Notes: generated by a model not told the origin, from the sequence alone. Counted from the stretch's first letter, positions 1 to 64,000 are shown. The stretch is 64,000 bases of DNA from an uncultured Actinomycetota bacterium (GCA_963716955.1 CAVQUY010000005.1:214011-278010); one strand, 5' to 3'. Numbers and translations: made by a program.

Positions 1-1
1 C

Positions 2-181
2 GAGCTGACCACCACCGAGACCGAGATCCTCCGGGCCTACGACACCCTGCGCGGGCTCGTCGCGTCCGAGGACCTCGCGCCCTGCGTCGCCTCCGGCGTC
101 CGCGCCGCCCTCGCGCACCTCGGGGTCGTCGTCACCGACCTCGGCCTGCGCTACGAGCACCTCCTCGACGACGGAGTCTGA
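2..181 (+). CDS. 3' end of an upstream gene (C-terminal 59 aa, ...LRYEHLLDDGV*), function not recognised
   Basis: Open frame runs from the window edge to TGA at 179-181; ATG of the next gene is at 184, so the two are tightly coupled. Confidence 0.4.
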   Translation, partial: ELTTTETEILRAYDTLRGLVASEDLAPCVASGVRAALAHLGVVVTDLGLRYEHLLDDGV

Positions 182-183
182 CG

Positions 184-2482
184 ATGCCGCCCCAGAAGAT
201 CGCCGCGATCGGCGCCGGCCCCGGGGGCCTGTTCACCGCGATCCTGGCGAAGCGCTCCGACCCCGAGCGCGAGATCACCGTCTACGAGCGCAACGCCGCG
301 GACGACACGTTCGGCTTCGGCGTGGTGTTCTCCGAGGAGACGCTGCAGAACATCGCCGACGCGGACCCGGTGTCGATCGACCGCATCCAGGCCGAGTTCC
401 GGCACTGGAGCGCGATCGACGTCGACTTCCTCGGCACGGTCGAACGCTCCGACGGGCACGCCTTCGCCGCGCTGGAGCGCAAGCGCCTGCTGCAGATCCT
501 CGGGGAGCGCGCGGTCGAGCTCGGCGTCGACGTCCGCTACTGCACCGAGGCGCCCCCGCTGGCGGAACTGCGGGCGACCCACGACGTCGTCCTGGCCGCC
601 GACGGCGTCAACAGCCGCACCCGCGAGGCCCTGGCCGACCAGTTCGCACCGTCGCGCGAGGGCCGGACCGCGAAGTACGCGTGGTTCGCCACCGAGCGGC
701 CGTTCGACTGCTTCACGTTCCTCATCGTCGACACCCCGTACGGGCTGTTCTGGGCGCACATCTACCCCTTCGACGCCACGCGCTCCACGTTCATCGTCGA
801 GACCGACGAGGCGACCTGGCGGCGCGCGGGACTGGACGCGCACGCCGCCGTCGAGCGCCGGCCCGGCGAGAACGACGAGGCCTCGATGCGGTTCTGCGAG
901 CAGATCTTCGCCGAGCACCTCGACGGCCACCCGCTGATCGGCAACAACTCGGGCTGGCTGTCCTTCACGGTGATGCGCAACGAGCACTGGTCGGCGGGGA
1001 ACGTCGCGCTCGTCGGCGACGCCGCCCACACCGCCCACTTCTCCATCGGCTCGGGCACCAAGCTCGCCCTCGAGGACGCGATCGCGCTCGCCGGCGCCCT
1101 CGACCGCGAGGGCGACGTCGACGCCGCGCTCAAGGCCTACGCCGAGGAGCGCAAGCCGGTGGTCGCCTCGCTGCAGCGCTCGGCGCAGACCAGCCTGGAG
1201 TGGTTCGAGGGGCTGGCGCGCTACCGCCACCTCGCCCCCGAGCAGTTCGTCTTCCAGCTGCTCACCCGCTCCCAGCGGGTCACCTACGACAACCTGCAGC
1301 TCCGCGACGCGGACTACGTCGGGCGCCTCGACGCCTGGCTCGCCGGGCAGACGCGGGCGCAGGGCCTCGAGGTCGCCGACGGCACCCCGCCGATGTTCCA
1401 CCCGTTCCGGCTGCGCGGCCGGACGTTCCCGAACCGGATCGTCGTCTCCCCCATGGCGCAGTACTCGGCCGTCGACGGCGTCCCGGGCGACTGGCACCTC
1501 GTCCACCTGGGCTCCCGCGCCGTCGGCGGCGCGGGGCTGGTCATGACCGAGATGACCTGCGTGAGCCCGGAGGGCCGGATCACGCTCGGCTGCCCCGGGC
1601 TGTGGAACGACGAGCAGACGCAGGCGTGGCGGCGCGTCGTCGACTTCGTGCACCGCGAGACCCCGGCGCTCATCGGCATCCAGGTCGGGCACGCCGGGCG
1701 CAAGGGCTCGACGAAGGTCATGTGGGAGGGCATGGACGACCCGCTCCCCGACGACGAGGCCTGGGACGTCCTCGCGCCGTCCCCGATCCCCTACCGCTCG
1801 GACTCGCCGGTGCCGCGGGAGATGACGCGGGCCGACATCGACGGACGTCATCGCCGCCCACGTCGACACCGCGCGGCGTGCCGCGGACGCCGGGTTCGAC
1901 CTGCTCGAGCTGCACTACGCGCACGGCTACCTCGTCTCGTCGTTCCTCTCCCCGCTGTCGAACCGGCGGACCGACGCCTACGGCGGGTCGCTGGAGAACC
2001 GGGCCCGCCTCGGCCTGGAGATCCTCGACGCGGTGCGCGAGGTGTGGCCGGCGGACCGGCCGGTCAGCGTGCGGATCAGCGCCACCGACTGGGTCGAGGA
2101 CGGGGGCTTCTCGGGCGACGACGCCGTGGCGCTGGCGCGCCTGCTCGCCGCGCACGGCGCCGACGTCGTCGACGTCTCCACCGGCCAGACCTCCACCGAG
2201 GCCGCCCCGGCGTACGGGCGGCTCTACCAGACCCCGTTCGCCGACCGGATCCGCCAGGAGACCGGCATCCCGACGATCACCGTGGGCGCGGTCGCGTCGG
2301 TGGAGGACGCGAACACGATCATCGCGTCGGGGCGGGCCGACCTGTGCGCGATCGCCCGCCCGCACCTGGTCGACCCGTACTGGACCTGGAACGCCGCGCT
2401 CGACCAGGACTACCGCGGGCTGCCGGTGCCGAAGCAGTACCGCTCGGGTCTCTCGGCGCGGCGCCGGGAGCAGACCCCGTGA
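184..2482 (+). CDS. Bifunctional FAD-dependent aromatic hydroxylase (salicylate-hydroxylase fold) fused to Old Yellow Enzyme-type NADH:flavin oxidoreductase (salicylyl-CoA 5-hydroxylase/anthraniloyl-CoA monooxygenase-like). Apparent frameshift near 1845
   Basis: N-terminal part has GAGPGGL Rossmann motif and a DAAH..GSG FAD-monooxygenase motif. C-terminal part matches the OYE TIM barrel (HGAHGYL-like, ...GIPTITVGAV...). Translation switches frame at gacggacgtc (about 1845) and resumes in the ORF 2033..2482. Confidence 0.8.
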
Positions 2483-2491
2483 GGCACGAGG

Positions 2492-2871
2492 TCAGAGCAG
2501 CAGCACCTCGACCTCGGGATCGAGCCTGCGCAGCCGGCCGACGTCGCCGGTGATCGTGGGCCAGCCCCGAAGCCTGCTGATCACGACCGCATGGGCGGCT
2601 CCGACGTCGTAGGTGCCGGTGGCGAAGAGGAGTTCGCGCACGCGCATCCGTACTTGCCCGTCCGGATCGCGCCGGATGATCGTCGGACTGTCCAGGACTT
2701 CGTCGATCGCGTCCAGGAGCTCGGGGCGCAGGGATCGGACCTCGCTCACGGCGAGCTCGGGGACGAACAGCGGCGACGCTGTCGCATGAGCGATGTCATC
2801 CAGGCGCTTCCGGAGATGTCATCGACGACGAGGGCGTCGAACGACGAAGCGTCGAGGACGCGACCGATCAC
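2492..2871 (-). pseudogene. VapC-like PIN-domain toxin, split into two overlapping ORFs (2746..2871 N-terminal part, 2492..2749 C-terminal part) by a frameshift
   Basis: N-terminal fragment VIGRVLDASSFDALVVDD resembles the PIN start (vlDaSvl.alL). C-terminal fragment TYDVGAAHAVVISRLRGWPTITGDVGRL matches the PIN C-terminus (YDAaYvAlA..lgapLvT.D). The two ORFs overlap by 4 nt. Confidence 0.55.
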
Positions 2872-2872
2872 G

Positions 2873-3145
2873 TCAGCTCGCCGCGTCGTCGACCGCGTGG
2901 AGCCGCCGAACCTCGTCGTCGCCCGGCCACTCACGGCCGAAGAGCGCGTACGACTTCCGCGACTCCGCGAGGGTGGGAGCGCGACCGGCTCGCATCAACT
3001 TGCGCGCCATGATCGCTCGATGGCGTTCGTCATCACTCGCGCCGGGCAGCGCGAGCGGCGGGAGCTCGGCGGCGCTCGGCTGTTCCTGATCGATGTCCGG
3101 ACGGTAGCGCCGACCCCCGACAGCCAGGTCCCGTTCGACGCTCAC
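2873..3145 (-). CDS. Hypothetical 90-aa protein immediately upstream of the PIN gene; possible cognate antitoxin
   Basis: Its stop lies 1 nt before the GTG of the PIN ORF on the same strand, a typical toxin-antitoxin arrangement. No recognisable RHH/AbrB motif, so weak. Confidence 0.3.
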   Translation of the reverse strand: MSVERDLAVGGRRYRPDIDQEQPSAAELPPLALPGASDDERHRAIMARKLMRAGRAPTLAESRKSYALFGREWPGDDEVRRLHAVDDAAS

Positions 3146-4734
3146 CGTCGGCGCAGCAGAGCCCCGGCCACGAGGTGCCCGACGCGCCGCCGAGCCCCGG
3201 CCCGGGGTGGGTCGACGCGCCGAGGTGCCACAACCCGGGCACCGGGGTGCGGTGCCGTCCCGACGACGGCAGCGGCCGCCACGCGAAGTTCTGGTCCAGC
3301 TCCGCGGAGCCCGCGTACGGGTCGCCGCCGATCGCGTTGGCGTTGTGCGCGGTCAGGTCGGCCGGGGAGATGACGTCGGTCCCGACGACGAGCCCACGCA
3401 GGCCCGGAGCGTGCGCGGCCAACCGGTCGAGGACCCGCTCCGCATAGGCGGCGGCCAGCGTCGGCGTCCACTCCCCCGACCCGACGTCGAGCAGCCCCGC
3501 GGAGTCCCCCACCGGGCGCCCCGGCAGCTCCTGCAGCTGCAACCACAGCGTGGCGGCGCCGGCCGGGGCCCGGGACGGGTCGAGCACGTGCTGCTGCCCG
3601 ACGACGACCGTCGGGCGCCGCGGCAGCAGGCCCGCCCCGCCTCGGCGCAGGCGATGCCGGTGGACGACGACCCGTCGGAGAGGTGGACGAGCGGGACGTC
3701 GCGCAAGGCCGGGTCCCGCCAGGGCACCGGCCCGGAGAGCGCCACGTGGATCATCATCGCCGCTCGTCCGGGGCGGAGGCGGCGGCCTGCGCGGCGACCG
3801 CCGCCGGCACCGACCCGGCCGGGAGCAGCTCGCCGTACAACGCCCCCGGCGCGACCGACGCGAGGACGACGGAGGCCCGGACCGCGAACCGTCCGCCGGG
3901 CCCGTCGCCCTCCACCCCGACGGCCCGGCCGCCGCGCACGACGATCCGATCCACCGGTGTCCGGGCCGGACGTCGACGCCCCGCTCCGCGAGCAGGGCCC
4001 GCCACGCGTCGACGAAGCACGCCGCGCCCCCGACGACGACCGGAGCCCGGCGCCGTGCATCGTCGCCGCGAAGACCGGCACCATCGCCCCGCCGCTCGCC
4101 GCGTCCGGCGCGAGGCCGCGTGCAGCAACCACGGCGCCCACAGCCGGTCGGTCTCGGGTCCCTCGAACCGGGTGCGCAGCCAGGAGCGACCGCTGGTCAC
4201 CACGTCCCGGGCGTAGTCGCGCGCGCCGCGACGGCCCGCCGTGCGGACCAGCGACGCGAGCGGGCGCAGCACCGACGGCGACCACAACTCGGAGCCGAGC
4301 AGCGTGCCCAGGGCCCCGGTGTCGCGGGTGAAGTCCGCGACCATGGCCCGGTAGGCGTCGGCGTCGGCGGCCGAGCCGAACCGCTTCACCGTCTCCTCGA
4401 CGTCGCGGTGGGCGATCGTGGCCGTCCCGTCGTCGGACACGGTCGCGGTGAGCGGGCCTCGACCTCCCCCGTCGCTGCGCTCGCCCCGGTCGGTGTTCGC
4501 GTACTCCAGCCCGTGCCGGTGCAGATCGGCGCCCAGCTCGGCGTACGCCGGGCCGGTCACGAAGAGCGGGTGCCAGGAGGACCAGGTGTCGTGCACGTAC
4601 CCGGGCACCGTGCGCTCGGCGCTGCCGATGAACCCGCCGATGTCCGCCGCGGCGTCGAGCAGCACCACCGATCGGCCCGCCCCGGCGAGCCGGGCCGCGG
4701 CGACCATCCCGTTGATCCCCGCGCCGACGATCAG
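3033..4734 (-). CDS. NAD(P)/FAD-dependent oxidoreductase, phytoene-desaturase (CrtI)-like; at least 2 apparent frameshifts; start codon ambiguous
   Basis: N-terminus ...IVGAGINGMVAAARLAGAGRSVVLLDAAADIGG (Rossmann). C-terminus ...GGDPYAGSAELDQNF.. is typical of the CrtI family. Three reading frames are needed to cover it (ORFs 3754..4707 and 3033..3587). It begins directly after the stop of the TPP gene. Confidence 0.65.
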
Positions 4735-4746
4735 ACGTCCGGGATG

Positions 4747-6405
4747 TCAGTGCCCCGTGAAGGCCTCGGCGAGCCACCAGGACGGAGCGTCGGAGGTCAC
4801 CTTGGCGTCGAGGAGCAGCGGCCGGTCGCGGGGACCGGCCAGCCACTTCCCCACGACGTCGAGGTCGGCGACCGACCGGACCACGGCCGCGTCGCACCCG
4901 TAGCCGCGCGCGATCGCGGCGATGTCGACGTCGGGGAAGCGCACGGTGCCGTGGTCGGCGTCGGTGAAGTGGTGGAACTCCGCGCCGTACCCGGCGTCGT
5001 CGTAGACCACGACGACGAGGCCCAGCCGCAGCCGGACCGCGGTCTCGAGCTCGCTGATGCCCATGAGGAACCCGCCGTCGCCGCAGGCCGCGACGGGCAG
5101 CCGGTCGGGCCGGGCGAGCGCGGCGCCGATCGCCGTGGCGAGGCCCAGCCCGATGGCCTGGAAGCCCTGGGTGAAGCAGAACCCGGCCTCGTCGGGGACC
5201 CGCAGGTAGGCCGACGGGTAGCCCATGAAGTTGCCGGAGTCGACCGCGACGGTGCGCTCGACCGGCAGCAGCTCGTCCAGCGCGGCCGACAGCGTCCGCG
5301 GGTCGATCCGCTCGCTCCCGACGACGGGTGCGGGCGCGGCGTGGCGGGCGTCGGTCCGCAGCCGCTCGCCGACGTCGTCGGTGCGGTACCCGGCGGACGT
5401 GCCGCAGACCTCGAGCACGTCGCGGGCCGTCATCGCCACGTCGCCGAGGACGCCGAGGGACACCGGGCGCTGCGCGCCGAGCGCCGCCGCGGTGTCGTCG
5501 ACCTGGACCACCGTCGCGTCGCCGAGCAGCTCCCCGTGCCGGGTGGTCCACATCGTCAGCGACGCGCCCCACGCGACCACCAGGTCCGCGCCGGAGATCA
5601 GCTCCGCCGCCAGCGGCGTGGCGAACCCGCCCGAGATGCCCAGTGACCACGGCGAGCCGGTGAACAGGCCGTGCGCCACCGCGCTCGTCGCGAGGAGCGC
5701 CCCGCAGCGGTCGGCCAGCGCCTCCAGCTCGGCGCGCGCGCCCCGGGCGCCGCGGCCGGCGATGAACACCGGTCGCCGTGCGCCGTCGAGCAGGGCGGTG
5801 AGCTCCGCGACGGACGCCGGGTCGGGGCGTGGCGGGCGCCAGGTGGTCAGCGGGTGGACGCCGTTCTCCTGACGTCCAGGTAAGGGGAGCACGCCGATAG
5901 GGGGACTTTTCTGACCCTGGACGTCGAGGGGCAGGTTCAGCACGACCGTCCGGCGCTGGTCGCGGCAGGTGCCGTACGCCCGCAGGACGTCGGCGGCCGC
6001 CGACGCCGCCGAGTGCACCCGCTCGGGCACGGCGCCGACCGCGCGCACGAGGGCGTCCTGGTCGATGCGGAAGTTCGACCGCACGGCGGCGGCCCCGGTG
6101 TCGGCGGCCAGCACCAGCAGGGGGGTCCGCGACTTCGCGGCCTCCCCGATCCCGGTGACGGCGTTGGTGAGCCCGCAGCCCTGGTGGGTGGTCACGACGG
6201 CGACCTCGCCCGAGGTCCGCGCGTACGCGTCGGCCATCGTCGCGGCGCCGCCCTCGTGGCGGGCGGCGGTGTAGGGGACGCCGGCGGCGCGCAGCGCGTT
6301 CGCCACGTGGAAGTTGCCGCTGCCGACGACGCCGAACGCGTGCCCGACGCCGAGCTCCGCGAGCAGGGTGCCGACCTGCTCGGCGACGGTGGTGGGCCCG
6401 GTCAC
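4747..6405 (-). CDS. Thiamine-pyrophosphate-dependent enzyme (acetolactate synthase large-subunit / benzoylformate decarboxylase family)
   Basis: Three-domain TPP signature is visible: ...GVGHAFGVVGSGNF..., ...ACGDGGFLMGISELETAV..., YDDAGYGAE (GDG-X24-NN-like TPP-binding region). GTG start overlaps the cyclase stop (GTGA). Confidence 0.85.
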   Translation of the reverse strand: MTGPTTVAEQVGTLLAELGVGHAFGVVGSGNFHVANALRAAGVPYTAARHEGGAATMADAYARTSGEVAVVTTHQGCGLTNAVTGIGEAAKSRTPLLVLAADTGAAAVRSNFRIDQDALVRAVGAVPERVHSAASAAADVLRAYGTCRDQRRTVVLNLPLDVQGQKSPPIGVLPLPGRQENGVHPLTTWRPPRPDPASVAELTALLDGARRPVFIAGRGARGARAELEALADRCGALLATSAVAHGLFTGSPWSLGISGGFATPLAAELISGADLVVAWGASLTMWTTRHGELLGDATVVQVDDTAAALGAQRPVSLGVLGDVAMTARDVLEVCGTSAGYRTDDVGERLRTDARHAAPAPVVGSERIDPRTLSAALDELLPVERTVAVDSGNFMGYPSAYLRVPDEAGFCFTQGFQAIGLGLATAIGAALARPDRLPVAACGDGGFLMGISELETAVRLRLGLVVVVYDDAGYGAEFHHFTDADHGTVRFPDVDIAAIARGYGCDAAVVRSVADLDVVGKWLAGPRDRPLLLDAKVTSDAPSWWLAEAFTGH

Positions 6406-7214
6406 GTCTCCACCAGCGCCAGCACCCGGGCGGGCGAGCCGGACCCGCCGACGATCGGCAGCGGGCTGACCACCAGCACCGCACCCGTCGTCGGGACCCG
6501 GTCGAGGTTGCGCAGGCTCGTCAGGCCCCACTTGTCCGCGCCCATGAGGAAGTGGTGGCAGGAGAACGGCGGGTCGAAGCCCGCGGCCGCCCCGGCGTCG
6601 GTGCCGACGGTCTCGACGCCGAACCCGCGCAGCGGGGACTCCTGCGCGATCCAGCGGGCGCACTCCGTGGACACGCCCGGCGTGTGGGGGCCGGACTCGT
6701 CCGCGTTCATGAACTCCTCCTGCGTCGCCCCGCGCGCGGACCACCCGGTGCGGTAGAGCAGCCACCCGCCGTCGGGCAGCGCCCCGTGCTCGGCCTGCCA
6801 CGTCTCCAGGTGGGCGACCTCGAGCAGGAAGTCGGGGTCGGAGTCCACCTCGGCGGTCATGTCGATGACGGCGACCGGGGCGACGAGCGTCGTCAGCGGC
6901 ACCTGCGAGACGTCGGGCCCGTCGCGGCCGGTGACCCAGTGGTTCGGGGCGTCGAGGTGGGTGCCGGTGTGCTCGCCGGTGTGGATGTCGTTCCAGTACC
7001 AGGCCGGGCCGCGGTCGTCGTAGCGCGAGATCTCCTCGAGCCGGAAGCGCGAGGTGTTCGCGAACGGCTCGGGGAGCTCGAGGATCGGCGTCGACTCCTG
7101 CAGTGGCGTGGTGAGGTCGACGACCTCGACGGCGCCGGACCGCAGGGCGTCGGCGAACGCGGTGAGGACGGACACGGAGATCTCCTCGGGCCGGGGTCGG
7201 GGTCCGCCGAGCAT
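6402..7214 (-). CDS. Cyclase family protein (kynurenine formamidase-like metal-dependent hydrolase)
   Basis: Motif HTGTHLDAPNHW (HxGTHxDxPxH), characteristic of the cyclase/KynB family; 4-nt overlap with the downstream TPP gene. Confidence 0.8.
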   Translation of the reverse strand: MLGGPRPRPEEISVSVLTAFADALRSGAVEVVDLTTPLQESTPILELPEPFANTSRFRLEEISRYDDRGPAWYWNDIHTGEHTGTHLDAPNHWVTGRDGPDVSQVPLTTLVAPVAVIDMTAEVDSDPDFLLEVAHLETWQAEHGALPDGGWLLYRTGWSARGATQEEFMNADESGPHTPGVSTECARWIAQESPLRGFGVETVGTDAGAAAGFDPPFSCHHFLMGADKWGLTSLRNLDRVPTTGAVLVVSPLPIVGGSGSPARVLALVET

Positions 7215-7445
7215 GGCCGCTCGGGCGGGGCGAGCACCATCCGCGAGGCGCGAGACTGTCCGATGCGCGCTCCTCGTGTCCCCGGATCCCGATGATCAGG
7301 AGCACAACAGACACCCGAGCGGGCCCGGCGACCTGCCTGGTGTGCTCCTCATCGACACGGGACCGCACCCTCCTCCCGCGAGCGGCGGGGGTCCCGGTGG
7401 TTATCGTCGTGGGCCCGGGTCGACGAACGACGGAGGACCGCCACC

Positions 7446-8531
7446 GTGATCGAGCCGTACAACGCCGTCGGGCTCATCCCGACCTTCTGGGGCATCCGGG
7501 AGCGGGCGGACATCGCGAACAACCTCGACCACCTCGAGAGCCTCACGATGGCCGCGTTCTGGCTGTCGAACCTCGACATCCCGGTCCGGCTGCTGGTGAT
7601 CCCGGAGGGCGCCCTGCAGGGGTTCAACGACGAGATCCTCGACGTGGACCACGTCGAGTTCGCCCACCACTGCGCGATCGACGTCCCCGGCCCCGAGACC
7701 GACCGGCTCGGCGCCCTCGCCCGCCGGTGGGGCGTCCACGTGATGGCGCAGGCCAAGGCCCGCCACCCCGAGTGGCCGGACCTGTTCTTCAACGTCGGGC
7801 TCGTGATCTCCCCCGAGGGGGAGATCCTCCTGGTGCACTACAAGCTCAACGCGCTGCTCCCGGTCGAGCGGTCGGTCTCGCCGCACGACCTCTTCGACTG
7901 GTGGATCGAGCGCTACGGGCGCACCCTCGACGCCTTCTGGCCCGTCGCGGACACCGAGATCGGCCGTCTCGGCGTGATGATGGCGATGGAGGGCAACTTC
8001 CCGGAGAACGGGCGGGGCCTGGCCCTCAACGGTGCCGAGGTGGTCTACCGGGCGTCCCTGCCCACCCCGCTCACCGAGAACGACGTGTTCGAGATCTCCA
8101 ACCGGGCCCGCGCCATGGAGAACAACTTCTACGTCGTCGCGCCCAACATCGGCGGCTACCACCTCTACCCGGACAGCCCGCACGCCATCGACGCCGGCGG
8201 CGGCCGGTCCATGATCGTCAACCACCGGGGACAGATCGTCGGCAAGCAGTTCGACACCAACGGCTCGACCTTCGTGAGCGGGGTGATCGACATCGAGGCG
8301 CTGCGACACCACCGGGCGAGCGCCCAGGTCACGAACTGGGCCAAGGACATCCGCGCCGAGCTCGCGCAGATCCTGTACGAGCAGCCGATCTACCCGAAGA
8401 ACCGCTATCTCGACGCCAAGCCGCCGCACCACGACGAGTACCGCCGCGAGGTCCTCGAGCCCCAGATCGCCCTGCTGCAGGACCGTGACGTGTGGCGCCG
8501 ACCCGGGTCCTCCCCCCGCGACGGCGGGTAG
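7446..8531 (+). CDS. Carbon-nitrogen hydrolase (nitrilase / aliphatic amidase superfamily)
   Basis: EGALQGF..., ...GLVISPEGEILLVHYKLN..., and AMEGNF.. / AMENNFYVVAPN motifs of the Glu-Lys-Cys CN-hydrolase fold; GTG start. Confidence 0.8.
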   Translation: MIEPYNAVGLIPTFWGIRERADIANNLDHLESLTMAAFWLSNLDIPVRLLVIPEGALQGFNDEILDVDHVEFAHHCAIDVPGPETDRLGALARRWGVHVMAQAKARHPEWPDLFFNVGLVISPEGEILLVHYKLNALLPVERSVSPHDLFDWWIERYGRTLDAFWPVADTEIGRLGVMMAMEGNFPENGRGLALNGAEVVYRASLPTPLTENDVFEISNRARAMENNFYVVAPNIGGYHLYPDSPHAIDAGGGRSMIVNHRGQIVGKQFDTNGSTFVSGVIDIEALRHHRASAQVTNWAKDIRAELAQILYEQPIYPKNRYLDAKPPHHDEYRREVLEPQIALLQDRDVWRRPGSSPRDGG

Positions 8532-8744
8532 CCGGGCCCGGAGGATTTCCCGCCGTCGGTGTCGAACCGGCGGGGAGGTGGATCGACGGAAGGGCGGGGC
8601 CGGGCCGCGCCCGACGCCGCCGCACCCACCACCAGGAGGTCTCCCGTGATGCAGATGAAGCTCGAGCTTGCCGTCCCCGTCGCCGAACGCAGCCCCCTCC
8701 AGCCTCGGCCTGCCCTCCCTCCCCGCGGCCGAAGACCCACCCGC

Positions 8745-9929
8745 TCACGGCTCCCGCAGGGCGTCGCTGATCGACTTCACGCCGCCGTGGGCGCTCATCC
8801 CGCCGTCGACCGGGATCTCCGCGCCCGAGATGTAGGACGCGTCGTCGGAGACCAGGAACGCGACCAGCGGCACGATGTCGTCGACCGTGCCGAGCCGGCC
8901 CATCGGGGTCTCCCCGAGGTGGCTCGAGCGGAACGCGGGGCGGGCCGAGGCGCTCATCGCGGTCTCGATCCAGCCGGGCTGCACGGTGTTCACCCGGATC
9001 CCGCGCGGGCCGAGCTCGAGCGCGGCGGCCTTCGCCAGCCCGCGCAGCGCCCACTTGCTGGCCGTGTAGGCCGCCGCGTAGTGCCCGGTCAGCCCGGCCA
9101 CCGACCCGATCACGACGACGGACCCGCCGTCGGTCATGAGCGGCGCGAGGGCCTGGATGCCGAGCAGGGTGCCGCCCACGTTGACGTCGTGGACGCGCGC
9201 CAGGTCGGCCGGGTCGAGGTCGGTGACCCGGTCGCGCCAGGTGACGCCGGCGTTGGCGACCAGGCCGTGGACGCGGCCGTGGCTCTCCGCCAGCTCGCCG
9301 GCGAGCGCCGTCCACGCCTGCGGGTCGGTGACGTCGTGCCGGCGGTAGACCACGCCGGGGAGCTCCTCCGCCGGCTCGTCGGTCACGTCCAGCGCGACCG
9401 CGGTGTCCCCGTCGGCGGCGAACCGGCGGGCGAAGGCCGCGCCCTGTCCGCGCCCGGCACCGGTGACCACCACGACGCGTCCGGTGCTCACCCGCCGTCC
9501 GGGCCGTCGACGTGCGGCAGGGCGCCCCGAGCGGGCGATCTCGGTGACCCGCACGCGGGTGAAGCGCCACCCGCCGACGAGCTCGACGCCGTCGGTGCGG
9601 CGCAGCGCGCAGTCGTACCAGCCCAGGCCGTCGGCGTGGTCGTACGGGTCGTCGCTGCGCAGGTGCAGCCCGTGGAGGTAGGACCGCGTGGTCGCCGTGT
9701 CGCCGGTGATCGTGATCGCGTGGTTCGACGAGCCGTGCCAGGTGCCCCGGTAGCCGCCGACCCCCTTCTCCGAGGAGGTGGCCGCCTGGATCCGCGCCCG
9801 TCCGAGCGCGCGGGCGAACTCGATCAACAGGTCCGAGATGTGGGCGCGGTCCACGAGCCACGCCAGCTGGTCGGCCACCACCGGCGGGGCCACGTCCACG
9901 ACCGCGTCGTCGTCCTCGAGCGCACGCAT
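8745..9929 (-). CDS. SnoaL/NTF2-like domain fused to a short-chain dehydrogenase/reductase (SDR)
   Basis: N-terminal part about 150 aa (...DDPYDHADGLGWYDCALRRTDGVELVGGWRF...) is NTF2-like. An Arg-rich linker follows, then VVVVTGAGRGQGAAFA (TGxxxGxG) ... YAAAYTASK (YxxxK) of an SDR. Confidence 0.75.
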   Translation of the reverse strand: MRALEDDDAVVDVAPPVVADQLAWLVDRAHISDLLIEFARALGRARIQAATSSEKGVGGYRGTWHGSSNHAITITGDTATTRSYLHGLHLRSDDPYDHADGLGWYDCALRRTDGVELVGGWRFTRVRVTEIARSGRPAARRRPGRRVSTGRVVVVTGAGRGQGAAFARRFAADGDTAVALDVTDEPAEELPGVVYRRHDVTDPQAWTALAGELAESHGRVHGLVANAGVTWRDRVTDLDPADLARVHDVNVGGTLLGIQALAPLMTDGGSVVVIGSVAGLTGHYAAAYTASKWALRGLAKAAALELGPRGIRVNTVQPGWIETAMSASARPAFRSSHLGETPMGRLGTVDDIVPLVAFLVSDDASYISGAEIPVDGGMSAHGGVKSISDALREP

Positions 9930-10114
9930 CGTCGCCCACCTTCCGTCGGGATCGCCCTGTTCCTAACCGCGGCAGCGGGAGGGCGGAAGGCCGTTGTGCT
10001 GATGCGTCGCATCGACCCGGTGGATGGTCGGCGACGCGCGGATCCTCGACGCGTCGCCGGGTAGAACGAGGTCCAGCCGGATGCTCCACTCGGGGGCAAC
10101 GGAGGGGGGTCGGC

Positions 10115-12782
10115 GTGACGCTGGAGGGCAGCCCGGTCGCCGCACGGACCGACGTACTGGGCCGGGACGCGGAGCTGTCGTGGCTCTCGGCGTGGGTTGC
10201 GCGGTCCGGCGACGGGCGCGCGGGTCGCGCTCTGGTGAGCGGGCCGGCCGGGGTCGGCAAGACCGCTCTGGTCGACACCGCTCGCCGACCGAGACCGACG
10301 CCGTCGTCGTGCGCGTGGAGGCGGACGGCGACCCGCGCCCGGGCGCGTTCCTCGACGCGGTCCGTGCGGCCCTCGGCGGCGGCTCCGGCTCGGCCGCGAC
10401 GGGCGAGCCGGCCGCCGACCTGCTGGCGCGGCTCGGCACCCGGCAGGAGAGGCGGTGATCGTGGTGCTGCACGACTCCACGACGTCGACGAGGCGTCCGC
10501 GCAGGTGCTCGCCCGGAGCTTCCGGCGACTGCGCCACGACCGGGTGCTGGTAGTCGGTACGGCGCGACGGGCAGTGCTCTCCCGGACCTGGGCGCGCCTG
10601 TTCGCGGACGGGCCGGAGGCCGGCACGCTGGCGCTGCACGGACTGGACCTCGACGGCGTGCGCGAGCTGGTGTCGCGGTACCGCCCGGGCCGGTGGAGCC
10701 GGGGCGCCCTCGCGCGGCTGCACGAGGACACCCGGGGCCACCCCCTGCACCTGATCACGCTGCTGCGCGAACTGCCCGAGGAGGTCCTGCTCGGGGACGA
10801 GCCACTGCCGGCGCCCCGGTCCCTGGCCGAGGAGGTCGCCGCGACCACCGCACGGCTCTCCGCGGACGCCCGGCGGCTGCTCGCCTGCCTGGCCGTGATC
10901 GGTCGTCCCGCGGGGTGGGCACTGCTCGCCCGGCTCGACGAGCTGGCCCCGGTGCCGCTGGAGTCCGCCGCGCGCGACCTCGCGCGGGCCGGCCTGGTCG
11001 ACGGCGTCGACCTGGGCGTGCGCCCCACGCTGCGGGTCCACCACCCGCTCGTGCGCACCGCGGTGTACACGGACCTCGACCCCGCGCTCCGAACCCGCGT
11101 GCACCTCGACGTCGCGCGGGCCGTCGGCGGGACGGCGGCGCTGATGCACCGGGTGGCGGCGGCCGGGGGCCGCCCCGACGCCCGCCTCGCCGACGAGCTC
11201 GAGGCCGCGGCCGTCGCCGATCCCGCCGACGGCCGGGCAGGCGTGACCCGGCTGCTGGCCGCGGCGGACCTGAGCGCCTCCGGCGACGACGCCGAGCGCC
11301 GTATGCTCGCGGCCGGCCTGCTGCTGGTCGACGCCTACGACAGCGACCGCCTGCGCGCGCTCGCCCCCGCGGTCCGGGCCGCCCGCCCCGGCCCCGAGCG
11401 CGACGTGGTGCTGGGTTTCCTCGCCGCCCAGGAGTCCGACCCCGCCGCGGCGGTGCACCTGCAGCACGCGTTCGACGCGCCGGGACGGACGGCGAGGTGC
11501 GGGCCCTGGCCGGGGTGCGGCTGGCCCTCGAGCACGTGTTCCGGGGCCGGGGCCACGCCGCCGACGAGGTCGCCGCCGGCGTCCGGCCCTCACGCGCGAG
11601 CCGGTCCGCGCGGAGCAGGCGCTGATCCTGCAGGCCATCGGGCGCGCCCAGCACGCGGACCCCGACGAGGGCCTGGCGTTGCTCAGCGGCCGCCTCGTCG
11701 GCGCCCTGGGCGCGGACCCCGCGATCACCGCAGGCACCCTGCACCTGGCGGCGGGACGGATCGCGGCGGCCGGCGCGCACCTCGAGGAGGGGCTGGCGCG
11801 GGCGAGGCGGGGGGCCGTGTCGACCAGCACCCACCGCGCGCACTGCCACCGCGTCGAGGTCCTCTACCGCACCGGACGCTGGGACCTGGCCGAGGCCGAG
11901 GCGGACATCGCCCTGGACTGGTTCGCCGACGGCGACCGGCCCTGGGCGGAGTCGCTCGCCCACGCCGTGGCCGCGCTCGTCCCCGCCGCGCGGGGCCGGC
12001 AGGCCCGGGCGGCCGCGCACCTCGACGCGGCCCGCGCGGCGCTCGCGCGGGCCACCAACCCGCAGGGCGCGCACGCCGTCGCGCTCGCCGAGGCGACGCT
12101 GCGGCGGGCGCTCGGGGACCCCGCCGGGATGGAGCGGGCGCTGCGGGGCCTCCCCGAGAGGGCGCGGACCGGGATGTCCTCGGGGCCCTTCGCGCCCTGG
12201 CGCGCCCTGCACGCCGAGTCCCTGGTCGCCAGCGGCGACCTGGCAGGCGCGCGCGGGGCCCTGCGCTCGTGGTCCCGGACGGGCGCCCCGCTGTGGTTCC
12301 GGCTCGCCCGCCACCAGCTCCAGGCCCGCATCGCCCTGGCGAGCGGGGATCCCGCGGCGGCCGAGACGGCGCTGCGGGCCGGCGTCGCCCTCGCCGGTCG
12401 CCACGGCGACGAGATCGCCGACGAGTGCCCCGTCGAGCTCGCCGAGCTGCGGGTGCTGCTGGGCTCGCTGCCGCACGTCACCGACGGCCCGGAGCAGCTC
12501 GCCGCCGCCCGGGGGGTCTTCGCGGCCCTCGCCGCGACGCCGTGGCTGGACCGCATCCAGGCGGCCACGGCGGGACCGAGCGCGGACGGCGACGGGGAGC
12601 AGCGCGCCCTGACCCCCCGCGAGCGCCAGGTCGCCGGGCTCGTCGCGCAGGGGTTGACGAGCCGGGAGGCGGCCGAGGTCCTCTGGGTCACCCCGAAGGC
12701 GGTCGACTACCACCTGGGCAACGTGTACGCGAAGCTCGGGTTGACCTCGCGCCGCCAGCTGCGGGGCCGCTCGTTCTCCTGA
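10115..12782 (+). CDS. Large ATP-binding LuxR-family regulator (LAL type): N-terminal AAA/P-loop, TPR-like middle, C-terminal LuxR HTH; at least 3 apparent frameshifts
   Basis: P-loop LVSGPAGVGKTAL near the N-terminus. C-terminal ...LTPRERQVAGLVAQGLTSREAAEVLWVTPKAVDYHLGNVYAKLG is a LuxR HTH (ORF 11679..12782). The body switches frames near 10300, 11490 and 11600. Confidence 0.7.
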
Positions 12783-12980
12783 GCGCCCCCGGCGGTCCTG
12801 GGAGGTTTCCCCAGGGATTGCCCGTCCGGGCGGGAGCACCGTCGTGGGCGTGCGCAACTCCGTCGCGTCGGGCTTCGCGCCCTGGATCGTGTTCTGGGTG
12901 GTGTCGTCGCCGAGCACCTGGAAATGGGCAGCCGGGCACGACGGCTCCGCGCCCACCCCGACCCCAATCCAGGAGGCCCC

Positions 12981-13514
12981 GTGAACCCGTCCGCCTACGG
13001 CCCCGCGTTCATCCCCGTGATCGCCCTGATCGGCGCCCTCGTGCACATCGGGGTGACGAAGGACCGCTCCCGGGAGCACGTCCTCACCATCGCGCTGCTC
13101 TGGGGCCTCGTCGTCGCCCTCGGGGTCGGCGAGGTCGTGACCGCCGGATCGCACTTCTTCTTCCCGGCCGCGACCGCCGCCCAGATCGGCTTCCCGCCCG
13201 GCAACCCGTTCCAGTGGGAGGTCGCCTGCGCGAACCTGGCGTTCGCCGTGCTCGGCATCGGCTGCTTCTGGGCCCCCGGCCTCTGGGCCGGGACCGTCGT
13301 CGGCTACCTCGTCTACTTCTGGGGCTGCGGGATCGGGCACATCGACCAGTACCTGCACGGTGACACCGCGCCCTACAACTGGGGCCCGATCGTCCCGGTG
13401 GTGTTCGTCGTCCCCGCGGTGCTCGCGGTCCTGCTCGTCGCCCAGCGCGCCGCGGTCCGCCGCGCCACGCCAGCCGGCGAGCACGAGCGACGCCTCGCCG
13501 AGGCCGGGCTCTAG
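12981..13514 (+). CDS. Hypothetical integral membrane protein (4-5 TM helices)
   Basis: GTG preceded by AGGAGG at a good spacing; hydrophobic segments IPVIALIGALVHIG, LLWGLVVALGVG, ANLAFAVLGIGCFWAPGLWAG, PVVFVVPAVLAVLLV. Confidence 0.5.
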   Translation: MNPSAYGPAFIPVIALIGALVHIGVTKDRSREHVLTIALLWGLVVALGVGEVVTAGSHFFFPAATAAQIGFPPGNPFQWEVACANLAFAVLGIGCFWAPGLWAGTVVGYLVYFWGCGIGHIDQYLHGDTAPYNWGPIVPVVFVVPAVLAVLLVAQRAAVRRATPAGEHERRLAEAGL

Positions 13515-13880
13515 GAGGCCGAGGGCCAGCGGTGGGCCACGAAGCTCCCGTTGCCCGGGCCGGTCACCACGGTGCCGTCGTGCTTGAGCATCCCCAGGGC
13601 GCGCACCACGGTCCCGACCGAGACGTGGTGCTCGGCGGCGAGGTCGCGCAGCCGGGGCATGCGCTGCCCCGGTGCGAGCTCGCCGCGCTCGACCCGCGCG
13701 CGGAGCGCGTCGGCGATCTCGACGGACGGCAGGCTCGCCCGCCGTCGCCAGTGGGCGTCCCCCCGCGGACGCCCGTGCTGCTCACCCACCACGACCTCCT
13801 CCGGGGACGTGCCGACGGAGGGGGTTCGGGAGCGCGGCGGGTCCGGTTCGCCCTGCGGCGTCGGCGCCGGGACCGTCACG
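13511..13880 (-). CDS. Small GntR-like winged-HTH protein
   Basis: ...IADALRARVERGELAPGQRMPRLRDLAAEHHVSVGTVVRALGMLKHDG matches the GntR N-terminal HTH; no effector domain. Confidence 0.5.
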
Positions 13881-14547
13881 TCGGACCTCCCGGGAGCGGA
13901 GCGGCCCGCTGGCCGTAGTCGGTCAGCCGGACGACGACGTCCGCCACCTGCTCGGGCGAGAGCAGCCGCGGCGTCCCGACGGCGGCGGCGCGCAGCCACA
14001 CGTCGCAGAGCCACTCCAGGTGCCGGGCCCCGACGTCGGCGGCCGCGAGGGTGTCGGCGGTGACCAGCGTGCCGTGGTGGCGCATGACGGCCGCGGACCG
14101 CTCGGCGAGCGCGGCCGAGACGTTCTCGGCGAGCTCGTCGGTGCCGAACGGCGCGTAGTCCGCGACGGCGACCGCGCCCCCGAAGATCGCGGTCTGGTAG
14201 TGCACCAGCGGCACCTCGTCGCACAGCAGCGACAGCGCGACGGCGGCCGCGGAGTGGGTGTGCACGACGGCCCGCGCGTCGTGGCGGCGGTGGCACAGCA
14301 GGTGCAGCGGCAGCTCGCTGGTCGGGCGCAGGTGACCGTCGACCACGGTGCCGTCGAGGTCGACCAGGCACACGTCCTCGGGGGCCATCGTCGCGTAGTC
14401 GACCCCCGAGGGCGTCACCGCGAGGTGCTCCCCCACCCGCACCGAGAGGTTCCCGGCGGTGCCGACGACGAGGCCGTCGGCCACCATCGCGCGGGCGTGG
14501 GCGACGATGTCGGCCCGGGCCGCGTCGAGCCCGCCGTCGCTCACCAC
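13876..14547 (-). CDS. Class II aldolase/adducin family protein (L-ribulose-5-P 4-epimerase / L-fuculose-P aldolase fold); candidate tetrulose-phosphate epimerase/isomerase
   Basis: ...VVGTAGNLSVR..., ...AVVHTHSAAAVALS... (His ligands of the metal site); GTG start overlaps the SDR stop (GTGA). Confidence 0.8.
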   Translation of the reverse strand: MVSDGGLDAARADIVAHARAMVADGLVVGTAGNLSVRVGEHLAVTPSGVDYATMAPEDVCLVDLDGTVVDGHLRPTSELPLHLLCHRRHDARAVVHTHSAAAVALSLLCDEVPLVHYQTAIFGGAVAVADYAPFGTDELAENVSAALAERSAAVMRHHGTLVTADTLAAADVGARHLEWLCDVWLRAAAVGTPRLLSPEQVADVVVRLTDYGQRAAPLPGGPT

Positions 14548-15311
14548 CCCGTGAACCCGCCGTCCGCGAGCAGGTCGGCGCCGGTCACGTAGGACGCGGC
14601 GTCGGAGAGCAGGAAGACCACCGGCCCGACGAGGTCGTCCGGCGTGCCCATGCGGCCCATCGGGGTGTCGCGGGCGAAGCCCTCCTTCTTGTCCGTCCAC
14701 TCCGGCCCGGCGATCATCGCGGTCTCGATGTAGCCCGGGGACAGCGCGTTGACCCGGACGCCGCGGGTGCCCCACTCGAGGGCGAGCGTCGTCGTCAGGT
14801 GCTTCACCCCGGCCTTCGAGGCGTTGTAGTGCGCCTGCCAGAGGCCGCGGTTGGCGATGGTGGCCGACATCGAGGCGATGTTGACGATGGCCCCGTGCCC
14901 GCGGGCGAGCATGCGCTTCGCCTCGGCCTGGCAGCACAGGAAGACGCCGGTCAGGTTGACGTCGACCACCCGGCGGAAGTCGGCGACGTCCATCTCCTCG
15001 GCGTGCGCCCCGTGGTTCACCCCGGCGCAGTTGACCGCGCCGTCGAGGTCGCCGAGCTCGCTCTCGTGCCGCGCGACCGCGGCCTCGACGGAGTCGGCGT
15101 CGGTGACGTCCGCGTCGATCACCGCCGCCTTCCGGCCCGCGCCGCGGATGCGGTCGGCGGTCTCCTCGCTGCCCGTGCGCTGCGCCGCGAGGTCGACGCA
15201 GGACACGTCGGCGCCGGCCTCGGCGAGGCCCACGGCGACGCGCTGGCCGATGCCGCTGCCGGCTCCGGTCACGAGCACGGTGCGGTCGGTGAGGTCGAAG
15301 AGGGTGGTCAT
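14541..15311 (-). CDS. Short-chain dehydrogenase/reductase (candidate polyol dehydrogenase)
   Basis: VLVTGAGSGIGQ (TGxxxGxG), NCAG, YNASK (YxxxK), PG.IET. Confidence 0.85.
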   Translation of the reverse strand: MTTLFDLTDRTVLVTGAGSGIGQRVAVGLAEAGADVSCVDLAAQRTGSEETADRIRGAGRKAAVIDADVTDADSVEAAVARHESELGDLDGAVNCAGVNHGAHAEEMDVADFRRVVDVNLTGVFLCCQAEAKRMLARGHGAIVNIASMSATIANRGLWQAHYNASKAGVKHLTTTLALEWGTRGVRVNALSPGYIETAMIAGPEWTDKKEGFARDTPMGRMGTPDDLVGPVVFLLSDAASYVTGADLLADGGFTGW

Positions 15312-15317
15312 GCGGGG

Positions 15318-16829
15318 TCACCTCCGGGTGTGGGGCCTCAGCCGGTCCTCGCGCGCGAACCCCCGGGCCTGGCGGGCCCAGAAGTCGCGGGCGGTGTCGA
15401 CGTGGGCGCGGTAGCGCAGGTAGCCGTCGGCGTAGCACTCCCGCGCGTGCGGGGACGGCTCGACGATCCGGGACGGCGCGGCCCAGTCCGCGGGGTCGAG
15501 GTCGTCGCCGAGGGCGCGGGCGGCGGTGACGGCCGCGCCCCGGGTGCCGAGGCCCGGGTCGTCGGGGACCACGAGCGGCCGGTCGAGGACGTCGGCGAAG
15601 ATCTGGGCCCACGGCCCGGAGCGGGAGCCGCCGCCGCACGCCACCAACCGGCCCTCGCCGTCGGCGGAGGACGCGGCCCGTTCGAAGCAGTGCTTCGCGG
15701 TGTAGGCGATGCCCTCGCAGACGGCGCGGACCACGTCGCCGCGCCCGGTGCCCAGCGTGACGCCCTCGATCTGGCCGCGGGCCCGCGTGTCGACGAACGG
15801 CGCCCGCTCCCCCGACGCCGAGAGGAACGGCAGCGCCGAGACCCCGCCCGCCCCGGGGCCGGTCCCGTCGAGCAGGTCACCGAGGGCGTCGATCCCGACG
15901 CCGAGGAAGTCGAGCAGCCAGTCCAGCCCGGCGGTCCCGACCATGGCCGGCATGGCGCGCAGCCACACGCCGTCCTCGGGCGTGCACAGCCACATCCCGG
16001 CCGGCTCCGGGTTCGGCTCCGGGTCCACGCGGTCGGTGAAGACCTCGCAGGCCAGCGTCGTGCCGATGATCAGCAGGCCGTCGCCCGGGGTGGACAGGCC
16101 GGCCCCGACCGCGCAGGCCGGGAGGTCGAACGGCCCGCCGGTGACCGGGGTGCCCACGGGCAGCCCGGTGAGCTCCGCGCCGCGCCGGTCGAGGGCGAAC
16201 ACCGCGTGCGAGGGCGCCGGCTCGGCGAGCAGGCCGCGGCGGTGCTCGAGCCCGCACGCGGCGAGCGCCGCGTCGTCGTAGCGGCGCGAGACCACGTCGA
16301 GGAACGGCAGCGACGCGTCCGAGGCGTCGACGGTGATCTCCCCGGTCAGCCGCTGCACGAGCGCGTCCACGCAGTAGCCGGCGACGGCGGCGCGCTCCAG
16401 GGACTCCGGCTCGTCGCGCCCGAGGGCGACCAGCAGCGGGGCGTGGCAGCCGGGGAACAGCCCGGTGCCGGTGCGCCGGTAGACCTCGGCGACGGTGCCG
16501 TCGTCCTGCCAGGCGCGGACGACGTCGGCGGCGCGGTCGTCGAGCCACGAGATCGGCGGGCGCACCGCGGCCCCGTCGGCGTCGCGCAGCCACAGCCCGT
16601 CGCCCTGCCCGGTGAGCGCCAGCGCGCGCACCGGCTCGGACACCTGGTCGACCACCCGGCGGATCACGTCGACCGCCGACGCGAGGACGTCCTCGAGGTC
16701 CTGCTCGACGCGGCCGTCGGGGTACTGCTCGAGCCGGGAGGCCCGCTCCGCCGAGGCCAGCTTGCGGCCGCGGTCGTCGTAGGCGTCGGCCTTGGTCATC
16801 GACGTCCCGACGTCGACCCCGACGATCAC
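15318..16829 (-). CDS. FGGY-family carbohydrate kinase (xylulokinase/erythritol-kinase-like)
   Basis: N-terminus VIVGVDVGTSMTKA (FGGY N-terminal motif) and C-terminal FGGY domain ...ACGGGSRS...; GTG overlaps the stop of the upstream dehydrogenase. Confidence 0.85.
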   Translation of the reverse strand: MIVGVDVGTSMTKADAYDDRGRKLASAERASRLEQYPDGRVEQDLEDVLASAVDVIRRVVDQVSEPVRALALTGQGDGLWLRDADGAAVRPPISWLDDRAADVVRAWQDDGTVAEVYRRTGTGLFPGCHAPLLVALGRDEPESLERAAVAGYCVDALVQRLTGEITVDASDASLPFLDVVSRRYDDAALAACGLEHRRGLLAEPAPSHAVFALDRRGAELTGLPVGTPVTGGPFDLPACAVGAGLSTPGDGLLIIGTTLACEVFTDRVDPEPNPEPAGMWLCTPEDGVWLRAMPAMVGTAGLDWLLDFLGVGIDALGDLLDGTGPGAGGVSALPFLSASGERAPFVDTRARGQIEGVTLGTGRGDVVRAVCEGIAYTAKHCFERAASSADGEGRLVACGGGSRSGPWAQIFADVLDRPLVVPDDPGLGTRGAAVTAARALGDDLDPADWAAPSRIVEPSPHARECYADGYLRYRAHVDTARDFWARQARGFAREDRLRPHTRR

Positions 16830-17933
16830 GACCGCACCCCCTCGGTCAGGGCGCGGGCCGCGGCGTTCGCGGGGTGGCGCAGGGCCTCGCCGCGCAGGAA
16901 CCGCGCCGCCTCGCCGGCCGCGATCGACGCGGCCCGGTGCGCGGTCTGGCGGGTGGCCCCGGCCAGGTGCGGGGTGGCGACGACGTTCGGGAGGTCGCGC
17001 AGCGGCCAGTCGTCGCGGCGGCGGCTCCACGTCGTAGACGTCGAGCGCGAGCCCGCCGAGGCGCCCGGAGCGCAGCGCGTCGGCGAGCGGGGCGTGGTCG
17101 AGCAGCCCGCCGCGCGCGGTGTTCACCAGGACCGCGCCCGGCGGCAGCAGGTCGAGCTCGCGGGACCCGATGATGCCGCGGGTCTCGTCGGTCAGGCGGG
17201 CGTGCAGGCTGACCACCGACGACGCGCGCAGCAGCTCGTCGAGCTCCACGAGCCGCACCCCGTCGGCGGTGGCGGTCGCCGCGTCGGTGTAGGGGTCGGC
17301 GACCAGGACGGTCGCGCCGAACGCGTGCAGCACCCGGGCGACGATGCGGCCGATCGCGCCGTAGCCGACCAGCCCGACGGTGGCGCCGTCGAGCTCCAGC
17401 CCGGCCTCGTCGTAGGCGTAGAAGTCGCCGCGCCAGCGCCCCGCGTGCAGCTCGGCGGAGGCGAACGGGATGCGGCGCAGGGCGGCCAGCGTCATGCCGA
17501 CCGCGAACTCCGCGGCGGCCGCGGCGTTGCGCCCGGGGGCCTGGGCGACGGCGACCCCGGCCCGGTCCGCGGCGTCGAGGTCGACGTTGACCGGGCCGCC
17601 CCGGCACACCGCGACCATCTCCAGCTCCGGCCGGGCGTCGAACACCCGCGCGGTGAACGGGGCCATCTGCGTCAGGCACACCCGGGCGCCGTCGAGGGCC
17701 TCGACGAGCTCCTCCTCGGTGCCCGAGGCCTCCTGGACCACCGAGTCCCCGGAGCCGACGGGCCCGAACGGGTCGGTGGGCCAGCCGCTGGTGAGGTGGG
17801 CGACGTCGAGCCCGGGCAGGCCGGGCTCGTCGCGCAGGGCGGTCTCGAACAGGGCCGGGGCGACGAAGTGGTCGCCCGCGGCGAGCACCCGCGTCCCGGG
17901 GGCGTCGCGTCGTTGCGCGTCCATCGTGGTCAC
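16826..17933 (-). CDS. D-isomer-specific 2-hydroxyacid dehydrogenase (phosphoglycerate dehydrogenase-like); frameshift near 17040 in the C-terminal region
   Basis: ...GLVGYGAIGRIVARVL (GxGxxG NAD site) ... LVNTARGGL ... LDVYDVEPPP. Reading +1 after this restores ...RDDWPLRDLPNVVATPHLAGAT (catalytic His region). Confidence 0.75.
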
Positions 17934-18409
17934 CTCTCGGCGGGCTGGTTCTGCTCGAACGCGGCGATGTGCGCGATCTTCTCGGCGCTGGGCGAGGTGG
18001 GGTCGAACTCGTAGCCCAGCCAGTCCTCGACGATCTTCTTGGCGAGCTCGGGGCCGATCACCCGCCCGCCGAGGCACAGCACCTGGCAGTTGTTGGACTT
18101 GACCGAGCGCTCGACGGAGTACGCGTCGTAGGCGACGGTCGCGCGGACGCCCTCGACCTTGTTGGCCGAGATGGCCATGCCGATCCCGGTGCCGCAGCAG
18201 AGCACGGCCCGGTCCGCCTCGCCCCGCGCCACCGCCTGCGCGGCGGCCAGCCCGAGCAGCGGATAGGCGCGGTCGTCGCCGTCGTCGGGGACGCCGAAGT
18301 CGGTCACCTCGGCGACCCGGTCGTCGTTCCGCATCGCCTCGGCGAGCACGTCCTTCAGGGCCAGTCCGGCACTGTCGGCGGCCACGGCCACCCGCATCCC
18401 GGCCATCGT
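17930..18409 (-). CDS. RpiB/LacA/LacB-family sugar-phosphate isomerase (candidate D-erythrulose-4-phosphate isomerase)
   Basis: MRVAVAADSAGLALK...VLCCGTGIGMAISANKV... is the RpiB signature. There is no in-frame stop between the DhaL domain above and this ORF. Confidence 0.8.
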   Translation of the reverse strand, partial: TMAGMRVAVAADSAGLALKDVLAEAMRNDDRVAEVTDFGVPDDGDDRAYPLLGLAAAQAVARGEADRAVLCCGTGIGMAISANKVEGVRATVAYDAYSVERSVKSNNCQVLCLGGRVIGPELAKKIVEDWLGYEFDPTSPSAEKIAHIAAFEQNQPAER

Positions 18410-18411
18410 CA

Positions 18412-20185
18412 CGATCTCCTTCCGGCATCGGTCGGCGAGGACCTCGCCGACCGCGACGAGCATGTACGCGAGCGAGGTCGCGCCGGGGTCGGCGCTGCCC
18501 CGTCCCCGGTCGCCGCCCAGCCGGGCGGCCCGGCCGACCACGGCCGCGAGGTCGGCGGTGTCGGCGGCGGCCTGCCGGGCGTCGCCGGCCGCGGCCGCGA
18601 AGCCGTCGGCGAGCGCGTCGCCGTGCTCGGCGGCCGTGCGCAGGCCCGCGCTGAACGCGGCGAGCCCGTCGACCATCGTCTTGTCGCCCGGCTCCGCCCC
18701 GCCCAGCTCGGTCACCGCGGCCTGCGCGGCGGTGACGGCGTCGGCGAGCGCGGCGAGGGTCACGGCGGTGTCGCCGTGCGCCGCCAGCTGTCCGCCGGTC
18801 TCGGTGAGCAGGACGCCGTAGAGCGCCCCGGACGCCCCGCCGGCGGCGTCGGCCAGGGCGGTGCCCGCGGCGAGCAGGGCCGTCCCGACGTCGGCGGCGG
18901 AGTCGCCGGTGGCGCCGCTGGTGCGCGCCGCGGCCACCGCGCCGCGCATGCCCCGGACGATGCCCTGCCCGTGGTCGCCGTCGGCGGCCACCGCGTCGAG
19001 GCGCCCGAGCTCGTCCTCGTGGGCGGTGACGGCCTCGAGCGCGGCGCTCAGCGCGGCCGCGGCGACGCCCCCGGCGTCGGGGTCGGTCTCCTCGAGCGGC
19101 GGCGCGACCGAGGGCGTGCGGCGCTCGGCCTCGGGGACGTCCGCGGGCGCGGGCCCGTCGCCGGCGAGCGACCAGCCCGCCCCGAGGCGGAAGCCCGGGG
19201 TCTCGCAGGGGGCGTCGTAGAGCGCCGCGAGCTCGTCGTCGAGCGGCATGAGGGTCAGCGAGAGCCCCGCCATGTCCATCGAGGTGACGAACTCGCCGAC
19301 CTCCGGGCGGTGCGGGCGCAGGCCGGCGGCGAGCAGGCGCTCGTGCACCCGCCCGTAGGTGACGAAGAGGTCCTCGTAGGGGGTGCTCCCGAGGCCGTTG
19401 AGCAGCACCGCGACGCGGCCGTCGCCGCCGTCGGGGAGCTGGTCGAGCAACTGGTCGACCAGCATGTCGGCGAGCTCGTGGGCGTCCACCGCGTCGACCG
19501 TGCGCATCCCGGGCTCGCCGTGGATGCCCAGGCCCAGCTCCATCTTCCCCGCCTCGACGGTGAACAGCGGCTCGCGCTGGCCGGGCAGCGTGCACCCGTC
19601 GAAGGCCACGCCGAAGGTGCGGGTCATGGCGTTGGCGTGCTCGCCCGCGGCCGCCACGGCGGCGAGGTCGTCGCCGCGCTCGGCCGCCGCGCCGAGGACC
19701 TTGAACACGAAGAAGTCGCCCGCCACGCCGCGGCGGGTCTCGCGCCGGTCGTCCGGGCCGCTCGCGACGTCGTCGGTGACCAGCACGGTGCGCGAGGAGA
19801 TGCCCTCGGCGGCGAGGCGGCGGGCGGCGAGCCCGAAGTGCATGACGTCGCCGGAGTAGTTGCCGTAGCTGAACAGCACCCCGGCGCCGCCGTCGACGGC
19901 CTTCGCGGTCCGGTAGGCCTGCTCGGCGGACGGGCTGGTGAAGACGTCGCCGATGACGGCGGCGTCGGCCAGGCCGGGGCCGACCACGCCCGCGAAGGCC
20001 GGGTAGTGGCCGCAGCCGCCGCCGATGACGACCGCGACCTTGCCGTCGCGGGGCGCGGCCCGCGAGATCACCCCGAAGGCGTCGGGGGCCCGGCGCACGG
20101 TGCGGGAGTAGGCGGCGACGAGACCGTCGACCCAGCGCGCCTTGAACGTGGCGGGGTCGGTCAGGGTGCGGGCGGGCGCGGTCAT
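18412..20185 (-). CDS. Dihydroxyacetone-kinase family protein, fused DhaK + DhaL domains (candidate tetrulose kinase)
   Basis: DhaK: ...GGGCGHYPAFAGVVGPGLADAAVIGDVFTSPSAEQ...; DhaL: ...DAVAADGDHGQGIVRGM.... ATG overlaps the HAD stop (ATGA). Confidence 0.8.
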
Positions 20186-20881
20186 CGGCCGGCCCCGCTC
20201 CGCACGCCGTCGAGGAGCGCGAGGATCTCCCGGTGGGCCGCGGGTACGCCGTCGGCGACCCGGGCCGCGAGCTCCATCGCGTCCGGCTTCGGCGGGTAGG
20301 TCGGGTTGGGGATCGCGACGACGGTCATGCCGGCCGCGGCGGCGGCACGGATGCCGTTGCTCGAGTCCTCGACGCCGACGCAGGCCGACCCGTCGACGCC
20401 GAGCCGCCGGGCCGCCTCGAGGTAGACGTCCGGGACTGGGCTTCCCGCGCGGCACCTCGGCGCTGGACACCGTGGCCCCGAAGGACGACGCGAGGTCGTG
20501 GCGGTCCATCACCGCGTCGATGAGCCGGCGCGTGGCCGAGGTCGCGAGCCCGACGGGCACCCGGGCGGCGACCTCGCGGACCATCGTCACCGCGCCGTCG
20601 TAGGGCTCCATCCGCCCCGCCTCCAGGGCGCCGATCATGTCGTCGACGACCGCGCGCTCGACGTCGGCGGGGTCCTCGACGTTCCCGACGCGGTCGGCCA
20701 GGTACGCCGACCACTCCTGGGCACTCATGCCCTGGACGTGGCTCGTGTCCGCCGAGGTCCAGGTGACCGAGAAGCGGGCCGCGTAGCGGGTCCAGAACTC
20801 CTCCCAGAGGTGCTCGCTCTCGAGGAGCACGCCGTCGAGGTCGAAGACCACGGCGGATGGGGCGGGTGGATGAGCAGTCAT
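20182..20881 (-). CDS. HAD-superfamily hydrolase (beta-phosphoglucomutase/phosphatase-like); frameshift near 20450
   Basis: Motif I VVFDLDGVLLES; after a -1 shift the C-terminus ...KPSPDVYLEAARRLG...CVGVEDSSNGIRAAAAAGM (motifs III/IV) is recovered. Confidence 0.7.
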
Positions 20882-20904
20882 CGTCGAACTCCTCCCAGCT
20901 GCCG

Positions 20905-20930
20905 TGGGAAATTAACACCGAGATGTGATC
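20905..20930. promoter_or_regulatory. Candidate DeoR operator half of a divergent promoter (motif GTGGGAAATTAACACC..ATGTG)
   Basis: AT-rich island gtgggaaattaacaccgagatgtgatcg between the HAD operon start (20881) and deoR (20988). The TTAACACC core recurs at 21817. Confidence 0.45.
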
Positions 20931-20987
20931 GAATAAAGGGGTGATCGTCCTCCGGACAGCGCTCGCCGCCGTCGACACCGCTGCGCG

Positions 20988-21794
20988 ATGCTGGTCGGCG
21001 TGAGCGACGACCGGCAGCCGACCCCCGTGATGCACGCCCGCACGGCCCGCCAGCAGCGGATCGTCGAGCACGTCCTCGCGGCCGGCTCGGCGAGCGCCGC
21101 GGAGCTCGCGGACCTCGCCGGGGTCAGCCTGATGACCGTGCACCGCGACGTCGACGAGCTGGTGCGCCGCGGGCTGGTGCGCAAGTTCCACGGCGGCGTC
21201 TCGGCCCAGCCGACGTCGGTGTTCGAGTCGCACTCCGAGTACCGGCGCACCGCGCACCGCGCCGAGAAGGCCGCGATCGCCGCGGCCGCGCTGCCCATGG
21301 TCGAGCCCGGGTCGTCGATCATGGTCGACGACTCCACGACGGCGTTGACGCTGCTCGAGCGCCTGTCCGGCGTCGGCCCCCTCACGGTGGTGACGAACTA
21401 CCTGCCGGCGATGCAGCTGCTCAAGGGACTCCCCGAGGTCCGGCTGATCGCCCTCGGCGGCGACTACTCGCGCACCCACGACTCGTTCGGCGGGATCGGC
21501 GCCACGGAGTCGATCGCGCGGATGTCCGTCGACGCCGCGTTCGTGTCCACCTCGTCGATGACGGGCTCGATGACCTACCACCAGGAGCAGGACATCGTCC
21601 TGGTGAAGCGGGCCATGCTCGACGCCGCCGCGCGCCGCGTCCTGCTCATGGACTCGAGCAAGGTCCCCCGGCGGGCGCTGCACCAGCTCCGGCCGCTCGA
21701 CGCGTTCGACGAGCTGGTGGTGGACGACGGCGTCGACGACGAGCTCCTGGCCGAGATGCGGGAGCACGTCTCGGTGACGGTGGCGCCACGCTGA
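20988..21794 (+). CDS. DeoR/GlpR-family transcriptional repressor
   Basis: N-terminal HTH ...ARQQRIVEHVLAAGSASAAELADLAGVSLMTVHRDV; C-terminal DeoR sugar-phosphate sensor domain. Alternative start at 21027/21030. Confidence 0.85.
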   Translation: MLVGVSDDRQPTPVMHARTARQQRIVEHVLAAGSASAAELADLAGVSLMTVHRDVDELVRRGLVRKFHGGVSAQPTSVFESHSEYRRTAHRAEKAAIAAAALPMVEPGSSIMVDDSTTALTLLERLSGVGPLTVVTNYLPAMQLLKGLPEVRLIALGGDYSRTHDSFGGIGATESIARMSVDAAFVSTSSMTGSMTYHQEQDIVLVKRAMLDAAARRVLLMDSSKVPRRALHQLRPLDAFDELVVDDGVDDELLAEMREHVSVTVAPR

Positions 21795-21809
21795 GTTCGC
21801 GCCGAGGGT

Positions 21810-21842
21810 TGTGAAGTTAACACCCTCTTTGTTAGATGTGGG
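21810..21842. promoter_or_regulatory. Second copy of the TTAACACC...ATGTG motif, upstream of the MFS transporter gene
   Basis: gtgaagttaacaccctctttgttagatgtggg lies 16-48 nt upstream of the MFS start at 21858. Confidence 0.45.
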
Positions 21843-21857
21843 ACCGCACACACCGAG

Positions 21858-23264
21858 GTGGAGGCGATCCCTGTGAGCGAGAACGACGCGACCCGTAGTG
21901 CTGCCGCAGGCGCGGCGGGCTCCGGTCCGCCGGTGGGTGGGGCGGCGGAGGCCCGGACGGGCATCGAGCGCTGGGGCATCCCGTATCCCCTGCGCTGGGG
22001 CTTCGTCGGCGTGCTGATCTTCATGATCGGCGACGGCGTCGAGACCAGCTTCCTGTCCGCCTTCCTCGCCGAGCCGAACGGCGGCGGGCTGGACGGCGCG
22101 CAGGCCTCGTTCGCCACCGTGACGCTCTACGGGGTCGCCGCGCTGATCGCGTCGTGGTTCTCGGGGACGCTGTCGGCGATCTGGGGACCGCGTCGGGTGA
22201 TGTGGCTCGGCGCCGCCATCTGGGTCGTCTTCGAGCTCCTGTTCCTGTTCGTGGCCATCCCGGCCCAGAACGCGCCGCTGATCATCACCGTCTACGCCGT
22301 CCGCGGCCTGGCCTACCCGCTGTTCGCCTTCGCGTTCCTGGTCTGGATCCAGACCATCGCCCGGCCGCAGATGCGCGGCTCGGCCGCCGGGTGGTTCTGG
22401 TTCGCCTTCACCGGCGGCCTGCCCACCCTCGGCGCCGCCTTCGCCGCGATCTGCGTGGGCCCGCTGGGGATCAGCGAGTACGGCACGCTCGTGCTGTCCC
22501 TGATCGTGGTCGCGGTCGGCGCCCTCATCGGCTGCTTCGCGGTCACCGAGCCCCAGGGCCTCGCGCCGATCGCCGACGAGACCGTGCGGAACCCCCGCAG
22601 CCTGGCCCGGCTGACCGAGGGCATCGACATCCTCTGGCGCGACAAGCGCACCATCGCCGGGTTCTTCGTCCGCCTGGTGAACACCGCCCCGCAGTACGGC
22701 TTCTTCGCGATGTTCCCGTTCGTCTTCGGTCCCGAGACCCCCGGCGGCGGGTTCCTGACGACCGCGCAGGTCGCGGTCCTGGCGACGGTGACCTACGCGG
22801 CGAACATCGGCGCGAACCTGTTCTTCGGGGTCTTCGGGGACCACTTCGGATGGCGTCGCACCGTGACGTTCTTCGGCTGCATCGGGTGCGCCGTCGCCGT
22901 CCCGCTCTGGTACTTCGGGGCCATCGCCTCGCAGAGCTTCCTGCTCACGGCGATCCTCGGCGCGATCTACGGCATCGTCCTCGCCGGCTTCGTGCCGCTC
23001 TCGGCGCTGATGCCCTCGATGGTCGCGGTCAAGGACAAGGGCGCCGCGCTGGCCATCCTCAACACCGGCGCCGGCGGCGCGGCCCTGCTCGGGCCGCTGA
23101 CGGTGACGGCGTTCTACCCGGTCTTCGGCGGGGGCGGCGTGGTGATCGCCTACTGCGTCATGTACCTGATCGTCGCGGGGGTCTCGCTGATCATCCGCTC
23201 CGACATCGACCCGGGCGTCGCCCGCCACCTCCCCGCCTCGACCGAGCGCACGCGGGCGGCCTGA
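21858..23264 (+). CDS. MFS transporter (12 TM)
   Basis: Twelve hydrophobic segments with a typical MFS loop arrangement. Confidence 0.8.
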   Translation: MEAIPVSENDATRSAAAGAAGSGPPVGGAAEARTGIERWGIPYPLRWGFVGVLIFMIGDGVETSFLSAFLAEPNGGGLDGAQASFATVTLYGVAALIASWFSGTLSAIWGPRRVMWLGAAIWVVFELLFLFVAIPAQNAPLIITVYAVRGLAYPLFAFAFLVWIQTIARPQMRGSAAGWFWFAFTGGLPTLGAAFAAICVGPLGISEYGTLVLSLIVVAVGALIGCFAVTEPQGLAPIADETVRNPRSLARLTEGIDILWRDKRTIAGFFVRLVNTAPQYGFFAMFPFVFGPETPGGGFLTTAQVAVLATVTYAANIGANLFFGVFGDHFGWRRTVTFFGCIGCAVAVPLWYFGAIASQSFLLTAILGAIYGIVLAGFVPLSALMPSMVAVKDKGAALAILNTGAGGAALLGPLTVTAFYPVFGGGGVVIAYCVMYLIVAGVSLIIRSDIDPGVARHLPASTERTRAA

Positions 23265-23267
23265 CCG

Positions 23268-24772
23268 GTGGGCCGACCGGACCTGGATCGGGGTCGACCT
23301 CGGCACGCAGAGCGTGCGGGCGCTGGCCGTCGCCGACGACGGCACGGTCGTCGCGGCGGCCACGCGCCCGCTGCGCAGCCGGCGGGCCGAGGGCCCCGAC
23401 GGGTCCGCGCGCCACGAGCAGGACCCGGGCGACTGGACCCGGGCCGTGGACGCCGTCCTCGGCGAGGTCGTGGCCGGGGTCGACCCCGCCGCGGTCGGCG
23501 GCGTCGCGGTCGACGCGACGTCGGGCACCGTCGTGCTCACCGGGCCCGACGGGGCACCGCTGACACCCGGCGTCATGTACGACGACGCGCGGGGCACGGC
23601 CCACGTCGAGCGGGTCCGGGAGGCCGGCGCCGCGCTGTGGGACCGCCTCGGCTACCGGGTGGGCGCCACCTGGGCCCTGCCCACGGCGCTCGCCCTGCTC
23701 GAGGAGCACCCCGACGCGCACCTCCGCCACCAGACCGACGTGGTCACCGCCCACCTCGTGGGCCACGACGTGCCCACCGACTCCAGCACGGCGCTCAAGA
23801 CCGGCTACGACCTGCTCGAGGACCGCTGGCCCGGCGACGTGCTCGCGGCCCTCGGGATCGACCCCGCCGCGCTGCCCGACGTCGTCCCGCCGGGACACCC
23901 GCTCGGCGGCGTCGGCGACGCCGTGGCGTCGACCACCGGGCTGCGCCCCGGGACCCCGGTGCTGGCGGGGCTGACCGACGGCTGCGCGGCGCAGTTCGGG
24001 GCCGGCGCCGTCCGCCCGGGCCACTGGAACGCGGTGCTGGGCACGACGCTCGTCCTCAAGGGGGTGTCGGCGGAGCTCCTCCACGACCCCACCGGCACCG
24101 TGTACTGCCACCGCGACCCGCAGGCCGGGTGGTGGCTGCCCGGCGGGGCGTCGAGCACCGGGGCGGCCGTGCTCGCCGAGCTCGTCGACCCGGAGCGGTT
24201 CCCCGGGATCACCGACGCGCTGCTCGCCGACCCGCCGGGCGACCTCCCCGTCGTCTACCCGCTGTCCGGGACCGGCGAGCGCTTCCCCTTCGCCGCGCCC
24301 GACGCGGAGGGGTTCTGGCTCGACGGGGACCGGCCGCGGCCCCTGTCCGAGCTCGTCGGCGGCGGTCGGCGAGCGCGACGCGTTCGCCGCCGTCGCCGAG
24401 GGCGTCGCCTTCGTCGAGCGGCTGTGCTTCGCCCACGTGGCCGCGCTCGGCGCCGACGTCTCGGGCCCGCGGACGATCACCGGCGGCGCCACGGCCAACC
24501 GCTGGTGGAACCAGCACCGGGCCGACGTGTCCGGGGTGGCCCTGGCGCTCCCGCAGCAGTCCGAGCCCGCGCTCGGCGCGGCGGTGCTGGCGCGGGCCGC
24601 GGTGGAGGCCGGCGACGCCGAGCCCGACCTCGTCGCCGCCGCGGAGGCGATGGTGCGGATCGCCGAGGTCGTCGAGCCGCGGCCGGCCGGTGCCCTCGAG
24701 GAGCGCTACGAGGCGTTCCGCGCCGCCCTGGCCGACCGCGGCTGGGTCGGTCGCGACAGGGTGGGTGGATGA
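23268..24772 (+). CDS. FGGY-family carbohydrate kinase (second copy); about 2 apparent frameshifts (near 23278 and 24360)
   Basis: ...TWIGVDLGTQSVRALAV... FGGY N-terminal motif; ...GLTDGCAAQFGAG...; the C-terminal part continues in ORF 24437..24772. Confidence 0.7.
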
Positions 24773-25371
24773 CCGAGCTGGTGCTGGTCCGGCACGGCGA
24801 GACCGTGTGGCACGCCGAGAACCGCTACGCCGGGCGCTCCGACGTCGCCCTCACCCCGCGCGGCCACGAGCAGGCCGCGGCGCTGGCCGGGTGGGCCGCC
24901 GGGGCCGGGCTCGACGCCGTGCTCACCTCGCCGCTGAGCCGCGCCCACGACACCGCGCGCCCCGCGGCCGGGGCCGCCGGGCTCACCTGCCGGGTCGACG
25001 AACGCCTCGTCGAGGTGGACTTCGGCGAGGGCGACGGCCGGACGCGCGAGGAGATGGGCGAGCAGTTCCCGGACGCGCTGGCCGCGTTCCTCGCCCGGCC
25101 CGCGAGCTCGCCGCTGCCCGGCGGCGAGCCCGGCGCCGACGCCGTCGCGCGGGCGATGCCGGTCCTCACCGAGGCGGCGGCCGCGCACCCGGACGGCCGG
25201 GTGCTCGTCGTCGCCCACCAGACGCTCCTGCGGCTGCTGCTGTGCGCGCTGCTGGGGATCCCGCTCGACCACTACCGCGCGGTGTTCCCGAAGCTCGAGA
25301 GCACGGCGCGCACGGTCGTGCGTCCCGCCGCGACGGGCCCGGCGGCGTTGGTGCGGCTGAACTCTCCCTAG
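24769..25371 (+). CDS. Histidine phosphatase family protein (phosphoglycerate-mutase-like phosphatase)
   Basis: LVLVRHGETVWHAENRYAGRSDVALTPRG (RHGE catalytic motif) ... VVAHQ; ATGA overlap with the FGGY stop. Confidence 0.8.
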   Translation: MTELVLVRHGETVWHAENRYAGRSDVALTPRGHEQAAALAGWAAGAGLDAVLTSPLSRAHDTARPAAGAAGLTCRVDERLVEVDFGEGDGRTREEMGEQFPDALAAFLARPASSPLPGGEPGADAVARAMPVLTEAAAAHPDGRVLVVAHQTLLRLLLCALLGIPLDHYRAVFPKLESTARTVVRPAATGPAALVRLNSP

Positions 25372-25458
25372 CGCGGCGCACCTACTCCGAACTCCGCCGC
25401 CTGGTACCGCGGCTGAGCGCCACCACCCCACGACCCGCGAGAGCACCCGAGGAGCACC

Positions 25459-27077
25459 CCGTGACCACCACCTCCACCCCGGACGTCGACGCCGTCGTCA
25501 TCGGCGCCGGCTTCGGCGGCATCTACATGCTGCACACGCTGCGCGACCGGCTCGGGCTGACCGCGAGGGCCTTCGAGAAGGGCGGCGGCGTCGGCGGCAC
25601 CTGGTACTTCAACACCTACCCCGGGGCCAAGTCCGACACCGAGGGCTTCGTCTACCGCTACTCCTTCGACAAGGACCTCCTCCAGGAGTGGGACTGGAAC
25701 ACCCGCTACCTCGACCAGCCCGACGTCCTCGCCTACCTGCAGCACGTCGTCGAGCGCTACGACCTCGCCCGCGACATCCAGCTCGACACCGAGGTGACCG
25801 GCGCCGTCTTCGACGAGGAGACCGACCTCTGGACGGTCAGCACCGCCGGCGGCGAGTCGCTGACCTGCCGCTACCTCGTCAACGCGCTCGGGCTGCTGGC
25901 GCGCAGCAACATGCCGGACATCCCGGGCCGGGACCGCTTCGCGGGCCGCCTGGTGCACACCAACGCGTGGCCGGCCGACCTCGACATCACGGGGAAGCGC
26001 GTCGGCGTCATCGGCACCGGCTCGACCGGGACGCAGTTCATCACCGCCGCCGCGAGGACCGCGGGCCACCTCACGGTCTTCCAGCGCTCGCCGCAGTACT
26101 GCGTGCCCTCGGGCAACGGGCCCGTCGACCAGGCCGAGGTCGACGCCACGAAGCGGGACTTCGACGCGATCTGGGACCAGGTCCGGGGCTCGGTCGTCGC
26201 CTTCGGGTTCGAGGAGAGCGGCGTCGAGGCGATGAGCGTCTCCGCGGAGGAGCGGCAGCGGGTGTTCCAGGAGAACTGGGACAAGGGCAACGGCTTCCGG
26301 TTCATGTTCGGCACGTTCTGCGACATCGCGACCGATCCGGAGGCGAACGCGGCCGCGGCGGCGTTCATCCGGTCCAAGATCGCCGAGGTCGTCGACGACC
26401 CCGAGACGGCCCGCAAGCTCACCCCGCACGACCTCTACGCCAAGCGCCCGCTGTGCAACGAGGGCTACTACGAGACCTACAACCGGGACAACGTCGAGCT
26501 CGTGTCCCTCACCGAGACCCCGATCGAGGAGATCACCCCGGCCGGGGTGCGCACCGCCGACGGCGTGGAGCACGAGCTCGACGTCCTCGTCTTCGCCACC
26601 GGGTTCGACGCCGTCGACGGCAACTACCGCGCGATGGACCTGCGCGGGCGCGGCGGTCGGCACATCGACGAGCACTGGACCGACGGCCCGACGAGCTACC
26701 TGGGGCTCTCCAAGGCCGGGTTCCCCAACATGTTCATGATCCTCGGCCCGAACGGGCCGTTCACCAACCTGCCGCCGAGCATCGAGACGCAGGTCGAGTG
26801 GATCGGCGAGCTGATCGCCTCGGCCGAGCGCCGCGGCGCCCGGACCGTCGAGCCGACCCCGGAGGCCGAGGCCGGCTGGACCGCGACGTGTCGGGAGATC
26901 GCGGACGCGACGCTCTTCCCCCAGGCCGACTCGTGGATCTTCGGGGCGAACATCCCCGGCAAGAAGAACGCCGTCATGTTCTACATGGCCGGGATCGGCG
27001 CCTACCGCGAGCAGCTCGCCGAGGTGGCGGGGAAGGACTACGAGGGTTTCCGGTTGGGCGCGCTGACGCGGTCGTGA
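25459..27077 (+). CDS. Baeyer-Villiger (type I flavin-containing) monooxygenase
   Basis: VIGAGFGGI (FAD GxGxxG), FEKGGGVGGTWYFNTYPGAKSDTEGFVYRYSF (BVMO fingerprint FxGxxxHxxxW-type region), GTGSTG (NADP site). Confidence 0.85.
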
Positions 27078-27080
27078 TCG

Positions 27081-27126
27081 CCGAGTGGGCTCCGAGGGCT
27101 CCCGCCGCAACCGTGGGAGCCCACTC
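27081..27126. terminator. GC-rich imperfect hairpin between convergent genes (candidate bidirectional terminator)
   Basis: cgagtgggctcc..gggctccc-N11-gggagcccactcg, nested inverted repeats between the BVMO stop (27077) and the TRIC stop (27138). Confidence 0.45.
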
Positions 27127-27137
27127 GCTCTGTTCCG

Positions 27138-27787
27138 TCAGGCGTCGGGCCGCTCCGGGCTCCCGGCGCCCCGCGGGTGGGGCGCCTCGAGCCGGAAGCG
27201 GACGCCGAGCAGGCGGATGACCAGACACGCCGCCGCGCCGGCGTAGGCCCAGACCGCTCCCCCGACGCCGAGCCGCGCGGGCACCACCACGATCGTCGCG
27301 CCGACGAGCGCGGGGATCGCGTACAGCTCGCTGCTCAGCACGCTGGGGACCCGCCGGACGAGCACGTCGCGCAGGGTGCCGCCGCCGACCGCGGTGATCG
27401 TGCCGAGCAGGATCGACTGCCCGACCCCGGCGCCCAGGGCGAGGGCCTTCCCGGCGCCGGTCACCGCGAACAGCGACAGGCCCAGGGCGTCGAACACCGT
27501 GATCGGGGTGGCGAGCCGTTCGAGCTGGCGGCTCAGCACGAACGCGACGAGCCCGCCCCCGGCCGCCACCACCAGGTAGCGCCAGTCGCTGAACGTCGCC
27601 GGGGGCAGCGCCCCGAGCAGGACGTCGCGCAGGATGCCTCCGCCGAGCGCGGTGATCATGCCCAGCGTCACGACGCCGACGATGTCCAGCCGCGCGGCCC
27701 GCACCGCGGTGAGCGCCCCGTTGAGGGCGAACGCGAACGTCCCGGCCAGGTCCAGCGCGAGCGCGGTCGCCGATGCGGTGCTCACCC
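27138..27787 (-). CDS. Trimeric intracellular cation channel (TRIC)/UPF0126 family membrane protein
   Basis: Two repeated halves with glycine-rich TM helices (...GMITALGGGILRDVLLG... and ...ITAVGGGTLRDVLVR...) define the UPF0126/TRIC duplication. Confidence 0.7.
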
Positions 27788-29062
27788 CGCGGCCCCGCCC
27801 CCCTCCGGCGCCAGCCAGGCCCCGGCCGCGGTCACCAGGGTCTCGACGCCGGTGCGCACCGTCGGGTCCAGCACCGGCGCGAACTGCGGGCTGTGGTTGG
27901 TGGGCAGCTCGGCGAGCCGGCCCTCGCGCGCCAGGGTGTCGTAGGTGTCCTGGTCGACGCCGCCCACGAACCAGAACACCGAGGGCGCTCCCCAGGCCCG
28001 GCCCAGCACGCCGAAGTCCTCGCTGGCCGAGGTCGGTCCCATCGGCGCCACCCGGTCCGCGCCGAAGTGACCGCGGAGGGCCGTCAGCACGCGGTCGGTC
28101 GCGGCCGGGTCGTTGTCGGTGACCTGGTAGGTCTCCACCGGCGTGATCTCCGGTTCCCGCGGCGCGCCCGCGGCGTGCGCCTCGGCGGCCACGATGCGGC
28201 GGATGGCGTCCTGCGCGCGGGCGCGCACGCCCTCGTCGTAGCAGCGCAGGTTCAGCCCGATGGTCGCCTCGTCGGGGATGACGTTCTCCTTGCTGCCCGC
28301 CCGCAGCACGCCGATGGTCAGCACCGCGGCCTCGTTCATGCCCAGCTCGCGGGACACGACGGTCTGGAGGCGCACCACCGTGGACGCGGCCATCACCACC
28401 GGGTCGACCGCCGCCTCGGGCATGGAGCCGTGCGCTCCCCGGCCGAACATCCGGATCCGCCAGACGTCCGACGCCGAGGTGGCCGTGCCGGGCCGGGTGG
28501 CGACGATCCCGGCGGGCGCGGGCATGACGTGCTGGCCGAGCACCACGTCCGGGGTCGGGAACCGCGCGACGAGGCCGTCGTCGACCATCGACTGCGCGCC
28601 GGTCCCGGTCTCCTCGGCCGGCTGGAACAGCGCCACGAGCGTCCCCGACCACGCGTCGCGGTGCGCCGCGAACAGGCTCGCCGCCGCCGCCAGCCACGCC
28701 ACGTGCATGTCGTGGCCGCACGCGTGCGCGACGGGCGTCTCGACGCCGTCGGCGTCGGTGGCGGTCACGGTGCTGGCGTAGGGCAGGCCGGTCGCCTCCG
28801 CCACCGGGAGGGCGTCCATGTCCGCGCGCAGCGCCACGGTCGGGCCGTCGCCGTTGCGCAGCACGCCGACGACGCCCGTGCTGCCGACGCCCGTCGTCAC
28901 CTCGAAGCCGGCCGCCTCGAGCCGCGCGGCCGCGTGGGCCGCGGTGCGGTGCTCCTGGTCCGACAGCTCGGGGTGGGCGTGGAGGTCGGTGTAGAAGTCC
29001 CGCGTCTCCGCCAGGACCCCGTCGAGGGCCTCCAGCAGGGGCCGCACTCCACCGTTCGGCAT
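27782..29062 (-). CDS. M20-family amidohydrolase (hippurate hydrolase/aminoacylase-like)
   Basis: ...HACGHDMHVAWLAAAASL..., ...FQPAEETGTGAQSM..., ...RMFGRGAHGS... are metal-binding motifs of the M20D amidohydrolases. Confidence 0.85.
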   Translation of the reverse strand: MPNGGVRPLLEALDGVLAETRDFYTDLHAHPELSDQEHRTAAHAAARLEAAGFEVTTGVGSTGVVGVLRNGDGPTVALRADMDALPVAEATGLPYASTVTATDADGVETPVAHACGHDMHVAWLAAAASLFAAHRDAWSGTLVALFQPAEETGTGAQSMVDDGLVARFPTPDVVLGQHVMPAPAGIVATRPGTATSASDVWRIRMFGRGAHGSMPEAAVDPVVMAASTVVRLQTVVSRELGMNEAAVLTIGVLRAGSKENVIPDEATIGLNLRCYDEGVRARAQDAIRRIVAAEAHAAGAPREPEITPVETYQVTDNDPAATDRVLTALRGHFGADRVAPMGPTSASEDFGVLGRAWGAPSVFWFVGGVDQDTYDTLAREGRLAELPTNHSPQFAPVLDPTVRTGVETLVTAAGAWLAPEGGGAAG

Positions 29063-29146
29063 CGTCGCTCTCCTCGCTGTCGTGGCACCGGGCCTGTTCC
29101 CCGGCGGCCGTCCCGCGACGCGCCGTCGCGGACCTGCGCGCCGACC

Positions 29147-31023
29147 TCAGGGCACCTCGAGCAGGACCCGCCCGAGGAAGGCGTCGAGGGCGTCGTGGTC
29201 GTGCAGCCCGAGCACGTGGGCGACGTACTGGTCGGGGCGGACGACGACGACGGCGCCCGTGTCGCGGTCGACGCCGCGCAGGTCGAAGACGTCGTCGGCG
29301 GCCGGGTCGGGGCAGAACACCTTCTCGTGGTCGACCAGCCCGAAGCGGCCCTTGCGCGGCCGCAGCACCGCGGGCAGGTCGGTGACCTCGACGTCGTGGT
29401 GGTGCTGCGGGAAGACCGCACGGACGTCGACGACGGCGTCGGGGTCGGCGCCGTCGGGGGTGAACCGCGGCAGGGTCGTGCCCAGGTGGTCGCAGAGGGC
29501 CCGCAGGGCGGCGCCGTCGCGGTCGGCGAACAGGTAGAGCCGCCAGGCGCCGTCGGCGCGGGCGGCGTGGCCGAGGTGCATCGGCCTGGCGTCGGCGAGC
29601 CGCACGACCGGGGCGGAGTGGAACCGCGTCCCGACCTCGAAGCCCGTCGCGAGGTGCTGCGCGGGGTCGTCCGCCGTGATCATCGACGGCGGGTACCGGA
29701 CGGCGACCCCCGCGGTGAAGCGGCCCTGCTCGCGGAAGTAGCGCTGGAACTCCTCGGGGTCGGCGTCCGCGGCGTCGGGGTGGGCGCGGAACCTCGCCGA
29801 GAACTCGCGGTCGAAGTCGATGAGCTCCTGCGCCACGCGCCGGCGCTCCTGCGAGTAGGTCCGCAGGAGCTCCGGGCGCGCGGTCCCGTGCAGCACGGCG
29901 CCGAGCTTCCAGCCGAGGTTCCACGCGTCGGCCATCGACACGTTCATGCCCTGGCCGGCCTTCGCGCTGTGGGTGTGGCAGGCGTCGCCGGCGATGAACA
30001 CCCGCGGCAGGCGGGTCCCGGCCTCGTCGTCGGGGACGTCGTCGAAGCGGTCGCAGAGGCGCTGGCCGACCTCGTAGACCGACCACCACCCGACGTCGCG
30101 GACCTCGACCGTGTAGGGCGCCAGGATGCGGTTCGCGACCGCGGCGAGCTTCCCGGGCGTGACGCTGCCCTCGCGCAGCATCGCCGCGTCGCGCTCGTGG
30201 TCGAGCTCGACGTAGAGCCGGACCAGGTAGCCGCCCTCGCGGGGGATGACGAGGACGCTGCCCGCGGCCGAGGTGATCGCGCTCTTGAGCCGGATGTCGG
30301 GGAAGTCGGTGTCGACGAGGACGTCCATGACGCCCCAGGCCTGGTTCGTCGCGTCGCCGACCAGCTCGCGCCCGATCGCGGCGCGCACGGCGCTGCGGGC
30401 GCCGTCGCACCCGACGACGTAGCGCGCCCGGATCGTCGTCGTGCCGCCCGGCTCCCCGACGCGGGCCAGGGTCACCGTCACCGGGCTCCGCCGGTCCGGC
30501 GGTGTCGACGTCGACGCCGGTGACCTGCAGCCCGTAGAAGGGCTCGGGCCGCCGCGGCGCCCGGGCCATGTGCCCGCGCAGGTAGGCGAGCATCCGCGCC
30601 TGGTTGACGATCACGTGCGGCATCTCGGACAGGCCGTCCTCGACGTCGGGGATGCGGCCGGTCCGCGCGATGTGCCCGGGGCGGTCCGGGTCGGGACGCC
30701 AGAAGCTGACCTCGTTGACCTGGTAGCCCTCGTCGACGAGGCGCCCGGCCAGGCCGAACGCCTCGAACATCTCGACGGTGCGGCACGCGACGCCGTCGGC
30801 CTGCCCGACCTGCAGCGGACCGTCGCGGCGGTCGACGACGACGGTGCTCGAGGTCGGGGAAGTTCGCCAGCTGCGCGGCGAGCACGAGCCCGGCCGGTCC
30901 GGCGCCGACGACCAGGACGTCGGTGGTCTCGGGCACCGAGCGGGGGCCGTCGACGACCGCGGGGTGCGGCTCGCTGACGAACGGGTCGCCGGGCCGGTAG
31001 CCGTCGACGTAGAACTGGGCCAC
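29147..31023 (-). CDS. FAD-binding aromatic monooxygenase (phenol 2-monooxygenase/PheA-TfdB-like, with C-terminal thioredoxin-like domain); frameshifts between about 30480 and 30850
   Basis: N-terminus ...TDVLVVGAGPAGLVLAAQLANFP...; middle ...IAGDACHTHSAKAGQGMNVSMADAWNLGWKL (DG / GxN FAD motifs); C-terminal dimerisation domain. Three frames are needed to cover it. Confidence 0.7.
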
Positions 31024-31236
31024 GGGCCCTCCCGTCGTCGAGGCTCCGTCACGGCCACGAGGTCACCGTCGGTGACGCCGTCCGATCAGATGTAAAGGGA
31101 AAATATTGTCCCGATCGGCCCGCCGCCAGCACCGCCGCACCGTCCACACTCGTTGCGGACAGTGCCGGAACGAACCTCGGATGTTCGAGCGCCGCGGGCC
31201 GGTAGACCGCTCCCCCACCGTCGAAAGGCACCCAAC

Positions 31237-31392
31237 GTGATCATCCTCGGCATCATCCTCGTCGTCCTGGGCTACCTGCTGCCCGTTCCCAGCATCATCG
31301 TGACCATCGGGTGGATCCTGCTGGTCGTCGGCCTGATCCTCACGATCCTGGGCGCGGTCGGGCGGCCGGTCGGGCGCAAGACGTACTTCTGA
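31237..31392 (+). CDS. Small (about 51 aa) highly hydrophobic 2-TM protein
   Basis: VIILGIILVVLGYLLPVPSIIVTIGWILLVVGLILTILGAVGRPVGRKTYF; GTG start; an AT-rich promoter-like region lies upstream. Confidence 0.45.
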   Translation: MIILGIILVVLGYLLPVPSIIVTIGWILLVVGLILTILGAVGRPVGRKTYF

Positions 31393-31525
31393 CCGTCCGA
31401 TCGAGGGCCGTCCGCGAGCTGCGGGCGGCCCTCGGTCCGTCCCGGCCCGGCGTCGTTCCGGGCCCTGGAGCGCGGCGGCTCGTAGGCTCTCGGGAAAGGG
31501 CCGAGGACGACGGGACGGCGGGCGG

Positions 31526-31720
31526 ATGGACGCGGAGCGCAGCGGGGTCCGCGCCTCCGACCGGGAGCGCGCGCTGGTGGTCGAGCGGCTGACCCGCGCC
31601 CTCGAGCACGGCCGGCTCAGCCTGGCCGAGTACGACGAGCGGGTGGCCGCGACCTACGCGGCCGTCCGACGCGACGAGCTGGCGCGGCTCACCGAGGATC
31701 TGCCCGGCCGTCTGTGGTGA
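31526..31720 (+). CDS. DUF1707-domain protein
   Basis: RASDRERALVVERLTRALEHGRLSLAEYDERVAATYAAVRRDELARLTEDLP fits the DUF1707 consensus. Confidence 0.65.
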   Translation: MDAERSGVRASDRERALVVERLTRALEHGRLSLAEYDERVAATYAAVRRDELARLTEDLPGRLW

Positions 31721-32662
31721 ACGCCGGCGGCTCCGGCAGGTCCACGGGCTCCGGGACGGCGGCCGGCTCCGGCAGGGCTGCCGGCTCCGGGACCTCGGCC
31801 GACCCGGGGACGGCGACGTCGGGCAGCGCCTCCACCGGGACGGCGGCACCGTTGCGGTGCGCCCGCTCGGCCGGGGCGGTCTCGCCGGCACCGGTCGCGC
31901 GCCGGCGCCCCCGGTCGCGTGCTCGAAGAACCGCAGCAGCTCCACCGGGAACGGCATGACCAGCGTGCTGTTCTTCTCGGCCGCCACGTCGGTGACGGTC
32001 TGGAGCAGGCGCAGCTGCAGGGCGCCGGGGGTGTCGCTCATCGTCCCGGCGGCCTCGGAGAGCTTGCCCGAGGCCTGCAGCTCGCCGTCCGCGGCGATGA
32101 CCCGCGCCCGCCGGTCACGCTCGGCCTCGGCCTGGCGGGACATCGAGCGGCGCATGCTCTCGGGCAGCGAGATGTCCTTGATCTCCACCCGCTCGACGAC
32201 GATGCCCCACTCCTCGGTCGGCGCGTCGATGACGTCGCGGAGCTCGGCGTTGATGCGGGCGCGGTCGGAGAGCAGGGTGTCGAGGTCCGAGCGCCCGATC
32301 ACCGAGCGCAGGGACGTCTGGGCGACCTGCGAGGTGGCCTGCACGTAGTTCTCGACGTTGATCACCGCGCGCACCGGGTCGTCGACGCGGAAGTAGACGA
32401 CGGCGTCGACGCCGATCGTGACGTTGTCCCGGGTGATCGTCCCCTGGGACGGGATGTCGAGCACCACGGTCTGGATGGACACCTTCCGCATGCGGTCGGC
32501 CACCGGGACGATCGCGCGCAGCCCCGGCTCGCGCACCGCGGGCAGGAGCCGGCCGAACCGCAGGACGACGCCCCGCTCGTACTGCTGGACCAGGCGGAAC
32601 GTGGACGAGGTCAGGATCAGGCCGAGCAGCACGACCACGATGACGATGGATGACGAGGACAT
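31690..32662 (-). CDS. SPFH/band-7 (stomatin-like) membrane protein with Pro/Glu-rich tail; frameshift near 31900
   Basis: N-terminal TM, then ...VQQYERGVVLRFGRLL... SPFH core, then coiled-coil ...RQAEAERDRRARVIAADGELQAS.... A +1 frame restores the tail ...PEPAALPEPAAVPEPVDLPEPPAF... ending at 31690. The as-given frame runs antisense through the DUF1707 gene and is spurious. Confidence 0.7.
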
Positions 32663-32913
32663 TCATTGCTGAGGCTTCCCCTCGGGACGGGGCGACTCCG
32701 TCGTGGGGTCCGCTCCCACCCGCCATGGTGCGCCCGGCGCCGCCGGTCGGCCACCGTCGTCGGCCGCCGCCCGCTGGGTGTGGTGCACCGATCCCGGCAT
32801 CGGGGACGTCTGGGCCGACTGCCGCCGGTCGCCTCGTCAGCGGGCCCCGGACCTGCCACGCTGGAGCGGTCCGGGGAGGAGCGGCCTTCCCCCGTCGGGA
32901 TGAGGCCTCCGAT

Positions 32914-33070
32914 GCTCGCTCTGATCCTCGTCGCCCTGGTCATCTGGCTGGTCCTCGCGGTCCTCGGGATCGTGATCCACGGGCTCTTCTGGCTGGCGAT
33001 CATCGGCATCGTGCTGTTCCTGGTCACCGCGGTCGTCGGCGGCGTCAAGCGCTCGGCCCTCCGACGCTGA
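32914..33070 (+). CDS. Small (about 52 aa) hydrophobic 2-TM protein, possibly related in sequence to 31237..31392
   Basis: MLALILVALVIWLVLAVLGIVIHGLFWLAIIGIVLFLVTAVVGGVKRSALRR; alternative ATG at 32902. Confidence 0.45.
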
Positions 33071-33100
33071 GGCCGGCCCCGGACGGCCCGCGGAGGACGC

Positions 33101-34518
33101 CGGTGACCCAGGAGTCGGACCCGCTGGCGGACGCCCCGGGCGAGATGAACGCGCTCGAGGCGATGATGTGGCGGGCCGAGGTCGACCCGCGGCTGCGCTC
33201 GGTCGTCATGATCGTCGACGTCCTCGACACCGCGCCCGACTGGGACCGTCTCCTCGCCGCCCACGACTGGGCCACCCGCTTCGTGCCGCGGCTGCGCCAG
33301 CGGGTGCTCGAGCCGTGGGGCTGGGGCGCGCCGGCCTGGGTCCCCGACCGGGACTTCGCCCTGTCGTTCCACCTCCGCCGGATGCGGCTGGCCGACCCCG
33401 GCGGGATGCGCGAGCTGCTGGACCAGGCCGCGCTGTCCGCGATGACCCCGTTCGACCGCAGCCGCCCGCTCTGGGAGGCGCTGCTGGTCGAGGGGCTCGA
33501 GGGCGGGCGCGCCGGCTACCTGCTCAAGGTCCACCACAGCCTCGCCGACGGGATGGGGCTGGTGCAGATCCTGGGGCTGCTGCACAGCACCGTGCGCGAG
33601 CACACCGAGGACAAGACCGACCCCCCGCCGCCCGACGCGGCGCCGCCCTCGCGGCTCGGGCTCACCGCGTCACAGGCCGCCCGTTCCCTGGTCGCCGCGC
33701 CGCCCGCCGTGCTCGGCGGGCTGCGCTCCGGGGCGACGCTGCTCGGGCGGGCGGCGGTCGCGCCGGTGGCCACGCTCGCCGACGGCTGGGACGTCGTCTG
33801 GTCCGCGGCGCGTGCCGCGCTCCCCCCGACCCTCACGGGCTCCCCCGCGCTGCGCGCCCGCAGCCTCAACCGGCGCCTCGAGGCCCTCGACGTGGACCTC
33901 GCCCGCCTCAAGGCCGCGGGCCGCGCCGCGGGCGGGTCGCTCAACGACGCCTACCTCGCCGCCCTGGTCGGGGGCGTGCGCCGCTACCACCTCGCGCTCG
34001 GGGCGACGGTCCCCGCCCGCATCCCGGTGGGGATGCCGGTGAACACCCGCGAGCCCTCGGACCCGATGGGGGGCAACCGCTGGGCGGGGACCCGCTTCGC
34101 CGTCCCGCTCGACGACGTCGACGCCGCGACCCGGATCGGGCAGGTCCACGACATCGTCCGGGCCGTGACGGGCGAGCGGTTCGTCGACGCGCTCGGGCTG
34201 ATCGCGCCGGTGCTGGCCGTGCTGCCCGCACCGTTGCTCGCCCGCGTCCAGGGCGCCGCCACCAGCGCCAACGACCTCCAGGCCAGCAACGTCCGCGGGA
34301 TGACCCGGCCCTCCTACCTGGCCGGCGCGCGGATCGTGCGCAGCTACCCGTTCGCCCCGCTGCCCGGCGGGGCCGCGATGATCGCGCTGACCTCCCACGA
34401 GGACACCTGCTGCATCGCCGCGACGCTCGACCCGGCCGCGATCACCGAGCCCGCGCTCTTCCGGGACTGCCTCGTCGCCGGGTTCGAGGAGGTCCTCGCA
34501 CTCGCGGAGGCGGGATGA
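33101..34518 (+). CDS. Wax-ester synthase/diacylglycerol acyltransferase (WS/DGAT) family protein
   Basis: Catalytic motif HHSLADGMG (HHxxxDG) and WS/DGAT C-terminal domain; GTG start. Confidence 0.8.
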
Positions 34519-35493
34519 GCGCGCGCCGGGCGGCGCCGGCGTGCGTCGCCGCGGTGCTGCTGGTGGGGCTGCTCGTCGAGGCCGGCCACCAGATCGCGGC
34601 CGGCAACGACGCCCCGGACTACCCGATCATCGACGACTGGCTCCACGACGCGCTCATCCTCGCCTCGAGCGCGATCTGCGCGCGGGGCGCGACCCGCCGA
34701 CGGACGGGCCCGAGCCGCGCGGCGTGGTGGTGCTTCGCCGCCGCGCTCCTGCTCTTCGGGCTCGCCGAGATCGCGTGGGGCGTGCTGTACGACAACGTCG
34801 CCACGGTGCCGGCCCCGAACCCGACCGACGTGCTCTACCTGGCGACCTACCCGCTGTTCATGGCGGGCCTGGTGCTCATGGTCCGGGCCCGGGTCAGCGG
34901 CGTGCCCTGGCACCGGTGGCTCGACGGCCTCGTCGTGGTCCTCATCGTGGCCACGCCCGGCGTCGCGCTCGTCATCCTGCCGGTGGTGGAGAACTCGCCG
35001 GTCGACCCGCTCGGCCTGGTGGTCACCGTCGCCTACCCGCTCGGGGACGTCCTGCTCCTCGGGGCCCTCCTCGGCACGCTCCCGCTGATGTCGTGGCGGC
35101 TCGGCGGCAGCTGGCCGTGGGTCGGGGCCGGGCTGGTCTGCCTCACCGTGGCCGACGCCGCTGTACAGCCTCTCGGCGACGCAGGCGGTGTCCCACCAGG
35201 GCCCCTACGACTTCCTCTGGAGCGCGGGCTCCCTCGCGTTCGCCGTCGGCGCGACCCGGCTGCCCGTGGGAGCGCAGGCCTCGCGGGAGATCACCGGGTG
35301 GCCCGCCATCGCCCTCCCGCTCGGCGCCCAGCTGTTCGCCGTCGGCACCCAGATCTACGGCTACGTCCACGAGCTGCCCGCCGCCGAGCGACTGCTGACC
35401 GTCGGGGTCCTCGCCATCGGCATCGCGCAGCTCATCGTCTCCCGACCGCGCCCCGAGGCCGCCGAGCAGCCGACGACTGATCACGTTGCGTGA
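34515..35493 (+). CDS. Hypothetical polytopic membrane protein; frameshift near 35170
   Basis: ATG overlaps the WS/DGAT stop (ATGA). 7-8 hydrophobic helices; the C-terminal part continues in ORF 35188..35493. Confidence 0.5.
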
Positions 35494-35662
35494 ACGAACC
35501 TTTGCTCGTGCGCCGAACGGGTGATGCACTTTGCACGGCGATCGCGGTGCGTCCTCCGCCCTGTACAACGGTGAGTAGTTCGATGGTGCGCAACCAGATC
35601 GCTCCTCGTGCTCGAGGCCGCCGGTGATCCCGGACGCCGACACCGCCGCGCGAGGAGGCCTC

Positions 35663-36214
35663 ATGGCGACCCTGACCGCGCACGCGGACCTGCTCGTCGG
35701 GGACCACACCGTGGGCGACGCCCGCGCCTTCGCGCTCGCGGCGGCCGCGGCCTGGCGGTGCGGGGTGTCGCACGAGACCCTCGTGCTCCTCGTCGACGAG
35801 CTCGTGGCGGCCGTCCGGGAGCGGGCGGACACGGAGCACGGCCTGGTGCTCGAGCTGGTCGCCCACGAGGCCCAGGGCCTCCGGGTCACCCTCGCCGACG
35901 GGCGCGCGGTCCGCGCCACCGCCGCGGACGTCGTCCGGGGCGCGCCGCACCTGGCCGCCCTGCTCACATCGCTGGCCGCACGCTGGGGCGACGAGCCCTA
36001 CCGGGGCGGGTACAGCCTCTGGTTCGACCTCGGGCCCGCGGACCCCGACCCGCACGGCGGGCCGCTGCGCCCGGACGAGCCCGACGCCGAGATCGAGGTG
36101 GAGGCGCTCCTGCAGCGCCACCGCGCCACCAGCCGGGAGCCGGCCCTCGACGCGTCCACCGCGGCGCAGCTCGCCGCATGGTTCGGAGCGGACCGGACCG
36201 GGGCCCGGCCGTGA
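35663..36214 (+). CDS. Hypothetical protein with weak resemblance to anti-sigma regulatory factor (RsbW-like histidine-kinase-type ATPase)
   Basis: ...ARAFALAAAAAWRCGVSHETLVLLVDELVAAVRERAD...LVLELVAHEAQGLRVTLADG resembles RsbW/ATP-binding anti-sigma factors. Tentative. Confidence 0.4.
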   Translation: MATLTAHADLLVGDHTVGDARAFALAAAAAWRCGVSHETLVLLVDELVAAVRERADTEHGLVLELVAHEAQGLRVTLADGRAVRATAADVVRGAPHLAALLTSLAARWGDEPYRGGYSLWFDLGPADPDPHGGPLRPDEPDAEIEVEALLQRHRATSREPALDASTAAQLAAWFGADRTGARP

Positions 36215-36242
36215 TCGGTCGGCCCCGGTCCGGTCCGGTGGG

Positions 36243-36673
36243 TCACTTCGGGTCGAGCACGAAGACCGGGATCTCCCGGTCGGTCTTCTCCTGGTACTCC
36301 GCGTAGGACGGGTAGGCCGCGACGGCCCGCTCCCACCACTGCGCCCGTTCCTGCCCCGACACCTCACGGGCGACGTAGGTCTTCGTCTCGGTCCCGTCCT
36401 GCAGGGGGAACTCGGGATGGGCCTTGATGTTGTGGTACCAGACGGGGTGCTCCGGGGCGCCGCCCTTCGAGGCGACGACGGCGTAGCTGCCCTCGTGCTC
36501 CACGCGCATCACCGGCGTGTAGCGGAGCTTGCCCGACTTCGCCCCGCGCAGCGTCAGCAGCACGATCGGCGAGCCGAGCACCTCGATGCCCTCGGTCGTC
36601 CCGGTCTCCAGGATCTTCTCGGTCTGCTCGCTGACCCAGCTCGTGGGGCTGCGCTCCACACTCTGCTCGCTCA
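36243..36673 (-). CDS. Deazaflavin (F420)-dependent nitroreductase family protein (DUF385/Ddn-like)
   Basis: ...[50 protein letters not shown]... is the canonical Ddn/DUF385 core. Confidence 0.8.
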
Positions 36674-36720
36674 TGTCGCCCAGAACCCCGACGAGGCCCC
36701 GGGACATTCCACGAGGCCGC

Positions 36721-37565
36721 CTACTCGACGAGCGTCTGGGTCCCGAGCACGACCGCGAGCGCGAGCCGTTCGGCGTCCTCGGTGCCGGGCTCGGCGGTGT
36801 AGACCATGATCCGCACGTCGTCGGTCGCGACGAACAGGGTGTCGCAGTCCAGCGTGATCCGCCCGACCGCGGGGTGCTCGACGGTCTTGTGCTTCGACGT
36901 GTCCTGGCGCGGCTCCGGGCTCGCCGGCCTCCCACAGCTCGGCGAAGCGCGGGCTGCGCGCGGTGAGCTCGCCGACCAGCCGCCGCAGCGTCCGGTCCCC
37001 GGGGTAGCGGGCGGCGGTCAGGCGCAGGTCCGCGACCAGGTGCGCCTCGTGCTCGGCGTGGTGCTCCGCGGTGGCCACCACCCGCGTGGGGAGGCCGGTG
37101 ACGGTGCGCCACACGGCGTTGCGCTCGAGGCCCTGCCACGTCGTGGTCTCCCCCATCAGCGCGTCGTAGGGCGCGTTGGCGACGAGGAGGGTCCAGGTGG
37201 CGTCGTAGACGACGACGGGGGTGTGCGCCAGCCGGTCCAGCAGGCGCTGCACGCTCGCCGTGATCCTCGACGGCACGACGTCGGGCCCCGGCGCGGCGAG
37301 CCCGGCGAGGGAGTGCAGGAGGTCGCGCTCGGCGTCGGGCAGGCGCAGGGCGCGGGCCAGCGACTCCACGACCTGCGCCGACGGGGACGTCGCCCGGCCC
37401 TGCTCGAGCCGGGTCAGGTAGTCCGCGGAGATCCCCGCGAGACCGGCGAGCTCCTCACGACGCAGCCCCGCGGCCCGGCGCCGGCCCCCGAGGGGGACCC
37501 CGACGGTCGCGGGCGCGACGCGGTCGCGCGACCGGCGCAGCATCCGCCCGAACTCCCACGTCTCC
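36721..37565 (-). CDS. MmyB-like XRE-family transcriptional regulator; frameshift near 36900
   Basis: HTH ...[42 protein letters not shown]; the MmyB C-terminal domain is recovered in another frame (...[34 protein letters not shown]...). Confidence 0.65.
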
Positions 37566-37671
37566 ACGATCGCCGATCCTCCGCCGGTCCCCGCGATCTG
37601 TCCTGGCCCTGCCGGTCCTACGACAGCCGGACGACTGCCTCGCCGTCCGGGACCCGCCCAGGCTGGTGCCC

Positions 37672-38356
37672 ATGACCACCACACTCGTCACCGGCGCGAC
37701 CCGCGGCCTCGGCCGGGAGACCGCCCGCCAGCTCGTCGCCGCCGGGCACACCGTCTACGTCGGCGCCCGCGACGAGGCCCGGGGTCGCGCGACCGCCGAG
37801 GAGCTCGGCGCCCGGGCCGTCCGGCTCGACGTCACCGACGACGCCTCCGTCGCCGCCGCCCTCGCCCGGATCGAGGCCGACGGCGGCCTGGACGTGCTCG
37901 TCAACAACGCCGGGATCGCCATGCTGGCCCGCAACGGCCCCGACGCCCGGACCATGTTCGACACGAACGCCGTCGGCGTGATCCGGGTGACCGAGGCCGC
38001 GCTGCCGCTCCTGCGGCGCTCGGCGAACCCCGTCGTCGTCAACGTGTCGAGCGCCCTCGGGTCGTTCACCGCCAACCACGACCCGGACAAGCCGGCCTCC
38101 CACGTCGAGGCGATCGTCTACGCCGCGACGAAGGCCGCCGTCTCGATGCTGACCGTGCAGTACGCCCGGGCCGTGCCCGAGGTCAGGATCAACGCCATCG
38201 AGCCCGGCTACACCGCGACCGAGCTCGGCGGCGTCGCGAACCCCCACGGCCGCCCCGTCGAGGTCAGCGCCGCGCACCGTCGTGCGCCTGGCCACGATCG
38301 GCGCCGACGGCCCCACCGGCACCTTCGCCGAGGACGACGGCGAGCTGGGCTGGTAG
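37672..38356 (+). CDS. SDR-family oxidoreductase (divergent partner of the MmyB regulator); frameshift near 38275
   Basis: TLVTGATRGLGRETA (TGxxxGxG), NNAG, YAATKAA (YxxxK); the C-terminus ...PVVRLATIGADGPTGTFAEDDGELGW* is in a +1 frame. Confidence 0.75.
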
Positions 38357-38362
38357 CCGGGG

Positions 38363-39514
38363 TCACGTGCGCGCCAGCGCCTCCGGGGTGAGGTCCTTCA
38401 CCGACGGGTAGCCGTCGACCGCCATGATCAGGTCGGCCTCGGCGAGGATCATGCGGAGCACGTGCTCGACGCCCGCGGTGCCGCCGATGGCCAGGCCGTA
38501 GGCGATCGGGCGCCCGATCCCCACCGCGGTCGCCCCGAGGGCCAGCGCCTTGACGACGTCGGCGCCGCTGCGCACGCCGGAGTCGAAGAGCACCGGCAGC
38601 CCGTCGGCGGCCTCGACGACGCCGGGCAGGCACTCGACGGTGGTGAGGCCGCCGTTGGCCTGCCGGCCGCCGTGGTTGGAGCAGTAGACCGCGTCGACGC
38701 CGTGGTCCTTCACGCGCCGGGCGTCGTCGGGGTGGCAGATGCCCTTGGCCATGATCGGCAGGTCGGTCTCGGCGCGCAGCCAGTCGAGGTCCTCCCACCG
38801 GAACGGCCCGCCGAAGATCGGGAGGTTCGCGATGAAGGTCTCGACGGGGTCGTCGTCCGGGCCCAGGCGCTTCCGGAACTCCGGGTCGCTGGTGTAGTTG
38901 GTGAGGCAGGTGCTGGGGACCTGCGGGTAGTGCGCGCCGCGCAGGTCGCGGGGCCGCCAGCCGGTGACCCAGGTGTCGAGGGTGACCGCGATGCCCTTCA
39001 GGCCCGCCTTCTCCGCGCGGTGGACGAGGCTGGCGGCGAGGTCGCGGTCCGGCGGCGTGTAGAGCTGGAAGAAGCCCGTGGTGTCGCCCAGGAGCGGGAC
39101 CACGTCCTCCATCGGGTCCGCCGAGAGCGTGCCCGCGAAGAACGGGACGCCGGTGCGGGCCGAGGCCTCCGCGCAGTGCCGGTCACCGTGCCCGTCCTGG
39201 CTGCACGGCCCGTACACCCCGATCGGCGCCATGAAGATCGGCGACGGGAACGTGTGCCCGAACAGGTCGATCGACAGGTCGCGCTCCTCGGGCGCGACGA
39301 GCATCCGCGGGTAGAGCCCCCAGCGCTCGAAGGCCGCGACGTTGGCCCGCTGGGTCTGCTCGTTGCCCGCGCCGCCGGCCACGTAGCCCCACGTCTTCGG
39401 CGTCATCATGTGCGACGCCTTCTCCTCGAGGTCGGCGAGGGCGATCGGGTACTGCGGGGCGTCCCCGCGCCGGCCCTGGGCGTACAGCTCGTCCTGGTAG
39501 TTCGCATACGTCAT
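38363..39514 (-). CDS. FMN-dependent alpha-hydroxy-acid dehydrogenase/oxidase (lactate 2-monooxygenase / L-lactate dehydrogenase family)
   Basis: ...PIFMAPIG..., ...AKGICHPDDARR..., ...CSNHGGRQANGG..., ...VLFDSGVRSGADVVKALALGA... are TIM-barrel FMN oxidase motifs. Confidence 0.85.
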   Translation of the reverse strand: MTYANYQDELYAQGRRGDAPQYPIALADLEEKASHMMTPKTWGYVAGGAGNEQTQRANVAAFERWGLYPRMLVAPEERDLSIDLFGHTFPSPIFMAPIGVYGPCSQDGHGDRHCAEASARTGVPFFAGTLSADPMEDVVPLLGDTTGFFQLYTPPDRDLAASLVHRAEKAGLKGIAVTLDTWVTGWRPRDLRGAHYPQVPSTCLTNYTSDPEFRKRLGPDDDPVETFIANLPIFGGPFRWEDLDWLRAETDLPIMAKGICHPDDARRVKDHGVDAVYCSNHGGRQANGGLTTVECLPGVVEAADGLPVLFDSGVRSGADVVKALALGATAVGIGRPIAYGLAIGGTAGVEHVLRMILAEADLIMAVDGYPSVKDLTPEALART

Positions 39515-39569
39515 GCATCACGGATGACCGTCGCGCGGCGAGGAGGAACGCGGGATCCCGGGCGTTGGG

Positions 39570-39640
39570 CCGTTCGGCCCCGACTGCATGGATAGCTCAA
39601 CTGCACAAGACTTGCATCAGCGAGACGGTCGAGGGAACGT
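39570..39640. promoter_or_regulatory. Low-GC promoter/operator-like region upstream of the NiCoT permease
   Basis: ctgcatggatagctcaactgcacaagacttgcatcag carries three spaced TGCA cores in an AT-richer island within a 72% GC context. Confidence 0.3.
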
Positions 39641-39654
39641 TCCGGCTCGTGACG

Positions 39655-40767
39655 ATGACCGCGCCCGCCCCCACGCGCCGCTTCGCCCTCACCCGTCCCG
39701 AGAAGCGCTCCGTGGGCGGGATGGCCGGCTTCGTCCTCCTGCTCCACGTGCTCGGCTGGGGCACCCTCGTCGTGTTCGTCGCGCCCGCGCACTACGAACT
39801 GGGCGGCGCCGGCGTGTTCGGCCTCGGTCTCGGCCTGACCGCCTACCTGCTCGGGATGCGGCACGCCTTCGACGCCGACCACATCGCGGCCATCGACAAC
39901 ACCACGCGCAAGCTGCTCGCGGACCGCGACGGCGAGGCCGGGACGCGGCCCCGCCCCCTCACCGTCGGGTTCTGGTTCTCGCTGGGCCACTCGACGATCG
40001 TGTTCGTGCTCGTCCTGCTGCTCGGGCTCGGCGTCCGCGCCGTCACCACCGGGATCGGCGACGACGACTCGCCGCTCAAGGTCGTCGGCGGCCTCGTCGG
40101 CACCGCCGTCAGCGGGCTGTTCCTGATCCTGATCGGCGTCATCAACCTGGTGGTGCTCGTCGGGATCGTGCGGATCTTCCGGCGGATGCGCCACGGCGAC
40201 TACGACGAGGCCGAGCTCGAGCGCCACCTCGACGAGCGCGGCTTCATGAACCGCATCCTCGGGCGCGTCACGAAGGCCGTCCGCAAGCCCGCGCACATGT
40301 ACCCGACGGGGATGCTGTTCGGCCTGGGCTTCGACACCGCCAGCGAGATCTCGCTGCTCGTCCTGGCCGGCGGCGTCGCGGCCGCGACGCTGCCGTGGTG
40401 GGCGATCCTCGTCCTGCCGGTCCTCTTCGCCGCCGGGATGAGCCTCTTCGACGCCCTCGACGGCGCGTTCATGTGCTTCGCCTACGGCTGGGCCTTCATG
40501 CGCCCCGTCCGCAAGGTCTTCTACAACATCACGATCACGGCGCTGTCGGTCGTCGTCGCGCTCGTCATCGGCGTCATCGAGCTCGTGTCGATCCTCGCCG
40601 ACCGGCTCGGCATCCGGAGCGGCCCACTGTCCTGGGTCGCCGACCTCGACCTCGGCAACGTCGGGTTCGTCATCGTCGGGCTCTTCGTCCTCGCCTGGGT
40701 CGGGGCCCTCGCCGTGTGGAAGTTCGGCCGCGTCGAGGAGCGCTGGCAGTCCGACCTGCGTGCCTGA
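39655..40767 (+). CDS. HoxN/HupN/NixA-family nickel/cobalt permease (NiCoT)
   Basis: Signature HAFDADHIAAID (HX4DH) in TM2; FWFSLGHSTIVF; LGFDTASEI; 8 TM helices. Confidence 0.85.
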   Translation: MTAPAPTRRFALTRPEKRSVGGMAGFVLLLHVLGWGTLVVFVAPAHYELGGAGVFGLGLGLTAYLLGMRHAFDADHIAAIDNTTRKLLADRDGEAGTRPRPLTVGFWFSLGHSTIVFVLVLLLGLGVRAVTTGIGDDDSPLKVVGGLVGTAVSGLFLILIGVINLVVLVGIVRIFRRMRHGDYDEAELERHLDERGFMNRILGRVTKAVRKPAHMYPTGMLFGLGFDTASEISLLVLAGGVAAATLPWWAILVLPVLFAAGMSLFDALDGAFMCFAYGWAFMRPVRKVFYNITITALSVVVALVIGVIELVSILADRLGIRSGPLSWVADLDLGNVGFVIVGLFVLAWVGALAVWKFGRVEERWQSDLRA

Positions 40768-40781
40768 CGCGACCGGTCGGC

Positions 40782-41558
40782 TCACCCGCCGAGGTCGACG
40801 ACGAGGGCGCGGTGGTCGGACACCTCGACGGGCATCGCGAACGCCCGCTCGACGGCGGGCAGCGGCCGCGTCGGGTCGTCGCGGACGAGGGCGTGGTCGA
40901 GCTGCAGGGACGGCGCGGTCGTCGGGAAGGTGACCGCGCGCCCGAGGGAGCGCCAGCCCGGGAGCACCGCGGTCGGCACCGGTCCCGGGAGGTTGAGGTC
41001 CCCGAGGACGACGACCGGGCGCGGGGCGTCGCGCAGCGCCCGGGCGAGGCGCAGCAGCTGCAGCACGTTGACGCCGGGGGCGAACGACAGGTGCACGGCC
41101 ACCACCGTGGCGACCGGCGCGGGCGGCGCCAGCACGGCCGCCACCGCGATCCGGGGCTCGTCGCGCACGAGGGCGACGCGCCGGCCGTCGACGAGCACGG
41201 GCAGCATCGCCGGTGACCCGCCCAGGGCGATCCGCCGCCAGCGCGCGACGGGGTGCCGGCTGACCAGCCCGACGCCGTAGGCGGGGTCGGTCGCGTCGTC
41301 GGCCGGCCGCGCGGGCCGCCACTGCTGCCCCGGGGTGCCGATCAGCGCCGGGGCGAAGCGGACGTGCCCGGCGCCGAGCGCCTCCGCGACGAGCGCGGTC
41401 TGGTCGACGTGGCCGGACCGGTCCTGGCCGCGGTCGACCTCCTGCAGCGCGAGGACGTCGGCGTCGAGCTCCGTCGCACTGGCCTGCAGGCGCCCGGGGT
41501 CGACGACGCCGTCGTGCGGGGACCGCCCGTGCAGCAGGTTGAACGTGGTCAGCCGCAC
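40782..41558 (-). CDS. Endonuclease/exonuclease/phosphatase (EEP) family protein
   Basis: MRLTTFNLLHG..., ...DVLALQEVD..., ...SDHRALVVDL are EEP catalytic motifs. Confidence 0.75.
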   Translation of the reverse strand: MRLTTFNLLHGRSPHDGVVDPGRLQASATELDADVLALQEVDRGQDRSGHVDQTALVAEALGAGHVRFAPALIGTPGQQWRPARPADDATDPAYGVGLVSRHPVARWRRIALGGSPAMLPVLVDGRRVALVRDEPRIAVAAVLAPPAPVATVVAVHLSFAPGVNVLQLLRLARALRDAPRPVVVLGDLNLPGPVPTAVLPGWRSLGRAVTFPTTAPSLQLDHALVRDDPTRPLPAVERAFAMPVEVSDHRALVVDLGG

Positions 41559-42115
41559 CGGGTCAGCGCTCCGGGGACGGGAGCGGGTGCGTCGTCATGC
41601 CCGAGGGTGCCCACGGAGATCACGCCGACGCGCCGGACGGGGCGCCCGGCGGGCCGGATCACGACGCCGCGTCCTCCCCGGCTCCCGTGGTCGTCCTCCG
41701 CCAGGTTGCGGCGGACCGTCCGGACGAACTCGAGGACGGCGGCCCGCTCGCCCGCGCTCATCGCCTCGCCCGAGCGCTCGACGCGGGCGGTGAAGGACCC
41801 GAACACGGCCGCGATCTCCTGCGCCCCGCTGTCGGTGAGCTCGACGAGCAGCCGCCGGCGGTCCCGGGGATGCGGACGCCGGTGCACGAAGCCGAGGGCC
41901 TGCAGCCGGTCGATCAGCTCGGTGGCCGACGCGGTGGTGATGTCGAGCAGACCGGCGAGCTCGGACGGACCGCGGGCGCCGTCGAGGAGCAGCGTCGTCA
42001 TCACCGTCACCCCCGACGGACCGATCCCCCGGCGACGTCCCGCCCGGGCCCGGAACCGCTCCCCGGCCAGCACGAGATCGCGGACCGCGCGCGTGAACTC
42101 CGAGTACTCCTCCAT
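41549..42115 (-). CDS. MarR-family transcriptional regulator
   Basis: ...LAGLLDITTASATELIDRLQALGFVHRRPHPRDRRRLLVELTDSG is the MarR winged-HTH core. Confidence 0.75.
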   Translation of the reverse strand: MEEYSEFTRAVRDLVLAGERFRARAGRRRGIGPSGVTVMTTLLLDGARGPSELAGLLDITTASATELIDRLQALGFVHRRPHPRDRRRLLVELTDSGAQEIAAVFGSFTARVERSGEAMSAGERAAVLEFVRTVRRNLAEDDHGSRGGRGVVIRPAGRPVRRVGVISVGTLGHDDAPAPVPGALTRCG

Positions 42116-42199
42116 ACTCGTTAGGTTACCTGGTGACCATGGTCACCGAGGCGTTGCTAGCCTCGGTGTGATCCAGACCACTCCGGAAGGGGCTGTGCC

Positions 42200-42691
42200 A
42201 TGGCCCGCAAGATCGTCGACTGCCGCGAGATGCCGAGCGAGAGCGGGTGCACGCTGACCCTGACCGGCGAGGAGGACGAGGTCGTGGACGCCGCGGCCCA
42301 GCACGCCGTCGCCGTGCACGGGCACACCGACGGCGCCGAGCTCCGCGACGGCATCCGCGCCGGCCTGCGGGACGCGCCCCTCGACACGGCGCCCGGGGCG
42401 TTCGTCCAGCTCATGGAGTTCCGCAGCGACCGGCTCGAGGAGTTCGACGCGGCCGTCGACGACTGGATGCGCGACATCGGCGCCGAGCGCACCGCCCGGT
42501 GGTTCGTCCTGGGCGCCGACCGCGAACGCCCGGGCGTCCACGTCGAGCTCGTCGAGTTCCCCAGCTACGAGGACGCGATGACGAACTCGAAGCACCCCGC
42601 GACGGCGGCGATCGCCGAGCGGATGAACGCGCTCGCCGGCGGCGAGGTCACGTTCCGCAACCTCGACGTCGTCCGCGCCCAGATGCCCTGA
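42200..42691 (+). CDS. DUF1059 (small metal-binding) domain fused to an unidentified C-terminal domain
   Basis: MARKIVDCREMPSESGCTLTLTGEEDEVVDAAAQHAVAVHGHTD matches the DUF1059 consensus. Confidence 0.5.
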   Translation: MARKIVDCREMPSESGCTLTLTGEEDEVVDAAAQHAVAVHGHTDGAELRDGIRAGLRDAPLDTAPGAFVQLMEFRSDRLEEFDAAVDDWMRDIGAERTARWFVLGADRERPGVHVELVEFPSYEDAMTNSKHPATAAIAERMNALAGGEVTFRNLDVVRAQMP

Positions 42692-42743
42692 CGAGGCCGA
42701 CCGAGATCGGAGAGAACCATGACCAGCATCGACGTCCGAGCGC

Positions 42744-43082
42744 ATGGACGCGCCGGACGAGACGAGGACGCCCGACCGGACGACGCTCGAGGTGGTGGCC
42801 CTGGGCGACGCCACCCTCGCCCGGATGACGCTCCAGCCCGGCTGGCGCTGGTCGGAGTGCATCAAGCCCGTCGCCGGGACCGACAGCTGCCAGGCCGCCC
42901 ACCTCGGCTACCTCGTCGCCGGGCAGCTGCACGTCGTCGCCGACGACGGCACCGAGGCCGATCTCGTCCCCGGCAACGCCTACCGGATCGCCCCGGGCCA
43001 CGACGCCTGGGTCGTCGGGGACGAGGCCGTCGTCGGGCTGGAGTTCGAGTCGAAGACCGCCGAGACCTACGCCCGCGGCTGA
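42744..43082 (+). CDS. Cupin-domain protein
   Basis: ...CQAAHLGYLVAGQLHVVADDGTEADLVPGNAYRIAPGHDAWV has the two-motif cupin beta-barrel pattern. Confidence 0.65.
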   Translation: MDAPDETRTPDRTTLEVVALGDATLARMTLQPGWRWSECIKPVAGTDSCQAAHLGYLVAGQLHVVADDGTEADLVPGNAYRIAPGHDAWVVGDEAVVGLEFESKTAETYARG

Positions 43083-43095
43083 CCGGAGACCACCA

Positions 43096-43403
43096 TGAGC
43101 GTCATCGTCACCTGAAGTTCGCCGACCTCCGGCGAGACCATGGCGAAGGTCGCCGCGGGAGAACGCCGCCACGATGCAGGCGATCATCGAGGACGGACGG
43201 CGTCAGGGCACGATCCACCACCAGTTCGTGGAGGACCCGAGACGGCTGCGCGGTGGTGGTCGACGAGTGGCCCGACGCCGAGACGTTCCACCGGTTCTTC
43301 GACGCCCAGCAGGACATCCGCGACGGTCATGGAGCGGGCCGGGGTGACCGAGCCGCCCGAGGTGCGGGTCTATCCGGTGCTCGACACCCCGGACCGCTTC
43401 TGA
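43096..43403 (+). CDS. Small ABM/Dabb-like hypothetical protein; readable only across about 3 frameshifts
   Basis: Pieces MSVIVTLKFADL.., ..AAVVVDEWPDAETFHRFFDAQQDIR.., ..AVMERAGVTEPPEVRVYPVLDTPDRF* lie in three frames. Confidence 0.3.
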
Positions 43404-43404
43404 G

Positions 43405-44100
43405 TCAGTCGGCGCGGACGGCGCGGTGGAGACCCAGCGACCGAAGGCGTTCGTCCCGGCGTCGACCTGGGCGACGTCGGTGAGCCCGGCCTCGCCGAGC
43501 AGCTCCCGGACCATCGCCGGGTCGTTGGGGACGAGCTCGAGCGGCTCCCCGGCGTCCGTGCCCGTGCCCGTGGCCGTGGCCGTGCCCCTGGCCGTGGCCG
43601 TGGCCGCGCCCTGCCGCGGCCATCAGGCGGAGCAGGGGGGCGACCAGGCGCTGTGGACGCGGGGCGCCCTCGAAGTCGAGCAGGAGCAGCTGACCGCCGG
43701 GGGCGAGGACCCGCCGGACCTCCGCGAGCATCGCCCGCTTCGCGTCGGGGGGCAGGTGGTGGAACATGAAGGCCGACAGCACGCGGTCGACGCTGCCGTC
43801 GGGGTGCGGCAGGTCGTCGGCGAAGCCCTGCTCCACGCGGAACCGCATGCCGCGCGCGCGCCGCCTTCGCGCGGGCCCGCTCCAGGGCCGCCGGGTCGGG
43901 GTCGAGCCCGACGACGGTCGCCGCCCGGCTGCGCGTCGGGCCACCGACGAGCAGGTTCCCGGTGCCGCACCCGACCTCCAGGACGGTCTGCCCGGGCGCG
44001 AGGCCGGCCGCGGCGACCAGGCGGCGGTGGGCGCGGGCGGGCGCCGAGCAGCCACGTCATCGCGTCGTAGATCGCCAGGGAACCCGTTCTCGCCCATCGC
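43405..44100 (-). CDS. Class I SAM-dependent methyltransferase with an internal His-Gly repeat; frameshifted, boundaries uncertain
   Basis: ...VLSAFMFHHLPPDAKRAMLAEVRRVLAPGGQLLLLDFE... (post-motif II/III of class I methyltransferases), followed by GHGHGQGHGHGHGHGHG. Confidence 0.5.
   Translation of the reverse strand, partial: AMGENGFPGDLRRDDVAARRPPAPTAAWSPRPASRPGRPSWRSGAAPGTCSSVARRAAGRRPSSGSTPTRRPWSGPARRRRARGMRFRVEQGFADDLPHPDGSVDRVLSAFMFHHLPPDAKRAMLAEVRRVLAPGGQLLLLDFEGAPRPQRLVAPLLRLMAAAGRGHGHGQGHGHGHGHGHGRRGAARARPQRPGDGPGAARRGRAHRRRPGRRRDERLRSLGLHRAVRAD
43556..43606. repeat. Imperfect hexanucleotide microsatellite (gtggcc/gtgccc)n encoding a (His-Gly)n tract on the minus strand
   Basis: gtgcccgtgcccgtggccgtggccgtgcccctggccgtggccgtggcc. 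Confidence 0.7.
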
Positions 44101-44384
44101 GGGCAGGAAGGGTCGGTCCGGCGCGCCCCGGGCCCCGGGGTCGTGGGCTCGGGCATCCTGGTGCTCCTCGTGGTCGATGGGACGGTTCTCCGTCCCCGCG
44201 CTAGCCTCGACCCCCGACCACCTGCGGACAAGGAACGGAACCCGGTGACGACAGGACTTTCCTCCGCTCCCGGCGCCGGGGTGCCCGTCGTCGGGTACGC
44301 CCGCACGCCCGGCGTCCCGGCGGTCACCGTGCACCGCCGCTCGGGGCCGGGGCCGCTGCAGGGCGGGGGCCCCACGGGGCGCAC

Positions 44385-45157
44385 GTGCACGACTTCCTCG
44401 TCCTGGTCCACGTGGAGCGGGGCGAGGGGACGCTGCACGTCGACGGGCGGACGTGGGCGGTGCGGACCGGGGACGTCGTGGTCATCGCGCCCGGTGCCGT
44501 CGTCACGCCGGTCGCCGCGCACGAGGACCCCGACACCCGGATGTGGACGGTCTTCTTCCCCGCCGACCTCGTCGACCCCGACGCGCCGTCCTCCCCGCCG
44601 GCCTGGCGGGCGCACCCGCTGCTCTACCCCTTCACCCGCGGCGGTCGGCCCGGCGGCGAGCGGCTGCACGTCCCGCCGGAGGACCGGCCGGCGTGGCTCG
44701 CCGAGCTCACCGCCCTCGCCGACGGAGCTGCACGATCGGCGAGACGGGTACGCCGAGGCCGCCCGCGCGCACGTGACGCTGCTGCTCGTGCGCCTCGGGC
44801 GGCTCGGCACGGACGGCGCCGGCCGACCTGCGTGACCACGACGAGACGCTCGTGGCCGCCGTGTTCGACGCGCTCGAGGCCAGCTTCCGCGAGCCGATCA
44901 CCGCGCGGGACGTGGCCGCCGCGGTCGGCCGCTCGCCGGGCCACGTCACCACCGTCGTGCGACGGCGGACCGGGCGCACCGTCGGCCGGTGGGTCACCGA
45001 GCGGCGCCTCCAGGAGGCCCGGCGCCTGCTCGCCACGACCGACCTCACCGTCGCCGCGATCGCGGGCCGGGTCGGCTACCGCGACCCCGGCTACTTCATC
45101 CGCCGGTTCCGCGCCGCCCACGACCTCACGCCGCAGGAGTGGCGCCGGGCGGGGTGA
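44385..45157 (+). CDS. AraC-family transcriptional regulator (cupin sensor + HTH); about 2 frameshifts near 44720 and 44830
   Basis: C-terminus ...RDVAAAVGRSPGHVTTVVRRRTGRTVGRWVTERRLQEARRLLATTDLTVAAIAGRVGYRDPGYFIRRFR is an AraC HTH. Confidence 0.65.
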
Positions 45158-45175
45158 CCCGCGCCGTCGACCTCG

Positions 45176-45638
45176 TGCCTCGACACCCGCCTCGTCGTCG
45201 CCTGCCCAGGTCCACCGCGGGACCTCGCGCAGCGGGTGCAGCTCGGCGTCGGTGCGCGCGTGGGAGTTCTGCACCGCGACGTGGGACCCGAACTCGACGT
45301 GCTCGCGCACCGCCTCGCGGAAGGGCGCGTCGGTGGGCATGCCGGCGGTGTCGAGGGCGGCCAGGTACAGCGCCACGAACCGCTGCCGCTGCTCCTGGGT
45401 GATCCGCAGTCCCCGGTGCACGTCGATGAGGTGCGCGACGCCGAGCTCGCGGCTGAAGCGGTCCGGACCGCCGAAGGACTCCGCGGTGAACTCGGTCAGG
45501 TGCTCGACGTGGCTCGCGCGCCCGGCGCCGAAGAGCGGCTGGAGCAGCGGGTCGGCCAGGACGCTGTCGTAGAAGGTCTGCTCGAGGCGGTGAAGGCCCG
45601 CCTCCCCGCCGGCGTGCTCGAACAACGAGACCACGATG
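45176..45638 (-). CDS. Group II truncated hemoglobin (trHbO/GlbO-like); 3' end uncertain
   Basis: ...SLFEHAGGEAGLHRLEQTFYDSVLADPLLQPLF... with proximal-His region ...HVEHLTEFTAESFGG...HLIDVH.. is typical of 2/2 hemoglobins. Confidence 0.7.
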
Positions 45639-45746
45639 GGACTCCCCCGGGTGGACGATGGCGGGCCGCGGCGACGAGACGGTCCGGTTCGGGTCGTCAG
45701 CGTGCGCACTCCGCGTCCCCCGGCCGGCAAGGCGCTACGGTTCGTG

Positions 45747-46342
45747 TCGTGGGCGATCCGAGACGGCGGTCGGCGGCGGCCCAGGCGGCCGTCCTGCGCA
45801 GCTGCGCGGCGATCATGGCGACCCGCGGCCCGGCGGCGGTGAGCATCGAGGGCGTCGCGAAGGCGGCGGGGGTCGGGAAACAGACGATCTACCGGTGGTG
45901 GCCCTCGCGGGGCGCGCTCCTCGTCGACGCGATGGTCGCGGGGCGCGGCCGGGTCGAGATCGGCGTCGTCGACACCGGGGACCTCGGGAGCGATCTGCGC
46001 GCGATGCTCCTCGCGGTGGTCCGGGTGATCACCGGCGAGCACGGGCCGCTGCTGGCCTCGCTGCTCGGCGAGATGCAGCAGGATCCCCAGTTGCGCGCCG
46101 CGTTCGACGAGGCGATCTTCGAGCCCGTCCGGAGCTCCTACCGGGCCCGCCTGGCCGCGGCCCGCGGGACCGCGGACGGCGCCGCCGCGTGGCCCGACGA
46201 CGACACGATCCTCGACCTGGCCTTCGGGCCGCTGTGGTTCCGCCTGCTCACCCGGCCCGGACCACCTCGACGAGGGCTTCGCGCACGACGTCGCCGACCT
46301 GCTCACGCGGCCCTCGGCCTGGAGGATGCGCCCCGTGGCTGA
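45747..46342 (+). CDS. TetR/AcrR-family transcriptional regulator; C-terminus/frameshift uncertain
   Basis: ...AAVLRSCAAIMATRGPAAVSIEGVAKAAGVGKQTIYRWWPSRGALLVDAM is a TetR HTH. Confidence 0.6.
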
Positions 46343-47133
46343 CGACGAGGGCTACCTGCTGGCCAACGAGCAGCGCGAGGCCGGCACCCGCTTCGGTGCG
46401 CTCGCCGAGCTGTTCGACGCCGCCACGTTCCGCCACGTCGACCGCGCTGGGGGTCGGGCCCGGGTGGCGGTGCTGGGAGGTCGGCGCCGGCGGACGCAGC
46501 GTCCCGGACCGGCTCGCCGACCTGGTCGGGGTGCACGGGCTCGTCGTGGCCACCGACATCGACACCTCCTGGCTCGACGCCGCGGGGCCGGAGCAGCTGA
46601 CGGTGCTCCGCCACGACGTCGGGGTCGACCCACCCCCGGCGACCGGCCTCGACCTCGTCCACGCCCGGCTCGTGCTGACCCACGTCCCGCGGCGCGAGGA
46701 CGCGCTCGCGGCCATGGTCGCCGCGCTGCGCCCCGGCGGCCGGCTCCTCCTGGAGGAGGCCGACCCCGGACTGCAGCCACTGCTGTGTCCCGACGAGTAC
46801 GGCCCGGCCCAGCAGCTCGCGAACCGGCTGCGCCACGGGTTCCGCACCCTCATGGCCGGGCGGGACGCCGACCTCGCCTACGGGCGCACCCTGCCGCGAC
46901 GGCTCCGCGACCTCGGCCTGCGCGAGGTCGGCGCCGACGCCTACTTCCCGATCACCTCGCCGGCCGCCACGACGCTCGAGCTCGCCACCGTCGCGCAGAT
47001 CCGCGACCGTCTCGTCGCGGCCGGCATCGCCTCCGACGCCGAGATCGACCGGCACCTCGGGAACGTCGCGCGCGGGCTCGTCCCGGACCTCGCGACGTCG
47101 CCCATGGTCAGCGCGTGGGGCCGCAGGCCCTGA
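46326..47133 (+). CDS. Class I SAM-dependent methyltransferase; frameshift near 46450
   Basis: ...WEVGAGGRSV.. (motif I), ..DLVHARLVLTHV.., ..LRPGGRLLLEE.. (motif III). Confidence 0.7.
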
Positions 47134-47417
47134 CCCCCGGCGCCGGTGGGCCCGCGTACTCCACGAGCACGAATTCGCCCTGCTCGTTCAGCCACCGGTA
47201 CGTGTCGACGCCGAAACCCGGCATGTGGCGGTGGTCCGACGGCAGCCCGCGCGCGCCGAGGAGGTTCATGAGCATGCATGCTCTCCGGCGTCCGCGACAC
47301 GAAATCGAAGATCCGGTGGGCTCCTGCCGGAAACGTGACGGGATCCGGCTCGAGGGCGTGGATGACGTCCGGGAATGGATCGTCCCTACCGACGGTGGAT
47401 GCTCGCGCCGCCGTCGG

Positions 47418-47684
47418 TCAGCGGCGGGACTCCCACGCGCGGTAGTTGCCGATCAGGTCCTTCTTGAGCTGGCCGCGCGGCTTCACGTCGATGCCCTGCT
47501 CCGTGGCCCAGCCCCGGATCGTCTCGCGCTCGGGGCCGGTCAGGCCGTCGCGGCCGCGGCGCTCCCCGTCCTCCGACGCGGCGTCCGGCGTCGGCTCGGG
47601 CGACGGGTCCGGGGCCGGCTCGGCGGCCGGGGACGGCTCGGCGGCCGCCGACGCCGGCGCGACGCCGTCGGCGCTCGGCAGCAT
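47418..47684 (-). CDS. Second Lsr2-type C-terminal DNA-binding module preceded by a Pro/Ala/Glu-rich linker (separate 88-aa ORF or C-terminal extension of Lsr2)
   Basis: ...ETIRGWATEQGIDVKPRGQLKKDLIGNYRAWE parallels the Lsr2 motif IREWAR.NG..V..RGRI...V...Y. Confidence 0.5.
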   Translation of the reverse strand: MLPSADGVAPASAAAEPSPAAEPAPDPSPEPTPDAASEDGERRGRDGLTGPERETIRGWATEQGIDVKPRGQLKKDLIGNYRAWESRR

Positions 47685-48046
47685 CGTCGGGTCGCCGGCC
47701 TCGTAGGCCTCGATGACCCGCCCGGGAGCCGGCCGCGCTCGGCGAGGGTGACGCCGTGCTCCGCGGCCCAGGCCCGGATCTCGGCGTTGGCGGTGCGCGA
47801 CCGCCCCGGGGCCGCCGGGGTGCCCGACGCGGCCGGGCGTGCCGCCGAGGCCGCCCGGGCGGGACGGCGGCCACCGGTGCGCCGTGCCACCGCGACGTAG
47901 GGCGCCAGCGCCCCCCGCAGCGCCTCGGCGTGCTCGCCGGACAGGTCGATCTCGTAGTCGACGTGGTCGAGGCCGAAGGAGACGCTCTCGGCGGCGACGC
48001 CGCCGTCGAGGTCGTCGACGAGGCTGACCATGGTTCGTGTTGCCAT
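47540..48046 (-). CDS. lsr2: Lsr2-family nucleoid-associated protein (as-given frame; probably continues into 47418..47684 after a 1-nt correction)
   Basis: MVSLVDDLDGGVAAESVSFGLDHVDYEIDLSGEHAEALRGALAPYVA (Lsr2 dimerisation domain) ... AEIRAWAAEHGVTLAERGRLPG (Lsr2 DNA-binding RGR motif). Confidence 0.7.
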   Translation of the reverse strand: MATRTMVSLVDDLDGGVAAESVSFGLDHVDYEIDLSGEHAEALRGALAPYVAVARRTGGRRPARAASAARPAASGTPAAPGRSRTANAEIRAWAAEHGVTLAERGRLPGGSSRPTRPATRRCCRAPTASRRRRRPPSRPRPPSRPRTRRPSRRRTPRRRTGSAAAATA

Positions 48047-48336
48047 CGGGGTCCTGCTCCCATCATTCCCGGATCGGCGCGCCCCGTTTCCGGTCGCCCC
48101 GATCCCCGGCCGTCCCCGCACCGAGCGTGTCCCCCTCGAGCGTGCTTCCTAGCAGAACCACCTCACGGGCGCGTCGGTCGTGGTGACCCAACTCCCCCGG
48201 TGACGACCCCCCGCGTTCACCCGGCGTTCCGGAATCGGCGCGTGAAATCGCGGTTGGGAACACGCGCCACCGCGGGAACCACGGCCGGGAACAGGCCGAA
48301 ACACGGCCCACGACGCTCGAGGAGCTCTTCGACAAT

Positions 48337-49205
48337 GCCCACCCTGCTCGCACAAGACTCGTCCGGTGGCGGGGGCTTCAACATCCTGCAGTCACTGCAG
48401 AATGCCTTCACCACCTTCCTGAGCTACGTCCCCAACGTCATCGGCGCCCTGCTGGTGCTGCTGATCGGCTACATCATCGCGCGGCTGCTGCGCGCCGGGA
48501 TTTCCCGGCTGCTGCGCCGCATGCACCTGGACAACAAGCTCACCCAGGGCCGCGGCGGCGAGTACGTCTCCCGGTTCTCCCCGCAAGGGCCAGCCCTCGC
48601 AGCTGGTCGGGCTCGTCGTCGAGTACGTCCTGCTGGTCTTCGTGATCGTCACCGCGGTCGGGACGCTGAACATCCCCGCGGTCACCGGGTTCGTGAACCT
48701 GGTGCTGTCCTACCTGCCCAACGTGATCGCCGCGCTGCTGATCTTCCTGGTCGCCGCCGCCGTCGCGGCCGCGGTCGGTGGGCTCGTGCACCGCACCATG
48801 GGTGACACCCCGACCGGGCGCGTCGTGCGCTCGGCCGCCCCGACGCTGGTCATGGCGATCGCCGTGTTCATGATCCTCAACCAGCTCGGGATCGCCCAGA
48901 CCATCGTCAACGCCACCTACATCGCCCTGATCGGCGCGGTCGCCCTGGGCTCCGCGCTGGCGTTCGGGCTCGGTGGCCGCGACGCCGCCAAGGACCTCAT
49001 CGACTCGGGCTACCGCAAGGCCCAGGACCAGTCCGACCAGGTCCGCGCCGACCTGCAGACCGGCCAGCAGCGCGGCCAGGCCGACGCCCAGCGCGCCCAG
49101 CAGTACGCCCAGCAGCAGGACCCGACCACCGGCGGCCAGCACTACGCCGACCCGGCCGAGCCGACCGTGCAGCTGACGCCGCAGGAGCCCAACGGGCGCC
49201 GCTGA
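48337..49205 (+). CDS. Membrane protein of the 'conserved TM helix repeat' (PF05552) family with a Gln-rich C-terminus; frameshift near 48590
   Basis: Repeated ...LSYVPNVIGALLVLLIGYIIARL... / ...LSYLPNVIAALLIFLVAAAVAAAV... helices. Confidence 0.6.
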
Positions 49206-49221
49206 CCATCAGCACTCCGCA

Positions 49222-49261
49222 CGACGAGGGCCGCCGGATCCACGGGGATCCGGCGGCCCTC
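49222..49261 (+). terminator. Perfect 16-bp stem / 4-nt loop hairpin after the TM-helix-repeat gene
   Basis: gagggccgccggatcc acgg ggatccggcggccctc, 17 nt after the stop at 49205. Confidence 0.55.
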
Positions 49262-49509
49262 CGTCGTGTGCGGGGTGGGTCAGTCCTGGACGAGGCCGGT
49301 GAAGTCCACCGTCGAGCCCTCGACCGACGACCTGACGAAGCGTGCTCCGCGGACGGCTGGTGGTCTGCGCCCGTCGCGACGGTCGCTGTGTCACCGCCGC
49401 GACAGTTCCGCCCCACGGCTCCCGCGTGGGCCGGTTGGGAGGCAGGCCGGCGCGGGTAGGCCCGGGGTCGCGGCCGATTCCTCGGCCGCCGGACCGCGAG
49501 GAGGCGGCG

Positions 49510-49959
49510 ATGACCCTGGGCGACCTCGTCCGGGAGGCGCTGCTCGGCGCCGCGACCGGCGCACGCAGCACCTTCGGCCCCACCGCCCTGGCCCTGCAGG
49601 CGAAGCCCCGCGACCGGGGGTTGTCCGGCCGCCTCGCCCCCTGGGCCCCGGTGACCCCGCTGCTCGCGCTGGGCGAGGCCGTCGCCGACAAGACCTCGGT
49701 CGTCCCGCCGCGCAACGGGCCCGTCGGGCTGGCCCCCCGCATCCTGTTCGCCGGCGTCGCGGGCCGGGCGCTCGCGGTCCGCGACCGCCGCGCCCACCCG
49801 ACGTCGGGCCTGGTCGCGGTGGCCGCGGCGATCGGCACGGCCGTCGGCGGGGTGGCGTGGCGCGCGGCGGCGGAACGCCGGTGGGGCCAGGACCTGCCCG
49901 GGGCGCTCGCCGAGGACGTCGCGGCGGCCGGCTGCGCCTGGGTGGCGACGCGCCGATAG
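49510..49959 (+). CDS. Hypothetical membrane protein (DUF4126-like)
   Basis: ATG 49510; Gly/Ala-rich hydrophobic segments; weak family assignment. Confidence 0.45.
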   Translation: MTLGDLVREALLGAATGARSTFGPTALALQAKPRDRGLSGRLAPWAPVTPLLALGEAVADKTSVVPPRNGPVGLAPRILFAGVAGRALAVRDRRAHPTSGLVAVAAAIGTAVGGVAWRAAAERRWGQDLPGALAEDVAAAGCAWVATRR

Positions 49960-50030
49960 GAGGTGCGCTCCGCGCTCGTGAGCAGAAATTGTCGCTATCA
50001 CCGCATTTTCTGCACACGGGCCGAAGGCAC

Positions 50031-50365
50031 CTACTTGAGCGGGTCGTTGCCCCAGTTCATCAGCGAGTACCGCCACTTGCTGGTCTCGATGTCCTCCTTC
50101 GTCGGCTCCTGGGAACGGTGCCGGTGGACGTAGCCGACGACCTTGCGCATGGCCGCGTAGTCGTCGTCGTCCAGGTCCTCCTCCTTCGCGCGCCGGATCT
50201 CACGATCCGCCGGCCCATCTGGTGCCCGGTGGACTCCTCGCCCTCGCCGCCCTGGCCCACCGACCTCGACTCGTCGCTCTCGAGCCAGCGCTCGAGCTCG
50301 TCGGCGCTCATGTTCACCGCGTCGGTGAACTCCTCCCGGGTCTGCTCCGCACTCTTCTCGGCCAT
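50031..50365 (-). CDS. DUF3140-domain protein; single frameshift near 50190
   Basis: MAEKSAEQTREEFTDAVNMSADELERWLESDESRSVGQ.., then +1 frame ..EIRRAKEEDLDDDDYAAMRKVVGYVHRHRSQEPTKEDIETSKWRYSLMNWGNDPLK*. Confidence 0.6.
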
Positions 50366-50442
50366 CGACGCGGCTACCCGGCCCGGCCCGTCGTCCATCG
50401 GGGATCGTTTGCCGGGTACGCCGATCCGGGCACGGATCCCGG

Positions 50443-52093
50443 GTGACCTATCCCTCCGGCGACGCCGAGCGCGCCGACGCCGTCGTGGTCGGCGCCGGGC
50501 ACAACGGGCTCGTCGCGGCCAACCTGCTCGCCGACGCCGGCTGGCGGGTGCTCGTGCTCGACGCCGGCCACTGGCCCGGCGGCGCCACCCGCAGCGCCGA
50601 GCTCGCCGCCCCGGGCTGGCGCACCGATCTCGGCAGCGCGTTCTACCCGCTCGGCGCCGCGTCCCCGGTGCTGCGCGGGCTCGGCCTCGACGCGTACGGC
50701 CTGCGCTGGCGCCACGCCCCGCAGCCGCTGGCGCACGTCCTGCCCGACGACCGCGGCGCCGTCATCTCCCGCGACCTCGATACGACCGCAGCGTCGGTCG
50801 ACCGGTTCGCCCCGGGCGACGGCGACGCGTGGCGCCGCCTCGCCGCGCAGTGGCAGGAGCTGCGCGAGCCGCTGCTGGGCGCCCTGCTCGCGCCGTTCCC
50901 GCCGGTGCGCGGCGCCGTCGGCCTGCTCCGCGCGACGGGCACCCCCGACCTGCTGCGCCTCGTCCGCCGCCTCGTGCTCCCCGTGCTGCGCTTCGGGGAG
51001 GAGGAGTTCGACGGCGAGGGCGCGCGGGTCCTCGTGGCCGGCAACGCGATGCACGCCGACGTCCCGCCCACCGGCGCCGGCAGCACCGCGTTCGGCTGGC
51101 TCCTCGCCATGCTCGCCCAGGACGTCGGCTTCCCCGTGCCGGAGGGCGGGTCCGGCGCGCTCAGCGATGCGCTCGTCGCCCGGCTCACCGCCCGCGGCGG
51201 CCGGGTCGACAGCGACCGACCGGTGGCCCGGGTGCTCGTCGAGGGCGGGCGCGCCGTCGGGGTGGTGGACACCGCGGGCGGGACGGTGCGGGCCGAGCAC
51301 GCCGTGCTCGCCGACGTCGCGGCCCCGATCCTCTACCGCGAGCTCGTCGGCGATGGAGCACCTTCCATGGCGGATGCGCGCCGACCTGGACCGCTTCCAG
51401 TGGGACCACGCCGTGCTCAAGGTCGACTGGGCGCTCTCGGAGCCCGTGCCGTGGACCGCGCCCGAGGCCCACGGGGCGGGCGCGGTGCACGTCGGCGCGG
51501 ACACCCGCGGCCTCGTCGACCTCGGCGCCGACCTCGCCGCGGGGCGGGTCCCGGAGACGCCCTTCCTGATCCTCGGCCAGCTGACCACCGCCGACCCGAC
51601 GCGCTCGCCGCGCGGCACCGAGTCGCTGTGGGCCTACACCCGCGTCCCGCACGACGCCCTGCGTGGTCCCGACGAGGTCGCCGCGCACGTCGCGCGGATG
51701 GAGGCCGTGCTCGAGCGGCACGCCCCGGGGTTCCGCGACCTCGTCGTCGGCCGTGCGGTCGCCGACCCGGACACGCTGCAGCGCCAGGACCCGAGCCTCG
51801 TCCGCGGTGCCCTGATGGGCGGCACGGCGAACCTGCACCAGCAGCTCGTGTTCCGGCCCACGCCCGGGCTCGGCCGCCCCGACACCCCGATCGACCGGCT
51901 CTTCCTCGCCGGCGCGTCCGCCCACCCCGGCGGCGCGGTGCACGGCGGCCCGGGGGCGGCCGCCGCCCGCGCCGCCCGGGCCCGGTCCGGGCGGCTCGGC
52001 CCGGCCTACGCCGCGCTGATCCGGGCCGGGCACCGGGCCGTGCACGGACGCCCCGAGCGCGTTCCCGACCCCGACGGCACCGTCCTCGAGTAG
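50443..52093 (+). CDS. NAD(P)/FAD-dependent oxidoreductase (phytoene-desaturase family); frameshift near 51350
   Basis: AVVVGAGHNGLVAANLLADAGWRVLVLDAG (Rossmann); the C-terminal domain is in ORF 51167..52093. Confidence 0.7.
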
Positions 52094-52114
52094 CACCCGA
52101 CCCCGCCCGCACTC

Positions 52115-52175
52115 GGCAATTCGATCACGGAAATCTGCACATCCGACGTGTGCAGATTTCCGTGATCAGATTGCC
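52115..52175. repeat. 27-bp inverted repeat (19-bp perfect core, 7-nt spacer) in an AT-richer island between convergent genes
   Basis: ggcaattcgatcacggaaatctgcaca tccgacg tgtgcagatttccgtgatcagattgcc; core arms 52123-52141 / 52149-52167 (plus or minus 1). Confidence 0.8.
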
Positions 52176-52295
52176 TAGTGCGCGGACCGCACGGTGCTGT
52201 CCAGGACGGGACACCGGCGGCCGGTGAGCGGGTCCGACGCTTCACGAGACCTCCGCGGCCGGGGAGCTCGACCGGCGCTCGGCATGATCGACTGC

Positions 52296-52628
52296 CTAGC
52301 GGGTGGACCGCGGAGGGCATCCCCGGTCGCGGCTGCAGGCCGTGAGGGCCTCGAGCAGCGGCGCCAGGCGGTGGCCCTCCGCGGAGAGCGAGTACTCGGT
52401 GCGCGGCGGGCGGGAGTCGAGCACCCGCCGCTCGAGGAGCCCGGCGGACTCGAGGTCGGCCAGGCGCGCCGCCAGCGTGGCCGGCGGCACCTGGCCGAGC
52501 GCCTGCTCGAACTCGGAGAACCGGGCCGCACCGAGGTGCGCGGCGTAGAGCACCGAGAGCGACCAGCGTCGCTCCAGCAGTGCCGTCAGCGCACGCACCT
52601 CGGGCGGTACCGGCTCCCGCGAGCACAT
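52296..52628 (-). CDS. HxlR-family winged-helix transcriptional regulator
   Basis: ...ALLERRWSLSVLYAAHLGAARFSEFEQALGQVPPATLAARLADLESAGLLERR matches the HxlR core. Confidence 0.8.
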   Translation of the reverse strand: MCSREPVPPEVRALTALLERRWSLSVLYAAHLGAARFSEFEQALGQVPPATLAARLADLESAGLLERRVLDSRPPRTEYSLSAEGHRLAPLLEALTACSRDRGCPPRSTR

Positions 52629-52629
52629 C

Positions 52630-54935
52630 TCAGGCGGCCACCTCGAGGCCCGGAGCCGGCTGGGCCACCGGCTCGAGGGCCACGTCGAGGACCTCGTTGA
52701 TGGTCATCGACGGGTGGAACTCCAGCTGACCGGCGACGTCCGCGGGGACGTCGTCGAGGTCGGCGCGGTTGCGCTCCGGGACGATGATCTGCGTCAGGCC
52801 CGCCGCGTGCGCGGCCAGCACCTTCTGCTTCACCCCGCCGATCGGGAGCACCCGGCCCTGCAGCGTCAGCTCACCGGTCATCGCGACGGTGTGCCGCACC
52901 GGTCGCCCGGTCAGCAGCGACACCAGGGCGGTGGCCATGGTGACGCCCGCCGACGGCCCGTCCTTCGGGATCGCGCCCGCGGGGACGTGCACGTGGAACG
53001 AGCGTCCCGCGAACGCGTCCTCGGCGATGCCCAGGTCCGCGGCGTGCGAGCGCACCCACGACAGGGCGATCCGGGCCGACTCCTTCATGACGTCGCCGAG
53101 CTGGCCGGTGAGGATCAGGCCCTCGTCGCCGGTCATGGCGGCCGCCTCGATGAACAGGACGTCGCCGCCCGCGCCGGTCACGGCCATGCCGGTCGCGACG
53201 CCGGGCACCGCGGTCCGCTCGACGGCCTCGACGAAGACCCGCTGCCGGCCGAGGTGGCGGCGGACCACGTCGGTGTCGACGACGACCGGCCCGGTGCCGG
53301 TGGCCACCCCCGTCGCGATCTTGCGGGTCAGCTTGCCGAGCGCGCGGTCGAGCTGCCGGACGCCGGACTCGCGGGTGTACTCCGACACCACGAGGCGCAG
53401 CGCCGACTCGTCGGCCGTCACGTCCTCGGGCGTCAGGCCGGCGCTCGTGATCTGGCGCGGCAGCAGGTGGTCCCGCGCGATGGCGACCTTCTCCTCGACG
53501 GTGTAGCCGTCGAAGGAGATGACCTCCATGCGGTCGAGCAGCGGGCCCGGGATCGGGTCGACCTGGTTGGCGGTCGCCAGGAAGACGACCTGCGAGAGGT
53601 CGATCTCGACGTCGAGGTAGTGGTCGCGGAACGCGTGGTTCTGCGCCGGGTCCAGGACCTCGAGCAGCGCGGCGGACGGGTCGCCGCGCCAGTCGGCGCC
53701 GACCTTGTCCACCTCGTCGAGCAGGATCACCGGGTTCATCGTGCCCGCGTCGCGCAGGGCGCGCACCAGGCGCCCGGGCAGGGCGCCGACGTAGGTCCGG
53801 CGGTGACCGCGGATCTCGGCCTCGTCACGGATGCCGCCGAGCGACATCCGCACGAACTCGCGGCCCATCGCGCGGGCCACCGACTCGCCGATCGAGGTCT
53901 TGCCGGTGCCGGGCGGCCCGACCAGGGTCAGGATCGTCCCGGCCCGGCGGTCACCCTCGACGCCCCGGTCGCGGCGCAGCTTGCGCACGGCCAGGTACTC
54001 GACGATGCGGTCCTTCACGTCCTCGAGGCCGGTGTGGTCGGCGTCGAGCACGGTGCGGGCCGCGGCCGGGTCGAGCTGCTCGTCGGAGACCTTCGCCCAC
54101 GGCAGGGCGAGCAGCCAGTCGAGGTAGGTCCGGATCATCGAGGACTCGCCGGACTGCTCACCGGCGCGCTCCAGGCGGGCGAGCTCGCGCTCGGCCTGCT
54201 CGCGCACGTGGTCGGGCATGCCGGCCTCGGCGATCTTCGCGCGGTAGTCGTCGCCGCGCGCCGGCGTCGTCGGAGCCCTCGCCCAGTTCCTTGCGGATGG
54301 ACTCCAGCTGGCGACGCAGCACGTACTCGCGCTGCGCCTTCGCCGCGCCGGACTCCACGTCCTCGCGCAGCGACTTGCGCACCTGCAGCTCCGCGAGCCG
54401 CTCGCGCTGCAGGCGCAGCGCCAGCTCGAGGCGCTCGCGCACGTCGAGCGTCTCCAGCAGGGACACCTTGTCGGCGTACGGACGTCTCGGGCGCCCAGCC
54501 GGCGGTGTCGGCCAGGGCGCCGGGCTCGTCGATCGCGCGCAGGAGCCCGGTCGCGCGCCCGTCGTCGCCGCGCAGCTCGAGGACCTCCTCGACCACGGCG
54601 CGGTAGGTGGTCTCCAGCTCGCGGATCCGTCCGTCGCGCTCGACGGCGTCCGGGTGGGCGGTCACCTCGACGCGCAACCCGGCGCCGTCGGCGCTGCCCG
54701 TCCCGGCCTTCCCGCGGTGCACCCCGGTGAGCTGCACGGCGGTCACGCCGTTCGGCATCCGGGTCCGGCCCGTGACGTCGGCGACGGTGCCGACCGCGGC
54801 GAAGTGCCCGTCGTGGCGCGGGACGAGCAGGACCTGCTCGCCCTTCTCGGCGCCGACCTCGGCGGCCGGCACCACGAGGCTCATCCCGGGGAAGATCACG
54901 TTGTCGTCGACGGGGACCAGCAACAGCTCGGTCAT
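52630..54935 (-). CDS. lon: ATP-dependent Lon protease (LonA: LON N-domain, AAA+, S16 protease); 2 apparent frameshifts near 54230-54500
   Basis: Walker [10 protein letters not shown]; sensor ...VDKVG...; S16 active site [18 protein letters not shown] (Ser) and K further on. The N-terminal LON domain is in ORF 54135..54935. Confidence 0.8.
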
Positions 54936-54947
54936 CTCGTCACCCCA

Positions 54948-55818
54948 TCACTCGTACTTGGTAGCTGCTACAAGTGTTGAAGCGGCTTCAGTATTCCGCC
55001 ACCGCTCCCGCAGGGCGAGGGCGTCGTGCGGGGCGTGGCCCTCGGCGTCGTTGTCGAAGTAGACGAGGACCTCGCGGCCGCTCGGCCGCCCACGCGGCGG
55101 CCTTCGCGGCCCAGGCCCTGCAGCGCGGCCGCGTCGTAGGCGCTGCGGTAGAGCTCGTCGTGGCCGTGGAGGCGGACGTAGACGAGGTCGGTGGTGACGT
55201 CGTCGAAGCAGGGGAATGCCCGGCGCCGTCGGAGACGACGAGGGCCACGTCGTGGGCGCGCAGGAGCGCGACGAGGTCGGGGGTGGCGAAGCTCGGGTGC
55301 CGCGGCTCGAGGGCGTGGCGGAGCGGCCGGTCCTCGTCGGTGACCGTGCAGGGGTCGGGGACGCGGTCGGTGTGGGCGGCGGCGAGGGCCGCGGCCTCCC
55401 CCGTGGTGCGCGGGAGCAGGCGCAGGAACCCCTCGATCCGCTCGGGGTCCCAGCCCAGGTTCGGCGGGAGCTGCCAGAGGACCGGGCCGAGCTTCGGGCC
55501 CGAGCGCGAGCAGGCCGGAGGCGAGGAAGCGGCCGAGGGGCTCGGCGACGTCGCGGAGCTTGCGCATGTGCGTGAGGTAGCGGCTGCCCTTCACCGCGAA
55601 CCGGAAGTCCTCCGGGGTGGCCGCCGCCCAGGTGCGGAACGACGAGGCCCGCTGCAGCGAGTAGAAGGTGCCGTTGATCTCGGCGGTGTCCAGCCGACCG
55701 GCGAGGTACTCGAGGCGGCGGCGCCGGGCCAGCCCGTCCGGGTAGAAGGTCCCCGCCCAGTGGTCGTAGGTCCAGCCCGAGGTGCCCACGCGCACCCGGC
55801 CCCGCCCCGTCCCGGCCA
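54948..55818 (-). CDS. DUF72-family protein; multiple frameshifts
   Basis: RVGTSGWTYDHWAGTFYP...EINGTFY...FAVKGSRYLTH.. N-terminal; the ...VYFDNDAEGHAPHDALALRERW C-terminus is found in another frame. Confidence 0.6.
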
Positions 55819-55871
55819 TCGCGGTGATCGTAGGCCGGGCCGTGCGGCCGGGCGGATGGCAGGATCGTCGG

Positions 55872-57570
55872 GTGGTCGCACTGGTCACCGGCGTGGTCGC
55901 CCTGGTCATCGTGACCGCGGTGGTCCGCGCCGGCGCACGCCGGACGGGGGTCCCCGACCCCATCGCGCTGCTCCTCGTGGGCATCGGGCTCTCGTGGGTG
56001 CCCGGGCTGCCGGAGTACCGCATCAACCCCGACCTCGTCCTCGTCGTCGTCCTCCCGGTGCTGCTCTACTGCGCCGGCTTCGCGGCGTCGCTCCCGGCCT
56101 TCCGCATCCACCTGCGCCCGATCCTGCTGCTCTCGGTGGGCCTGACGATCGTGTCCGCGCTGGCCGTCGGCGGGGTCGCGGCCGCGCTCGTGCCCGGGCT
56201 CGGGTTCGCCGCGGCGTGCGCCCTCGGCGCGGTGGTGGCCCCGCCCGACGCCGTCGCCGCCACCGCGATCGCCCGCACCATCCGGCTCCCCCGGCGGGTG
56301 GTGGCGCTGCTCGAGGGCGAGAGCCTGTTCAACGACGCGGCCGCGCTCACCGTGCTCGCCGTCGCGGTGGGTGCCGTGCAGGGCGACACCCTCTCCTTCC
56401 CCCAGGCGGTGGGCCGGTTCCTGCTGGTCAGCCTCGGCGGCCTCGTCGCGGGCGCGGTGTCGGCGGTCGTCATCGGGTGGGTCCGCCAGCGCGTGACCCA
56501 CCCCTACACCGACGTCGTGGTGTTCCTCGTCGCGCCGTTCGTGTCCTACCTGCCCGCCGAGGAGCTGGGCGCCTCGGGCCTGGTCGCGGTGGTCGTCGCC
56601 GGGCTCTACCTGGGCCACCGCGCGACGACGATCATGGAACCCGCGGCCCGGGTCGTCACCGGGGCGGTCCGCACCGCGGTGTCGTGGCTGCTCGAGGGGA
56701 TGGTCTTCCTCGTCGTCGGGCTGCAGCTGCGGCGCGTGCTCGCCGGGATCGGCGGGATGGCCCCGACCGCGGTGGCGGCGGTGACGCTGGCCGTCGTCGG
56801 GACGCTCATCGGGGTCCGGTTCGCCTGGGTCGTGCTCGCCGAGCAGGGCCTCGCGACGGCCCTGCGGCGCCGGCACGCGTCCTGGACGGAGACGACGCTG
56901 ACGGCGTGGTCGGGCATGCGCGGGGCGGTGTCCCTCGCGGCCGTGCTCACGCTGCCCGTCGCCCTGCCCGACGGCCGGGCGTTCCCGCAGCGCGACCTGA
57001 TCGTCTTCGTGACCTTCGTCGTCATCCTCGCGACGCTGCTCGGCCAGGGCGTGACCCTGCCCGCCCTCGCCCGCCGCCTGCCGGGAGCGCGCGGGGAGGA
57101 GGTCGAGGAGGCGCAGGAGGAGGCCCGCGCCCGGCGGATGGCCGCGGACGCCGCCCTGGAGTGCCTCGAGCAGCTCGAGCGCGAGGACCCCGGGCGGCGT
57201 GCCGTCGTCGACCAGCTCCGGCGCCGCGTGCAGAACCGCATCGACGCGGCGACCGAGGCCCAGGTCGAGGCCGATTCGCCGGGCCGACGCCGGCGGGCCG
57301 TCGGACGCCGTCGAGGCGCCCGACGACCAGGCCGCGGGGCGCGGCGGGACGACCGCCTCCGTCGCGGCGCCGGCGGGGCACGACGACGAGCAGGACGAGC
57401 AGCCGGCGGAGTCGACCCGCGAGTCCTACCGCCGCTACGGCCAGGCGATGCTCGTGGCCGAGCGGTCCCGCCTGCTGGCCCTGCGCAACGCGGGCACGCT
57501 CGGCGAGGACGCGTTCGTCCGCATCCAGCACGAGCTCGACCTGGAGCAGGCCGCGCTGGTGGTGCGCTGA
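55872..57570 (+). CDS. Na+/H+ antiporter (CPA1/NhaP type) with a C-terminal cytoplasmic regulatory domain; frameshift near 57290
   Basis: 12-13 TM helices with ...LLEGESLFNDAAALTVLAV... (conserved CPA1 FND motif); the soluble tail continues in ORF 57199..57570. Confidence 0.75.
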
Positions 57571-57691
57571 GCCCGCCCGGGTCGGGGGTTTCCGCGACGA
57601 GCAGCACGGACACCCGCCCCTCGGACGGGCCCACCACCGGCGCCCGCCGCCGTCCCCGCCCGGGACGTGCCCCGTGCCCGCAGGGGGGACC

Positions 57692-58681
57692 GTGACCTCC
57701 GCCGCCTCGCCGCGACCGGCCGGCGACCCGCTCGCCCGGGCCCTCGCCGCCCTGGCGCTCGACCCCTCCCCCCGCGAGCACCTGCTCGACAACTGGCGGG
57801 TGCTCGCCCGGACCGCGGAGCACGACCTCGACGCCGCCCGCCTCGCCGAGGCCCACCTCGACGCGGCGACGATCACCGCCGAGCTCGGCGGGGCCCGCGT
57901 CGAACCCGGGTCGCTGTGGGGCGTGTGGGCCGCGGGCAGCGCGGACACCGCCGTCCACGCGACCCACGACGGCGAGGGCTGGTCGCTGTCCGGGCGCCGG
58001 CCCTGGTGCTCCGGATCCGACCGGTGCACCCACGCGCTCGTCACCGCCGACGCCCCCGACGGCGGGCGCCTCTTCGCCGTCGACCTCGCCGGCCCGGCCT
58101 CCCGCCCCGACGGCGATCCCTGGCGGGGCGTGGGGATGCGCGACAGCGGCACCGCCACGGTCCGCTTCACCGCGGCCCCCGCCGTGCCGGTCGGCGGACC
58201 GGGCGCGTACCTCGAGCGCCCGGGCTTCTGGCACGGCGCCGTCGGGGTCGCCGCGGCGTGGTTCGGCGGGGCGGTCGGGGCCGCGGCCCCGCTGCGCGAG
58301 CGCCTGGCGCAGGGCCGCGGCGACGACCACGACGCCGCCCACCTCGGCCGGGTGGACACCGCGCTCGCGTCGGCGGGCGCGGTCCTGCGCGCGGCCGCCG
58401 TCGGGATCGCCGACCCGGACGCCCTCACCGAGCCCGTGCCGCGGGCCCGCCGCCGCGCGCTGCGCGCCCGCGCCGCCGTGGAGGAGGCCGTCGAGACGGT
58501 CCTGCGCAGCACCGGCCGCGCCACCGGGCCCCGGCCGCTGGCCCGGGACGCGGACCACGCCCGCCACGTCGCCGACCTCGAGGTCTACGTGCGCCAGAGC
58601 CACGCCGAGCGGGACCTCGCGACCCTCGGCCGGCTCGCGGCCGAGCTCGACGGTGACCGCGCCGACGGGGTGCGCCTGTGA
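57692..58681 (+). CDS. Acyl-CoA-dehydrogenase-like protein (short, about 330 aa); first gene of a 4-gene coupled operon
   Basis: ...GEGWSLSGRRPWCSGSDRCTHALV.. (ACAD middle beta-barrel, 'W.SG' motif) and helical C-terminal domain; stop overlaps the next GTG. Confidence 0.6.
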   Translation: MTSAASPRPAGDPLARALAALALDPSPREHLLDNWRVLARTAEHDLDAARLAEAHLDAATITAELGGARVEPGSLWGVWAAGSADTAVHATHDGEGWSLSGRRPWCSGSDRCTHALVTADAPDGGRLFAVDLAGPASRPDGDPWRGVGMRDSGTATVRFTAAPAVPVGGPGAYLERPGFWHGAVGVAAAWFGGAVGAAAPLRERLAQGRGDDHDAAHLGRVDTALASAGAVLRAAAVGIADPDALTEPVPRARRRALRARAAVEEAVETVLRSTGRATGPRPLARDADHARHVADLEVYVRQSHAERDLATLGRLAAELDGDRADGVRL

Positions 58682-59448
58682 CGGCACCGCCGCGCGACCT
58701 GACCGGGCCCGGCACCGCCGAGGCGCGCTGGCGCTCCTCGGGGCTGCTCGCGGCGCTCCCCCGGGTCGCTCCCGGCGGATCTCCGGCCGGCCGGGCGCGT
58801 CGTCGTCGTCGCCCCGCATCCCGACGACGAGACCCTCGGCGCCGGCGGGACGCTCGCCGCGTGGGCGGCCGACGGCGGCGTCGACGTCACCGTCGTCGCG
58901 GTGACCGACGGGGAGGCCAGCCACCCCGGCAGCCCCACCGTGGGTCCCGCGGAGCTCGCCGGTCGCCGGCACGAGGAACGGCGCCGGGCCCTGGCCGCCC
59001 TCGGCCTGCCCGACGCCACGGTGGTCCGCGCCGGGCTCCCCGACGGCGGCGTCGCGGCGCACCGCGGTGCGCTCGCCGACCTGCTCGACGAGCTCCTGCG
59101 CCCCGGCGACACGCTGCTCGCGCCGGTGCCCGGCGACGGGCACCCCGACCACGACGCCGTCGCCGAGGTCGCCGACGACGCCGCCGCCCGCCACGGGCTG
59201 GCCCGGTGGCACTACGCGGTCTGGCTGTGGCACTGGGCGGAGCCCGACGATCGCGGTCGGTGCCCCGCGAGGGCGCGGTCGCGGTGCTGCTGCCCGGCGA
59301 CGCGCAGCAGGCCAAGCGGGACGCGGTCGCGTGCTTCACCACCCAGGTCGAGCCGCTCTCGGCCGACCCGCGCGACGCGGCGATCCTGCCGCCGGAGGTG
59401 CTGGCCCGGTTGCTGCGGGAGGTCGAGGTGCTGTGGAGGACCCGGTGA
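58678..59448 (+). CDS. PIG-L (LmbE/MshB-like) N-acetylglucosaminyl deacetylase family protein; about 3 frameshifts
   Basis: ...VVVAPHPDDETLGAGGTLA... (PIG-L AHPDDE motif) and ...PGDGHPDHDAVAEV.. (HxDH zinc site) recovered across frames; GTGA coupling on both sides. Confidence 0.7.
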   Translation: MTAPPRDLTGPGTAEARWRSSGLLAALPRVAPGGSPAGRARRRRRPASRRRDPRRRRDARRVGGRRRRRRHRRRGDRRGGQPPRQPHRGSRGARRSPARGTAPGPGRPRPARRHGGPRRAPRRRRRGAPRCARRPARRAPAPRRHAARAGARRRAPRPRRRRRGRRRRRRPPRAGPVALRGLAVALGGARRSRSVPREGAVAVLLPGDAQQAKRDAVACFTTQVEPLSADPRDAAILPPEVLARLLREVEVLWRTR

Positions 59449-60072
59449 GCACGGCGGGCGCGCGGTCGCTCGACACGGCGCACTTCGACCGCCTCTGGCG
59501 CGACGAGGACGACCCGTGGGGGCTGGAGTCGTCCTGGTACGAGGACCGCAAGCGCGCCGTGGTCCTCGCCGCGCTGCCCGACCCGCGGTACCGCCGCGCG
59601 TTCGAGCCGGGGTGCGCGGGCGGGGCGCTCTCCGTGCTGCTCGCCGACCGCTGCGACGAGCTCGTCGCCACCGACGTCGCGCAGGAGGCGGTGGACCGGG
59701 CCCGCGGCCGGCTGCGCGGGCAGCGTGGACGTCCGGGTCGAGCGGGCCGCGGTCCCCCACGAGGTCCCGGACGGGCCGTTCGACCTCGTCGTCGTCTCCG
59801 AGCTCGCCTACTACTTCGGCGCGGACGACCGGGCCGCGCTGTGGGAGGCCGTCCGGGACCGGTTGGCGCCCGGCGGCACGCTGCTGGCCGTGCACTGGAT
59901 CCGGGAGGCGCCGGAGTACCCCGTCGGCGGGGACGCGGTCCACGACGAGCTCGCCCGGCTCGACGGGCTCGCGCGGATCGCGGAGCACCGCGAGGCCGAC
60001 TTCCGCCTCGACGTGCTCACCCGGACCCCGCCCGAGGCCCGCTCGGTCGCCCAGCGGGTGGGGCTGCGGTGA
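59445..60072 (+). CDS. NodS-like class I SAM-dependent methyltransferase
   Basis: ...FDRLWRDEDDPWGLESSWYEDRKRAV... (NodS-type N-terminus) ...EPGCAGGALSVLLADRCDELVATDV (motif I) ...LVVVSELAYY... ...LAPGGTLLAVHW (motif III). Confidence 0.75.
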
Positions 60073-60818
60073 CCCGACCACTGCCGGTGCCGGACCTGCC
60101 CGACCAGCCGGTCCTGGGCGTCGTCGTCCCCGCCCACGACGAGCAGGACCTCCTCGGCGGGTGCCTGGACGCGCTGGCCCGCGCCGCGCGGTGGGTGTCC
60201 GACCGCGCCGTGGTCCGCACCCTCGTCGTCCTCGACGCGTGCCGGGACCGGACCGCCGACGTCGCCGCCGCGCACGGCGTCGAGACCCTCGTGACCGCCG
60301 ACCACTGCGTCGGCCGGGCCCGCGACGCCGGGTGCGCCGCGCTGCTCGACGGCCCGGGCGCGCGGCCGGGCTGGCTCGCCACCACCGACGCCGACTCGCG
60401 GGTGCCGCCCGACTGGCTGCTCGCCCAGCTCGAGGCGTGGACCCGGCCCGCCGACGCCCGGGTGGGCGCGGTGTACGTCGAGGACTGGAGCGAGCAGTCC
60501 CCGGCCGCCGCGCACTGGTTCTCCGACGTCTACGACACCGCGGGCGACCCGCATCCCCACGTCCACGGGGCGAACCTCGGCGTGCGCGCGGACGCCTACC
60601 GGGCGTGCGGCGGCTTCCACGGCCTCCCGACCGGCGAGGACGTCGCGCTCGTCGACGCCCTGGACGCGGGCGGGTTCGCGGTGCACCGCACCCGGCGCAG
60701 CCCGGTACTGACCAGCGGGCGCCGGATCGCGCGGGCCGACGGCGGCTTCGCCGGGCGGCTGGTCGACCTCGGGTCGCGCGCCCCCGACCTGGACGCCGGG
60801 ACCCAGCGCGCCGGCTGA
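60069..60818 (+). CDS. Family-2 glycosyltransferase (GT-A fold)
   Basis: ...VLGVVVPAHDEQDLLGGCLDAL.., ..LVVLDACRDRT.. (DxD-like), ..WLATTDADSRVPPDWL.. are typical of GT2. Confidence 0.8.
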   Translation: MTRPLPVPDLPDQPVLGVVVPAHDEQDLLGGCLDALARAARWVSDRAVVRTLVVLDACRDRTADVAAAHGVETLVTADHCVGRARDAGCAALLDGPGARPGWLATTDADSRVPPDWLLAQLEAWTRPADARVGAVYVEDWSEQSPAAAHWFSDVYDTAGDPHPHVHGANLGVRADAYRACGGFHGLPTGEDVALVDALDAGGFAVHRTRRSPVLTSGRRIARADGGFAGRLVDLGSRAPDLDAGTQRAG

Positions 60819-60845
60819 CCAGGACCGACGCCCGTGGTCCTCGGC

Positions 60846-61889
60846 CTAGCCGCGCCGGCGTGCGGCCCGGGTGACCATCTCGGCGAACAGCTCCTGCAGC
60901 GTGATGCCGCCCTGCGCGGCCATCACCACGACCACGCTGGTGCGGGCGAACGAGCAGTAGAGCCCCGCCTCGAGGAACCAGGGCCGGCCGTCGGGGTCGA
61001 CGCGGAAGTCGAACAGCCCGTAGTCGCGGCAGCCCAGCGCGACGTAGCAGCGCCGCGCCGCCTCCCAGACGGCCGGCGTCACCGGGTCGTCGACGTCGAC
61101 CGGCCACGCCTTGCCGTCGCCCTTCGCGACCAGCCCGAGCCCGCCGTCGTCGCCGCGGGCGAGCTTGTCGGCGGGCGTGCGGATCGGCGCCGCCTCGGCG
61201 TCGACCGGGTACTCCTCGAGCGGCAGGCACACCAGCTCGGTGCCGCGCTCGACCACCCCGCACCGCACCTCGCGCCCGGCCGGGACGTAGGTCTCCACGA
61301 GGGCGGCGCCCGCGTGCTCGAAGGCGGCCGACAGTGCGGGCCCGAGCTCCTCGGGCCGGCGGACGAGGGTGACACCCGAGCGAGTTGTCGGAGTCCGCCG
61401 GCTTGACGACCACCGGGAGCCCGACGTCGGGCGGCGTCGTCGCCGGGGCGCACGACGACGCCGGCCGGGACGTCGACGCCGCCGTGCGCGACGATCGCGC
61501 GGGCCCGCGGCTTGTCCGCGCCGACGGCCATGACGTCGGGGGCGTTCCCGACGACCGGGACGCCGAGCACGTCGAACAGGGCGCGGTAGGACGTCATGCC
61601 GGGCAGGCAGAACATCTGGGGGACGACGACGTCGGGCGCGAGCTCCCGGAGGTGCGCGATCGCGTCGCCGATCTCCAGCGCCGGGGTCGCGGCGAGCACG
61701 GCGTCGTCGAGCGCCGTGCCGTCGGCCGCTGCCGGGAAGCGCCAGCACCCGTCGGGCGAGACGTGGGCGACGGCGAACTCGTAGCGGGTCGGGTCGGCGA
61801 CCGCGTCGAGGGCGTCGCGGGCGTAGAGCCGGGAGAGCTCGGCGAGGAACTCGCTGGTCGGGGACCCGACGAGGTGCAGGACGCGCATG
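60846..61889 (-). CDS. ATP-grasp enzyme, D-alanine-D-alanine-ligase-like; frameshift near 61380
   Basis: N-terminal Rossmann-like MRVLHLVGSP...; central ...PVVVKPADSDNSLGVTLV...; C-terminal ...GCRDYGLFDFRVDPDGRPWFLEAGLYCSF (Ddl C-domain Mg site). Confidence 0.7.
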   Translation of the reverse strand, partial: HARPAPRRVPDQRVPRRALPALRPRRPRRGRRPDPLRVRRRPRLARRVLALPGSGRRHGARRRRARRDPGAGDRRRDRAPPGARARRRRPPDVLPARHDVLPRPVRRARRPGRRERPRRHGRRRGQAAGPRDRRARRRRRPGRRRRAPRRRRRPTSGSRWSSSRRTPTTRSGVTLVRRPEELGPALSAAFEHAGAALVETYVPAGREVRCGVVERGTELVCLPLEEYPVDAEAAPIRTPADKLARGDDGGLGLVAKGDGKAWPVDVDDPVTPAVWEAARRCYVALGCRDYGLFDFRVDPDGRPWFLEAGLYCSFARTSVVVVMAAQGGITLQELFAEMVTRAARRRG

Positions 61890-61890
61890 A

Positions 61891-63264
61891 TCACGGAGTC
61901 TGCACCGCCCTCAGTCCCCGGCCGGCTCGACGAGCTTGCCGATGTTGAAGTCGATCTTGACCCAGTCGCGGCCCTCGCGCAGGTTCCGCCACAGCAGCGC
62001 CGGGATCTGCAGGTGGTGCTCCAGCAGGAACGGCAGCGGGTCGTCGAGGTCGAAGATCGCGTCCCGGCCGCGCAGGACCACCCGCAGCCGCTCGGGGACG
62101 CTCGTCGGGCGGCGAGAGCATCCGCCAGAGCTCGTGGTAGAGCCAGTACGTGGGCCGGACGGTCGGGGTCGGCGTCAGGGTCGGGCGCCCGGCGCCGGGG
62201 TCCGCGGGCTCGAGGTACGCCCGGGCCAGCTCGGCGTAGCGGTCGTGGAACATCGTGATCGCGGAGTGGGTGCGCGGGTTGCACTCCAGGGCGACCAGCG
62301 CGCCGTCGTCGCCGACGATGAAGTCGAACGAGTACTGGCCGGTGAGCTTGCCCTCGGCGACGAACGTCTCCACCCACCGCTCGATCTCCGGCACGTCGAC
62401 CGGGGCGTAGTTCACCTGGAACGCCGAGGACTCGCAGCAGCAGTAGACGACCAGGCGCCCGTCGCGGGCGGTGCCGTGCGTGCAGTACTCGCGGCCGGGC
62501 ACGAACGCCTGGAGGATCCACGGGGTCCCGGGCGAGATCGGCTTCGACCGGGCGAGCGCGGCGGTCTCCTCCGCGGGTCGGGCGCGGGAGCGCGGTGAGG
62601 TCGAGCCGGTTGACCGGGTCGTACGGGATGCTCTTGAGCACGTAGGGCGGCCCGTCGGCGGGGAAGGCGAACGCCTCGACCTCGGCGGCGGACGTGACGC
62701 GGTGGGTGTCGGGCACCGGCAGGCCGGCCGCCCGCGCGGCCGCCGCGAACGCGGCCTTGTCGTCGACGGTGCCGATCGCCTCGGCGTCGCCGTGCAGCAC
62801 CTCGCAGCACTGCTCGAGCACCGGCTTGGCCAGCGCGTCGTACCAGCTCGACGCCGGGCTGCACACCGGCACGTAGACGTCGACGCCCTCGCGGCGCACC
62901 ACGTCGACCAGGGCGTCGACGTAGCCGGGGTCGTCGGGGGCCGGGACGACGTGGAAGGTGTCCACGGCGCGGGAGAAGCGGTGCCCGGTGAGGCGGTAGC
63001 GCGCCGACTCGACGAGCACGACCCGGTGCCCCGCCGCGTGGAACGCCCGCGCCAGCGCGAGCGCCTTCGTCATCTTCCCGCCGCTGACCAGCACCGTCCG
63101 GGGCCGTTCCGGGGTCTCCCGGGCGGGGGCGCCGACGACGGCGCCGCGGGCGAGCGCGGCCGCGGTGACGGCGAGGTTCGCGGGCAGGGCGGCGAGCAGC
63201 AGCGCCTGGGCGCCGAGGGTGCGGGCGGCGCCGACCCAGCGCCTCCCACCGAACGGGGTCACGC
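61891..63264 (-). CDS. ATP-grasp domain protein (carboxylate-amine ligase-like); frameshift near 62580; start uncertain
   Basis: ...ILQAFVPGREYCTHGTARDGRLVVYCCCESSAFQVNYAPVD... and ...FDFIVGDDGALVALECNPR (ATP-grasp B-loop/Mg site); N-terminal ...TVLVSGGKMTKALALARAFHAAGHRV. Confidence 0.65.
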
Positions 63265-64000
63265 CACACCCGGGTACGTCGCGACCATCCCCCGGTGCAT
63301 CACCCGGTCCCCGACGACGCCGGAGTGGTCGGCCTTGTGCAGGACCGCGCCGTTGTCCCAGATGACGACGTCGCCGGGGCGCCAGGCGTGGCGGTAGACG
63401 TTGTCGTCGCGGGTGGAGTGCTCGAGCAGCGCGGTGATCGTGGCCCCGTCGTCGTCCAGCCCGCTGATCGCCGCGCACCGGGCGGGCGCGTCGAGGTACA
63501 GCGCGACCCGCCCCGACACCGGGTGGGGGCGCAGGACGGGGTGGTCGGCGGCGGCCTCGTCGTCGGGACCCAGCTCCAGGCCGGTGACGACGTGGCGCAG
63601 GGTCCGTCCCTCGACCCGCGTCCGCAGGTCGGCGGGCAGCGTGTCGTGGGCGCGGAACTGGTTGCTGAACAGCGTCTGGCCGCCCCGGCTCGGGATCTCC
63701 ACGGCACGCAGGGCGGTGTAGGCCGGCGGCCGCGCCACGTAGCCGGTGTCGATGTGGAAGTTGCTGCGCGGCGGGGTCGTGCGCCCGACGTTGGAGACGA
63801 AGTTCAGCTCGGGGTGGCCCTCCAGCGGCGTCTCCCCCGTGGTGAACGCCAGCTCCCCGATGCTGCGCAGGAAGGCGGTGAACGCCGTCGTCGTCGGCGT
63901 CGTCCTGGTCGCGGAGCACGACGACGCCGTGCTCGGCCAGCAGGTCGCGCAGCGCGGTGACGTCCTCGGGGGCCAGCGGCCCGACGTCGAGGCCGGTGAC
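63259..64000 (-). CDS. TauD/TfdA-family Fe(II)/2-oxoglutarate-dependent dioxygenase, 5'-partial (runs off the window); frameshift near 63900
   Basis: ...HIDTGYVARPPAYTALRAVEIPSRGGQTLFSN (HxD facial-triad region) ...VIWDNGAVLHKA (distal His). The N-terminal ...LRDLLAEHGVVVLRDQD is at the window edge. Confidence 0.7.
   Translation of the reverse strand, partial: SPASTSGRWPPRTSPRCATCWPSTASSCSATRTTPTTTAFTAFLRSIGELAFTTGETPLEGHPELNFVSNVGRTTPPRSNFHIDTGYVARPPAYTALRAVEIPSRGGQTLFSNQFRAHDTLPADLRTRVEGRTLRHVVTGLELGPDDEAAADHPVLRPHPVSGRVALYLDAPARCAAISGLDDDGATITALLEHSTRDDNVYRHAWRPGDVVIWDNGAVLHKADHSGVVGDRVMHRGMVATYPGVA

Follow-up and report, generated by a model that had tools for sequence, protein, structure and literature searches.

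Two convergent gene sets in an uncultured actinomycetote: the distal part of a probable MAA cluster beside a widespread, probably unrelated four-gene module

At one end of a 64,000-nucleotide stretch of DNA from an uncultured Actinomycetota bacterium (GCA_963716955.1, CAVQUY010000005.1:214011-278010; hereafter the window), two sets of genes converge. Do these seven genes make up one pathway to an aminosugar conjugate, as the original prediction held, or have two separate systems come to lie side by side? Here we argue that the sets are in all likelihood unrelated, part of a mycosporine-like amino acid (MAA) operon on one strand and an autonomous four-gene module on the other, brought tail to tail by a recent, lineage-restricted accident, in DNA whose frameshifts are assembly insertions.

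A GC3 frame plot and six-frame translations yielded four genes on the plus strand and three on the minus strand (Table 1). The domain identities and the convergent arrangement first proposed are borne out by these gene calls and by Pfam, where PF02585, PF05401, PF00535, PF02668 and PF07478 all match. Start/stop overlaps of the form GTGA join the plus-strand genes at 58678, 59445 and 60069, all three as predicted along with the translational coupling that they imply; the methyltransferase has a second possible start, GTG at 59433, which is the one used in the gene call of the relative L001. For the minus strand, junctions had been placed at 63264 and 61891. The overlap of the TauD stop with the ATP-grasp start is indeed there, but as a GTGA at 63262-63259, and the ATP-grasp and Ddl-like genes stand apart, the ATG of the latter lying 22 nt past the stop of the former. 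The window ends inside the TauD gene, whose protein is thereby short of about 25 N-terminal residues. The hairpin in the convergent spacer folds at -26.3 kcal/mol (z -2.0), and no canonical terminator was found in that spacer.

Table 1. Genes and spacer at the end of the window, in plus-strand order
Feature	Position	Strand	Remarks
ACAD-fold flavoenzyme-like protein, putative	57692-58681	+	329 aa, uninterrupted ORF; first in module
PIG-L/LmbE-family zinc deacetylase	58678-59448	+	PF02585; frame broken
NodS-like class I SAM-dependent methyltransferase	59445-60072	+	PF05401; frame broken
Small soluble-type GT2 (GT-A) glycosyltransferase	60069-60818	+	PF00535; 249 aa, uninterrupted ORF; last in module
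Convergent spacer, 27 nt	60819-60845		Short GC hairpin (AGGACC...GGUCCU)
MysD-type D-Ala-D-Ala-ligase-like ATP-grasp	60846-61888	-	PF07478; last MAA-cluster gene; frame broken
MysC-type ATP-grasp ligase	61911-63262	-	NF005315 (NCBIfam PRK06849 family); frame broken
TauD/TfdA-family Fe(II)/2-oxoglutarate dioxygenase	63259-64000	-	PF02668; cut by window end; frame broken

Reading frames are broken in five of the seven genes; the ACAD-like and GT2 genes are intact, contrary to the earlier statement that every gene is interrupted. Mapped against L001 for the plus strand and against a second relative, L004, for the minus strand, the breaks are single-base insertions in the genes for PIG-L (58776, 59251 and 59255), the methyltransferase (59724), TauD (63887), the MysC-type ATP-grasp (62572 and about 62116) and the Ddl-like protein (61438 and 61377). 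Nine frame-breaking insertions of this kind within 6.3 kb would suit a decaying, pseudogenised island in which the frameshifts are real, a reading that we hold to be highly improbable. Every change is an insertion, and the same type recurs throughout the window, striking Lon protease, the Na+/H+ exchanger and other upstream housekeeping genes; GC3 of ~0.95-1.0 persists in the shifted frame past each break, and the translated pieces are still 84-100% identical to intact orthologues. Similar breaks are seen in the DHQS and OMT genes of L004, a related long-read-style assembly. Since the insertions are window-wide and the counterpart genes in relatives are unbroken (the PIG-L orthologue of L001 is an intact 258 aa), we ascribe them to assembly errors, not biology.

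In MAA biosynthesis, MysA, a DHQS-like sedoheptulose-7-phosphate cyclase, and the O-methyltransferase MysB together give 4-deoxygadusol, to which MysC adds glycine to form mycosporine-glycine; MysD then adds a second amino acid, leading to shinorine-type or porphyra-334-type MAAs. Judged by homology and gene order, the TauD, MysC-type and MysD-type genes (64000-60846) make up the distal half of a sunscreen (MAA) cluster of the actinobacterial kind. The full order in relatives is HAD-DHQS-like-OMT-TauD-ATP-grasp-Ddl-like: intact HAD-DHQ_synthase-Methyltransf_3-TauD-ATP-grasp-Dala_Dala_lig_C operons are present in L005 (Actinomycetospora sp. TBRC 11914), L086 (Nakamurella) and L087 (Streptomyces), and L004 (86% DNA identity) is collinear with the window to 64000 and continues with OMT, DHQS and HAD genes. 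The MysA/MysB-type genes, directly upstream of the trio in these four loci, are absent from the window because it ends inside TauD. We therefore infer the MAA cluster from synteny, and HAD, MysA and MysB probably lie just past 64000.

The individual proteins agree with this assignment. The ATP-grasp enzyme scores 412.9 bits against the NF005315/PRK06849 cut-off of 406, and in L004, L005, L086 and L087 its gene is always flanked by TauD and Ddl-like genes, with the DHQS-like and OMT genes upstream, so that family model and synteny both mark it as MysC-type; its 2822 homologues carry the annotation "ATP-grasp enzyme". The Ddl-like gene directly follows it in the same four loci, and here provides, as a MysD-type gene, the second ligase beside MysC, a place that mys clusters fill with either MysD or the NRPS-like MysE. 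Its product matches Dala_Dala_lig_C at 76.7 bits (E 2e-21), with Ddl enzymes as the best PDB matches (E 5e-17); a true Ddl was ruled out by a score of 87 bits against an equivalog cut-off of 243, far under every Ddl/Van equivalog cut-off. The TauD protein (167.7 bits; PDB relatives PlaO1, TauD, AtsK and ScoE) has the Fe(II) HxD...H triad, read from the translation as HID plus the distal H of WDNGAVLHKA, and in fold, triad and mys context it is a candidate for the MysI type, its gene being translationally coupled to the MysC-type gene. A tblastn search of a plasmid collection with TauD returned generic TauD relatives only, at 33-36% identity.

An MAA architecture identical to this one is already known in Actinomycetota, where TauD/TfdA is a conserved member of the clusters (PMC11888242). 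This preprint describes a Pseudonocardia alni region that includes HAD and TauD/TfdA genes, cites amir_4256-4259 of Actinosynnema mirum (Miyamoto et al. 2014), and cites unpublished work in which expression of an operon from Rhodococcus fascians that contains HAD and TauD gave shinorine, palythine and palythine-serine. MysI, of the TauD/TfdA family, is a proposed palythine-forming enzyme (PMC10510106). By analogy with that proposal, the TauD-type enzyme of the window would oxidatively remove the glycine carboxymethyl group to yield palythines; such a role for actinobacterial TauD is suggested by the unpublished work cited in the preprint (PMC11888242).

The plus-strand genes, as far as sequence comparison can tell, are a self-contained, translationally coupled module conserved across phyla. 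Relatives of the ACAD-like protein are found in at least 505 species-representative genomes, and 68 of the 80 loci fetched and inspected have all four genes on one strand within 4 kb, in five permuted gene orders; several of the loci without all four are cut by contig ends. The module is carried by mycobacteria, Nocardia, Rhodococcus, Gordonia, Pseudonocardiaceae, Streptomyces (including Streptomyces rimosus), Burkholderiales and myxobacteria, with Cupriavidus, Paraburkholderia and Cystobacter among the genera, and reaches Betaproteobacteria and Myxococcota; in all, three additional contexts at phylum level carry it. PIG-L is not adjacent to the other module genes in the Paraburkholderia locus.

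The two sets, which converge and adjoin in both the window and L004, and probably also in L006, could be joined in one pathway, in which GT2, PIG-L and the methyltransferase would prepare an aminosugar and the ATP-grasp enzymes would attach amino acids (TauD-hydroxylated) to it, as MshC and BshC do; a resemblance to the chemistry of mycothiol and bacillithiol also favours this. We give it next to no probability. Of 80 species-representative module loci, just one lies within 8 kb of a mys gene, the other 79 being without one nearby, and the original prediction of a single seven-gene pathway, which itself took a lack of co-conservation to count against it, is essentially contradicted. Intact TauD-ATP-grasp-Ddl sets, always behind DHQS-like and OMT genes, occur without the four-gene module in three genera (L005, L086 and L087), and in L001, at 97.3% DNA identity, the operon is present whereas no minus-strand set follows it: homology stops at 60842, 24 nt past the GT2 stop, with no mys genes there. 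The ligases, moreover, are of the MysC and MysD types of MAA clusters, which attach amino acids to the cyclohexenone core, not to a sugar (PMC11888242), and the ligation onto a deacetylated aminosugar once envisaged for them gives way to the known MAA cluster as an explanation of the trio.

The adjacency is retained in three related genomes, which leaves a small probability of a functional link specific to the lineage. The module might, for instance, have been recruited there to tailor an MAA, with GT2 glycosylating it and the NodS-like enzyme N-methylating the palythine amine, as has been reported or proposed for cyanobacterial MysG and MysF. Retention of the adjacency in all three related genomes agrees with this, as do cyanobacterial pathways in which the MysF methyltransferase is clustered with TauD-type MysI and in which glycosyltransferases also occur. 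It is nevertheless very unlikely, given that the module is a unit in hundreds of species without nearby mys genes, Proteobacteria and Myxococcota included, that MAA chemistry offers no substrate to PIG-L or to the ACAD-fold enzyme, that MysG belongs to GT4 rather than GT2, and that the genomes with the adjacency, at 84-100% protein identity, are so closely related that the three count as a single evolutionary event.

What the module, taken as autonomous, might make can be judged from its enzymes. The GT2 protein (47.1 bits) has conserved TDAD (DxD) and ED motifs, and in the PDB finds weak generic GT2 matches only. The PIG-L protein belongs to its family at 91 bits, and at least 90% of 70 orthologues retain the zinc motifs HPDDE and DGHPDH. 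Identity with MshB or BshB was rejected, for the equivalogs are missed widely (TIGR03445, 32 against a cut-off of 224; TIGR04001, 55 against 182; TIGR04000, 46 against 195), the partner is a GT2, and the conserved module has no ligase. The methyltransferase is a member of the Pfam NodS family (52.8 bits against 24), and its SAM motif EPGC..G is conserved across orthologues; NodS proper was likewise dismissed, with 68 bits against the NF041650 cut-off of 300 and with NodA, NodB and NodC all absent nearby.

In Pfam, the sole match of the ACAD-like protein is to the ACAD middle domain, at 28.5 bits against a gathering threshold of 33.3, and NCBIfam gives no match. The protein's fold is confidently that of ACAD, with amino-sugar N-oxygenases and DszC-type monooxygenases among the nearest matches to it. 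The family has an invariant C-terminal motif, VYVRQSHAERD, and, by eye, no Glu at the YEG position. A canonical acyl-CoA dehydrogenase was rejected on the sub-threshold middle domain and the missing YEG-type catalytic Glu.

With the catalytic motifs of the GT2, PIG-L and NodS-like enzymes kept in ~70 orthologues, the logic of hexosamine transfer, de-N-acetylation and N-methylation that was first suggested is still the most reasonable. In a tentative scheme, GT2 would transfer an N-acetylhexosamine, with GlcNAc as the best guess, to an acceptor; PIG-L might take the acetyl group off the transferred hexosamine; the NodS-like enzyme may methylate the freed amine; and the ACAD-fold flavoenzyme could oxidise the product, one option, by analogy with KijD3 and the nitrososynthases, being amino-sugar N-oxygenation. 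It is conceivable, though we would not call it probable, that the module is an unrecognised, very widespread pathway to a small N-methylated, flavin-oxidised glucosamine conjugate, for instance a metabolite with an N-oxygenated aminosugar, or a glycoconjugate that protects against stress. If true, this would give an ACAD-fold enzyme a sugar amine to act on in a setting other than the deoxysugar pathways of antibiotics. We found no literature on the four-gene module.

Compared with known systems, the minus-strand trio has the same families in the same TauD/TfdA-MysC-MysD order as the 3' end of the HAD-DHQS-OMT operon of actinobacterial MAA clusters, and differs in that only these last three genes fall inside the window. 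MysI of Nostoc sp. UHCC 0926 is likewise an Fe(II)/2OG dioxygenase in an MAA cluster and of the same Pfam family, but it clusters with MysF and MysE, whereas TauD here adjoins MysC. For both MysI and MysH the proposed target is the N-carboxymethyl (glycine) substituent, and the proposed products are palythines; MysH of Nostoc linckia, however, belongs to a different Pfam family, that of phytanoyl-CoA dioxygenase.

The module, for its part, resembles NodC/NodB/NodS, MshA/MshB and BshA/BshB in its presumed logic, in which a glycosyltransferase and a de-N-acetylase, in some cases joined by an N-methyltransferase, work on a GlcNAc unit. MshB and BshB are of the PIG-L family, as is the module deacetylase, whereas NodB is a CE4 enzyme; NodS shares a Pfam family with the module methyltransferase (PDB 3ofj, E 3e-10), whose nearest solved relative is 4isc, a structural-genomics "Methyltransferase" (E 7e-41). 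NodC is membrane-bound and processive and MshA and BshA are GT4 enzymes, whereas the module glycosyltransferase is a 249-aa soluble GT2. KijD3, ORF36 and DnmZ (amino-sugar N-oxygenases), DszC/TdsC, MsuC and ColB1 are flavin enzymes that share the ACAD fold without being acyl-CoA dehydrogenases; their identity to the ACAD-like protein is only 16-22%, and they have about 390-440 aa, against 313-329 aa in the ACAD-like family, where the N-terminal helical domain is shortened. The Cys ligase of the Msh and Bsh systems is absent from the module, and what sets it apart from these and from the Nod system is an obligatory fourth partner, the putative ACAD-fold flavoenzyme.

The four plus-strand genes and the three minus-strand genes that face them at the end of the window are, on the evidence of gene neighbourhoods, independent of each other. 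The plus-strand module, encoding a flavoenzyme-like protein of acyl-CoA dehydrogenase (ACAD) fold, a PIG-L enzyme, a NodS-like methyltransferase (MT) and a GT2 glycosyltransferase, is real, widespread, uncharacterised and autonomous; it is made of known enzyme families and is not categorically new. The minus-strand trio (TauD, a MysC-type ATP-grasp and a MysD-type Ddl-like protein) is, judged from sequence, the tail of a mycosporine-like amino acid (MAA) cluster, a new member of an already described cluster type. The original prediction was largely right in its genes, domains and overlaps, but wrong in uniting both strands in one pathway.

At 75-82% G+C, the region has open reading frames in all six frames, and coding frames were therefore found by a third-position GC (GC3) frame plot together with six-frame translations. 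The GTGA start/stop overlaps predicted at 58678, 59445 and 60069 were all found in the sequence, and a fourth is present at the TauD/ATP-grasp junction. A 121-nt spacer separates the upstream Na+/H+ exchanger gene from the ACAD-like gene, and the convergent gene sets lie 27 nt apart, with a modest hairpin (z -2.0) in the spacer; promoter and terminator consensus scans of this 78% GC region gave no match. The methyltransferase gene has two candidate GTG starts, 59445, which gives the GTGA overlap, and 59433, used by the gene call in the metagenomic relative L001, which gives a 16-nt overlap with PIG-L.

Genes of the two convergent sets and examples of single-base insertions, in window coordinates
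Feature	Position	Strand	Basis
ACAD-like gene	57692-58681	+	GC3 frame plot, translation
PIG-L gene	58678-59448	+	GC3 frame plot, translation
NodS-like methyltransferase gene	59445-60072	+	GC3 frame plot, translation
GT2 gene	60069-60818	+	GC3 frame plot, translation
Dala_Dala_lig_C (Ddl-like) gene	61888-60846	-	GC3 frame plot, translation
ATP-grasp gene	63262-61911	-	GC3 frame plot, translation
TauD gene	64000 (cut by window end)-63259	-	GC3 frame plot, translation
Single-base insertions in 52275-60842, examples	54258, 54480, 55082, 55114, 55215, 55499, 57278		comparison with L001

L001 is 97.3% identical to window positions 52275-60842, and its operon genes are intact (329, 258, 212 and 249 aa). 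Base-by-base alignment against it revealed about 20 single-base differences, each an extra base in the window; four fall within the operon (58776, 59251, 59255 and 59724), and others break the upstream genes for Lon protease, DUF72 and the Na+/H+ exchanger. On the minus strand, extra bases were mapped at 63887, 62572, about 62116, 61438 and 61377 by comparison with L004, a collinear relative carrying a mys cluster (86% identity). After every break, GC3 is near 1.0 in the new frame. The interruptions are insertion errors of assembly, and errors of this type appear to be spread over the whole window. The claim that every gene is interrupted fails for the ACAD-like and GT2 genes, whereas it holds for the remaining genes, where the extra bases could be mapped. 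At 7083-8844 in L004, the DHQS-like gene is broken into two pieces and the gene call for the O-methyltransferase (OMT) region was wrongly placed on the opposite strand, and that assembly seems to contain similar frameshift errors.

Pfam confirmed the predicted PIG-L, NodS/class I methyltransferase, GT2, TauD and Dala_Dala_lig_C domains; the sole Pfam match of the ACAD-like protein was a sub-threshold ACAD middle domain. Among NCBIfam models, the first ATP-grasp belongs to NF005315/PRK06849 (412.9 against a cut-off of 406 bits), and the thiol-pathway, NodS and Ddl/Van equivalog models all scored far below cut-off. Exact-sequence look-up of the two intact window proteins returned no identical record, a literature search on PRK06849 found no relevant paper, and MysC had no meaningful solved relative when compared with the PDB by sequence.

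The ATP-grasp protein has 2822 homologues, most annotated "ATP-grasp enzyme", with Actinomycetospora at the head. A six-gene operon around its gene is common to Actinomycetospora sp. TBRC 11914 and to Nakamurella and Streptomyces loci, in the order HAD hydrolase, DHQ_synthase-family protein (~400 aa), Methyltransf_3 O-methyltransferase, TauD, ATP-grasp and Dala_Dala_lig_C. Collinearity between L004 and the window reaches coordinate 64000, past which L004 continues with the first 25 codons of TauD and then OMT, DHQS and HAD genes; MysA and MysB, sought throughout the window, were not found elsewhere in it. MAA biosynthesis follows a mysA-mysB-mysC-mysD logic (PMC10666671), and HAD and TauD/TfdA genes are conserved in MAA clusters of Actinomycetota (GATOR-GC preprint, PMC11888242), one such operon from Rhodococcus fascians having yielded shinorine, palythine and palythine-serine on expression (unpublished, cited in PMC11888242). 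In cyanobacteria, MysI, of the TauD/TfdA family, is proposed to strip the glycine substituent to give palythines, the same job as that of MysH, a phytanoyl-CoA dioxygenase family member (PMC10510106). By translation, the window TauD retains the HxD...H iron ligands, and its solved relatives include ScoE, which oxidises an N-carboxymethyl group; a tblastn search with TauD of a plasmid collection, seeking Nostoc MysI, had no matches other than generic TauD relatives, which were 33-36% identical. This Actinomycetospora-like lineage is predicted to be another likely producer of palythine-type MAAs, and it adds examples of the actinobacterial HAD/TauD-containing architecture, in which the roles of TauD and HAD are putative.

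The neighbourhood evidence comes from tblastn searches of 80 fetched loci, each with 8 kb of flank; MysA, MysB and HAD served as queries alongside the seven proteins of the window. A mys gene lies within 8 kb of the module in one of the 80, an 88%-identical close relative (L006); the other adjacency of module and mys genes is L004, at 84% protein identity. In L001, far closer to the window than either, homology ends 24 nt past the GT2 stop and a different gene follows. The module also occurs without adjoining mys genes in other Actinomycetospora species (L007-L012, L019, L028 and L062), and in strain TBRC 11914 no module adjoins the mys operon. In substance, then, the two sets are not co-conserved, an outcome that the original prediction itself named as refuting it, and the proposed seven-gene pathway is false and need not be pursued.

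The L001 homology endpoint (window 60842) falls inside the 27-nt convergent spacer, marking a variable-region boundary; from 13155, L001 carries a Gpr1/Fun34/YaaH gene and RND-adaptor-like genes in place of the mys cluster. At the other end of the aligned region, about 180 nt of the window (52093-52275) correspond to L001 93-4598, which holds a ~4.5-kb Mrp-type multisubunit cation/proton antiporter operon, a strain-level indel.

At E<=1e-5 the search with the ACAD-like protein gave 2840 homologues, and a pattern scan in which a single genome stood for each GTDB species placed a relative in at least 505 genomes. All four module genes are co-directional within 4 kb in 68 of the 80 loci, several incomplete loci being cut by contig ends. 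They occur in five orders: GT2-ACAD-PIGL-MT (40 loci), ACAD-PIGL-MT-GT2 (15), PIGL-GT2-ACAD-MT (9), PIGL-MT-GT2-ACAD (3) and MT-GT2-ACAD-PIGL (1). Conservation of the set through such rearrangement argues for functional coupling of the four genes. Among the carriers are Actinomycetospora, Nocardia, Rhodococcus, Gordonia, Antrihabitans, Actinoplanes and many species of Mycobacterium and Mycolicibacterium. Beyond these genera, the module is present in Streptomyces rimosus (gene order as in the window) and Cystobacter fuscus; PIG-L is on the opposite strand on a Cupriavidus basilensis plasmid and not adjacent in Paraburkholderia. A Cupriavidus-seeded search added 3492 homologues in Burkholderiales, Myxococcota and Actinomycetota. 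No conserved fifth gene was found around the module, only lineage-specific synteny, namely with mycobacterial SDR, ECH, HAD and sigma factor genes, and no description of the four-gene combination was found in the literature.

Some individual loci differ in composition or surroundings. The GT2 adjoining the module in C. fuscus (L090, 4580-5212) is of another type, with an N-terminal hydrophobic segment and only 18% identity to the window GT2, so the glycosyltransferase partner may have been replaced in that lineage. On C. basilensis plasmid pRK1-2 (L088, 1961-8319) the module adjoins genes for a large catalase, a PA2169-family four-helix-bundle protein and a DJ-1/PfpI-type protein, and in Mycolicibacterium gadium its neighbours encode an ECF-type sigma factor and ribosome modulation factor, a possible hint of stress or stationary-phase association. 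A role as a defence system was considered and rejected, PADLOC models giving only a generic methyltransferase-domain match to mad2.

Motifs kept in at least 90% of ~70 orthologues are HPDDE and DGHPDH at the zinc site of PIG-L, the SAM motif EPGC..G and the NodS-like N-terminal DPW/WYE.RK in the methyltransferase, and TDAD (DxD) and ED in the GT2. Every PIG-L enzyme characterised so far, to our knowledge, acts by hydrolysing N-acyl-glucosaminyl amides, which makes a GlcNAc-type intermediate a reasonable supposition. The nearest solved relatives of the methyltransferase are 4isc (E 7e-41), a structural-genomics entry without annotation, and NodS (3ofj, E 3e-10); the single GT2 sequence found no solved relative in the PDB, and its profile gave weak generic matches such as ArnC. 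The GT2 would move an N-acetylhexosamine onto an acceptor, PIG-L would deacetylate the product, the NodS-like enzyme would methylate the amine and the flavoenzyme would then oxidise the product, possibly at nitrogen. The compact module is shared by hundreds of species, many non-tuberculous mycobacteria among them, and is worth modest follow-up; its product, a tractable target, is probably a hexosamine conjugate in modified form.

The ACAD-like protein was modelled with high confidence (pLDDT 91.5, pTM 0.91) and has a shortened N-terminal helical domain. In fold searches meant to separate dehydrogenase from monooxygenase chemistry, the best Foldseek match was KijD3, an amino-sugar N-oxygenase, and next came MsuC, XiaF, DszC, MAB_4123, the nitrososynthase ORF36 and DnmZ, in a ranking that true ACADs also entered between these matches; a family profile matched ColB1, TdsC, ORF36 and DszC first. 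The family motif GTKPWCSG resembles GTKAFCSG of TdsC, and whereas ACADs carry their catalytic base Glu in YEG, inspection by eye places no Glu there in this family, which has instead an invariant C-terminal VYVRQSHAERD.
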